A stretch of DNA of 64,000 bases from Paraspadella gotoi (lineage: Eukaryota; Animalia; Chaetognatha). Each line of letters starts with the position of its first letter. The stretch's first letter is position 1. The notes under the pieces are model-generated. The model searched no databases. It had not been told where the DNA came from and saw nothing but the letters and a program-made list of their open reading frames with translations. Shown here in pieces: positions 1 through 64,000 of the stretch. Position numbers and translations under genes: made by a program. Location: contig CM119267.1 of the NCBI GenBank assembly GCA_051294375.1, positions 22,135,486-22,199,485 on the forward strand. The letters are read 5' to 3'.

Positions 1-368
1 CTCGGTTCGTCCTTCTTGAGTTGAATAGCGTGGAGGAAACATCCGATGGAAATTCCATGGATGAGAAGATGATCTTTAGCAGGATCGAGGGCTTCTCGAA
101 GCATCATCCGACTTCCCGAGACCGTGTATATACCCTTGACGGCTGAGGCAAAGTCGAGAGGCCTTCCCCGCAGCAGCACCACGTTGAGGGGTCGCTCCGT
201 CCTACGATAATGCTGCTCGTAAAAACGCAAATATTTTTCGTCGTGCTTCGGTTGGCATCCCACAAAAGGGAGAAAAAAGAGAGTCACTGGACGCGATAGT
301 TGGGGAACGGGCCAAGTAGAAGACAAAAGGTCTAGGCGTCGCGAGAGTTTAGCGAGTTGAAACGACAT
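1..368 (-). CDS. TMEM53/DUF829-like alpha/beta-hydrolase-fold protein, 5' part (runs off the window edge)
   Basis: Not in the ORF track. ATG at 368 opens MSFQLAKLSRRLDLL...VTLFFLPFVGCQPKHDEKYLRFY...LLIHGISIGCF, open to base 1. It resembles the TMEM53/DUF829 motifs (W/F-x-G-C...KY...Y and H-x-x-S-x-G). Confidence 0.55.
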   Translation of the reverse strand, partial: MSFQLAKLSRRLDLLSSTWPVPQLSRPVTLFFLPFVGCQPKHDEKYLRFYEQHYRRTERPLNVVLLRGRPLDFASAVKGIYTVSGSRMMLREALDPAKDHLLIHGISIGCFLHAIQLKKDEP

Positions 369-689
369 TCCCGCTAAGTGAGCTCGTTAAGCCTGAACGG
401 TGAATCAAATAACAGTAATAAATTCATTGATTTATTTAAAAAGAATTTTTCGTCCCGCGAACGTCGACACGATTACGAAGATGAAATTTAACGAATGTAA
501 ATTGTAGAAAAAATTAACGAATTACCAAAAACCTGGTAAAAATATAGAAAAAATTTGGCGGAAAAAACACGAATTAAAAAATTCGAAGAGAACTCAAAGA
601 AACACAGGACACTCGCCTGTGAGAAATAAACTAATCTACGCCCACGTAACAATAACAATAAATAAATAAATTATCGCGCAACGATCGTA

Positions 690-3338
690 TCACAGGTAAA
701 ACAACTTGTGCGCCAACTCCAATGACGGATCCTTATGAATGGATTGCCCGACCAAAAAGGCCAGCTTGTGGGCATATTGGCAAGGGGCGGGAACGCGAAC
801 TGTCCCCGGCCAATTATAGTAGAGGTGGGTAAGCTTGAAAGTGAGACGTTGGATGTGGTCCGGCTTGAGGCCAGTGTTGTCCCAAATGACGTTGTAGGAG
901 GTGGGAGTGACGGTCCCCTGGCGGACGGCTTGGGAAACGACGAAGAAGTCGTACCACTCGGGCTTAGTAACGGCCGAGTCAATGATGGTGCCCGGCGGCG
1001 GATTAGATAATTTGCCTCCGGCATCTCGAGAGATGAAACGCTGGTTGATCCTCTTCTTGACGACGATGCAGGCCCACTTGGGATTGTAATCAGCGGAAAA
1101 GGCTTTGAAGGAGCTCATGACCTGGGCGACTTCGTAACGGGAGACGGTTTCCAGCTGTCCGTCGGAAACGCCGTCGCGGTAAAAGATGATTCTCTCGGGC
1201 AACTCCCCTTCGTTCATCTCTTTCCACTCCTTAAGCGCGGCCATCATGCAGGTCTTCAAACCGTCGGCCAGCTCCATGTGCGTGTGCTGGCGAGTGGGGC
1301 GCGAGTAGTAGCGCGTGAGAGTGCGATTCATGGAGGCGACGAAGCCACCGATTGACTGACCCTTGGCGCTACTGTCGTGATGGCTGTCGAATCCGACGAC
1401 CATGACGCGTTTAAGAGGCATGTCCAGCGCCCAAATGTCGCCGCCCATTTTGGCGTTCATCTGCACGGCGATCTTGGTGGAGACCGACATCAGCATTTGC
1501 TGCTTGGAAAGCGTGCGGGCAACCACGCACTGCGACGGAACGGGCACGTCCACGCAGCAGAGCTTCTTTATAGCGTCGTAGCGATCCTTGCGATTGTTAG
1601 GCAAAACCGCGACGACGATGCTCACTTGTTCGCGACACGCTTCACGAATTGCGGAGCAATACGTCTCCGTTCGGTCGTCGTTGAGTTCGACGGCTTTGGC
1701 CGCCGAAAACTCCATCCCCATTGGCGGGGCTACACGGGCCAATGTAGACATGAAATTATGGGCGACGGCAGAATCGCGCTTCGTAAACACCATCGTCCAC
1801 GAGCGCAGAGGCATCGGCGTGAGCAGCTTCACTCCGCGCATCTCTTTCGCCCATTCCGCGTCCTGCGGTTTGTGCGCCGCGAGCTCCCTCTGTTGGTAAA
1901 TCTTTTCCCCGGGCAACTGGCGACCTTGAATCTCAAGAAGGCTTTTGTCGAAATTGATGCCCCACCTGTTGAGCTGCGATTTGGCAGAGTCGTTGCCGCC
2001 GATGTCGCTTACGAACTTAATCATGCGTTCGTGGCGCGTGGCCGGCGTCACGCGCGTGTAGACGGCCACGTCCTTCATGATAGTAAAATCGGAACGCGCT
2101 TCTTCGCTCAGTCCCGTCATGGAGCAAAGCTCGGGAACCAGGTGGAGCTCCTTTACCGGCATGGGTTTCCCGTGCTTCTTCTCGTAATCCTTCTTCTCTC
2201 GTTCGGTGGATTTCGGGCGCGAAATAAGCATCGGTTGATTTTTGTCGCTGATGTCGCGTCCGTAGGCGCGGGCGAAGTAATCGAGGTAGGATATCTCCCC
2301 GCCCTCTTTTTCGCTGAAGAACTTGTCGGTGGGACTCTTGTTCCAGGCGATGTCGTCGACGCGGTAGGTCTTGTTGTTGTATCTCGTCAGAACAATCTCC
2401 CCGACCAGCTTCTTGGTCATGTTGGCCATGAAGAGCTCGTTGGACTTGCAAGTCTTCCAGCCTTCGTTGAGATAATCTAGAACCGAGTCGGTACGAAGGA
2501 CTTTGTGAGAGACCTCGGCCATGAGCAGCAAGCCGGCGTCGTAGTTGTTAATGGAGGTGATGTAGCCGGGCCAGATCTCCAGCTTGTGCTTGGGAATGGT
2601 CGCCGGCGAATTAGGGTTGTAAAAATGGCGCCCGACTTCGAAGTGGTCGATCTGGGCGAGGATCTCGCGGAGCATGATATTGTAAAGTTGAAGACACGAG
2701 GCGGAAGTAGCTGGAATCTCGTTGGTCAACATTATGGAGACGGTGGTCGCGCGGCCAGACGTCGGGTCCGTTGCCTCGAACACGTTGGTCCCGTTGGCTG
2801 ACATCTCAATGCGAATCGGAGAAAAGAGCATCATCCCGTCGAAGACGGCGGCGCCGGCAAAGAGGCGATCCTTGACGGAGTTGACGATCTGCTTACGATC
2901 GCGGCGACTCTCCACGACCGGAGAGAAATCGACCTTGTATTGAAAGAGGGTCCAGTTGACCCATTGGGACATCTTGAAGTAGTTGGTGATGAGGGATATG
3001 GGGCGACCACTGGCACCTTTCTTGTCTACGCAAGTAGGAGGTCGGGTTTTCACCTCTACGTACTGCATTAACTCTTTTCTGGCCTGGTATCCGCTCGTTA
3101 TGGCGACGAGACGTTCGGATCCAGTAGCGCCGCCTTCAATCAGACCCATAGCGCCTAACTGAGATTCCAAAGGGGCGACAGGAGCAGGGGTTGGTGGCGA
3201 GGGTGGAGCAGCGGCAGGACCGGCTGCCTGTGCCATAGCTCCTGGTGTGACCGGAGCCATGGGCGTGTCGGTGGCAGCCCCGGATTGAAGGAGGTCGAGA
3301 AGTCGACCACGCGCACGACCGCGGGCTCGTCCAGCCAT
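690..3338 (-). CDS. piwi: PIWI-clade Argonaute (Piwi/Aubergine-like), single exon, 882 aa
   Basis: N-terminal GRARGRARG (sDMA/Tudor-binding) motif, PAZ domain (LTRYNNKTYRVDDIAW), MID and PIWI domains with catalytic residues VGFD, YRDG and YAHKLA, and the PIWI-type C-terminus LFYL. Confidence 0.97.
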   Translation of the reverse strand: MAGRARGRARGRLLDLLQSGAATDTPMAPVTPGAMAQAAGPAAAPPSPPTPAPVAPLESQLGAMGLIEGGATGSERLVAITSGYQARKELMQYVEVKTRPPTCVDKKGASGRPISLITNYFKMSQWVNWTLFQYKVDFSPVVESRRDRKQIVNSVKDRLFAGAAVFDGMMLFSPIRIEMSANGTNVFEATDPTSGRATTVSIMLTNEIPATSASCLQLYNIMLREILAQIDHFEVGRHFYNPNSPATIPKHKLEIWPGYITSINNYDAGLLLMAEVSHKVLRTDSVLDYLNEGWKTCKSNELFMANMTKKLVGEIVLTRYNNKTYRVDDIAWNKSPTDKFFSEKEGGEISYLDYFARAYGRDISDKNQPMLISRPKSTEREKKDYEKKHGKPMPVKELHLVPELCSMTGLSEEARSDFTIMKDVAVYTRVTPATRHERMIKFVSDIGGNDSAKSQLNRWGINFDKSLLEIQGRQLPGEKIYQQRELAAHKPQDAEWAKEMRGVKLLTPMPLRSWTMVFTKRDSAVAHNFMSTLARVAPPMGMEFSAAKAVELNDDRTETYCSAIREACREQVSIVVAVLPNNRKDRYDAIKKLCCVDVPVPSQCVVARTLSKQQMLMSVSTKIAVQMNAKMGGDIWALDMPLKRVMVVGFDSHHDSSAKGQSIGGFVASMNRTLTRYYSRPTRQHTHMELADGLKTCMMAALKEWKEMNEGELPERIIFYRDGVSDGQLETVSRYEVAQVMSSFKAFSADYNPKWACIVVKKRINQRFISRDAGGKLSNPPPGTIIDSAVTKPEWYDFFVVSQAVRQGTVTPTSYNVIWDNTGLKPDHIQRLTFKLTHLYYNWPGTVRVPAPCQYAHKLAFLVGQSIHKDPSLELAHKLFYL

Positions 3339-3853
3339 GATGGATGAAATTCTATATTAGAGACTAAAATCTACCGAAGACAAAAGAAAAAAATTAACAA
3401 TATTTCAAATTAAACTAAATTTGACCTCAATCTGAATTAGAAATTCGTACGTACTTTACCTACATAATGTACGTATTTCAAGTGGAACTAGATTGCTCAA
3501 ATTATTTTTTCGGTTAATAGATTAAAATGTGCTCAAAAACCGTACACAATTACAAAGAAAGGTCAGGCTGATTTACATATCGACCCAAAAACAAACGGAG
3601 AAATTAGAAAACTCAAACTGTTTGGGGCCACACTTATACGATCTATTTATTTCCATGAAAGTTTTCATTCAAGAGTGAAGTCATTATTTCCTCGAGCTGC
3701 ATGCTTTTCGTGCTCTATTTTCGACTCTGAAAGAAAATATAACGTGGAAGCAAGTTCTTAACTCACAATATCTAGTATTCAATTATAGATGGCAACGATG
3801 ACAATTCCAAATTTAAATTTTGCCAAATTTTGTTCTGATCAAAAAATTAAAAA

Positions 3854-6628
3854 TTAAACGATGAACTCGTAGGGAATGGGCTCGAAGAGCGTCGGCTTGT
3901 TTTTCTTGGTCCGGACGATGTGTGCGGGGCGCGGGCCGACGGGCTTCCGCTTGAGGTCGGGCACGGGAGTGCCCTTCTTCTTGCATTCGCGTCTGGCGGT
4001 GTCGTTGCGTTTGACACGATCTAAGAAGTCCTGGCGGCAGCTGGAAACAAAATAATAAATTAATAATTATAGACATGCTATCTTTAATCCTAATTCTAAA
4101 ATCAATCTTTAACTCTGATAACCACCTAATCCATAATATACATTACATAATTAAAACTATAAGCTCAGATTCAAAGCTAAGAATCGAAAACAGAAATTCC
4201 TATTTCTGATTCTAAAGTTAAAAAGACGCGTACGCCTTTTGTCTTTTTTTTTCCTCCCGCGAGGCGGAGCCTCGACTGCGAAGCGACTCGACTGGCTTCT
4301 CTCTCTTTCCGTCTCGACCAATGAGAGGCGGAGATTTCGAAATCCCAGTCTTCGTCGCTTTCGTCGCTTTCGACGCTTAAAAAGAAAAATTCGGCGGAAA
4401 CGTTACGCTCAGTCATTCACCGCGTGGAAGAGACAGAAAATTCAGAAATCACAATCACTTCCTTTCATTCGTACAGTGAAAAAACTCGCCTCATCCTTAT
4501 TTCGCCTCTCGGAAAAAAAAAAAAAAAAAATTACCAATTTTTTTTCTCCTCCTTCAAAACTTATCAAAATGTCAACGGGAAGACCGCAGCGAGCGAGAAG
4601 CAAGGGATTTATGAAAAAGGATTTCGTGGACGGAGAAGATCTCGAGTCGTCTCCACAACGAATCGGAAGAAAAAAGAGAAAACTCAACGAGTCAAAAGGT
4701 AAGTTAATTTCGGTTGAAAATCTGGTTCACAGTAATATAACAGGATTCAAAAATCACTACGTGAATTAAAATTAATTTTTGCCCCCTTCAATTTTTAAGA
4801 GAACGATCCCGACGAAGCCGACGCCTCTCCGTCCGCGTCGCCGGGGAACTTAGCTGACTCCCAGTCCTCCGAAGACGACGACAACTGGTCTCCGGCTTCC
4901 AAAGGCAAAACTTCCAAACGACGCTCCACTGCTCGTCCAAACTTCAAGAAAATCGCCAACGAGGACAGTCTCGGCTCTCTCCTCAGAGATGGCAAGGCCT
5001 CCAACTCTGGCTCGAGTTTCCGCTGCGAACAATGCGACAGAAAGTTTCCCACGGCCAAAGGTCTCGTCCGTCACGTGGCAACCCACGAAGAAGAACGACG
5101 ATTCGTGTGCCACACTTGCGGCAAGGGATTCAATCAGTCATCAACCCTGAGTCGGCATCGCGCCATCCACTCGACCGACACGCCCTTCGAGTGCAAAGTC
5201 TGCGGCAAGGCCTTCAACCGATGCTCCACCCTCAACGCCCACATGCTCACCCACAACGAGGAGAAGCGATTCAAGTGTCCTATTTGCAAAAAGGGTTTTC
5301 ACCAAAAGGGCAATCTCAAGAATCACATCTTCACGCACACGGGCGAGCGGCCTTACGTCTGCAAAATTTGCAACGCCGGCTTTAACCAACACACCAATCT
5401 TACCAATCACATGGGTACGCAACACGGGATCTTCAACAACATCTGCAGAGAATGCAATGAAGAATTTGACAACAGGGAACAATTGGTCGATCATATAGAA
5501 AGCGCTCACGGCAAATCATTCAGGCTGGGCGAACACAGGCGGAAAAGCCAAAAGCGACAGGGTCCAACCAAGTGCGAATTGACGGCACCGAAAAGCGCGA
5601 CGAAACGATCTCACGGCGTCGATTCCATCAAAAATGAACCGACCGACAAACCGGACGTCAAGCCCGCATTGGACCGACAAGCGACCCTCGTCCTGCACAG
5701 AGGCGTCCTCAAACTCTGTTCTCTATCGACCGAAGAAAAAGAAGCGTTGGACGAGGTCGAGTTGAAATTGCCGCCGCAGCAGCGAGCCCTCAGGGTTCCC
5801 GCTAGGATCTCGGGTATTGAAGTTCCCAACAGAGAAATGATGTATCGCGTCATCTTGAGGCAGCGACCGCCCGAGACGAAGATGGAAATGTCTAAAGAGG
5901 AAGAAGAGGCCATGACGCCGTCGCCGCCTCAGACGCTGCAGCCGGTGGAAATCTTCGTCAAAACGGAGCGGGAAAATGACGACTGTTTGCCGCTGCTGGG
6001 GGCATCGCCGATCGTCGAGGCAAATAGCGAGCATGATGGCTCGTTCAAGTTGCAGCGAGATGGAAATAGAAACACTTCTCTTTGACGATTCGTTTGTGTA
6101 TTATCAAAACTTTTTGTTTAGATTAAACTTATTTTGCTATATTTTAATTTTTTTGAGTTTGCTAGTAAAATTTTAGTTAAGAGGCAGTGTATGCAATGGA
6201 ATGGCCGATTACTCGTTTTTAGATAAAGTATGCCAAAATGTATTTGAACATACCTCGAATGCCTGACGTGTTCGGTGCGGATGCAGATTTTCTTTTTTTC
6301 GATTCTGTTCCTCACGGGTTTCGTAACCACGACCCCGACGGATCGAGGAGTCACGTTGAAAACTCGCCCGGTGCGTCCGTGGTAGTACTTGTGCGGCATT
6401 CCTGTCGAGAGGAGAACCCGTTAATATTATTAAATTGATGACTATTGATATTATGATTGCGTTGAGAAAAATCTCACCTTTGTGCACCGATCCATCGCCC
6501 TTGATGTCCACAATGTCTCCGATTTTGTAGACCTTGAGCAGGGTGGCGACGGAGGGCATTCCGTTCTTGCGAAAAGGACGCCTGAACATGTAACGCGTGC
6601 CCCTGCGGTATCCCTTGGAATTCGTCAT
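3854..6628 (-). CDS. RPL21: 60S ribosomal protein L21 (eL21), 3 exons: 6628-6478, 6401-6254, 4040-3854
   Basis: [15 protein letters not shown]...[17 protein letters not shown]...[22 protein letters not shown]...PIPYEFIV*. Canonical GT/AG junctions keep the frame. Intron 2 is 2.2 kb. Confidence 0.96.
4569..6085 (+). CDS. C2H2 zinc-finger protein with a Fez/Fezf-like finger array, nested antisense in RPL21 intron 2 (exons 4569-4698, 4800-6085)
   Basis: ATG 4569, GTAAG donor 4699, TTTTAAG acceptor 4799. About six C2H2 fingers. Recognition helices [24 protein letters not shown] and QHTNLTNH parallel Fezf fingers 2-5. Confidence 0.88.
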
Positions 6629-6836
6629 TTTTTCTTTTTAATTAATAGCTGCAAATAAAGATAAGTCAAGGCGATGTGTATATACGTATTAGACGAAAAA
6701 AAATTGAGTTCATAAAAAAAAACTATGCTATCGTCAATTGAATAAGGCATACAGAATTGTGTGATACGAAATTTTTTTTGGGACGAAATGACTTATGGTT
6801 TATCGCCGCTCAAAATGCAACCGGCCGCGAGGCATT

Positions 6837-7579
6837 TCAAGAAACGGAAAAGGGCTTCCCCTTCGATCCAGATCGACACATGATCCGCCGCGAAAAAGGT
6901 TTTCCCAAGAAAACATCCATGATGCTGGGAGGGCGCTTTCGAGACCGCAATGGCGTCACCAAGAGTTCGACGCGGCACTGGAGGCCGGACTTGGATCGAG
7001 CGAGTTCAGCCCGACAGGCGAGGAGTTTAGTGGCAGAGCGGGAAGCGGTGCAGTCAACCGGAATCGCCTAAAAACGAGATTGCTAATGAAAAACAAGTTT
7101 CGACAACTTAGTTTGTTGCAATTGGTCACGTGAGGGTTCATGCGATATTGTTTTCCTGAAGTCCTCCGCTCTTACCCGAACGACAAATCGAAAGACGTAG
7201 CCCCTTCCAACGAGGTGAATGGTGAGACTCTGAGATGTACCGGCAAAAAAGGTGGCGGAGGACGGCGCTGTGGCGTAGACCAGATTCGTTCGAGGATTTA
7301 AATGCCGGTTGATGGCTTCGACCGCTTCAGATGTCCAACGACTATTTTTAGAGAATGCTTTATGTAATTAAATTTATTATTAGATAAGTACGGATTAAAA
7401 CGGATAGGAAAATTGTTATTAGACTAAACTATCACAATTGAAAAAGAATCTCACCTAAGCTGCTGCTTGAGAAGCGAATCGTACTCTGCTCCCTTAAAGA
7501 CCGAAGCTTCGGTCGTTTCCGTAAAAACGACGCAGAAGACTTGAGAAAGAAAAATTCCCCAAGCGAAAAAGTGCGGCAT
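6837..7579 (-). CDS. Small secreted protein, cystatin/cathelicidin-like fold (3 exons: ~7579-7455, ~7341-7176, ~7067-6837)
   Basis: Not in the ORF track. MPHFFAWGIFLSQVFCVVFTETTEA is signal-peptide-like, followed by helix RWTSEAVEAINRHLN and YVFRFVVR/AIPVDC...C...QCRVELLVTP. GT/AG junctions keep the frame. Confidence 0.55.
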
Positions 7580-7632
7580 CGTTTGATTAAGTTTTTTTTT
7601 CTTTCGAAACGGGTCAGTTTCTTTGCTTCATT

Positions 7633-8031
7633 TCACTCGCTCCCCTTCCTCTCCTTTCTTCTCTCCCACTCGACGTATTCCTCCTCCCACACAGGCTTCA
7701 CATTCTTTACCATCGCCCAATAATTTTCCCTCAGCGCCTTTAACTTCCGGTTTCCCTCCTCGTCGTCGGCGAGGGCGGCGTCGATCCTCCGCAAGGCGTC
7801 GTTGATCGAGTCCGCGACGTCGCCTATTTTCTGCTCTGCGCGCCGGCGGTCGGTGCGCTGGCGACGGCGTTCGTCGTCGCGTGCGTCGAGCACGCGTTGA
7901 CGCCGGACCTCGAGCTCGTCCCGGTGCCGCAAAATGTCTTCGTGCTGACGAACGAGCGTCAGTTCGGCACCGGCGCAGAGCTGGGCGCGCGTGGGGGAAG
8001 AGTCGATAGGAGGATCTTGGGTGGAGGCCAG
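7633..8031 (-). CDS. CEP15: C3orf14/CEP15 (DUF4570)-like coiled-coil protein; start codon uncertain
   Basis: AELTLVRQHEDILRHR and LRENYWAMVKNVKPVWEE match the recalled C3orf14 motifs EIRLSKRHEEIVSQR and LETRYWASVEEYIPKWEQ. There is no in-frame ATG upstream of the homologous region. Confidence 0.7.
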   Translation of the reverse strand: MASTQDPPIDSSPTRAQLCAGAELTLVRQHEDILRHRDELEVRRQRVLDARDDERRRQRTDRRRAEQKIGDVADSINDALRRIDAALADDEEGNRKLKALRENYWAMVKNVKPVWEEEYVEWERRKERKGSE

Positions 8032-8644
8032 ATTTATTGTTTTTGACGTAAAAGTTGGAAACAAAATAGTGAGCGTGAGGCTTTGGTCAGTAAGACTGTA
8101 TTCCAAAATATTTTCTCTGTAAAACAAAGATAAACTCTGATAAATCCGAAAATAAATAGCGCGGACACAAATTTATCTTTTTTTAAAAAAAACACAAGGA
8201 AAATCGATTGGTCTTTATCAAAATGTAAATTGTAAGATAATCGGATACTATAAAGCAGTAAAAACAGAAACATGCTCGCGAAGGGAAAATATAACTAGTA
8301 GCCGATCACGTGTAAACCGCGAGGGAAGAGGTCGATCGTTGGAAAATGCATCGAGAAGAAGAAGAGGGGAAAAGCGAAGGCGAAAGGCGAAGCAAAGATC
8401 GAATCAAAGTAGAAAACATAAGACTCTCGTCTCGACATTCAACACCGGAGATAATGCGAAGTACAAACAAAATGTCATGGAAGAGATGGATCGTGATTCA
8501 GAATCATAATTTTTGAAAAATTAAGTACGAAATAGTAATCAACATTGTGTGTAAAAATAATACAGCGTAGTATTGAGAATTAGCAATAATCTCGACGATT
8601 GAACGGCCGTCAATCAAATAATGGCCGGCAGATTCGAAAAAGCT

Positions 8645-11059
8645 TTAAGCCTCTTTGCAACAGGATTTCGTCGCCTCCCCATGACAAGCATCTTTATTTG
8701 CGCAGCAAGATTTGGACTCTTTAAACTCGTACGCCTGCATATTCTCCTGGCGACAACAGGAATCTGATTGGACGTTCTTCCCGCCGCAATGACAAGGTTC
8801 TTTTTCTTGCGAGGCTGCGAGATAAATTGGACCAGATTAAACTGCTATAAACAATGGCAAAGAGGTTGGGTGGATAACAAAATATACCTTCGCCACCACT
8901 GTAGCAGGGCCACTCTTCCTTGTCCAACCAAAGGGGAATATTTCGCCGGTTGGGATGCAGCTTCCGATAATGGACAATCATGAAAATGACGCCGACGAGA
9001 AAAAAACCGACGACGACGGAGACGACGATCAATTTAACGGAGAGAGGATGATGTGGAGAGGCGAACAAAGCCCTTATTGTTTAAATCAAAAGAAACATTG
9101 TTCATTTTTATTAGCTAATTATATTTATTAATCATCATTTAGTAACCACAAAGCGACGACGGCGAGGTTCTCGACGAAGACGAGGGAATAAAAGGCGGCG
9201 AGGCGAAACCGCGTGCGCCCTTCGAGGAGATTGAAGAAGGCGAAGACGTGAATGACGGCGGCGAAAAAGCGGAAGACGCGCTCCTCGGCGGCGGAGGAGC
9301 AAAAGCGAGAGTTTTGCGAGAGAATCCAAGCGAGCATGGCGAGGAAGTGACCTGGATAAAAAAATGGGGGTGGGCGAAGGGACTTGTTAATGTAACTTCT
9401 CCAAACTGATGCATGTTTGTATAGTTTCCTCACCCCCGACGAAGAGAGCGAGATGCCAGACGCGAAAGACGGAAGCGAATAAAGCGAGGACGAGGACTCG
9501 AGGAAGGAGGACGAAGAATCGCCAGATGAACATCGTCACGCAGGCCAAGTGGGAAACGTTGCCCTTGTCCGGACGGCTGTCGATAAATGTTGGTTATTTT
9601 CACTCGCTCATCAATAATTAGTATTAAATACGTAATTTAAGATGAAAATAAACTAATATTTCGCCGAAAACCGATTTTTTTTTAGACAGTGAATGTCACC
9701 TAAATCTAAGCGCCTTGTGGTAGGCGACGAGGCCCCAAGAGATTGAGATAACTGATACAAAGACGCTGACGATTTCGGCGGTCGTCGCCACGTCGAGGCT
9801 GTCTGTCTCGTCTATGCGGATGTTATCTTCGCACCTGGAGTCGGTCCTCGATTACATTTGAACTTGCATTTAGATTGTTTTGAAATGAAGTTTTTAAAGC
9901 GTTCTTATAGCGTGCTGTAAACCTGCTCAAAACCCTTCCTTCGATCGGACCATTATCTTTGGGACAGGCGAAGAACTTGCGGGAGAGGATGTAAAGCTGA
10001 AGGATGGTCTGCGGCGCTGACTCCATGAAGCACTCGTAGAGCCGCAACATCGCGGCGTCAGCGTCTTCGTAGAGCATCATGTCGTAGTTGTAGCGGGCTT
10101 TGCATTCGTACTCGCAAATCTTTTGCAGGGTAGGGGGAGAGTAGCTGACGGTAGGTGAAGCCATTTCGGCCTTTTCTTTCCCTTTCTCGCCAAAATTGCT
10201 GGAGGAAGCATCGGCCTCTCTCTCAGCCCGCCGCATCTTCCCCGAGAACCAACGCGCCTTCAATCCGTAATGAATGCTGTCGATGTAGCGCATCACGGGT
10301 CCAACCTGGAGGATCATCAGGGCGCCGCGGAAAACCCAACGCCACCGAGAAATCGGGGTCGAACCTGAAAAGAAACAGAAAGATGACAAATTAAATAATG
10401 TTTAGAAATACGGTATTAAAGATTGTCAACAAACCAGCTTCTCGACGACACGCCTCCCTGTAGTCGGAAATGTACCACCGAAGGGAAAAGGCTGACATAA
10501 CCAACGAGGGAACGAAAATGAAGATCAGAGTCAACGCAAACCAATTCCAGTGTAGTTCGGCCGGGTTCGTGGGGTCTTGCGCCTTTAAAAAATAATTAAA
10601 TAATTAAATAAATAAATAATTAAATAATCATTTCTTACAGGAGTTTAAACTTATAATGCTGTGGTGGCGAAAGGCTTACAAAAACCGGGGCACAATTTAG
10701 GAGTAATTATGATATAATTTATTTTTCAGTAGATTAATGACGACGTTTGAATTTTGAAAGAGAATCCGGACCTGGTCGGCCTCGACGGCCCTGGCGTAGT
10801 GATATGACGCCACCCAAAAGTCGCTGAGAAGATCGAGGATGTAGGTGAGAATGGAGTAAACGGTGATGAGGATGTCGTAGTTGGAATAGGGCATCCCCTC
10901 GGGACGGGAATCCACCTCGTCCGCGAATGCCGCCCGGCGATCTTGAGACAGCGGCGTCTCGTCGCGGCTGCGCAGCGGTTTTCGCGCCCGAAGACGCCGG
11001 CTGACGCATATGCGGGCGCAGTAGAGGCTGCATTGAGCATTGTGGTTGTAGGCCACCAT
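8645..11059 (-). CDS. XK-related (Xkr scramblase family) membrane protein, multi-exon
   Basis: ILDLLSDFWVASYHY, AMLRLYECFMESAPQTILQLYI, SWGLVAYHKALR and FFNLLEGRTRFR...FYSLVFVEN are XKR4/6/7-type motifs, spread over about 8 exons. Confidence 0.88.
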
Positions 11060-12062
11060 GGTGCGGGTCACGGGGGTTCGGTTAGAAAGAAGTGGCGTAA
11101 AGAATCAGAGTGATCTTTTGTCTTTCAGACGAGTTTTTCTTTGGACGCCATTTACTAACCCGTATCTCCTCGTCGGCTTTAAGGCACGAGGAACTAAATA
11201 ATTAAAAAATAAGACTTCGGGATAAAAACTCGTTCCGTTTGTCATATGGCACAAACAAGAAAAAACACGATTGATGTAATAAAAGCGTTCAGGAAAAAAA
11301 GTGGTAATAAGGAAAAGTAATTTTCTTTAAAAACTCATGAAGGAAAACTGCGAAAACATTGCTTACATTTTTTTCTTCAAACACAGCTATGGAACGACCA
11401 TAAATATTCCATTTAAGCAAGTAACAAATAATTACAAGAGAGTAATAAATAGCTAATTAAGCCCGTAATGAAAATTCGCAAAGAATTTTAAGCAAGGTAA
11501 GCTATGTCAATTTCCGCATTTCACGCTATTTTGTGATACCACAATAAAACGTTAGGTACTGCGCAGGTTAGAAAAAAATTAGCAGTATACCTGAGTTGAA
11601 AAAATACTACAAATAAATTCAGGCTAGTTCGGTGATGAAGACTAGATTTCCAAGACGCGACCTTAAAAGTCGTGGAAATGCGTTTAGTGCTAGGGCCTAG
11701 GGGAATTAAAACAAATATCTGAGGCAAAAAATAAATTATCTATTTATAAAATCCCCTAAGGTACTATTTTAAATACTAAATTATTTTCCTCCCACAGTCT
11801 AAGCAATACGTTTCCACGAGTTTCGATTAATGCTCAATCTCTTAATTTCATAACATTAACGAATCCCAGTTTGGCCGATACCCCGTTGATTAACATCCCA
11901 TCCACAAATCGAAACCGAATCGTCGGGTCAACAAATAATAAAAAACAACACCCCAAAACGACGCGCCGTGCGTGCATTCAACGGAATTCAATTAAAATCA
12001 AACAGAATTTTTTATTAAAAAATCACATTAATTTCATTTAAAATTTCGAGGCGTCTCTTTTT

Positions 12063-15000
12063 TTAAAAGGTCTCTTCGCCGTCGCAGTCGGCCGTGTCGT
12101 GTCCGAATACTTCGCAGTTGTCACAATAGGATCGCGTGGCGGAACGCGAACCTCGGTGGCGAGACGAGTTGAGGTCGAGATCGTCGTCGTCGTCCGCCTG
12201 AACCATCGTTTGTGTGGGGCAGTCCTCTGTGTCGTGGAGATCGAACTGAAGCGGGGGTGGAGAGATAAGGTGTTGAACCAGATGGTCCCAACAAATCTTA
12301 GACTTTTTTTAAACGAAATATATCAATAAGAAAAATTCTAAACCCGAACCACCTCGTCGCAGATGTCGCAAAAGAGCCTTGGCGCCGGAGCTCTGACGTT
12401 TGGGCCGTCTCCGGCAGCGCCGAGGTCGACTCCGTTGGACATGCCCGTTACGTCGTTCTCAAACACCTCCAGGCGCATCCGGAGTTGGTCATTCTTTCGG
12501 TGAAGGTCAACGATGACCGAGTTTAAAAAGTCCACCTGGCCCTAAGGGAAGGGGAGAAGAGAAAGTGTCGGAGTAGACGGTTAGTTCCTTTTTTCATAAA
12601 ATAGGACGTAAAACGATTTAAATGAGGTGAGAATATCGATATGTGAAAAAGTAACTTTATATTCTACTACATCGGTGAAACGCTGACAGGTCGGAATTGA
12701 TATTTGGGTGGCGCCGATTCAAATTTTTTAAAAATTTTTATACATGAACCTGATAATTTTAATTTTTGCTTAGGCTTGAAACAGTAATTCAACATTAGAT
12801 AGAACGTTCAAAACTAAAATTATGAGAATCTCAAAACGGAGAAAATTAAACAAGGGTCAGAGGATGCGACAATTTGTTTAAAGATACTTCATAGGAGTTT
12901 TAAATATAATATTCTCAGGACTAAGTAAATAAATATCTAATAATCTATTAATTTACCTAACAACTCAATTTTTTTGAGTCATTGGCAGAAAGGCTGGGAA
13001 TTCCCACTGGCATATATGAAAACCCTGCTTTTTTATAATAAAAGAAATATTTAAGCACAATTGAGTCCCGCGGTAAATTGAACGTTGCCCAAAGGTTTCT
13101 CGGAAAAGTTTAATGCACACTAAAACGCGTTTTAATTGGACTTTCATGCGGGCACAAAAATGACATACCGTCAAATAGTCGTTTTCAGCCTGAGAAAAAT
13201 ATAATGTGCAGAATGTGATGCAACAAATGCGCCGAGCCAATCGAATCAAAGTTTAACGACTAAAAATTACCTGTAAATCGGTGTCTTCTGAAGAATGTGT
13301 TTCAACGAGTTCTTTCCCACCATCTTTCAACGCTTTTTCCAGTTTAGACACCTATAAGTTTAAAATACCAATTATTTTCATGCTCATTTTCCGAGAGAGA
13401 CCACAACCGTGTTGTTGAGTGCGACAGTACAAATTACCGCCTGTTATTTCCTAGCTACAGAACATCTGACTATAGTCCGCCACTATAGGTTGGTTAGAAA
13501 TACTATCGCGCATACTAGCATTGACACCAATGGGGTGCGGACCCCAGGTCGCTCGGTGAGAAGAGAATACTCGATCTTACGCCACCGAGGTTGTACTGAT
13601 GAAATCAGGCGGGTGTTGACAGTGAATGTGATGCCACACATGTATAGTATACCTTTTCTTCAAGCTTTTTCTTTTCAGTCTGAAGAGATTCCACTGACGA
13701 CTTTGAAGGCGAAAGAGTCCTGTCGTATTTGAGCTTCTCTATTTCCTTATCTTTCGCCGCAAGGTCGACTTGACTGGCTTCGATGTGCGTATCGAGTTCT
13801 TCTTTGCTCCTCTGCTTTAAGTCTTCGTATTTATGTTTTAGTTGCTTGTATTTTTGTTCAACCTTATAGACGAAAAAAAATTATGTTTGCTTGTGAAGAG
13901 AAAAAAAAATGTAACATGTCCTACTTTACCTGCTCTTTCGTTTCCAGAGCCTCTCTCAATTGAGCAGTTTCTCCCAGTAGTTCGTTCTTTTCAAGGTCGA
14001 CGGTTGCCAGTTTTTCTTTATTTTCTTCAAGGTCCTTTTGGATTGACGAGAGTTCCAATTGTAGTTTTTGTTCGGATTGCTTATATTTTTCAAGAGAAGC
14101 CTGAAGCTTTTGCTCATAACTGCTTTTTTCTGCTCCTTGTGTCTGTTTTAACAATGCAGTTTCACTTGAAAGACTTTCAAACTTTTCTTCCGCCTTACTA
14201 AGTTTTTTAGTAAGATCTTTGACCGTCTTGTCTAATTTTTCATTTTCTTTCGCATCTTGTCTTGTTTTTTCCTGCAATGATTTCTCCTGTTTTTTCATCT
14301 CTTCTAATTCGGCCCGAAGGTTAGAAACCTCACTGGAAGACTGATTACTGTCCTCCAAAGCCTTCACATTGACGCTTTTAATCTCATCAAATTCTGTTTT
14401 TAACTGTAGAAGTTCTGCTTCAAGATTAACGGCTTTCTTACTATTTATTGTATTTTCTTTTTCTAATCTTTCTCTTTCATTTTTTTCTACAGACTTTTCA
14501 AATTCGAAGCGATCTCTCTCCTTAAGAATGGACGCCTTTTCCGAAGTAAGCGCATGCTTTTCAACTGTTAAACTATCTCTTTCTTTCTCCAGCAGAATGT
14601 TGTTCGCGTCTTTTTCTGCTAGATTTTCTTCAAGCTCTTGAACTCGCCTATCATTTTCATTTGATCTTTCTTTAGAATTAACCATTAGTTTACCGTTTTC
14701 ATCTTTCAATTTTGTAAATTCTGATTCCAAACTAGTTTTTGCAGTTTCGAGATCTTTTAATTTCGATTCTAACGAAACGCCATTTGCTTTAAGACTTTCA
14801 ATTAATGACGATTGTTTTATTTTATTTTCTTCCAACTCTTCATTAGCACTTTGTAATTTTTTTATTTCTAAGTTAAGATCATCTAGAGAATTTGTCATTG
14901 CAGCACTTTCTTTGTTTTTTAAAGCATTATTCTTTTCATTCTCTTCTTTTTGTTTTTCCAAGTGGCGAATTTTTCCGCTTAACAATTTAATTTCGTCACT

Positions 15001-18000
15001 TTTCTCTTCTAAATTTTTTTTCCCACTTTTTTCTTTGGTCTTTAATTCTTCTTCTAAGCTAGATATATCGGATTGTTTCACCTTAATTTCACTTTGCAAG
15101 TCTTTATATTTATCTTCTAAATCCTTACAACTTTTTTCTGATGTTTCAAGCTTTTCCTCCAGTAACTTTTTGTCCTTTTTCGCTTTTTCTCTTAAATCCA
15201 ATATCTCCTCAGTTAAAGATTCTAAGCTGGTCTTTGCACTCTGTTTGTCTTCTTCAGCTATTCTTTTCTCGCGTTCTAAGGTTTCCTGTTGAGCTTCAAG
15301 TTTTCCCTTTCCTTCCTCTAATGTTATGACCTTTTGTTTTAAATCTTGAGTCCCCTTATCTTTATCGCCCATAAAATCTTTAAGCTTTTCCACAGTTTCT
15401 TGGGCCTTGACTATTTCGGTTTGCCTCGCATCAAGATCTTTATGTAATTGTTCGACCTCAGAATTTTTCTCTTGTAATTTATCGTCCGCCGCCCTAAGTT
15501 TTTCTTTGTTTATGTCCAAATCATTTGTGATTGCAGTTATTTCTTGCTTTAATTTTTCTAATTCGTTATCCTTTTGTTCATTAAGTTTGTCGATAACTTT
15601 GATTTGGCTTTCAAGGTCTTTGATTTTTAAACTATTTTGTTTCTTTTCTAGAGCAGTTTCTTCTTCAACCTCTTGCTTCTCTTTTTCCAAAATCCTTTGT
15701 TTTTCCTCTAATCTCTTATTTTCCTCTTCAGTAAACTTTATCTTATCATTTAATTTCTTAGAGAACTCACTTTGTTCATCCAAAGAAACTTTCAAAGCAG
15801 AAATATTTTTTTTAAATCTTTTTACTTCTTCATTTTTCTCTTTTAATTGTTTATCTAAATTAATTTTATCTGCCTCAAGCTTGTCCGCCAGCTGCTTTTG
15901 ATCTCCTACTGATGACTTCAATAATGTTTCATTTTCATCAAATTTTTTTTGGAAATTTAACATTTCAGTCTTAGCTCGTTCTAATTCCTCCTCAAGTTTT
16001 AAGTTTGATTCACGCGAATCTTCCAACAAACTTTCTTTTTCTTTTTTAAAAGCAGCCAGCTCCTTTTCGGCTCCAATCTTTTTCTGCATCATCAAATCTT
16101 TTTCTTTAACCAGAGCGCATTTTTCCTCTTCTAATGCTAACACTCTTTCGTTTAATGCGCTTTCACCGGACGCGTTGTCCGACATCATGTCCTTCAAACT
16201 TTGAACCATTTCTTTTTCCGCCTTCAGCTCGTTTTCTAACTGCGAGGCCTTGGCGATCGATTCATCAATTCGTTTATCCTTTTCCAGGACAAGATTTTCA
16301 AAGTTCGAAACCTTCTTTTCCATATCACTAGCCTTTACTGAGAAGGAATCCCTCGACTCTCTCGCTTCATTCAGTTGACTCGTCGCAGATTCGATCTTTT
16401 CGTCCTTCAGTTTCATTTCTTCCTTAAAATCATCGACCATTTTTTCTAATTGATTTCTTCGACCCTCTTCCTTTTCTAATTGCCCTTTCAATTTCTCTAT
16501 ATCCCTTTGATTCTCCTCCTCCTTCGAAGCCATGTCCTCCGAAGTCTTAGAAAAATCCTTCAAGGCCGCCTCCAGTTCTTTTATCTTATCCTCCTTTTGG
16601 TTCGACTCCGAGGAGGAATTCTCGGCGCCTTTTGTCACAGCAGCCAGTTGTTGCTGCAACTCCTCGACCATCTCTTTGTATCGCACAATTTCTTGACTCT
16701 CCCTGGCGTCAGCGTCGTTTTTCGCCAAATCCAACTCCTTCTCCAGTCGTTGCACATTTTCTTCAAATCGTTTAATCTTTTCGGTTTGGACTTCGTCGTC
16801 CTTATCCTTTGTGGAAGCTTTGGCCGCAGCCAACTGTTCCTCTAACTCTTCTACCTTCTCTTTGTATTTCTGTATATGCTGGCTCTCGCTGAAGACGGCG
16901 GCGCTGGCGTTCTCGCCTCCAGCCTGCAACAGTTGGGCTTTGAGATTTTCCAAATCGCCCAGAAGCTTCTCGTTTTCCGATTCCTCCTTTTTCAACTTTT
17001 CCTCCAAAATCCCTATACGCTTGTTGTCATTCTCTTGATCGCCTAAAAGGTTGAGTGGGAGAAAATTTACAACTACAATTATGTAAGCTCTTATGCTGTA
17101 CAATGTAAATATACGCATATATCATCGATATTTTCCTCCACCAGATTCTATCACTAAAAAAATCCGAGCGCGCGGTTGGTATTTTTAGTCTGCGCTGGGG
17201 GTTAAATTTTTATTAACGCCTCTTATTGTCAAATTATATTATATCTTTACGTTTCTCACTACATAAAAGGAGAATAACTTTTAAAAGAAGCAAGCGTCTA
17301 AAAACTGATCCATCGATTGCGAAATCAAAATATTGAAAAGGAAAATCGAATGCGGATTAAAAAAAATATTGAATTGAACATCTCGGACACAATAAGCTAA
17401 GTTAATAAATAGAAGTTGCGGTTTACTTGAATATGGTTCACTGAACGCGGGTATGTGTCCCGAATTTTTCAATTTCAACGTTTTAAATAAACAAAAAAAG
17501 CATTTTATACTCACCAGGCCCGTCGAGCGAGGCGAACGACGGCGCTGCCACAAAGGCAAACAAACTTATACAATAATTTTTTTTGCCACTAGCACCATTG
17601 CAAAGTTAAACCGTGTAAACCGTGCACCAAAAGCGAAGTGACACCGTTTACACCCAAAGTCATAAAACTTGTAACATTGTACAGGTTTTATAAGGACAGC
17701 GACTTCACATGGACATTCAATAAACACCAATAGACGTTGGAGACCTTTCAACGACCCGTCGCCCACTACCCGACTCCCCTTTACCTTCAGAAGTGATCTG
17801 CGCCTCCTCGATGCGGAACTGGAGATCCTCCACTTCCCTGTCGCGCTCTTCCAACGAGTTTTCCGCTTCTTTCAACTTCGTGTCCGAGTCACTCAGTTTC
17901 TCGCGAAGTTCTTTAGTTATTCTTTCCGTTTCCATCCTTTTCGTAGTCAACAAAATAACAATTTAAAGATTTAATTGGAGCGTTCCTTAATTAATAGATA

Positions 18001-21000
18001 ATTCCTCCCTCTCTTCATTGATGCTTTCTCACAACTTCTTTCTCATCTGTTTCCTCCGCGGCCGCTTCCCTCAGCATCCCCCTCCCAATTTTAAACTGCC
18101 TAACCTATAAATTTCCATTTCGGCCTTGAAAGAAGTGAGGGCGGCGTCGGCCTCTTCGGCGTTGGCGGTCGCCCGCGCCACCTCCGATCTTTCCAGGTCG
18201 CGCTCCTTCAACAGCTGATCCACGTGTTGTTCTTTCTCGCGGAGAGCGTCCTGCAGCGCCGTCGACGACGCCGAGGCGCCGGTTGACGGCGACATTGACG
18301 TCCCCGCCGTCGCCGCTTTTCGCGTCAGGCGAGACTGGGTTACGGACGTTCCGATTCTTGGGAAAGTTGAAGTGAAAAGTGAATAGTGCATAAGTTTAAA
18401 TGGGGTAGACTTGGTGAGACCATTTTTAACAAACGCCCAATAAAATTAGTTTTTTTCCTTTCGCATCCCTTATAACCACTGCACCGCTGTTATTTTTAAA
18501 AAAGTTTTACAACTTTTCACTGAATACAAGAACGAGTTATCATTCCTGACACATTCGATCGAATCTGCAATTTGTGAGTGAACATGGAGCGAACGCAGTG
18601 AAGGATGAGTGAACATGGAGCGAACGCTGTGAAGGATGAGTAAACATTCTAACTTTCGTGATTTCAGGTTTCACGATTTTGCTGGGGTTAAGTAGGTGTT
18701 TTTTTGTAATATTTTCGGTCAGTTACAACAATTAGCGTACCTAGAGCTAGTTGTCGACGGTTTTCTGCAGAAATTTTCCCAAAAGAAGCGAGTATAAACG
18801 AGTAAATTTTATGAAATTCTAGTATTAGTAGCTAAATTATATTCTGTTCTTACCCGCTAGAAAGGCTAAAAGTTTGCCTAATTTAATATTTCAATTTTAT
18901 ATTTCTTAAAATCAAAGGTTGAAAAGTATTGTAAGTCACCTGGTGGTGGATCGGTTGGAAATGGCGGAAGAGATGGATGATATCGAGGAGATGGATTCTT
19001 GGGATCCCGCGCGGGACAAAGACGTCGCCCCCATTTTGACCCCCGTCCTTCCGGGGGTGAGGGAAGTGGTGGAGGAGGTGAGAGTTCCCGATTTGAGGCG
19101 GGAGGAGGCGGGGCGAACTGTGGGCGTCGTGCGGAGACTACCGCGGCGTTGAGCGCCGTCGGGGACTTGAGTTATGAAGAGAATGGCGAATCAAGTGTCG
19201 GAGGGGTTGAGGGAGGAAAAATGCAAGATTACTAGTTTTTTTTTTTCATTTTTGTTTATAATATTATTTAATAATAAGACTTATTCGTAATAGTCAAAAT
19301 ATTTTCTCAGCTAATCTGGATCGGAAGGTAAAAAAAAAGTAGAATTTTCATTTTTCTCTTTCGCAAACGATCGCATCCCTCTATTAACATATCTTCACTC
19401 ACCGGCGGCGTCGACGCCTTCTAAACGGACGACCTTATGGCTGGGGGCGAAGAGGCCGTAGAGGGCGCGGCAAGTGAAGTATCGCTTTCCGGCCACAGAA
19501 CCGTCGTTCTTCCCGTGGCGCTCGTCCAGTTCGATCCCCGCCCACGTCCCCTTAGCGAAATCCGTCTCTCCGAGAAAACGGAGAGTCCCTTTGCGGGAGC
19601 CTGTGGTGGCGGGTGAAGCAAGGAAAAGATTGGGGTAGAAGTGTTTAGGATTGAAGTCGATTGGGAAAACACATATTTAACAGCTCCGTCTCAAGAAAAT
19701 GGGGGAGAAGAGAGACGTAAGGAAAATCGACCTGACATCGATCCACGGGTAAACTACAGTGAACGGAGTAAAGAATAAAAATCCACGGAAACTATTCAAA
19801 AAAGTGATTGCGATTGTCGGTAAATATCCAAGATCTATTTTAAAAGTGGTAGACTGGTGGTGCTTTTTGAACCTCAACTTCACCGGAACATATTTGAAAC
19901 TGACAAACATGCAAGAAACAAACATTGATAACGGGACTATATCAAAAATTGACAGTGCGCAACGAAAAACGCGCACGTCGGAAAGCGACAATTGAAATGG
20001 TCGGAACATTAGAAGAGAAAAAAACTGACGCCCAGTGACAGGTTTTAATTTTAGAAGATCATGCGAGTGGTTTCATTAATTTAATTGTTTGTGAAACTAT
20101 ACACCAGTTAAACTTCTATTGTTTTCACATATTATCTGATGACGAATTACGAGTTACTTAATTGATCAGTGATCTTTTATTTTCTAAATCTTAAGTTGAA
20201 AATGTGTGGTTACCTAATCCTGGGTTGGGTCACCGAAACCGATTGGCACAAACGAAAAGAAGGGGCTAACATTTGATATCATTGAAAAGCTTTTTTGCCA
20301 GGCTTAGGCTAATATAGTAATCAAATAACGCAGTCAAAATTAAATAAATCATGTAAAATTAATAATAAGAAAAAAAAACTCACCGGAAACGACGACTCGG
20401 TCGCCAATCTCCAGATTGGTCGCCGCCTCGTCCGCCGCAGCTGAAGGGGGTGTCGCCATGGAAGCGGGGGTGGGTGTGGGCGGGGAGGCGGCGGAGTTGG
20501 AGACGATGGAGGAGGAAGAGGAAGTTCGGGACATCGCGGACGGAGGCTTTAAGCCTGAATAAAAGAATCAAGAGTTTTCAAACCTAACGCAGTTATAAGG
20601 AGGAATTGTCCTAGTAACTTACGCACTTGAAGAATGATTAACTGCCTCGATAATAAAAATTTGGTAGCTAGATTTTGATCAGATATCAAACCTGACCCGT
20701 CGAAAAGAAGCAATGACCACGACAAACGAGATTACGATTCACGATTAAGACCCGTATCTCGAACGGAAGACTCTTTAAAATTCCGCAATAACCTCTCACC
20801 CGTCGAATCGAAATTCACCAAGGGGAAAAATAAATATAAAAAAATAAAAAATAGCGAACCCGATCTAGGGGGCGTGACTTTCTCTTCCGTCGTCGAGGAT
20901 TTTCTCGGTGTCGCGGCGGGCGGAGACTGAAGTCGCGAGGATGGCGGAGACGCGGCGCCGGAAACGCCGGAAACGCCCGAGTCGCTCCCGGCCGGCGTCG

Positions 21001-21642
21001 TCGACGAGACGGAGGTAGTGGAGGACGTCATGGAAGCTTCGCCTTCCGCGCGGAGCAGCTTCGACAACTTGGTGAAAATTCCTGGAGGAGGAAGGGGAAA
21101 AGGAGTGGCGGATTTAACTCCGCATTTCATCATCGCCGACTCGCCCTCTTATACATCTTTACCTCTGTTGGGATCCGTTTGAAAATAACGGACGCCTTGC
21201 ACGGAACCGTCATTTTTGCCACAGGCTTCGTCGAGAACGACACCAGCCCAGTCGCCCGGCGCGAATTTGGTTTCGCCGACGAAGGCGACGACGCCGGGTT
21301 GCTTTCCGGCGCCGACGAGGACGCGATCGCCGACTACGGAAAAACATTTTTTTACACCTTTTTAAAGTAAATAAATTAGAGGAATATGATTTTAGGATCG
21401 TAACTCCACCGCTACTATATAAGGCAATCAGTACTAAAGAGGGTCGCCTCGCTATCGGCCCCTCAACTCCCCGTAACACAGCCATAGTGACCTTTAAAGT
21501 CGTCGGATTTGGCGAGATCAGTGGAAGAGGCGGTTGCGCCGCTCTTGGCCAACAGGCCGGCCTTAAGCCCGCCCGGTTTGATGGAGCCGATTTTGCTAGC
21601 CGGCGGTTTGAGTCCGCCCTTTGGAGGCGGAATTGAACTCAT
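12063..21642 (-). CDS. CLIP1: CAP-Gly domain linker protein (CLIP-170/CLIP-190/restin), multi-exon
   Basis: Two CAP-Gly domains ([26 protein letters not shown] and [19 protein letters not shown]), [28 protein letters not shown], a long coiled coil, and two C-terminal CCHC zinc knuckles (RLFCDICD; [15 protein letters not shown]) ending ETF*. Confidence 0.93.
13430..13590 (-). mobile_element. Degenerate tRNA-derived SINE-like fragment in a CLIP1 intron
   Basis: Minus strand reads CCTCGGTGGCGTAAG (A-box-like)...GACCTGGGGTCCGCACCCC (B-box-like) in an otherwise AT-rich intron. There is no intact cloverleaf, and the 3' boundary is approximate. Confidence 0.4.
18575..18647. repeat. 31-bp tandem repeat, about 2.3 copies (TGAGTGAACATGGAGCGAACGCWGTGAAGGA), intronic
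   Basis: Units start at 18575, 18606 and 18637. Confidence 0.85.
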
Positions 21643-22651
21643 AGTCAAGATTTTTTATTTGTTGGTGGAAAAATAATTAAATATTTTTTGGAGGATTAAA
21701 GAAAAGAAGTCATTTCGCATTTAGCATTTCAGTTTTTCCCTAGCACAGAATTCTTGGGACCTCTAAATGAAGGATCCGACCGTGGGGGTCATCGTCGCCT
21801 TCTTTCTATAATCTATATCGCTCTTTCATCACTGGATTAAGTAAAGGAACAAACGACTACGCAATACGCATGTGTATATGGGTGTGTATTCTATCGAATA
21901 TTTTCACAGAAAAAAAAACAACATAAAACACAAACATACTCGGGCAAAGGTGGGTGAGTAAAGCTTCAGACCAAAACAGGTTATCTCGCGATACGAATAA
22001 TAAAATAAAAGATAAAGTACGTATGTCGAGACAAGTTGAGTATTGACATTCCGGCAAAAATATAGACAAACAAATTACGTACGAGTTACATCTCCATCAG
22101 AGCGAAGGCACTTTGCATAATCGGAGAACTAAGCTATTAAACGGTAAATGTACAAATAATAAAAAATATAGTGTCAAAGTAACATTTGTACGTCGGGTTA
22201 ATGCCTATTTAAATATCTTGACTCTTTTTAGTTCGGACCAACATGTAAAAAATTAAATCCGAATCGACTATGAAGCAATAAAAACTTATCGACGAATTCG
22301 GCTCTTACAGTAAAATGTATTTTGAGAGATTCATAATATTAATTCAAGGCACATTATTCGGTATAGTAAATCTAAATATTTAAAAGTTTTGTACATGAAA
22401 ATAAACTCTTGAAAAGAAATATATTTTCGAAACTCCACAGATCCCTGAATAAGTACGAAGTGAGAAATTAACGACATCATGGGTAAAGGCCGGGGAAAAG
22501 TTCTAGTCGGGAGTGATAAGTGACATGAATGCCAGAAAAAAAAAGAAATGCTTGGATCGTCAGTTAAAAGTCAATTATCTTCAGCACCACGGCTGCAGTG
22601 GGAGCAGAGAATGATCGAGAAAAAACAAAGAAATCTTTTTCCTTTTTCTTT

Positions 22652-26135
<3,484 letters not shown>

Positions 26136-26423
26136 GGCGGTGAAGACGAGTCAGTTTTGTGCGAGAGTCGTCATGTACGAATGGCAATTGATCGACGAAA
26201 GAGCAAAAAGGCATTGTTTAAGCGAAGAATCATATTAGCACATTTTGGGTTATTAGCTAGTCGGCCATTGTTTTGGCTTTGGGCAAACACTGAAGCTCTC
26301 GAGAGCTCTTTGGCTTCTAAAAACAAAAAAATAAAGTAACATTCTGGAAGTTTGTTATAAAGTCCTAAAACAAACAAGCAACAACAATTTTAATAAATAG
26401 ATAATTTAAATTAAAAAACAAAA

Positions 26424-28321
26424 TCAAAACTTTTTCGTAATTCGAAAAATCTCTTCGTCATCGACGTCGTCGAACTGGTTATTCCCAAATTGGGGCGATG
26501 ACGTCTCTTCTCCTATTCTCTCCATTTTTTCTACGGCCCGACGCAACAAGTCATCCGATTGACTTCGCGCATAAAAAGATCTGATATCTTCGAAGGCTGA
26601 TGCCTTTGCGTTTATTTGTGAATAGGTTCGATCCACGTCCAAATCTTTTTCTTTGACGAAAGGCCCGCAATCGCCCATGGCCGAATCAAATCCTTCGTCC
26701 GAATCGCGAAAAAATTCTTCCAGTTCTGCGTCGAAAGCCTTCCGATCTTCCAACTCTACGACGCGCCGCAACAAGGCTTCGTCATCCAAATCGAATTCGG
26801 AAAGTTCTGGTCTGTCGCCTTTTTCCACGGACACCACGCAGGTCGCCGGAAACGGGAACTCGTTGGAGCGAAAGTGACGGCAGTCGGGATCGAGGCATCG
26901 CTGGTACCAGATGTGGCGGACAACGTCGACCACGATTTGAATGTTATTGCTGGAGTGGTGGCGACCGACGCGACGACAAAAGCGGTAGTCCTAAAAGATG
27001 ATGTGGCGATGAAATTCACCAGAGTGGTAAAAATAATAATTTCCATAACAGTTAAGTTTAAAACGAAATATAAATTCACCTTGACGTCGTAGAGAATAAT
27101 CTTGCTCTCGGCGAAAAAGACGCTGCGTCGAATAGCGCCGATGACGTTCGCGTCTCGAATCACGTGATTCGTGACGTAATCGTCGACGGACGGGTAAGGA
27201 GACGGCGACGAAGACGTCAATGAGTTCGAAGACGACTCTCCGCGAGGACGAATTTTTCCCGTCACGTCGTCGAACGACACCACTTTCATCCCATCCCGAT
27301 GGACGACGTTACAAATCAACGACGCCAAAAAGACGTCCTGGTCGGTATCGACGACGATTTCGTTCCCTTCGAACTCGCATCCCTCGGCGACGAGCAACGG
27401 CGTCTTCTTCGCCGCCTTTGACGATAAAAAGATCCGAAAGGCCCGGTTGCGAGTGTAAACGGCGGCGTCGACGATCGAAGTCTCCGCTTCGCCGCGCTTA
27501 TCGACGCAGAAAAGATCGTCGAGTCGTGACCGCATCGACATCGGACAAGTTCGGTCCTCAGGCCTCGAAGCTCTTTCGGCGTCCACGGCACGAAGGAAAT
27601 CGCCCACAAAGACGCCGAGGTGGCGATTGTCGCGAAAGACGACGCTGTTTTTCGACGCCATGATCACGTGATGACTGAACTTCTCCGGCGTCGACGAATC
27701 GAGATCAAGAAAATCACGCCGCTCACAAGCGATTACCAGCTTCTTCTCGACGAACCAAACGAGCAAATCCATAAAGGTCTTCATTGCGGAGGCGCCGCTC
27801 TTTCCAGGATTGGCGCCGGCGTCAAACTCGAGGTCGAAATACATCTTGCAAGCAGCGCCCTCGGGAATGATCTCGTAAAAGTGACGCCGATCGTCGCCGA
27901 TTTGTCGGTAGGTGTGCCAGAACTCGTCGTAGCTTGTGACGAGAAACTTGCGACGTCGGCGACCCTCTTCCGTCAATTCGGCGCTCTCGAAGGAGAAGAC
28001 ATGGAGGTCGTGGCGTCTCGAGTCGAAAACGGCGGCGAATGCGTCTTCCTAAAGAGGTCGAGGTTGTATTGGAAACATGCGGAACTTGCTCGACCTCGTA
28101 AGATCATGTAAGACATCCAAAGATACCTGCCTATCGAAGACTCTCCAACATCGAAAATTTTCGATCGACGAGGGATATTCGTCGACGAGTCGTTTGGCCT
28201 TGAATTCTGCCTCCTTTAGGCGCACTCGTTCAAGGAGGTCGTCGAACCGCTCTCGTTTTCCGGCAACGGAGGCCGGCCGACTTTTTAAATTCTTGTCGTA
28301 AAAGTTTTCGGTGGTTGACAT
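26424..28321 (-). CDS. PRIMPOL: DNA-directed primase/polymerase PrimPol, 3 coding exons
   Basis: AEP motifs HFYEIIPEGAACKMYFDLEFD (DxE), KFSHH (SxH) and VDAAVYTRNRAFR, plus a UL52-like zinc finger FCRRVGRHHSSNN...QRCLDPDC. Confidence 0.93.
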
Positions 28322-28545
28322 CTCGAGATGAGGCGTACATTTGTTTATAGTTATTAATAATTATAAATGAAATCAATTTCTTAGATTGAGAATTTTATTA
28401 CGTAGAGTTCCTCTCCGACGAGTCGGTCATAGCAGAGGAAACCACTAAAATTTTTAACACATCTGAAAAAAACAAAAAGAACAAAAATAATTCTAGAAAA
28501 AATTCATAATATATAATAACAATACGAAAGTAAATTTAAACAACT

Positions 28546-31500
28546 TCATTTGAGAAACATCTTTCTGAAGTCGTCGTTGCTCTTTTTCAACTCTCCTTTG
28601 ACGTTGACGTCGGACGATTCTTCCAACTTCTTCGAATCGTCTTTCTCCGCCGATTCCACCGTTGTTGTCGTTTTGGTCGTCGTCGTCGTCGTCGCAGCTG
28701 CAGCGTTGGCCGGTTTCTTCAAACTCCTCGGCATCATCATCGATGCAGCTGCGCGAGGCACGAGCGCCACCTGCGTTCGCGCTTTGCCACGTTCCACCGT
28801 CTCTTTCTTCCCTCCGCCCAGGTGCGGCGCCGGCACGCGAGGGGGATCCGTCGCCGGGGTAGACGCCCCGTCTACCGGCGAGCTTTTGCCGTTGGTAGCG
28901 ATCGTATTCTTATTTTCACCACCTGCCTCTCCTTCCCCTTTCTCTGTCTCCCCCCGCCGTTTGGGGGTGTTGCTGATGGCCACCTCGATAACGTTGTCTC
29001 CGACGACGGAGCCGTCCGTCTTTAACATCGCCTTCTTCGCCTCTTCTTCCGTCTCGAATTCTACGTAGGCCATTCCTTTGCTCTTTCCACTCTATAATGG
29101 AATTGTAATGTTTAATTCATATGAAACTTGATTGTTTAACCTCCGATGTAATTTATAAAAAAACACCATTTAGACTTTCTCTCTCTCTCTCACCTTCATC
29201 GTGACGAGTCGCACCCCGAGGACCTTTCCGTGCGCCTCGAACATCGTCTTCACCGCGTCTTCCCTCGTCACCGCGGGAAGATTCTTGACGAAGAGTTTCT
29301 TGGGCTCCAACCCGATGGTGCCGACGAACTTCTTCTCGCCCTTGGCGCCCTTCTCCTTGATCTTGGAGATGTAGAGCGGACGATCCTTGACCGAATAGCG
29401 ATCCATCTTGAGGGCGGCCTCGGCGCCTTTGCTCTCCGCGAACTCGACGTAGCCGAAGCCGCGGGGTTTTCCGCGTGTGTCCGAAACGAGGCGGACGGAC
29501 TCAATGGGGCCGCAAAACTTGAAGGCCTCACGAAGGTCGGATTCGCCGGCGGAGAAGTGAAGGTTCGATACGAAGACGGTCCGGTCGCGTTTTTCAAGCG
29601 CTTCGTCGGGTTTGGAAGCTTCCGCGGCAGCGGCGTTGGGAGTCGCTTTGAGCGGCGCCGGCTTTTGCGAGGAAACTGGAAGCGAAGGAACCTTGAACCC
29701 GTCATTGTCGACTTTTCGATGAGTAAGAGGAGCAGAGTCATCTTCCCTTGCGCGAACGAAATCTTGTTTTTTCCTCTTGGGCGGAGGACCGTTTTGTTTT
29801 CCGCTTTTGCCGTCAAAAGATCTTTTGTCTGATTGCTTGTTCTGCTGCCGAGGTTGGATCTGCTGCTGCAGTTGATTCCGAGGTTGCCCGGACGTTCCCT
29901 TATCAAACCCTTTTCTTTTCTCCTGCGGCTGCTTTTCTCCGGACTCTTTCTCAGCCCTCTTTTCTTCCCTCGCCTTCGCCAACGCCCTCTGCTTTTCCAC
30001 GAACGCCGTCGCCTCGAACAGGTCGTCGACGGAGCCTTCCTCCCTCTCGAAATCCAGGTAGGCGTTGATCAACGCCTCCGGATAATCCATTCCCGAAACG
30101 TTGAGTGCCTTGTGAAAGTGGCGCCGGCAGTGTTTCGTCGATCCAAAGGCGCGCTCCAAGTTGATAAACTCCATCTGTAAATTGAAGTTGACGTTGTACC
30201 CGAGCGGAAAAATGTTTTCGATCCAGATTCTTCTCGCGTCCTCCATGTTGCCGCAACGAGCCGCCTCGAACCGCGCCCAGTAGCGGGACACCGCGGCCAT
30301 TTCTTCGAAGGCTTTGTCCACAGTGGCAAGAAAGTCGAGGGCCTGTTGAAAACCGGCGCGAAGCAGGCGTAGCGGGTCGTCCTCCACGACGGCGCCCTTT
30401 TCGTCTCGCGCGACGACACCGCAGCGGCGACGCATGAAGTCCAAATACGCGAGACAAATCTTTCCATAGTCGGCGGGTGCGGAAAATCCTGCCCCCAGCG
30501 CCTTGCCATATATTTCGTCGACGGCCGCCTTGGGTTCCTCCGCCTTCTCCGCAGCCAACAGTAGGCGCCGCCAAAGCTCTGCGCTCCAGGGACAATTCCG
30601 AGTCGCTCTTCGATACACAGACAATGCCTTTGAAACAATCTTCAGGGTACGGTCAAGGTAGTCTCCATAGGCCGCCCAGAGGTCATGATCGAGGCAGTTG
30701 TCGACGAGTGCGCGTTCGTAAATGAGTTGGATCCGCGCCGGAGATTTTTTTTCCGTCTCGAACTCAATGTACTTTTTATAGGCTTCTAATTTCGGAGGCG
30801 CCGCCTCTCCCAACGCGTCCTCCAGCGGCAGCAACTCCGGAAGCCGCTTCTCAGCCTCGGCGTAGGTCTTCTTGACGGTCTGGGTCACATTGTTTTCGCC
30901 GACCCATTGAACGTATTCGGCCATCGTGGTCTCCATGTTGAGATGAGGAATCCCCAACTGTCGCTCGAAAAGCTTTAAGAGACGCCGCGTTTGGGCTTCC
31001 ACTTTTTCTTGCTCGTCGGGGGCTGCGACGGCGCCCGGCGCCGACTGCATCGAGGCCAGCGTCGCCGTCTCGAATTCGCGGTATGCTTCCCAAATGCACG
31101 AAGCCTCCGCCACGTGGAGGCCGACTACGCTGAGGGCGCTCTCGAAGACGCTCCTGACGACTCCGGGGTCGCCAGAGCCAATGGCGTGCATGCACCACTG
31201 GAACCAAGTCTCCACGCTGACGTAGTCCTCGACAGCTCGTCGGAAGAGGGCGTCGATGTCGTCGCGTCCGGCGTCCATTCGACGTTCGTCCTCGATCCAC
31301 TCCCTCCACAACGACGGCGTTAAGGGAAAGAGTTCCGACATCGTCTGACGAGCCGATCGGAGGGAGGTCAACTCGCCCGTCTTCTTGTACGCCGCAACGA
31401 GAGAGACGTGACTGTCATAGTGAAACGGGTTATCGTCGAGAATTCCGCGCAGGCGAACTATTTCGGCTTTAATGACTTCGTCGTCGAGATCGTCTTCCGC

Positions 31501-31728
31501 GTCGTCTTCATCGTCGTCGCTTTCGACGTCGGAGGGATTTCCGTCATCCTCGGCCACTCGTTCGCTCTCCATCGACTTCTCCTCTTCGATTCCCTCCATC
31601 TTTTCTCCCTCTTTCTTCTCTCCTTTCGTTTCCTCCTCCACTTCCTCTTCCTCCCCAGAGTCAGAATCCTCGCTGCTACTTTCGCTACTGTCTTCGTCCA
31701 TTTTGGTAAAGTCCATCGGAACCGACAT
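28546..31728 (-). CDS. SART3: SART3/p110 (U4/U6 recycling factor, Prp24-like), 2 exons
   Basis: HAT repeats (ELFPLTPSLWREWI, RATRNCPWS), two RRMs (RTVFVSNL...RGFGYVEF; KLFVKNL...MAYVEF) and the C-terminal LSm-interaction motif KSNDDFRKMFL. Confidence 0.95.
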
Positions 31729-32383
31729 GTCTCTCGTCCAAACCCTTTTTTTTAACTATCTGAAAATTGGAATGAATTTTTCTTTGTGGTTTTTTTTTTT
31801 TTTTTAGTTTGTGTTTCATGATATACCGTTGTACTATCATATCCATTATCCAAAGTCAGGAGTAAGATAACATTTTTATTAAATATCTGTGTAATTTTTA
31901 TATTGGTTGTACAATGTACAATGTACATACCAATTCCTTAAAACGTTATCTTTTTTAGAAAAATTTAATGTGAATGTTATTTGATGGTAATATAACAAAA
32001 AGCTAAAACATACATTGAATGCATTACTACCAACAAAAAACAACACAAAACAGCAGTGCAAATCTTCTTTATTTAACAATAAAAACTTGATTGCGACCAG
32101 GCCTACATGTAAAATTGGGTAAAATTAATACTAACGATAACCGGATCCGGAAGAGATTCGCGCTATGAAGAATCAAAAGAAAACTCGCGAGTGAAAATAA
32201 AATTACCGGTACGCGTTCAAAAAGAAATTAATCAAGTAGGTAGCACCATAATTTAAAAAATATATAGTAAAAATTTCATCCTGGGCAAAAGAATCTCAGC
32301 TGTGAATCTAATGCGTTTAAATTAAATCAAGGACAAATTGGACATTGCACATTGTCCATCCGCTCGAGACGTTTGAGGATCGA

Positions 32384-32938
32384 CTAAAAGGGCAATGGCC
32401 CGAGGTTTACGCGGCTCGTGGAATCCAGGATCGGATGCCAGACGTCGACGGAGAGAAGGAAGACGGCGTTGGCAACGTCTCGCTTAACGGCGCCCGGCTC
32501 CGCGCCTTTGACGCCGGGATTGCTGATCCAAACTTCTTGCTCAAAGGAATCGTCAAAGACGAGAACGGCGCCCTCTTGCCACGAGGCGGCGCCTGAGTCG
32601 GGCAGACCGACGCGAATCTCTTCGCGAGTGTCGGGTTCGGCGGGAACCTTGAAGAAAATAAAAATATTAGAATACACGTACAAACGCCGAAGACACTCTT
32701 CAGTTTTCATAAAAGAACTACCTTCAATCCAAGTTGAATCTTAAGCCTCCCGTTGGTAGGTCCACAGTGAGGCCAAAGGTAAGTGTTGGGGAACAGAATT
32801 TGGAATTTGATTTGGCAACGGACGCAATTGACGACGGACGGAAATCGGCGAAGAGTGGCGCAGGTTTCGGGAGCGTAATAACAGTTGTTGCCGGCTTCCT
32901 GGCCGCTGAAGGTGAACGAATCGTTAATTAATTAAAAA

Positions 32939-32984
<46 letters not shown>

Positions 32985-35900
32985 AAGTTGGCAAAGCGAA
33001 AAAAGTGGGTCGCCCTAACCGGAAGTAAAGCGGAAATTCCTCGACTCCTCCAGTCATTGTAAGGGTTTCCATGACGACACTGAAGAATTGGTCCATTTGA
33101 GAAATTTTTCGCGCCTCCGAAAGTATGATCTTCCATTTGTCAACCAAGGCTGAGATCTGAAGCAATGTAGCACAAAAGGACAACTTAAGATTCACTATAC
33201 AGTATACACTAAAGCGATTTAAAGCTATCTTCTTACCAAGTCATCAGCGCCGCTCTCCTCTGGCGTCCACCAAGCCTGACTGGGCACGACCCGTTCCTTG
33301 TACAACGGGCGCCGGTATTTGTCGAGAAAGAAGCCGAGATTGACGCCGTCGGCATAGATGGCGTCTGCGTCTTTGCGCCGGCCAACTCGAACCAAGGCGT
33401 CGCCGAGGGCGGAATAAAATCGAGCTTCCTGCGAAAAAAAAGGGCAAAATACAGTCGTGTGGCAAAAAATGCGCCATGTTTTTTATATTTTATATTTTTT
33501 GTAACAGCCTATATTAAAAATTATTTTTTATATTAAAATCTATATTAAAATCTATATTAAATCTATATTAAAATCTATATTAGAAATTCTTTTTTACATA
33601 ATTTAATTTATATAAATCTATATTAAAATCTATATTAAAAATTATTTTTTTAATAATTTTTAAAAATATTTTTATTGAGCATTTAAAATTGTAAGTTATA
33701 AAGTGGCGCATTTTTTTTTATTTTTTTGCATATGAGACTCATATGAGTGCACTTATTTTATATTAGTTAACAACGGCAAAATAATTTAACATGTTGCCGT
33801 TGTTGTCTAATCTCAAACTCGACTTCATTTTTTTTATTTCTCACCTGTGTTCCCGCGACCTCGCTTTTAATTCCCCTGTCCAACAATTCGATTGATTTTC
33901 TGTTATTGCCATCAATGGTTTTCAAAATGTAACCCAAATAAACGGAAGCCAAAGCGTTTTGTGGTTCTTTTTCCAAAACCTTCATAATCGATAAAAAACA
34001 AAAACATCAGTATTACGGAAAACGAGTCAAATGTTTCCATATTATTACCTTTTCAAAAATGGGTCGCGACTCCTCGCGGTGCCCAGACAATTCGTATAAA
34101 ATTCCCAGGTCAGTTTGCAACGAGGCGTCGTCAGAAAAAGACAGAATCAAACGTTTTTGCGCCTGAATTAGAATCAAATTATGATATAAAAGTCACCCTA
34201 ACTTTAACTGGAAACAAGAAGATAGAAACAACCTTAATGGCCGATCCCAGCCGGCCTCTGAACTGAAGCCGGTTGACCAATCTTTTCCCCGCCAAAAGCG
34301 CCAAAGCGTCTGGAGTCTCTGGCGAATCTATGACCCTTTCGTAGAACAAGATCGCTTCCTCCAGAATAGAGTTGCTTTTTTGTAAATCGGCTTTCGCGTC
34401 GAGGCACCGTGCGACGCCCCACATGGCTCGGGGGCTCTGTGGATACGCTTCCAATAGTTGGATAAATTCGTTGGTCACAGATGTCAAAGCCTCGGGATCC
34501 GTTTGACTCTGAAACAACTTATCCTCCAAATCGTCCAGGACTTTTCGAAACGCAAAGTCTCCCGTATTCGTGGTGTCTTTACGAAAGTATTCGTCCTCGG
34601 TCTCTTCTCGCGCCGCCGACTCATCCAAAGACGAACCTCTCTCATTGAACGGCGTTAAACTCTCGCTCTCACTCTTCGAATCCGACGTCACTTCGTTAAA
34701 ATCTTTCGTTAACTTTTGAGATGGTTTGGCCACTTCGATCTCGGCTTTCTCTCTCTCCGGGCTTTCTTTTTCATCTAATCTCTCGGTTAGAGTCTCGACG
34801 CCTTTCCCCGCGATTCCCTCGTTCTCCTCAAACGGCTCCCGAGAAGTTTCGCTCCCAGAATCTTCAAACATTTGATGGGGCGCTTCTCCCTCTCGCGTCT
34901 CCTCCCGATTCTCCGGTTCGAGTTTATTTTCACGTCTACTGAGATCGAGTTTATCTTGGGACTCGTCCAAGTCATCGTCTTCCGCGTCATCGTCATGGGA
35001 GTCAGCTTTGATAGATTCTTCGTACATTTCGTTGCCGGCTCCATCTTCTTCTGTGCAATTAATTTATACACAAACAATTTTTTATATAATCAATGTAAAA
35101 CAAAAATCACTTAGCGTCTGGAATCTCGCAAGTTGCAATAATTAATACCAGTCGAAAAGACAAAGTATGAGCATCCGTAAAATCCAACCAAACAATGGAA
35201 CTTTATTTCAAAAAGTATAAAAAGTACTGTATAGTATCCGACTAGAACTAGTTAAATCTGAGATCCTAATCCCAATTTCGGAGATCAATCCGTGGCTGGA
35301 AATTCCTCACCTGCGACGGGACGGTTCGAGTCGCCTTCCCGAATTAAATTTGATTCGGATGAGAGGACATTCTCATGCTTTTCATTATCAATCATAATTG
35401 AAGATGGGTCTAGGTTTTTATCTTCTTTCTCAACGCGTTTACTTGACGATTCCTTATTCGGAATATCGGACGTCTGAACAGTCTCTTTCCGTTTAGACAC
35501 TGTTTCGGTCTGGTATTCTTTGGCAATGGTTTCTTGGGAGTTATGCTCTGGGACATTCTGCTCTTGAGCGTTATTTTCTTCGGCGGTCTGTTCTTGGGGG
35601 TTCTGTACCTCGGCGTTAGGTTCTTGGGCAGTCTGTTGTTCTTTATTGTTCGGTTCGATGTTTTGCGCATCACCACCCGCATCGCCCGAGCTGTCCGACC
35701 ACGATTTGGAAGCCTTAATTTCGACGGAGTCACCGGAAGGTTCGCTAGCGTTTCCCGCCGCCGCCTCTGCCGCCGCCGCCGCTTCCTTGGATGCCGCGAG
35801 TCTCGCGGCCATGTAGTCTTCGTGCAGGGAGACGCCTTTGAAGACGACGATACTGCCGGCGACGGCGAGGATGGCGAAGAGAAGCGAAACACAGACGAAT

Positions 35901-36103
35901 TTGACTGTCGACTCTCGAGCGGCTTTGGCTTCGTTACGGTTGGATCGTTTGGCCGATGACTTTTTTCCCCGGGCCGACGAGGCCTTGGGGGATTTAGAGG
36001 AGGAAGCACCCGGGTTTCTGCTTCGGACCGCGGAATCGGGAGAGGAGTCTACGTCGACGGATCCGTTACCGACGACGTCGTTAGCTTTTTTAGCGCGACC
36101 CAT
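32384..36103 (-). CDS. ASPH: Aspartyl/asparaginyl beta-hydroxylase-like type II membrane protein, multi-exon; catalytic residues degenerate
   Basis: Basic cytosolic N-terminus, a single TM, an acidic lumenal region, a TPR region (YPQSPRAMWGVARCLD), QRSLY, WPHCGPTN, W.EG.VLVFDDSFE and VDVWHP. Confidence 0.9.
33509..33640. repeat. AT-rich minisatellite (~12-bp unit CTATATTAAAAT) in an ASPH intron
   Basis: About seven dispersed or tandem copies of ctatattaaaa. Confidence 0.75.
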
Positions 36104-36290
36104 TTTATTTATGTTTGTTTTAATTAATCTGTGACGTCGAGAGCAAACATAATGGTCAATTACAAGAAAAAAACGGTCATGGAATAGTACGTAAATATAA
36201 AGTTCGATTACGATTACAAAGAATCAATGAATTGATGATAAAGAAATTCAGATTAAAGTTAAAGATAGCTAACAAATTAATTATCAACAG

Positions 36291-37515
36291 TAGAGGTAGC
36301 CCCACTCAATGGGGTGAGTCAAAAATTTAGAATGATTACATGCTCAAACGAAAATTTATACATTTTGAAGTATACTTTCAATGGACAAAACATTTCTTAT
36401 GTGGCTCTATACCCAAATAATTATTTTTTTAATATTTATTTATAAATAGGAAAGGCTAAAATTTTTTTAAATAATTTTTAAATTTTAAGACCAGATTCAG
36501 ATAGCTCATAAAAAGTTGTCTACACAAAGTATAATTCTTTTTTAAATATTTTCATGATAAGCGAGTCAAAAATAAGAAAAACTGTAAAAAATCATCATCA
36601 TCATCATCTTTCGATGATTTTATCAGTTTTTTTATATTTTCACATAGAAAACGTAAGAATTTGTAAAAGCTGTAATTATATTTCTTGTTTAACTTTTTAT
36701 GCTCTATAAGAATCAATCAAAAAATTTTAAGATTTCAAAAAAAAAATTTTACTTTGCTAATAGTCGAAATTTTATATTATCTCTGGAGCTGGTCCCTATC
36801 AACAGTCAACTTAAACAACGGGCATGGCCATAGCCGATTAAATTTAAAAGCTAATGTATACAGCGTAAAAATAATAAATCGAAATTTTTTTTTAAAAAAA
36901 TGCATTCATTTAATAAATAAGATATCTTTCCCCTGACTTTGGTGGTTTAAGGCCTCCATCTTTCTGACAAGATAATGACATAGCAGGTCCCTGCAAGCTT
37001 TCAATCAAGACTCTCACGTTTATTTACTCCCAGAGTACCTGGCTTCCCTATCAATAAAGTGGTATAATATTTCAAAGAATGTTTCAATTGTATGAAAATT
37101 ATATTACTATATAAAGAAATGTGGCGACATTTTTTTAAATGGATTCTGATAGATCACAAAATATAATTACAGTTTTTAAAAATGTAAAAAAAATGATAAA
37201 ATCATTGAACGATGATGATGATGATAATTTTCACAGTTATTTTTGACTCACTTATCATAAAAATATTTTAAAAAGAATTATACTTTGTGCAGACATCTTT
37301 TTATAAGCTATCTGAATCTGGTCTTAAAATTAAAAATTTCTCAAAAAAATTTTTACCCTTTTCTATCTTTAAATAAAAAATAATTACTAGGGTATTGAGC
37401 CATGTAAAAAATTTTTCGTTCATTGAAAGTAAATTTAAAAAATGTATAAATTTTCGTTTGAACCTGTACACGCTCGAAATTTTTGACTCACCCCATTGAG
37501 TGCGGGCTACCCCTA
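36291..37515. mobile_element. Non-autonomous DNA transposon / foldback-type element with long terminal inverted repeats, bounded by TA
   Basis: Left end TAGAGGTAGCCCCACTCAATGGGGTGAGTCAAAAATTT matches the reverse complement of the right end AAATTTTTGACTCACCCCATTGAGTGCGGGCTACCCCTA. The arms stay alignable for about 350 bp (AAGACCAGATTCAGATAGCT / AGCTATCTGAATCTGGTCTT; (CAT)n / (ATG)n). No transposase ORF. Confidence 0.85.
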
Positions 37516-37516
37516 T

Positions 37517-37894
37517 TCAGAGTAATGCAATTCGCGTAGGCGTCCTGCATGCTTTTCTTATATATTTAACAAACATTGTGTTCATCTTGGATCTAATGTA
37601 GGGCTTTATACTACCATATTGACCAAAATTCTTGGTTTTTAATCTTTTTTTATTTGTAATAGATAAATTAGGTAATTTTGACCAAAATTCTTCGAATATT
37701 TTACCAAAAAATGGACGATGAACACGACTCTCATGGATTTCTGATGGAAAATAGCGACTCATGTGTTTTGCATAGTCGTGAACGAGAGAACTTAAAAGTT
37801 TCAAAGTGCAAGAGTTCTCTTTGTAAAAAGAGTCCGGAGAGCATTCAATTAAGGTAGCAGCTTTGAGATTTTCTTGAAAGAAATCAATGATGAC
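37517..37894 (-). CDS. Alternative terminal exon E
   Basis: TAAG|GTC: VIIDFFQENLKAATLIEC...KLLSSLVHDYAKHMSRYFP...KPYIRSKMNTMFVKYIRKA*. Confidence 0.8.
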   Translation of the reverse strand, partial: VIIDFFQENLKAATLIECSPDSFYKENSCTLKLLSSLVHDYAKHMSRYFPSEIHESRVHRPFFGKIFEEFWSKLPNLSITNKKRLKTKNFGQYGSIKPYIRSKMNTMFVKYIRKACRTPTRIALL

Positions 37895-40800
37895 CTTATA
37901 AAGAAAAAAAATTCATAAAAATGATAACTAGTAATGGTCTTAAATTTTCAATCCTCCAATTATTTCTAATAAACTTAAAAAGCTTATAAAAGATAGTAAT
38001 AAAAAATGAAATAAAAATAAATAAAAAACTATTTTCGTGAGGTAAATTAATTATATGTCTACGCTTGACGACCCAAATTACCCTAAAAGACCAATACTAT
38101 ATCATTCATTAGTCGGCTCAAGACTTTTCTGGGCTTTTTTTATGAATTTTAAGAATAAAGTACTCATAGTTGAGCGCACAGAGGCTTTAAATCGCCCATA
38201 TTTGGCAAATACATGGCCATAGAGCGATTTGTTTTTGTTATAAAGCTGATCCCCTTTTTCTAAATTGTCGATGCTATACCAAAATTTATCAAAAATATAG
38301 CTAAAATATTCTCGGCGCAAAAACTGCCCATTTTGGTTAGTGGGACAATACGTACTCATATGTTTAGCAAAATCATAGAGCAAAGAATTAAGAATTTTTA
38401 GGCTACACGAGGTTTTCTCGAGAAAAGTCGTCGGGTGAACTGTTTTTATTGCCACGGCTTTAGGACTTTCTTCCAGAAATTTGATGATGACCTTGGCAAA
38501 ATAAATTAACTTAAGTATGTCAGTTACCAACAATTGGTCTCCGGCTTAAAATTCTAAAAAACTTTAAAAGGAAATAAAGCATTTATTTTAGGAACGACGA
38601 ATTGTCAAATAATCTCGCAGACTTTTAAAGCAATGTCAAAGAAAAAAAAATTTAAATCATTAACTCAAAGTAAATCAATCTTATAAAGTAAATTTAGATA
38701 TAAATTAATTCAAAATGTTTTCATGAGAAACAAACACTCCAATTTTATCTACGTATCAAGGACTCGAAAAGGGAACTGAATATATTAAACATTATAGTTG
38801 CAAAAGCGTTTTTTCGTAAAGCTGTTGTTATCCTTCTGAGCTCTCCTAAGACTTCTAACAAACATCGTATTCATTTGTGAGCGAACAAATGGTTTAATAT
38901 TACCATAACGACCGAATCTGATGTTACATTTGATTTTATTTGCCTTTTCCAAATTAGGAAATCGTCTCCAGAACTCTTGAAAAATATAACCAAAAAAATG
39001 TCGAGAAGTACTTTTTTCTCGGTCCTTAACTGGGCAAAAGCCACTCATGTACTTCGAGTAATCGTAAACGAGGGAATTTAAAAGCTTTAGATTGAGTGAG
39101 TTCTCATTACAAAATGATTCCGGGTGAGATTCGACAATCGTAGCGGCTTTGAGATTTTCTTGAAAGAAATTGAGGATGACCTTGCAAAACAAAACAAAGG
39201 TTTATTCTTTCATTCTTTCATTCAAACAAAATAGAAAAAACATTTCTTAGTGCTATAAAATTGCGTGATCATCCCAAAAAAACTACATTAAAGAAAAAAC
39301 TTAAGCTCTCAAGGCCTTGGCAAATTGCATTTTGCGTATGAAACCGACGAATCTCGTACTCATCGTGGATCTGACGAACGGCTTCAACGTCCGCTTCGAA
39401 CCGAATGTTTTGTTTGGAATCTTGGCCTTCCGAGATTCCTGGTGCGAACTTTCGAGGTTGGGAAATCTCTCCCAAAACTTGTCGAAAGTGGCGCGAAAAA
39501 ATTCCCGATGACCGAGCCTGCCGTCTCCGTCGAGCGGGCAATAGCCGCTCATGTGTCTCGCAAAGTCGTAAACGAGGGAATTTAAAATCTTTAGGTTACA
39601 AGAGTTTTGTTTCAAGAAAGAGTCCGGAGGGCACTGAACAAGTGCCACGGCCTTGGGATTTTGTTGTAGAAAATTGAGGACGACCTTGTTGAAACAATTG
39701 TGGGGGGGAAAGAAAATTACAGGCTAGGAAAAAAATTATGCAAGTTTAAAAGTACCATCTAAGCAAAAAGTATATCACATTTTTAGTGGTGGTAATCTAC
39801 TCAAAAACTTTTTTGATTTTAAAAAAATATTTTAGAATTTACATTAATTTTTTTGCAGCTTAAATTATTTAATAATTATAGGTATAAAAAGATCGCTACC
39901 TCAATTAAAACATGGCAAAAAATTACATTCAGTTTTCCATCATTCTTAATACTAATTTATTTGATTATATTTCGAATTAAGTTTTTTTTTTAACTTTGGC
40001 TATTCCAAAAGCAATAGTCAAAACCGAAAAAAACCCAAATATTAAACATTGTATTTAAATTTTATATATTTTTTATTAAATAAATAAAACTTTTTAACAA
40101 TTATGTCATATACTTTTCGCCTAGATAGTATATATATTATGGCCAACATATATTTTTTTAATCATCACTGCGCTCCCCTCGTCCTTTTGCTTTTCTTATA
40201 AACCCCACGAACATGGTGCTCATGGTGGACCTCGCGTATGGCTTCAAGAATTTTTTCTGCCCGAACAACTTATCGATATTTTGCTTTAACGACTCCTGAT
40301 GAGCGAGCTCGAGATTATCAAAGTTGGACCAAAACTTGTCGAAAATGATTCGAAAAAAGTCGCGGTGGCAATGTCGGCCGTTCTTGTCGACTGGACAATA
40401 TTCGCTCATGACTCTGGCAAAGTCGTACAGGAGCGAATTCAGGATTTTGATGGCGTAAGAGTCTTTCTTCAAAAAAGAATCCGCGGCACATTGAACTAAG
40501 GCCTCGGCTTTGGAATTTTCTCGTAGAAAATTGAGGATGACCTTTATTAGGAAAATTATGAACTAGTAAAGGGAAAAAAAATTCTTACATTCGAATTCAA
40601 CGGCCGGAGACCACTTGGGGGGAAAAAACCTGCCCTTTTTTCCTCATGATAAAAAAACTATCCCCCTCAGTGACTCAGTCAAAAACATGAAACGAACAAC
40701 CCCTATCCAGAGTATCCACACACTCACCGCGTCGTGGGATTCGTCGTATTGCGGCGAGTAATCGAGGGCGGCGACATTGGCGGACATCATCCCCTCCGCA

Positions 40801-41423
40801 TCGTCGCCGCCGCCGTCATCGTCAAGCAGGATGTAGTCATCGACGGAAGGGTCGGCGGCCTCTGCCTTCACCTCCACCGGCTCGTCGGAGGCTACGAGGG
40901 CGGAGTCATAACGCGAGGTTTTGGGCGAAGCGGCGAGGGTGGTCGCATCGGTCGAAGAGCGTTTTCGCGACGCTCGCTTCTCGCCAGTGGAGGATGAGGC
41001 GGGACCAAGAATGGAGGTGGTGGAGATTCCGGGGAAAGAGTATGCGTCGGAATGTCGCGTCGCGAGGTCGACGTCCGGCGCGGCCACGAGGTTTTGGACA
41101 AGGGAGGAAGGGGCGGACGGGTCGATGTCGTAACGCATCTCGTAACCGAGAGATTTGAGGGTTCCGTTGAGGTAAGCCTCGCATAGATGATCGCGGCCGG
41201 CGAATCGTCGACCCTCGGATGTTTCCAGAAGAATGAACAATTGGCCGTCTGTTAGGGGGAAAAAAAGGAGACGGAAAGAGATGAAGGAAACGAGAGACTC
41301 AGATGGAGATTTAAACTCACGTGTAAAACTTGCCAACTTCATCGTCAATTCGAAGATAAAATCCATCAAATTCGCATCCAATTTGGCCACCTGATCCACG
41401 AGATCCGAAACGTGGTTCGCCAT
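37517..41423 (-). CDS. Uncharacterised gene: constant exons (41423-41321, 41248-40728, probably 40657-40589) plus five paralogous alternative terminal exons
   Basis: ATG at 41423 with in-frame GT/AG junctions. Downstream lie five homologous ~125-130 codon exons, each starting AAG|GTC in phase 0, with no copy of the constant exons between them. Confidence 0.75.
38102..38491 (-). CDS. Alternative terminal exon D
   Basis: CAAG|GTC: VIIKFLEESPKAVAI...KILNSLLYDFAKHMSTYCP...KASVRSTMSTLFLKFIKKA*. Confidence 0.8.
   Translation of the reverse strand, partial: VIIKFLEESPKAVAIKTVHPTTFLEKTSCSLKILNSLLYDFAKHMSTYCPTNQNGQFLRREYFSYIFDKFWYSIDNLEKGDQLYNKNKSLYGHVFAKYGRFKASVRSTMSTLFLKFIKKAQKSLEPTNE
38785..39180 (-). 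CDS. Alternative terminal exon C
   Basis: CAAG|GTC: VILNFFQENLKAATIV...KLLNSLVYDYSKYMSGFCP...KPFVRSQMNTMFVRSLRRA*. Confidence 0.8.
   Translation of the reverse strand, partial: VILNFFQENLKAATIVESHPESFCNENSLNLKLLNSLVYDYSKYMSGFCPVKDREKSTSRHFFGYIFQEFWRRFPNLEKANKIKCNIRFGRYGNIKPFVRSQMNTMFVRSLRRAQKDNNSFTKKRFCNYNV
39301..39684 (-). CDS. Alternative terminal exon B
   Basis: CAAG|GTC: VVLNFLQQNPKAVALVQC...KILNSLVYDFARHMSGYCP...KPFVRSTMSTRFVGFIRK*. Confidence 0.8.
   Translation of the reverse strand, partial: VVLNFLQQNPKAVALVQCPPDSFLKQNSCNLKILNSLVYDFARHMSGYCPLDGDGRLGHREFFRATFDKFWERFPNLESSHQESRKAKIPNKTFGSKRTLKPFVRSTMSTRFVGFIRKMQFAKALRA
40158..40541 (-). CDS. Alternative terminal exon A
   Basis: AAAG|GTC: VILNFLRENSKAEALVQC...KILNSLLYDFARVMSEYCP...KPYARSTMSTMFVGFIRKA*. 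Confidence 0.8.
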   Translation of the reverse strand, partial: VILNFLRENSKAEALVQCAADSFLKKDSYAIKILNSLLYDFARVMSEYCPVDKNGRHCHRDFFRIIFDKFWSNFDNLELAHQESLKQNIDKLFGQKKFLKPYARSTMSTMFVGFIRKAKGRGERSDD

Positions 41424-41663
41424 TCTGCTATGGGCGTATTTTATATTTTTTTCTGATAGCGAAATAATCAAATATAATTATAAAACTTAAAATGATCGAA
41501 CAGAGTATCAAAATGAAAATTTTAGGTAAACTTGTAGTGGCGCTCGAATCGAATAATAATCATAATGCAAATTACATTGGGTGCAAATAAAAAATTCATT
41601 TGCTACCCTCGTTAATTAAGGGTCCAGTTTATTTTCTCCATAACCAAAATCACAGTCGTTAGT

Positions 41664-42797
41664 TCATTTGTATCTCAATTCTCCTCCTCGCAAGAACCTT
41701 CGCATACGTACGTTGACGGACGCGGGTTCATCCTGCTGCACAAAGTGCGACGCTCCCTCGACGAATTCTACGCTGCTGTTGCGGACGAGTTTACCCGTCT
41801 GTACGGCCACCTCTCGTTCAAGAAACGCATCCTCCGTTCCCCTAAATTATAAAGGGGGATCAAAATTATAACCACGCGATAGGTAATAGAAATTATGTAA
41901 AAATATTTAGCGAATATCTCACCAAATTATCAATGTTGGAACGTCAATGATTTTCTTCTCTTTCTTCATCCCAACATGAGAGTTGGCCCTATAGTAATTG
42001 ATGGGATGAGTGAATCCGTTCTTTTGAAAATTGTAAATGTAGGCCTCGATGTCTCGACTGGTGAAGACGCCGGGACGACGAATCCCAGACCTCGGATCGC
42101 TGTACAATTTTTTCAGAGATTCGAAATCGAAGGCGGACATGGTGAACTCGGGAAGGAAGGGGCAGTTGAAGAAAAAGATGTACCACGACTTGAAGAGTTG
42201 CGAGGGCTTTTGGAAGAAGAGCTCCATTAATCCTGCAGCCTGAGGTCCGTTGCAGTGGATCATTTTGTCCACAACGTCGGGATACTTTTCGGCCAGCTCC
42301 CAAACCACGGCGCTGCCCCAATCGTGGGCCACGATGGTGGCCGAGCCGTAGCCCAGAGCCGGGATCAGGCTCTTTAGATCTTCGACCAACTGCGACAGGT
42401 CGTAGTTGGCCAACCCATTCGGCTTGTCCGAATCGCCGTAACCGCGCTGATCGATGGCCACCACGCGGTAGTCGCGAGCGAACTCGCGCATCTGGTGGCG
42501 CCACGAGTACCAAAATTCGGGAAACCCGTGAACGAAAAGCATGAGCGGCGTATCGGTCGATCCGGCGGCGACGTAATGAATTCGGACGCCACGGTCGACC
42601 AGGTTGACGTAGTGATGTCCCCATTCGGACTCATCCGTCAAGACAGCGGGGGGGACGTCGCGGCGTGGTTTGGAAAAGGCGGCGATCGGGTGACGCAGGA
42701 TTTTTACCGTGATTTGTAAGAAGACGAGAAAGGAATAAACCATCGTCAAAAAGTATTTTCCGAAAGTCAAAGCTAAGATCCGCAGCGACATTATCAT
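41664..42797 (-). CDS. EPHX4: Epoxide hydrolase 3/4-like alpha/beta hydrolase, 2 exons
   Basis: HGFPEFWYSWRHQ, DQRGYG, nucleophile motif HDWG, KSWY, INYYRA, W/GTEDAFL and ASHFVQQD. Confidence 0.9.
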
Positions 42798-42878
42798 TGA
42801 TTTGGCCGTATGTTGAAACTTAACAGAACTGACCTGAAACAGAAAAATTAATAAAGCAACAGTTTCCTAATAAAATAA

Positions 42879-44539
42879 CTATAGAAGTCTTGAATCCGTC
42901 TCTCGCCACTTAACGACATAATGGTGCTTCTTGGCGACTGTCAACAACGTCCAACTGCAGGTGGACATGACAAAGTCACGAAACTCGCGGAACCGCGGGT
43001 CGGTGACCTTCTGAAAATTGAGTTTGACTGCCCCCTTGGCGATGAGTCTGTCTACCTTGGCGCCGGCCTTGTTTTCCACCCATCCTTCGTCGGCGTTGGG
43101 TCGGCGGGCCACGAGCGTCCGTTGACAATAATGGGTCGACATCACCAATTCCTTTAGATCGGCGACGCCGTCTAAGCGCGCCTCGACGACCCCGGCGCCA
43201 GGGAACGCCGATTCGATCTCCCGCTCGTCGAGAGAGTCAAGGGCGTCCAGGTTAGCTCCGAAGAGGGCTTCGGTGCAACGGAGGGCCGACTCCAAGCCCG
43301 ATTCGCCGTGGAGAAGCTTGACAACCTGAGAGCCGAGCGTCTTTTGCGCCGGTCGATCGGTCGTATCGAGGCGTTTCAGTTCGGCGATATCCGTCTCGGA
43401 GAGGAAGGTCAGGGAGAGAAGAAAGCGTTCGACCTCAGAGTCCCAAACGTTGTAGAAATATTGGTACATTGAGAAAGGAGAGGTCATATCTCGGCTCAGC
43501 CAAAGGGAATGACCGCCTGAGATATTTGTCAAAGATTTATTCATTTGAAAATTTAAACAAGACGTGATGTTTTGGTTTCACAGCTCATCACCCGAAGACT
43601 TTCCAATCTTCTGTCCCGTCATATCTGACGTCAAGATCGGAACAGTGACGCCGAAGAGCGAGTCGTCGTGCAGCTTGTTCACAAGGTGAAGCCCGCTTAG
43701 AATGTTGCCGGTTTGATCGTTACCGCCTAATTGAATCCGGCACCCGTATCGCTCATAGAGATGAAGCCAATCGTAGGATTGGAAAACTAAAAGACGGGGA
43801 CGAGAAATTCTAACAGAATTCTAACTAAAATCTTAAAAGTCCATTAAGAATATAAATTGTGACTTCATACGAACTTTGATAAACAAACTCCGTCAACGAC
43901 ATCCCATCGGTGCTCTCCATCCGGGTTTGGACGCTGCTTCTCCCCAGCAACGCGGCCATTCGAAAGTGACGCCCGTAATCGTGCATAAAGTCAACCAAAT
44001 TGACGTCGCCGTACCACTCCGAGTTGTCCAGTACGATGGCCGGTTTGAGATCAAAGTTTCCGCGCCAAAAGTATTCCTGGTGGTGTCGGAATATGGCGGC
44101 GATGGTCTCCTTGATCTTGGCGGCGTTTTCGAGGGCAACGGACTTCTCGAGGTGCTCTCGCTCTACAGTCCGGTGGGTGGGATCACCGATGAGGGCGGTG
44201 GAGCCGCCGACGAGCGCTATCGGTTGATGACCCAGCCTCTGAAGACGAATGAGGCCGATCAGAGCCAGGAGGTTTCCCACGTGTAGGCTGGGGGCGGTAG
44301 GGTCGAAACCGCAGTAGACGACCTGTTTCGTCGCGAATTAGCGCCATCGTTAACTAATCACTGTTTTCAACCGAGAAACAAAAGAAACTGACCTGAGGCG
44401 AACTTTGTAGCAAATCAGCGAATTCCTTAAAAGTGCCATTGGTCACGTTGAAGCCTCTAGGTTCAAGATTAAATGCGTTTGACAAAAATCTCGCGCTGTT
44501 TTTTGTGAAAAGTTTCAGTTTTAGAGGCCGAAGCCTCAT
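42879..44539 (-). CDS. YARS2: Mitochondrial tyrosyl-tRNA synthetase, 4 exons
   Basis: Basic transit-like N-terminus, VYCGFDPTAPSLHVGN (HIGH-like), FQSYDW, IQLGGNDQTGNI, KIGKS (KMSKS-like) and an S4-like C-terminus. Confidence 0.93.
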
Positions 44540-44765
44540 GATGGCTTTATTGCATTGGGAACAATACCTTAGCAATCGAAATAAAGGTCGCACAATATAG
44601 TATGTAAAAAAAATAAGAATTACAGAAATTATTAATTTCATTGACGCTAAAATAAAGAGTTGATTACGACAAATCTTCGCTTTTTTTTTTAAATTACAAA
44701 AGCATAGTCGGCGCAAAAAGTCAATAAGAAACCTAAATTTTGCCACTTAAAAAAAAATACGACGC

Positions 44766-47756
44766 TTAACCATCGTTAACGGCGACCTGAAAAAAGGAAG
44801 GTTCGTCCTTCAGGTCTTCAATTTCCTTCCCGAGCTCGTGAGCTGGCGGCCACTCTTCGATACTGATGACTTTCGGAAATTTGATCTTCTTCGGCCGCCC
44901 ACGAGGACGTTTACCGACGGGAAGATGACCAGTTTTTTTCTCTCCTTCCCCGCCATCGGAGACGCCGACGACCTCGTACCTTTCTATTCCCGACACGACT
45001 AAAGTGACCAACTCCTCAACGGCCTCGACGACGCCAGGGTCGGGACTCTTGGATTTTCTTCCGCGACCCTTGCCTTTTTTCGCTGGGCCTTTCCCCTTTT
45101 TGCTTTGTTGGGCTTTTCGCGCGGGAGCTTTTCCCTTTCCCAACGACCTTTCTCCGGTCGTAGAGCCAAAATCTTCGACGGTGACGATCAAGCCGACTTC
45201 GCCGCCGCTCGTCACGAGTCCCTCTTCCTCGGGGACGTCATCCGCGTTCTGAGCCCGAAATTCCGCGACCGCGCCCCTCTTTTTCGGTGTGGGGATTATT
45301 TCTTCTTCCGATTCATCGCCGTCCTCGTAATCCATGTAAGAACCGGTGCCGTAAAAGTTTTTTCCGCCGGCCTTGGCTTCCCTTTTCCGAGATTCGACCA
45401 ATAGCATGCGCTCCTTAACTGTGCGTTTCAATCCGTCTGAGGCCTCTTTAGAGCAAGGATCCATCGCGGCGGCGCTTCTGCGGCCCCTTTTAGCGACAGG
45501 GCCGCTCCCTCGTCGGCGGCGGGGACGCTTACTCATGGAAGCGACAAAGACAACGGAATCGTCATTTTCTTCCTCTTCTTCGACCTCAACCATGCCGTAG
45601 GGCGCGCGAGGAGAGAGAACGAGTACCTCTTTCCCGTCCTCTACCTCGATCTTGACCTCGGACGGCGACGGCTTCTTACGCCTCTCTGCGTACTTCCTCT
45701 CCATGTTGAAACGATGCGTGAGCACCTTCTCCGAACCCTTCGGAGGATTCCTCACTATGCCCAACGAAATGAACCCGAATTCCCCGCCCTTCATCCGAGT
45801 GGAAAGCTGCTCCTTTCTCTGCGCCTTGACCTGGCAAATGATGCGATCGAGGTTGCGGATGATCGACTGATTCAGCGTCACGTGTGAATTTCCCGACTTT
45901 TGAAGGAACGCAGGGTTGGAGCTCAGATCGAGAAAACTCTGTTCACGCTTGAAAGCGACCGGGGCCGCATCCTTGAGGCCCTTGAGCCTCTTTGCCTTTT
46001 TTCCGTCTTCGGTAAGAACCTTCGACGTCCCGGAGTTCGTCTTTGGGTCTTCCGTGGACAATTTAGCACCGACCCACGAAATGTCGTCGTCGTCGTCCTC
46101 CACAACCTCCTCTTCCATTTCTTCTTCCTCTTCTTCGACAACTTTTGAAGCATCATCGTCGGTTTCTTGGCAAACGTCGTAAATCCTGTTGCATAGGATT
46201 ACGTAATCCTGACCTAATTTGACGCTTGGCGTGTCGTTTCTCGGAGAGGGAGCCAAGATCACGCACTCTGTCTCCGTCGGACGAGACGGCTCTTCCCGCC
46301 TCTTTCTTGATCTCTCGCGGGGAAACCTTTTGGTCAACGTCGGGGGAGGTGGACACTCCATCATGTCGGCCTGTTGCTTTTTATCCAACGAGGGTTTGAG
46401 AGGACGAGGTGCCTCGGGCTTTGTAATGCGAGGCATGCCATGATGCGCCAATAGCGCCAAGTGCTCCGCCGACGCCTCCTCGCCCCGCCGATGGTCGTGG
46501 CTAGAATCCGTGATGGCCAACATAGGCTTCTGCCGCTCGGCCGAGGCGTGGTAGGCGTGATAAATCTGATTGATGTCCATGATTTCCGAGTACAAGGGCT
46601 CGTCCCTTGCATCCTGGAGAGCGGAAGGATCGATGTGCCTTACCAGGACCTGCATGGCTCCGAGGTTATAAAGATTCTGGAGTCGCCCTTTGGAGGAAAT
46701 AAGGCTCTCAGCATGGGAAGGTAGCGAAAATCCCCGGTCACGGACAAAGTTGATAAAGGACTGTGTGGGAAAATCCCCGCTCTGAGGCACAGGGCTGATT
46801 ACCTTTTGATACTCGTCAAAAGATGGAGGGTAGTTGGGGTTGTACTGACCGAGGCCAAAGCCGCCAACGTCGCCGAAATCCGCCGTTCGAGGAATGCAGA
46901 TCTTCGCGCGGTTCTCGTCGATGACATAGTCTATGAAGTCGTGAACGAGCGACTTAAAAGTCTCCTCATTTTCGACGACGGCGTTCCTGAGCGACGTTGG
47001 AAACAATGGTCGGGAAGCTTGCTTGTAAATTTCCAACTGCTTGCTGTTTTCCAAAGAACTAATCAACGGCTGGGCCATGTCAGCAGGGCCCTGGGAAGCG
47101 GAGCGAGGCTCTTCGAATGAAGTGATCAATCGAGGATCCAATATAGTCTTTTGAAAAGGCGGAGGCTGCGGCGGTTGCAGCGGCAAGAGGGGTTGCGGAG
47201 GCTTTACGGGTTCCGCTGGTTGGAGAGGCGAAGGAAGATCGCGTTCTGGCAATATTCGGACCGGTAACCGCAGGCCCGCCTGCTCCTCCTCTGGTTTGGC
47301 TAAGCTGCGCAAAGCCTGCTCCGCGCAGGGACTTGGCGCCGCTTGAAAAACAGGCGCTGGAGTGAACGCGGTCGAGGGTGCCCTCTTTGGAGTTTCGGAC
47401 GCGAACGTACAACGGGCCGCTTCCTCTGACTTGGCGATTGAGTCGGAGCAGGCGGCTTCGTCTCGATGATGCTGCTCGTCCGGGGCGAAAGAAAAATAAA
47501 GATCCGGAATGAAATCGATTTCGGCTTCGGTTCCGTTCGCACCGAGTTCGCCGTCCCCAGGGGGCGATGGCGAAACCGCGCTGGTTCGGTAAAGGGGGCT
47601 GCTCGGGACGGCGGCCGCGGAGACAGCGGAAGCGGCCGTGGCCGCTTCGTCGGATTCTCCATTGAGAGGGAAAATAAATCTGGAATCTGTGGAACCGGAA
47701 AAGGACTGCGCCTGATTAATATAACTGGAATCTGTAATGCCTTCGCTGGTGTCCAT
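44766..47756 (-). CDS. Uncharacterised 996-aa, largely low-complexity protein with a C-terminal AT-hook; intronless CDS
   Basis: Long ORF with exon-like composition and a TTTAG acceptor 2 nt before the ATG. Contains the KRPRGRPKK AT-hook, acidic tracts and basic NLS-like clusters. Confidence 0.8.
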   Translation of the reverse strand: MDTSEGITDSSYINQAQSFSGSTDSRFIFPLNGESDEAATAASAVSAAAVPSSPLYRTSAVSPSPPGDGELGANGTEAEIDFIPDLYFSFAPDEQHHRDEAACSDSIAKSEEAARCTFASETPKRAPSTAFTPAPVFQAAPSPCAEQALRSLAKPEEEQAGLRLPVRILPERDLPSPLQPAEPVKPPQPLLPLQPPQPPPFQKTILDPRLITSFEEPRSASQGPADMAQPLISSLENSKQLEIYKQASRPLFPTSLRNAVVENEETFKSLVHDFIDYVIDENRAKICIPRTADFGDVGGFGLGQYNPNYPPSFDEYQKVISPVPQSGDFPTQSFINFVRDRGFSLPSHAESLISSKGRLQNLYNLGAMQVLVRHIDPSALQDARDEPLYSEIMDINQIYHAYHASAERQKPMLAITDSSHDHRRGEEASAEHLALLAHHGMPRITKPEAPRPLKPSLDKKQQADMMECPPPPTLTKRFPRERSRKRREEPSRPTETECVILAPSPRNDTPSVKLGQDYVILCNRIYDVCQETDDDASKVVEEEEEEMEEEVVEDDDDDISWVGAKLSTEDPKTNSGTSKVLTEDGKKAKRLKGLKDAAPVAFKREQSFLDLSSNPAFLQKSGNSHVTLNQSIIRNLDRIICQVKAQRKEQLSTRMKGGEFGFISLGIVRNPPKGSEKVLTHRFNMERKYAERRKKPSPSEVKIEVEDGKEVLVLSPRAPYGMVEVEEEEENDDSVVFVASMSKRPRRRRGSGPVAKRGRRSAAAMDPCSKEASDGLKRTVKERMLLVESRKREAKAGGKNFYGTGSYMDYEDGDESEEEIIPTPKKRGAVAEFRAQNADDVPEEEGLVTSGGEVGLIVTVEDFGSTTGERSLGKGKAPARKAQQSKKGKGPAKKGKGRGRKSKSPDPGVVEAVEELVTLVVSGIERYEVVGVSDGGEGEKKTGHLPVGKRPRGRPKKIKFPKVISIEEWPPAHELGKEIEDLKDEPSFFQVAVNDG

Positions 47757-48609
47757 AGCTAAACGATATAAATAGTAAAGTAAATATTAATTTATTAATA
47801 CTCCATTGAAGAAAAAACAATTTATCAAGATAAGACATGTTTGTTTATCAATCGATAAATTTCTCTTTGTTAACTTAATTTAATACTTTAATTTTCTGTT
47901 GAATCATCGCCGAAATGTTCACCTTTGATTGTAAGATTTTAGCTGACTTTCTAACAGCTATAGTGACTTTAATGCAAACTTAAAAGTTATTATTTTTTCA
48001 AACCTTCGGGTTTTTTATTGAAACTTCTTTCTAATCAAGTTAAACTAATCATACTTATTGTAAGAGATGATTATTTAATAATAAGAAAGGTGCTTTTACA
48101 GCTATGCTCATTGAACTGCAATTTCCACCTCAGAATATCGTTGATCATTATCATTTGGCAAAATTAACAAACTACCCTATGGACCTGCAAGAATTATCTA
48201 AGAAAATTTTGGGCGAAAATTTGTGCGAGAGATCTCTACATTCTCCTAGAGAAAAAACGACTTTCTATTATTACAAAAAATCATTTGGTCATTCGTCACC
48301 AAGTTCTTTATGAGTTTGCGATCACAAATTTCAACTCTCAGGTCTGGTTCGAGTCCAATGAAAAACAAAAAAGTTCTGCTACAGCTCTAAAACAAGAGAA
48401 AGGAAGTGAGTCCGGAATGAAATCTCTATCACTCTAGTTTATATTATTATAATGAAAACCAATGAAATTTATTCTATCTATTCTCTTTATTTTGGTGTTT
48501 GCCCGCCTTTTGGCATCATGGGTTTCTCCAATTTTCTCTTTTATTATAAAAATTTATTTTTCTCCTTTCTGCCTGCCTTTTGGCACGATTGGCAGACAAG
48601 AATAAAACT

Positions 48610-48645
<36 letters not shown>

Positions 48646-50083
48646 CTTATATGCTATTACGTGGACGTAATTTTTCCCACGGTGTGCACGGAATTATTGT
48701 AAAGTTGTACATAATCACCCCAATCAATCTGCTCAAAATGGATTTCGGCATATTACTCTTTTTTGGAACCCCCACGTGCTTTGATGCGAAAATCATTTCC
48801 CCGGCCGCTTGTCCTGGTGCACTATTAGTGGTCTGGACGTCGTCAACTACAATGGCAAGTTCATAGCCTGCCAGCCTTCTCGGCACCATAGGTAAGCTAA
48901 CTTCACATTCGTTTAGAAGTAATTCCTCTTCGATGCTAATTGCAAGTTTAGTATTGTTATTCGCCTTCTCGATCTACTGCGTGGGAATCTTTGCCTAATC
49001 AATTCAAACTCTCTACGTGATTCTTGTTTTGAAATTTTATGAACTTTAGTTAAAACCTTGTGAAAAACGAGGACGTTTTGTTTTCTCGGTGGTTGTGACG
49101 CATGTATGAGATGATTATTTAATATGATCTTAAATGAGATTGATTGATTCAATCTCATTTGCATATTGCAGTATTGAATCTAAATGTGTCTAATTTCATT
49201 TTGGATTTTGGTATTAGTTCTGTTTCATGTTTTTCTAGTAGCTAAATATAGTCTTTAGCAATGTTAATGATTAACATGAGTCAAGTAATATTTTAACTAA
49301 TTAATTAATAATAATACTTTAACATTTTATTACTTAAAGATTTGACTTGCTCATATTTAGTGATTCCTTTATTTGTTCAGAAGTGAAACCATTATTCAGC
49401 TTTGGTTTTGGGGACGCACTCTCTTGTTAGAGTCCATTTCTCCTTATCAGAGCTCAATCAGCATAAGATTAACATCTTAACAGTTAATCACTAATAGTGC
49501 TAAATTGTGTTCAATAAGGTCTAAGACCAATATATATAGAGATAAATAAATAGTGTATAATTGTGTTTCCATTCTCTACTTCAGGCAAAGCTAACTAGCT
49601 ATACACATTAAAGACAGTTATATAGTAAGCGAGCATTCTTCACCGATGCCAAGTCAAGTCAACATATCATCAAGTAAGATATTATGAACACTGAACCTTT
49701 AATACCTAGTTATATGCCTATCTTATCACAGGCAAACATATATCTGGTACATAAACCCCCCTTATATTATCATTTAGCCAGTTAACTAAAAACAACAATT
49801 TCTTAAAACGAAAAATTACAGCTAGTCTAGTCTCGTCTACGTAGTTTCTTACCGTCCACAAATGCCGAGCGCGCTCATAGACAAGAAGCCTCTCGAACTT
49901 GAAGTGACAACGATATCTCGTCGTCAGGAAACTGTCAAAAACGACAAGGTAAAATAAAAATAGTTTCGTGTAATTCTAAACAATCTAATAGTAATAACGA
50001 GAAAATTTAAACATGGAGAGTGATTGCATGATTAAATTTAGACAATTGTTTTTTCTTTCATTCACACACAACTCTTTCCGCTT

Positions 50084-50989
50084 TCATCTCCTCTTCCCGC
50101 CTTTCTTTCCCTTTTTTCCGCCCCCACCGCCGGCGGCACCGCCCGGGTTTTCGCCGCCAGTAGCCGACCCGCTCGGGTTATGAGTTCGACTTTTTAATTT
50201 GGGAATGAGGTCGGCCACCATAAGCAGAACCGCGTCTCTGTCAACAAAAAACACATACACATGAATTTAAATAAATAAAGGAATTTATGTCTGTTTTTGC
50301 CCTTAACCTTTTAGGATACTCTGCGTTGAAAGGAGTTCCATCATCATTCTTCAGCTGATATCGGATCCTTCCTCTTGCGTTTCGGTCGCGATTCGGGTCA
50401 CGACTATACATTTTACTATTTTCTACGAAAACCTTGAAAGAAGCAAAATTAGAAATAGAACATAAACTGGAAAGTTCACGGTGTTGCCTTGCAGTGACTT
50501 TTTTCTGTGGATAACCCCGATAATCACTTGACTACACAAATATAAAACATATGCACAAGAAACCGATGGACAGTACTCGCGGCGCAACTAATTAAGAGTT
50601 GTGACGAAGAATAAAAGTTAATTATAGTTCAAAATGGCAAGAAGACCAAGAATTATTGTCATACCGGAAAGTTTTTGGCCTTTAAAACTTCGGCAATTTC
50701 CGAGTAATTGGGATTTTCGACGGCCTTCTCCTTTGGAACGCGCCGACCTTCCGCAACAGTTTTTTTCTTGTTGATGTAAGCGGGGAAAATGACGGACCAA
50801 CGTTCTACCTACGTTTGCACGCGTTACATAGCATGAATTAATAATGCAAGATGTATCATTTAGATAATTTTGTTAATTCGTAAGAATAAATATATTCACC
50901 TCAGAAAATTTTTTACTACCGTCGAAGGTTGACATATGCGTGCCGGGACAAGGTGGACCCCCGGCGTTTAGATTCGCTGCTGCAGCCAT
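50084..50989 (-). CDS. SRP19: Signal recognition particle 19 kDa protein, 4 exons
   Basis: Not in the ORF track. Spliced product reads ...ERWSVIFPAYINKKKTVAEGRRVPKEKAVENP...KMYSRDPNRD..ARGRIRYQLKNDDG...IPKLKSR...GKKGKKGGKRR*. Confidence 0.95.
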
Positions 50990-51641
50990 TTTTTTCTAGG
51001 TAGACAATTAATTAGTAAGTAGATAAAATTTAAAAAAAAACTGTTGTATTATTGTAACCGAAGACGAATCATAAAACACTTATGATGTAGTGTTTAAAAT
51101 ACATCAAAGACGAATAAAAAAATAAGTAAAACATTTAAAACGAAACTTCCCAACAAAAATTTGTAAAAAAAGATTTACACCATAAATAACAACTAATCTT
51201 CAATTCTTCATATGCTTAATTCCTATGGTAAGAATGTAATGGGAATGCAAGTAGGTATGGAACGTTAAAATCTAATAATCTAGCACCGACTTTGCGGCAC
51301 AATTTACAACAAAAAAGAGGTATATGTAGGCTAATAAATTTGAAAACGATCATAAATAATACTGAAGACAGAAAACTGACTCGAAAGTTATCAAAATTTG
51401 CCTAAACAAGCGGGGCATGTTACAAAAGCGCGATAAAACCTAAGAAAATACCACGTCGATCGTAGAAACTTTATTTGGTAAAATCTTTGGGGTTTTCCGA
51501 TAAACACAAATTTATTACTATATATTGGTCTAAACAACAAATGGGTAATCATTACAACTACGTCGAGAAAGAGTTGCAAAATTAATACGATAAACACGGA
51601 GTTTTTTTTTAGGCGGGTGACTCCCTCCACGAGCTCAGCCT

Positions 51642-52310
51642 TCAATCACCATGAAGTTTTTTCCCCCAAAAAAACATGGTGATGGCTTTTCCCGCGAAGT
51701 ATTCTACGACGAATGCTGTGGCGCAAAAGACGAGGAATATCGCTAAGTCGCCGGCGTTGCGAGCCAGCTTTTCCAGCACCGGGTAGATCCAAACTCTGGA
51801 GGGTCCCAGTCCCAAGTAGAGCACGACGGACAGGTAGGTCAATGCGAAGCCGAAGACGACGCAAATTCCCTTCCGGTTGGAGGGGTAGTCGTGCTCGATG
51901 AGGTAGGCGTCGACAACGGCGAAAACGAAGGGCAGGCTGTGCATCGCGTGGTCGTTCCAAACCGGCATGATCTCACGAATCTCCGGCGTGCTCACAGAGT
52001 CCGGATCGAAGACGGAGAGGCCCCAATAGAGTGTGCACACCAGCAGGCCGAGTGGGAAGAAGAGCGAGGCGTGAAGGAGGTCGACGAGAGACTTGAAGCG
52101 ACGCCGTTTCGACGCCAGATGAATCGAGACGAGGGCGAAGTAAAACACGTCCAACGAGTAGTTCCAAAGGGTCATATACTTAAGCTTTCCAGGAAAACCG
52201 AGAAAAGTCAGGAAGTTGCCGCCGGGAAAGTTAACGTAGACGAGATTATAGTAAAGGTTAAAAAAATGAAAAGCGAAGCCCGCCATGTACAAGTAGCCGA
52301 GTCTCTCCAT
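51642..52310 (-). CDS. AIG1/ADTRP (FAR-17a) family hydrolase, copy 1
   Basis: Multi-TM protein with GKLKYMTLWN (catalytic Thr), NDHAMHS (catalytic His) and WIYPVL. Confidence 0.9.
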   Translation of the reverse strand: MERLGYLYMAGFAFHFFNLYYNLVYVNFPGGNFLTFLGFPGKLKYMTLWNYSLDVFYFALVSIHLASKRRRFKSLVDLLHASLFFPLGLLVCTLYWGLSVFDPDSVSTPEIREIMPVWNDHAMHSLPFVFAVVDAYLIEHDYPSNRKGICVVFGFALTYLSVVLYLGLGPSRVWIYPVLEKLARNAGDLAIFLVFCATAFVVEYFAGKAITMFFWGKKLHGD

Positions 52311-52605
52311 CGTTATTTTGTAACGGAATTTTTATATGAGAATGATCTGAAGAAACCTAAAAAAAGCGCAGAGCCCAAAAAATAAATATTCAGTTAAAAA
52401 TTCACTAAAACGATGCACTATGTTAATAAGAAAATGTTAAAATATAAATACTACTTGTAGTCCTGTACGTTATCAAAAAAGAAACATACTCAACTCAGAA
52501 TTAACAAAGAATGTCATGGCGCTTTCATCACCAGTTCTTACTTTATACGGATTTTAAATGGGTCTGAAATGAAAAGAATTGTTATAACTAGTAACTGACT
52601 GATTA

Positions 52606-52659
52606 TGTTGGACATAAACTCTCGTCGTGATCCGTCGATCTTATTTACCTTTTGTAAAA
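52606..52659. repeat. 54-nt dispersed repeat, copy 1 (second copy at 61173-61226)
   Basis: TGTTGGACATAAACTCTCGTCGTRATCCGTCGATCTTATTTACCTTTTGTAAAA, with one mismatch between the copies. Confidence 0.9.
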
Positions 52660-53494
52660 GTCTTTAAAAATATAAACAATCGATATTTGTTTACAAACAA
52701 TACAGTTCATTGTTATTTTAATGCTTTGTTCAATAATGATTCCATTCGTTACAGATCGCATTAATATTAATTGGCCATCGTCGGAGTTTATACGGTTTAT
52801 TTATGTGGTTGTTTGTTTGTGTGGTTATTGGTTCATTTGATTAGTGGCTCGGCCGAGCTTACCTGAGAGGTTTTTATTTATTGATTCATCACCGATGCTT
52901 GTTTCTGCTTCTCTAGATTTGATCCTTAAAGACTCGATCCTACATGCGTTATAGATACTCTCAGAAGGGTGAGCAACTGACGGAAAACCCCGCTCATCAA
53001 TTATAATTAATATTTGACCATTAAATAAAAATTTATTAAGAACTCGTGCAGGATTTTTTTCACAACTTTTTCTCCCTCTTAATTGATAGACTGTAAGCTC
53101 ATTGAGCTGAAAATATAAATTTTTTCATACTTATTTGTTAATTGAATGTCTCGGAAGAAAAATATTCTCATTAATATACATTAATGTACTTTAATATATT
53201 CTACTTTGTAGTCTTAACCCTCAACAATAACGAATCATAAATAACCTTAATCCCATATCAAATTATCCTCTCCAGTCTCCACCCCTTTCTGTTCAGACTT
53301 TTAAATATATTCAATTTTCAATAAATGACTTCTTTACAAGAATGATGTCTAATATTTAATTAGAAAACTAGGGCAGAAAGTAACTTTTAACCTTGGGTTG
53401 TAAAGATGCTTCCTCTATTTCCAGAAGACAACACAAACATCCCTCTCCCATTACATTATAAAAGATTGTAAAGAACAAATATAAGAAAGAAGGC

Positions 53495-53714
53495 TTTAGG
53501 AGAAAAAACAATTTATTTGTTTTTATCAACGAATTGTATTATTGGTAAGACATGTTTCGACTCTTGAGTTTTAGAGTCTTCATCAGTTAAACTCTAAACT
53601 CTAAAACTCAAGAGTCGAAACATGTCTTACCAATAATACAATTCGTTGATAAAAACAAATAAATTGTTTTTTCTCCTAAACTTCAAAACGCAACGAAATT
53701 GATAGTTTATACAC
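53495..53714. mobile_element. Penelope-like element (PLE) palindromic pLTR fragment with 12-bp target-site duplication
   Basis: Perfect 83-bp inverted arms (53495-53577 / 53598-53680), a 34-nt 3' tail, flanking direct repeat AAGAAAGAAGGC (53483-53494, 53715-53726), and a hammerhead core at the centre. Confidence 0.8.
53546..53589 (-). ncRNA. Minimal type I hammerhead ribozyme motif
   Basis: TAA-CTGATGA-A-GACTC(10-nt loop)GAGTC-GAAA-CATG-TC-TTA: full core, 5-bp stem II, palindromic minimal stem III and a GUC cleavage triplet. Stem I is only about 3 bp. Confidence 0.75.
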
Positions 53715-53943
53715 AAGAAAGAAGGCATAATTTTACTTTCGCCGACTGGGGTTAGTGGGGGTTTAGGGGTGATTTAAGGTTAAATCTAAAATAACAAACG
53801 TTTACATTCATTTTAAATTTAATACAATTTAGTGTAATATAGTAAAACAAATAAGCTTACAATTTTTCAGATATTAATATTAATATACTTTCGCAAAAAT
53901 ATTCATCTAAAATTCATACATTTTTTAAATAATTCTTTTCATT

Positions 53944-54636
53944 TCAGTCCCATTTTAAATCCGTGTACTCTTTTTGCGATATTCTGTTCCGCCAAAAAAA
54001 CCAATTCAAACCTTTACCGATATAATACATAAATAAGAAGGCCAGAAAACAACCAATACAAAATAGAGATAGAGCGGTCAGGTTGCGGGACAGTTTCTCC
54101 AGCACCGGATAAACCCACAAATGTGACGGGCCAAACCCCAGATATATTATCATGATCAAGTAAAGCATGGCGATCCCAGACATCACAGTCAGACCCGTTT
54201 TATCAGAAGGATAGTCATGTTTTATGAGATAAGCGTCAGCAAGAATAAAAACGGCAGGTAGGCTGTGCATGGCGTGGTTATTCCAAGCTGGCTGGATCAT
54301 CCGGATTTGCTTTCTGGTGACTGAATCAGAATCTATTATGGAGAGAACCCAGTAAAGAAAGCACACAAGAAGCCCAAGAGGAATAAAAAGAGAAGCATGG
54401 ATTACATCGATTGCAAATTTCAAGCGTCGCAGATTCATAACCAGGTGGAGAGAGACGAGACCAAAATAAATTACGTCGAGAAAATAGCTCCATAAAGTCA
54501 TGTATTTTAGTTTGCCGGGAAATCCGAGAAAATTTAAAAAGTTTTCGTCGGAAAAGTTGACATAGACAAGATCGTAAGAAAGGTTGAAAAGATGAAATGC
54601 GAAAGCGAAAATGTAGAAACAGGCCAGAATTTCCAT
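53944..54636 (-). CDS. AIG1/ADTRP (FAR-17a) family hydrolase, copy 2
   Basis: GKLKYMTLWS, NNHAMHS and WVYPVL; colinear with copies 1 and 3. Confidence 0.9.
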   Translation of the reverse strand: MEILACFYIFAFAFHLFNLSYDLVYVNFSDENFLNFLGFPGKLKYMTLWSYFLDVIYFGLVSLHLVMNLRRLKFAIDVIHASLFIPLGLLVCFLYWVLSIIDSDSVTRKQIRMIQPAWNNHAMHSLPAVFILADAYLIKHDYPSDKTGLTVMSGIAMLYLIMIIYLGFGPSHLWVYPVLEKLSRNLTALSLFCIGCFLAFLFMYYIGKGLNWFFWRNRISQKEYTDLKWD

Positions 54637-55129
54637 ATTTTAGTTTAGTTTTGGAATGTATGAAAATTTATCTATAAAACTAAGAGCCAGACAAGCGGTA
54701 AACGAAAAATTCCAAAAACCCCAAGCAAAGCGAGTACGCAGTTTATGTCGAGCAAAGATTCTAAAATTTTTTTTTTTTTAATTTAAATTTAATTTAGATA
54801 TATAACTAATGACTCATTAATAGTAATGAGCTTCTTATAAGATTAGAGACTTTATTCTGAAAATTCGTTTTTTTGTTTGTTTTTGTTTTATGAAAGGAAC
54901 TTTGCTAATTATAATTAGAACCGTTAATTATCTTCATTCTGTGTAAATTTTTTGATATGAAGAAGAATCCCGAAAATGCTATGTAACTTCCAAATTCGTA
55001 TTTACGTAACTTTCCATACAAGCACCAAGTTAAAAACGATCACAGATCCGAAACCAGTTAATAAAAAAACTGTGTATAAAAAATTTAAAAATAAATGGAA
55101 ACATAAAAAAGTAATTTGTGCCAAGCAGT

Positions 55130-55813
55130 TTAGTCTTTGATTTTCTGCGAGGTTTTGCGGTGCCAAAAAAACAAGGTAAAACCCTTGCCGGCGTAATACT
55201 CCAAAACGAAGGCTATAAAGCAGCCAATAAAAAATAATGTCAGATCGGTCGCATTACCGGAAAGCTTTTCCAAAACGGGATAAGCCCACAGCTTTGACGG
55301 GCCCAGTCCGAGATACAAAAGGCTGGCGATGTAAAATGAGGCAACTCCGGATACCACAGACAGACCGAAGAAGTCGGAGGGATAATCGTGTTTGACCAAA
55401 AAAGCGTCGGCAACTACAAACGCCACCGGAAGGGTGTGCATCGCGTGGTCGTTCCAAGCCGGTTGGAATCTGCGCCGAATCTCGTAGGTCGAAATGGACT
55501 CGGGATCGACGGCAGAGATTCCCCAGAAGAGCGAACACACCAAAAAGCCGAAAGGGAAAACGAGGGTGGCATGGAGGAGATCGACGAGCCGCTTCAAGCG
55601 AACACGGTTGGACGACAAATGGAGGCAAACCAGACCGAAGTAAATCGTGGCGACGAAATAGTTCCAGTTGGTCAGGTATTTCAATTTTCCGGGGTACCCG
55701 TAAAATGTGAGAAAATTTTCCCCGGGTAAGTTGACGTGAGCGAGATTGTAGTAAAGGTTGTAAGCGTGAAATAAAAATGTGAAGTGATAAAAGGCGGCGA
55801 GAAAGCGATCCAT
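55130..55813 (-). CDS. AIG1/ADTRP (FAR-17a) family hydrolase, copy 3
   Basis: GKLKYLTNWN, NDHAMHT and WAYPVL. Confidence 0.9.
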   Translation of the reverse strand: MDRFLAAFYHFTFLFHAYNLYYNLAHVNLPGENFLTFYGYPGKLKYLTNWNYFVATIYFGLVCLHLSSNRVRLKRLVDLLHATLVFPFGFLVCSLFWGISAVDPESISTYEIRRRFQPAWNDHAMHTLPVAFVVADAFLVKHDYPSDFFGLSVVSGVASFYIASLLYLGLGPSKLWAYPVLEKLSGNATDLTLFFIGCFIAFVLEYYAGKGFTLFFWHRKTSQKIKD

Positions 55814-56378
55814 GACTACAAAAAAATAAGAGAAATGCGGAGTAAAGAAAATTAAGTAGCGCGAATTATATCAGAATGCCGAGATACCGGAATATTCACC
55901 AACAAAAAATAACTCATAGCACCACTTGCGAGCGTGCGTAATAACAAATCACAGAAAATACCTAGAGGTACCACAGTTTTTTAAAATACGCATAATTTAG
56001 GAAATACATAATAAAAAAATATGTAAATGGATGGAATGATTTTAAGTACATTTCAATTAATGTAGACAACTACGTACATATACAGTCTTGTTTAAAAAGT
56101 CCGTTTCCGATACGTATGTAAATCGGTAAAAAAAAAAATTTAAAAAAAAAAACAATTTTTTAATAAAAAAATAAATAATTTTTCTCTAAATTCTTATTTT
56201 TGAGTCACCGCACATCGCAGTGAATGCAACAAAAATCATTAAAAAAAATTCGTAATCTTTTAATAGAAACATATTTAAAAATTGTAAGCTTCATATGTGC
56301 TGAATAAATTTTACACAAATATGAAAAATGGTGTTACCTACATATTTTCACCAAAATTAAAGGCACAAAGGTTAACCA

Positions 56379-59300
56379 TTAAACTCCAAAACCCTGCGCT
56401 TTGCACATTCTCCTGTACGGTCCGTCCTTTCGAATTAACTCCCTGTGAGTCCCCGACTCGCTGACTTTGCCGTCGGCGATAACGACGATGACGTCGGCAT
56501 TGACGATCGTCGATAGTCGATGCGCAATGACGACGCGCGTCATCTTATTCCGCGTCGCGTAATCGTCCAGCGCCGCAATCAGCGCAGCTTCCGTCCGCGA
56601 ATCCAAAGCGCTCGTCGCCTCGTCCAAGATTAGAACAACGGGTCGGCGTAGCAACGCCCGAGCCAAAGCCACTCGTTGGCGCTGCCCACCCGAAAGGGCG
56701 CGACCCTTGGGGCCAACGTCACGATGAAAGCCGTCCGGATGAGTCATGATCCAATCGTGGATCTGGGCGATTTTGGCAACGGCGATGACAGCGTCCATGT
56801 CGTACTCCGTGGATTCCAAGCCGTAAGCGACGTTTTGCAGGACGGACCCTCGGAACAGAAACGGTTCCTGCTGCACGTAGGCGACGCGACGCCGCAAGAA
56901 ACCGGCGCTGCATGTTCGGACGTCGTTTCCCTCAAAAGTAAGGAATCCGTCGGTTGGATCGTAAAAACGCGCCAGGAGTTGAACGGCAGTGGACTTACCG
57001 CAGCCCGAAGGACCGACCAAGGCCAGGCTTCTGCCTCTATTGATTGAGAGTGTCAGTCCGCGAAGGATTTTGGCTTTAGGTCGAGTAGGGTAAGTAAAGC
57101 GGACCGAGTGAAAAGAGATGAGATCTTGAGATTCGTATGTCTCTTCTATGTTGTCGGCGTTTGGCGGAGGCTGCGGTGCCATGCCGTGAACGAATCCACG
57201 CGCCTCTAAGACCTCGTCGATTGTCTTTAATAGTCTACCCGCCGCCATCTTGGCCTGGGCGTAGTTTGGGGTCAGCGTTGACGCTTCGGCGATCGCCTGT
57301 GAAGAAAACACGATCGCTGCGAAGACGGTGATCACCTGGAGGTAGCACATTTGGCACGTGTCCACGAGCCACGCGGCAAAATAAAAACATCCAGCCGTCA
57401 CAAAGAGCAAGATGGATTGAGAATAAGCGTAGGCCATTGCGTGGAAAAAGGCGCGATTAAAGGACTCTCGTCGACCCAGGACCAAGCGGCACTTGAAATC
57501 GGCCTCCCGCGTCGTTTCGAGACTGAGCGAGGAAACGGTGCGGATGCTCTCGATCGACTCCGCGGCCAAGGCCAGGGCCTCCTCCTCCTGCTCCGACGCC
57601 GCCACGCCCGAGTCGCGCTGAAGGAACTGGAATTCGAGGAAGCCGCCAAGAGCAAGGAAGGGAAAAGTGGCCAGCATCAATAGCGCCAGTTTCCAGCCAA
57701 AGAAGGCGGCGACAACAACGGAGAAGATGAGGTTGCAAAGGCATTCGACGAGGCGACCAATGCGGATGCCCGTCATACCCTGGACCAGAGAGCAATCGGT
57801 GGAGAGGCTCGTTGCAAGTTTATTGACCGCATTTTCGGGAAAGTCGTACCACGAGATCTCTTTGTGAAGAAGGGCAGAGAAAAACTGTGAGCGAAGTCGG
57901 GAGGTGAGTGCTTGACCGCTGCGTCCAAAAAAGTAGCCCTGGAGACCGTGGGCGATTAGGTCAACTATGCCAATGACCAGGAAAATAACCACGAAGAGAA
58001 CGACCCTGTCCAAGCTCTCTGAGGAGGGGTTGGATAGGAGTTCTAGGTTTTGAGCAAAGACGACGGCGAAGGTGGGAAAGACGGCGCCGACGACGAAGGA
58101 ACTAAAACAACCCATGACTATGGAAGAGAGTTCGCTCCCGTTGAGACGAAAGAGTCGACTCCATTTGGCCGTGGCTTCGATCTCCTCGTCGTCGTCATCG
58201 AAAGCGGGAAAGTCTGTCTCGTCGTAGTCGGGTTCGCTGGTAATGGAAAGGGGTCTTGCCAGGGGAAAGGGTGAACCGACGCTCGAATGCCGACGTCTCT
58301 TCCAGCTTCTTCTCTTGACGGAGACGGCGGTGCTCTCGCCCCGCACGGGACGTTTCGAGCGGCGAAAAGATTTTTTTAACTTGTTAGACAATCGGCGAAC
58401 GATGCTGGACGGTCTTTCCTGAAAACCCGGGACATAGTGGACGGCGTCGGGGTCGTCTTCATCTTCTTCGAGCGATGTCAATTGCTGATTGAAGACGAGA
58501 TTTTGATATTTTCCATTTTCGATTCCCATGAGTTCGTCGTGACTTCCGCTCTCAACGATCCCGCCATCGTCGAGAACAAAGATCACGTCCGCGTTTCGCA
58601 CCGTGGAGAGTCGGTGAGCGACGACAATGATTGTCCGTTTGCGGTCGGCCTGCGCATCCTCCAACGCATCCTGGATCACTCGTTCGCTCACACTGTCAAG
58701 CGCCGAAGTGGCTTCGTCAAGCAGCAAAACGGACGCGTCAGAGAGAAAAGCACGGGCGAAGGCAAGCCGCTGCTTCTGGCCGCCGCTGAGCCGCGCGCCG
58801 CCGTTGTCGCCCACGACAGTTTGCTCCTTGTGCGGAAGCCGATGCACAAATCCGGAGGCATTGGCGGCGGCGAAGGCGTGACGGATGTCTTCAGACGAAG
58901 CGCGAACGTTTCCCAACTTGACGTTTTCCTCGATGGAAGATTGAAAAAGTTCAGGACGTTGAAAGACGATGGAAAATTGCTTCCGCAACCAAGGAACGTT
59001 AAGATCCTTCAGGGGAACCCCGTCAAAAAGAATTCGGCCGCGAAAGGGATCGTAAAAGCGAAGCAACAAATGCAGAACGCTGCTTTTGCCAACGCCAGAT
59101 GCTCCAACTATTGCTACGGTTTGACCGCGACGCACGCTCATATTCAGCCCTCGAAGAACGGACGATTCGGCGCCAGGGTAACAAAAGTGAACGTCTTGGA
59201 ATTCGATTAAAACTCGATCGGAATGACGGCGCTCTTTGGGTTTGTATCCCCGCTCCGAGAAACAGTCAATTGTCGGTCGCGAATCGATAATGTCGAAGAT

Positions 59301-60689
59301 TTTGGCGGCAGCCGACCTCGACACGTTGAGGTCGCCCAACATCTCCATCATCTGCGCCACGTATTGAGCGCCGAATATTACGGCGAAAAAGACGCTGAGG
59401 AACTCCTCATCGCCGAAGGTTGGATCCTCCACAGAGAGTTTGGTGCCATACCAGAGACCAAGGCCAAATCCGGCAAAGAGTGTAAAGTTGACGAAACCCA
59501 GCGCGAAGCCCGTCAATGCATTCTTTTTTACGCCGTAAGAGTCAGCGACGTTTAGTCGTTTATCGTAGCGACGCTGCTCAAATTCTGCCGCGTCGTGGGA
59601 GACGACGGTTCGAATTCCAGCCAGAGCCTCGTCGGCAACCTCGGCCGCCTCTCGGTAGCTCTCCATCTCGCCGCTGGTCAAGTGAGAACCGATGAGCGAG
59701 CTGACGACGAACGAGAAGACGATGAGGGGAACAAAGGCCAGCATGACGAGCGTCAATTTCCAGCTGGAGACGAAGGCCATCACGATGTTGCCGGTAAAGA
59801 GGGCCGCAGACATGATGGCCACGGCAAGTTTGTCGCCGATGCCGTCACGGACGAGGGCCACGTTCGCGACCATGATGTGAGTCAAGGCGCCGGTCCCGCG
59901 CCTATCGTAAAATGACATGTCCATGCGGAGCAGGGCGCGAAAAAGGTGAGTGCGGAGGGCGTGGATCTGGCGTTCGGCGGCGATGGACCAAAAAGCCGTT
60001 TGCACGGCCGAGGAGAGAAAGGTGGCCACGCCCACAAAGCAGATGTATTTAGCTTGAACCCCCATTTGATTCCGCGCCAAAGTGCTATTGCCGTCGCAGG
60101 TGGCATCGCAATCGCGACCGTTGCTGGACACTATGCCATTCATGGAACCGAAGATGAGGAGGAAGAGAGGAAAGGTGGCCCCATTGACGATGGCTCCGAG
60201 AGTTCCGAGGGCCACAAAGAGCATGTCATATCGATCGGCGAAGCGGAAAAGTTTACGGAGTGGTACAGGAGTAGCGAATTCGTTAGAAAAGGAGGCGGAA
60301 ATATCGCCCCGATTATCGTGTTGCGAAGGATCGGCGGTGACCTTGGCATTTCGGTTATAGTTGTGGTCGAGATCGACGGATGGATTGACGCTGCCGCGGC
60401 CCGAGGAGATGCGAGAAGTCCTTCGTGAGACGGCGTCCTCGATCCCATCGCCCGCGTCTTCCGCGACGAACGCCGGGTTGAAGAGCGGACCCTGCCAGAC
60501 CTGGTAGGACGTCTCGTCGTCGCGCGGGGACCGAGGCAGAGACGGCGGCGGATTCCCAAGGGACGGAACGTCGGCAAAGGAGCCGTAGTCCGAGTCAGGT
60601 TGAGACGTTGGGCGCGCGATCGAGTGACGGAGTGGACGTAAATGGCGGACGCCCATGAGACGAGGCTGAGCGGGAGGCGGGTCCGACAT
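56379..60689 (-). CDS. ABCB1: ABCB-family full transporter (P-glycoprotein/MDR-like), intronless, 1436 aa
   Basis: TMD-NBD-TMD-NBD layout with LFRFAD, Walker A GASGVGKS / GPSGCGKS, signatures LSGGQKQR / LSGGQRQR, LLDEATSALD and AHRLST. Confidence 0.93.
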   Translation of the reverse strand: MSDPPPAQPRLMGVRHLRPLRHSIARPTSQPDSDYGSFADVPSLGNPPPSLPRSPRDDETSYQVWQGPLFNPAFVAEDAGDGIEDAVSRRTSRISSGRGSVNPSVDLDHNYNRNAKVTADPSQHDNRGDISASFSNEFATPVPLRKLFRFADRYDMLFVALGTLGAIVNGATFPLFLLIFGSMNGIVSSNGRDCDATCDGNSTLARNQMGVQAKYICFVGVATFLSSAVQTAFWSIAAERQIHALRTHLFRALLRMDMSFYDRRGTGALTHIMVANVALVRDGIGDKLAVAIMSAALFTGNIVMAFVSSWKLTLVMLAFVPLIVFSFVVSSLIGSHLTSGEMESYREAAEVADEALAGIRTVVSHDAAEFEQRRYDKRLNVADSYGVKKNALTGFALGFVNFTLFAGFGLGLWYGTKLSVEDPTFGDEEFLSVFFAVIFGAQYVAQMMEMLGDLNVSRSAAAKIFDIIDSRPTIDCFSERGYKPKERRHSDRVLIEFQDVHFCYPGAESSVLRGLNMSVRRGQTVAIVGASGVGKSSVLHLLLRFYDPFRGRILFDGVPLKDLNVPWLRKQFSIVFQRPELFQSSIEENVKLGNVRASSEDIRHAFAAANASGFVHRLPHKEQTVVGDNGGARLSGGQKQRLAFARAFLSDASVLLLDEATSALDSVSERVIQDALEDAQADRKRTIIVVAHRLSTVRNADVIFVLDDGGIVESGSHDELMGIENGKYQNLVFNQQLTSLEEDEDDPDAVHYVPGFQERPSSIVRRLSNKLKKSFRRSKRPVRGESTAVSVKRRSWKRRRHSSVGSPFPLARPLSITSEPDYDETDFPAFDDDDEEIEATAKWSRLFRLNGSELSSIVMGCFSSFVVGAVFPTFAVVFAQNLELLSNPSSESLDRVVLFVVIFLVIGIVDLIAHGLQGYFFGRSGQALTSRLRSQFFSALLHKEISWYDFPENAVNKLATSLSTDCSLVQGMTGIRIGRLVECLCNLIFSVVVAAFFGWKLALLMLATFPFLALGGFLEFQFLQRDSGVAASEQEEEALALAAESIESIRTVSSLSLETTREADFKCRLVLGRRESFNRAFFHAMAYAYSQSILLFVTAGCFYFAAWLVDTCQMCYLQVITVFAAIVFSSQAIAEASTLTPNYAQAKMAAGRLLKTIDEVLEARGFVHGMAPQPPPNADNIEETYESQDLISFHSVRFTYPTRPKAKILRGLTLSINRGRSLALVGPSGCGKSTAVQLLARFYDPTDGFLTFEGNDVRTCSAGFLRRRVAYVQQEPFLFRGSVLQNVAYGLESTEYDMDAVIAVAKIAQIHDWIMTHPDGFHRDVGPKGRALSGGQRQRVALARALLRRPVVLILDEATSALDSRTEAALIAALDDYATRNKMTRVVIAHRLSTIVNADVIVVIADGKVSESGTHRELIRKDGPYRRMCKAQGFGV

Positions 60690-61172
60690 GGTGCTGGACG
60701 GAATCGATCCCGAGGATCAGAAATAATTGTTTTTTCTTCAAAATTTCCAAGTCGCATTATGAAGCCATAGTTAAAAACTGGCAATCGCCTTCTACTTAAT
60801 TATCAAGAACACATTTTTTTGCTCAGTTGTCCCACATTCTGGCAGTCATCAAAATTAGAGTAATTGTTCAGTGACGGGGTCATTTTCTGCAATAAAATAT
60901 ATCAAGAGCGAATAAAAATCAGTTAGTAGTAACTGCTTAGCAATAATAAATTTGAGTATTGCACAAAGAAAAATACCGAGTAAAATATCACGTCAATAAA
61001 ACTATCACAGCAAAAAGTGCCAACACAATTATAAATAGCTTGCAAAATAAAAAAGTCAGTTAAAAATAAATAACAAAAGAGTAAACCTTGTAACAAAAGT
61101 GAAAAATAAGCATAATAAATTTAACTAGTATAATTAAATTTAAATAAAAAATTATGAACTATGGAGTAGCTT

Positions 61173-61226
61173 TGTTGGACATAAACTCTCGTCGTAATCC
61201 GTCGATCTTATTTACCTTTTGTAAAA
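61173..61226. repeat. 54-nt dispersed repeat, copy 2
   Basis: Near-identical to 52606-52659 and in the same orientation. Confidence 0.9.
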
Positions 61227-61634
61227 AACAACCTTAAACAGGCAGTATTAATAATCATTATTGAATTTTACAGAAATAAAAATAATAGCTTAAAAATTGT
61301 AAAAGCTACAACAGGAATTCAAATCTATAAATATTTAAAATTTATTTTTAATAACAATTAATGAATTATTTTGAAGATAATAACATGAAATTGAAAGCTC
61401 ATGTTCAACGTGAAAGATAACCCATTAACCTTTTAAAGTTTTATTAGACATATACTATAAGAAATACAGTCTTGAGGAATTTTTAAAAAATATTATCAAT
61501 TTAACCGATTCTAAATTAATTTCGAAAAAAGACAAAAAGTAACAAATAAAACATTCTCCGTTGAGTGCCGATTAATAACTTAATATTAATAAATAATACG
61601 TCCAATGTCCATAACGCAGTACGCAGACTTTTTT

Positions 61635-63509
<1,875 letters not shown>

Positions 63510-63864
63510 TTTTTCTCTTTTTTTTTATGCTTCTATTCCTTGAGTTTTGGGAAATAAAAGTCATGAGCTACGATGGAATGAAAAAATAAGAAAAAACGCG
63601 ATCGGCTTAAAAAAACCATCGAAAAAGCTACTGGAATAAAAACTTATCACAGATGTGGTTTAGTATCACAATGCCTTTTCGACTGGAAAAATCCAGAACC
63701 ATATGTACGTGGAAGCGTTAGAAAGGAACAATGAAAATAAAATCAAGTTGTATATATAATGCTGCAACAAAATACAAACTTTTGTTGAAATAGAAAACAT
63801 CTGAAGTAACTAATTTTTTTATATATATATATTATATAATATATATATATTTAAGATTAAAGAC

Positions 63865-64000
63865 GAAATCTTTTACATCAACGATTTTTATTTTTAAAGG
63901 TGCATACAAGTTTCGGCTTTCATTCAAGCCTTCATCATTGAATGAAAGCCGAAACTTGTATGCACCTTTAAAAATAAAAATCGTTGATGTAAAAGATTTC
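63865..64000. mobile_element. Second PLE-type palindrome with a truncated hammerhead core (reaches the window end)
   Basis: Perfect inverted arms of at least 63 bp (63865-63927 / 63938-64000). Minus strand reads TGATGA-A-GGCTT(GAATGA)AAGCC-GAAA-CTTG-TA. Adjacent to a (TA)n tract. Confidence 0.7.

Follow-up and report, generated by a model that had tools for sequence, protein, structure and literature searches.

The locus examined here lies on the minus strand of a 64-kb stretch of DNA (the window) and raises the question of whether a single constant N-terminus can be joined to any one of several alternative last exons, and what kind of protein would be made if it can. A preliminary description, based on the letters alone, had proposed five homologous last exons, and these were found at the coordinates it gave (Table 1). 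With 125-131 codons apiece, all of them are open frames; each follows an AAG/GTC acceptor and ends in its own stop codon. As had been claimed, none carries an ATG at its 5' end, the first Met being codon 45, and all share a V-I/V-L/I start, which reads V-V-L in exon B and V-I-L or V-I-I in the other exons. All of the exons lie collinear on a single strand in a stretch of 3.2 kb, with spacers of 120-473 nt between the last exons, and the array as a whole occupies less than 4 kb. The upstream exons are present in one copy in the window, as judged by tblastn, and end in phase 0, the constant part being 624 nt or 208 codons with no stop. Exon 1 aligns to the spliced relatives P0001 and P0004, from which intron 1 is missing; a contig of sequencing run X1 skips this intron as well, with its joint at 41248/41321.

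Table 1. Coordinates of the features of the locus in the window
Feature	Position	Strand	Description
Constant coding exon 1	41321..41423	-	103 nt, ATG at 41423; encodes the N module's long amphipathic helix
Intron 1	41249..41320	-	72 nt, GT..AG, in frame without stop
Constant exon 2	40728..41248	-	521 nt, ends in phase 0; remainder of the MADS-like N module, then disordered linker
Shared donor, GT at 40727, with intron 2 as far as acceptor A	40542..40727	-	186 nt; start of three joints
Last exon A	40158..40541	-	127 codons, isoform of 335 aa; join deduced
Last exon B	39301..39684	-	127 codons, isoform of 335 aa; join direct
Last exon C	38785..39180	-	131 codons, isoform of 339 aa; join deduced
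Last exon D	38102..38491	-	129 codons, isoform of 337 aa; join direct
Last exon E	37517..37894	-	125 codons, isoform of 333 aa; join direct
Candidate docking sequence	40603..40613	-	Predicted; 11 nt perfectly complementary to 38535-38545
Candidate selector sequence	38535..38545	-	Predicted; 43 nt upstream of acceptor D
Donor-like site at 40588	40581..40591	-	8/11 positions equal the lola U1-pairing motif (excerpt of PMC4387717); use not seen

Joining of the last exons to a common donor

The splice evidence consists of contigs from one public run (X1) of one study, whose status as RNA is our guess; junction side lengths were predicted from the k=31 assembly graph and compared with these contigs. 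The comparison covered positions 37400-42900; two further runs, X2 and X3, come from other organisms, contain hardly any of the locus's sequence words and gave nothing. Three GT..AG joints connect the donor at 40727 directly to exons B, D and E, and their side lengths (29, 24 and 24, respectively) equal the graph predictions. At exon A, a contig has its end at 40542 and carries a 15-nt overhang, just the length expected from the graph if exon 2 is joined to A, and at exon C a contig starts at 39181, the predicted merge point, with the junction itself not displayed, so that these two joins to 40727 are deduced to the base from contig ends and not read. At A, C, D and E, contigs start one base ahead of the acceptor, which is expected when the upstream exon ends in CG and not in AG. 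With three direct and two deduced joins from one donor, the proposal of one constant N-terminus with five alternative paralogous last exons holds. Two donors had been suggested for it, of which 40727 is borne out by three joints and 40588 is not (0 of the 6 joints listed); we rejected 40588 as a productive donor also because the reading frame past 40727 hits a stop before reaching it.

The five last exons are 40-66% identical at the protein level, with 28 invariant columns. Synonymous differences exceed amino acid-changing ones in all ten exon pairs (pS 0.62-0.79 versus pN 0.21-0.40; in 10/10 the bootstrap interval lies above zero), so that this comparison, which the preliminary description had recommended, points to purifying selection; all five frames are intact, as it had stated, despite a divergence that has saturated the synonymous sites. 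A clade of the five exons by themselves is unsupported (SH-aLRT 17). Two situations that would have refuted the proposal are at odds with these data: that only A is spliced while B-E are untranscribed or evolve neutrally, given the joints of B, D and E to the common exon and the purifying selection, and that each copy has its own promoter and first exon, given the same joints.

A family of proteins with the same two domains

A profile search with the last exons returned 82 matches at the 50% cluster level, four of them probably spurious, and both domains occur together in 47 of the 108 collected proteins; the DESHD junction is common to P0001, P0004 and the protein of the window. The domains had been called unfamiliar, and they are indeed unnamed, but they are not unique, being shared by dozens of proteins. 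The family is absent from Pfam, it goes without a name in the clusters checked, and fold comparison matched nothing. ESM Atlas matches all scored below 0.9, among them a bacterial hypothetical or ROK protein (0.89) and TDP-43_N (0.82). Among 52 proteins with the N-domain, none combined one N-terminus with two different C-domains, although isoforms can be merged by clustering at 50% and 90%, which makes this a weak search, and two scans of metagenome contigs, with 107 and 5 pattern matches, confirmed no related locus. Neither the family nor the cassette was found described in the titles and abstract openings of the open-licence literature, where an unnamed family is hard to search for by word.

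The constant part: a weak MADS likeness and putative nuclear hallmarks

Searches of the PDB with the N-terminal module gave five matches, and both natural chains among them are SRF (E 0.29 and 0.41). The Pfam model SRF-TF (PF00319) matches five of 30 family members with E 0.11-0.15, over positions 19-44 or 26-44 of its 48, and the best MADS score is 12.5 bits (best E 0.11) against a Pfam gathering cut-off of 26; the window's own protein, P0001 and P0004 gave no SRF-TF match. This weak profile likeness concerns the C-terminal half of helix I and the beta-hairpin, which form the dimer in the MADS box. Model positions 1-18, the basic DNA-contacting part of the MADS box, are unmatched: a hydrophobic helix stands here instead, hydrophobic or acidic in the family alignment, and the basic surface sits in the separate C-domain. 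The monomer model of the module (pLDDT 53) is too low in confidence for a fold search, and a homodimer prediction in which the alignment was not used scored 0.00 and gave no answer. One could speculate, at slightly less than an even chance, that the module would be the dimerisation half of a MADS box after loss of the basic DNA-binding half, in which case the isoforms could pair with each other, as through the BTB domain in mod(mdg4).

The disordered linker has a basic (NLS-like) motif in 33 of 34 family members (shuffles: mean 4.1, maximum 11), psi-K-x-E in 24 (mean 2.4, maximum 8) and an acidic SIM-like motif in 12 (mean 0.1, maximum 2), counts that come from related linkers and from motifs defined after viewing the sequences. 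The three labels, as applied to the linker in exon 2, follow the usual consensus patterns. Nuclear import and SUMO signals would probably be the task of the constant part, and contact with DNA would be made by the variable domain through its basic last helix.

The variable part: a basic helical domain in five versions

The C-domain model is confident and all-helical (pLDDT 88). Its last 40 residues carry a net charge of +4 or more in 87/91 C-domains, and K/R is kept at positions 32, 43 and 104 in 98-100% of them. Comparison with PDB folds by Foldseek reached E 0.83 at best, comparison with viral structures E 0.95, and a wide structure comparison with VIA Z 6.5 (rmsd 4.1 over 98 residues), with no match at 8 or above and no BEN entry among the 50 matches listed; PDB sequence searches with the family alignments A2, A4 and A5 gave chance-level matches only, and Pfam gave none, be it to BEN, MADF or another helical DNA-binding domain. 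Since neither Pfam, nor the names of the clusters checked, nor fold comparison places the family, the C-domain may represent a nucleic-acid-binding fold not yet described. For the complete protein we infer both DNA binding, predicted for this domain, and dimerisation.

The preliminary description had further assumed that the five isoforms differ in specificity. The alignments cast doubt on this, since there is good conservation of the putative contact helix across the five exons, which have K100, R104, S105, M107, T109 and F111 in common, whereas positions 105-113 vary widely in the family as a whole. Differences among the isoforms are probably modest and would lie in the 3' UTRs and in the loop of variable sequence that precedes the last helix, and not in wholly different target motifs. 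The same conservation would also be compatible with isoforms that are nearly redundant biochemically, in which case dosage or a difference in 3' UTRs, and not specificity, would be what maintains the array. We consider this somewhat unlikely, since the exons have diverged to saturation at synonymous sites and are still all intact, and since positions 106, 108 and 113, the loop 80-98 and the net charge (+6 to +13) differ among them.

It is also conceivable that the variable domain binds proteins or RNA and not DNA, and that the isoforms are adaptors. The lack of a match to any DNA-binding fold would be in line with this, and the C-terminus of Mod(mdg4)-67.2 binds Su(Hw), according to the excerpt of PMC13490949. 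The near-invariant Lys/Arg positions and the basic terminal helix in nearly all C-domains argue the other way, and we regard such a role as unlikely.

Choice among the last exons

A single pre-mRNA would quite probably span the array, with the acceptor chosen jointly with the site of 3'-end formation. Contigs of run X1 extend from B, C and D through the spacers into the next exon. Comparable cases are known, in that the excerpt of PMC6191721 describes the tandem 3' cassettes of Drosophila PGRP-LC, CG42235 and Pip as picked in cis from a common donor, with the choice coupled to 3'-end formation, partly via RNA pairing between a docking site and selectors. Those proteins are unrelated to the present one, and only a single selector, that of D, is significant here. 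In an unbiased best-helix test, the best perfect helix, which pairs the candidate docking sequence with this selector, was matched by 3/1000 and 4/1000 shuffles; with the docking stretch fixed after the D helix had been seen, the counts were 0/500 for D, 46/500 for E, 88/500 for C and 188/500 for B. The RNA helix is significant for one of the four distal exons, and whole-intron duplex tests were significant for no exon (21, 7, 23 and 44 of 60 shuffles). Tentatively, and with some inclination against it, we suggest that this 11-bp intron helix would loop out A-C and so help to select D. The AATAAA signals noted previously are indeed present at 40077, 39206 and 38587 (and also at 39961), but as evidence they stay at chance level, with four sites in the four spacers versus 2.06 expected (P=0.14) and none in the spacer between D and E, and we discarded them as an above-chance argument.

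Cis splicing coupled to the choice of the 3' end is likelier than trans-splicing like that in mod(mdg4)/lola, in which the last exons would be transcribed separately or from the other allele, aided by a pseudo-donor in intron 2. The donor-like site at 40588 could be such an element, as a pseudo-donor that binds U1 is used by mod(mdg4) and lola (excerpt of PMC4387717), and the neighbourhood, which looks operon-like, may point to an organism with trans-splicing machinery. Set against this, all exons lie in order on the same strand, with short spacers that contigs cross; the 40588 site has a longest run of 5 matching positions, compared with 9 and 12 bp reported for the fly motifs; and the 3' exons of mod(mdg4) have their own promoters, some on the opposite strand (excerpt of PMC13490949). 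Trans-splicing at this locus is therefore distinctly improbable. A reading in which only A belongs to the gene, and B-E are decaying copies or else cistrons or genes in their own right, each with its own start, is highly improbable and as a sole account already contradicted: the conserved Met at codon 45 of each last exon and the AATAAA 26 and 96 nt upstream of the C and D acceptors, in a spacing that resembles operon cistrons, are outweighed by the direct joints that B, D and E make with the common donor, by contig starts at A, C, D and E where an upstream exon ending in CG would put them, and, for decay, by purifying selection in every pair.

Comparison with known systems and significance

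The variable domains of mod(mdg4) and lola are FLYWCH or C2H2 zinc fingers, and Drosophila broad and fruitless join a constant BTB domain to alternative zinc-finger last exons; the latter two have no domain in common with the present gene. The claim that the locus lacks both domain types was borne out, as no BTB family was matched at E<=1 or E<=5 by exon 2, P0001, P0004 or 30 family members, and the five last exons gave no FLYWCH/C2H2 match in Pfam, have no invariant Cys or His among them and are modelled as all-helical. In the excerpts of PMC13490949 and PMC4387717, mod(mdg4) and lola combine common 5' exons with a single 3' exon out of many, so that nuclear isoforms with differing C-terminal domains result. 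Here, too, the common exons are joined to a 3' exon chosen among several alternatives, although the fly genes make 20-31 isoforms and the present gene has five last exons on one strand within 3.2 kb. The locus can thus be seen, as proposed, as an independent equivalent of these genes, the likeness being convergent because neither BTB nor zinc finger is found here. In human capping protein beta, too, the 3'-terminal exons are homologous, alike in length and frame and provided with multiple poly(A) sites (excerpt of PMC3228551), but here there are five such exons and each is a whole folded domain of ~125 residues. As duplicated 3' cassettes are already known (PGRP-LC, Pip, lola), what is new is the undescribed domain pair.

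On balance, we think it probable that the gene joins a constant N-terminus of 208 residues to any of five tandem, conserved last exons, likely in cis, and that the isoforms are likely nuclear DNA-binding regulators. One could go further and speculate on a transcription factor family of the lineage's own, derived from a split MADS box whose dimer half was kept and combined with a new basic helical DNA-binding fold, in which the strategy of mod(mdg4) and lola was reinvented with five selectable exons, up to 15 homo- and heterodimers of differing specificity, long-range RNA pairing and an operon-like locus; taken as a whole, this seems quite unlikely to us.

Dozens of proteins form the family that is marked by the two domains, and Pfam has no entry for it. 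Most of what is known of genes that combine a constant dimerisation module with a variable, DNA-binding last exon comes from the BTB genes of insects, and a second origin from unrelated domains, if true, would mean that such a layout can arise repeatedly as a solution and is no peculiarity of BTB genes.

Gene structure

The gene is encoded on the minus strand of an animal genome in which, across the window, introns are short and genes densely packed. Pfam identifies two upstream genes, one for an alpha/beta-hydrolase and one for a tyrosyl-tRNA-synthetase-like protein. The two constant exons of the gene total 624 nt and end in phase 0; by tblastn, the window contains no second copy of them, in keeping with the single constant set of the preliminary description. 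That description also placed the five last exons correctly, each opening after AAG/GTC and carrying its own stop. They span 125-131 codons each, with the first Met no earlier than codon 45, and the five predicted isoforms (333-339 residues) are all free of internal stops. Intron 1 (72 nt) is itself in frame and without a stop, so that a transcript retaining it would encode 24 additional residues midway through the N-terminal domain of the constant part (the N module).

Features of the locus and its surroundings (window positions)
Feature	Position	Strand
Constant exon 1	41423-41321	minus
Intron 1	41249-41320	minus
Constant exon 2	41248-40728	minus
Last exon A	40541-40158	minus
Last exon B	39684-39301	minus
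Last exon C	39180-38785	minus
Last exon D	38491-38102	minus
Last exon E	37894-37517	minus
Probable second small mobile element, A-B spacer	39753-40130	
MITE-like element	36291-37515	
Intronless 1006-codon ORF	44766-47786	
Degenerate retroelement-like stretch	48500-49700	
Three tandem membrane-protein paralogues	51642-55870	

The AATAAA sites reported behind the last exons are present, but their number, four in the four spacers versus 2.06 expected (P=0.14), is at chance level, and the D-E spacer has none. Exon B is followed by a single AATAAA, 26 nt ahead of the exon C acceptor (39180-39206), so that cleavage of a B transcript would hit or adjoin the C splice site.

Transcript evidence for the splices

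The junctions were sought in X1, a public sequencing run (one run, one study) of guessed RNA status in which 86% of the sampled words were present, and whose contigs were aligned to 37400-42900 only. Six joints were found. Three are GT..AG skips that lead from donor 40727 directly to B, D and E; the others comprise intron 1, an intron within the hydrolase gene upstream and, in the A-B spacer, a non-canonical skip of 271 nt. That introns are spliced out in both genes speaks for an RNA origin of X1. The first 14 bases of exons A and C are identical, and the junction pieces of these two exons in a 31-mer graph would therefore keep only 16 bases of exon 2. A model of this graph predicted joint sides of 29 (B), 24 (D) and 24 (E), an unaligned overhang of 15 bases for the A contig and a C merge point at 39181, and all five values agree with X1: the A contig (709 long, 694 aligned) ends at 40542 and the C contig begins at 39181. 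The joins of 40727 to A and C are thus deduced from contig ends, the junctions themselves being unread. The other donor that had been proposed, 40588, has to be dropped, as it occurs in none of the six joints and the reading frame hits a stop before it. Contigs also cross the spacers from B, C and D to reach the following exon, a pattern compatible with one pre-mRNA or with long 3' UTRs; contig depths are unsuited to ranking isoforms. We regard it as nearly certain that the five-exon cassette is real.

Selection and history of the last exons

Over 118 aligned codons, pS among the exons was 0.62-0.79 versus a pN of 0.21-0.40, with a pS-pN difference whose bootstrap interval stayed above zero in 10/10 pairs, answering the call for a dN/dS comparison. 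In the four pairs with computable dS, dN/dS was 0.12-0.26; the remaining pairs were saturated. Synonymous saturation together with pS > pN indicates that the duplications are old and that all five copies have been retained. A quick tree of 91 C-domains, the part encoded by the last exons (121 columns; SH-aLRT as the only support measure; built after removal of 11 rows that were near-duplicates or junk, of proteins of at least 700 aa and of pieces <80 aa), places A-E within a 99% group that also contains eight outside proteins. A and B form one pair (92), C and E another (99), and a clade of A-E alone is unsupported (17). To judge from the related protein sequences, the position of the intron before the C-domain looks conserved: P0001 and P0004 have the same DESHD directly ahead of the C-domain, in P0003 the domain's first residues are absent at the intron point, and P0006/P0086 start with a stretch rich in F/L/S that looks like translated intron and ends in K immediately ahead of the domain.

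Protein family and predicted function

Among 1.84 billion representatives, a profile of exons A-E matched 82 proteins at E<=0.001 and 26 at 1e-10; four repetitive sequences among the 82 (P0013, P0065, P0067, P0080) are probably spurious. With near-duplicates counted, the N module occurs in 52 of 108 collected proteins and the C-domain in 100, with both present in 47; the relatives examined combine a single N module with a single C-domain. In the 21 clusters checked, every member is unnamed and without an NCBI/UniRef source, and no Pfam family covers either domain.

The C-domain model is compact, with seven helices (pLDDT 88, pTM 0.82), and structure searches returned no known fold. Lys/Arg is nearly invariant at positions 32, 43 and 104. 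The last 40 residues carry a net charge of at least +4 in 87/91 domains (mean +7.4 vs -1.2 for the remainder), and this basic terminal helix is what a putative DNA-contacting helix would look like. In the linker, which follows the N module in exon 2, we scanned 34 sequences (33 family members and the studied gene, 14 near-duplicates or close orthologues having been dropped from 47) for motifs that we take to be import-like, psi-K-x-E and SIM-like. The basic import-like motif occurs in 33/34 linkers (shuffle mean 4.1), psi-K-x-E in 24/34 (2.4) and the acidic SIM-like motif in 12/34 (0.1), and the studied gene has all three. Since the patterns were written after the sequences had been viewed and the linkers are mutually related, the enrichment is only suggestive of a nuclear/SUMO signal. 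On balance, we lean towards a nuclear DNA-binding regulator. That its isoforms differ clearly in specificity, as originally proposed, seems doubtful: the terminal helix is well conserved across A-E and the loop before it varies in length, so that large differences are not evident.

In a PDB search at E<=10, a profile of 30 N modules matched five sequences: a pair of SRF chains (E 0.29, 0.41) and three apparently designed proteins. The Pfam family matched by the largest number of members was SRF-TF (5/30, E 0.11-0.15; matches spanning model positions 19-44 or 26-44). Neither search is significant and both rest on one common resemblance, which would point to the dimerisation half of a MADS box, the basic half missing. 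A MADS-derived dimer module is a tentative reading, at slightly under even chances.

Choice of the last exon

The simplest route to exon selection would be cis splicing tied to 3'-end choice, a published model for PGRP-LC (PMC6191721), and we consider a cis mechanism quite likely. In a repeat scan, a stretch of intron 2 paired as an inverted repeat with one in the spacer ahead of D, the two forming a perfect 11-bp helix (40613-40603 with 38545-38535) that ends 43 nt before acceptor D. The best helix over the four spacers was equalled by 3/1000 spacer shuffles, 4/1000 intron shuffles and 0/163 overlapping stretches of low GC content from other parts of the window. An 8-bp version precedes exon E by a comparable distance (46/500 shuffles as good), that of C is weak (88/500), B has none (188/500), and no whole-intron duplex test was significant. 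A role of RNA pairing in exon choice is a prediction.

Surroundings in the window

Between 690 and 60716, 17 of 18 recognisable genes lie on the minus strand in an operon-like arrangement; we take them to include Piwi, PKD2, PrimPol, SART3, ASPH, SRP19, AIG1 (three) and ABCB. Stop-to-start gaps upstream of the studied gene are ~80-240 nt, an acceptor-like AG lies within ~50 nt upstream of the seven gene starts examined, and one spliced 8759-nt X1 contig runs from beyond 42900 via the hydrolase gene into the studied gene. Together these suggest polycistronic transcription with leader trans-splicing, one contig being no proof of a single transcript.

The 1.2-kb MITE-like element (terminal inverted repeats of ~350 bp, 83% identity; other copies in X1) begins one or two bases past the exon E stop and so supplies its 3' UTR. 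The probable mobile element in the A-B spacer has 28-bp inverted repeats 322 nt apart, and X1 shows loose ends as well as the 271-nt skip there. The tandem paralogues are intronless and presumably AIG1/ADTRP-like. As judged by eye, the retroelement-like stretch contains an A/T run and separates the SRP19-like gene from the 1006-codon ORF; the latter abounds in acidic and basic tracts, and its predicted product is probably nuclear.

Relation to known systems

In layout, the gene works in the same way as mod(mdg4) and lola (PMC13490949), and the donor-like 40588 is a faint parallel to their U1-binding pseudo-donor (PMC4387717). However, it lacks BTB and zinc finger, as first noted, and its exons lie on one strand only; it is therefore not a member of that group. 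Its splicing architecture is of an already known kind, homologous 3'-terminal exons being a recognised class (PMC3228551). What appears to be new is that this architecture arose independently, in an unnamed family of two-domain proteins whose C-domain has no fold match. This family seems to have diversified through gene duplication, and the studied gene through duplication of its last exon only.
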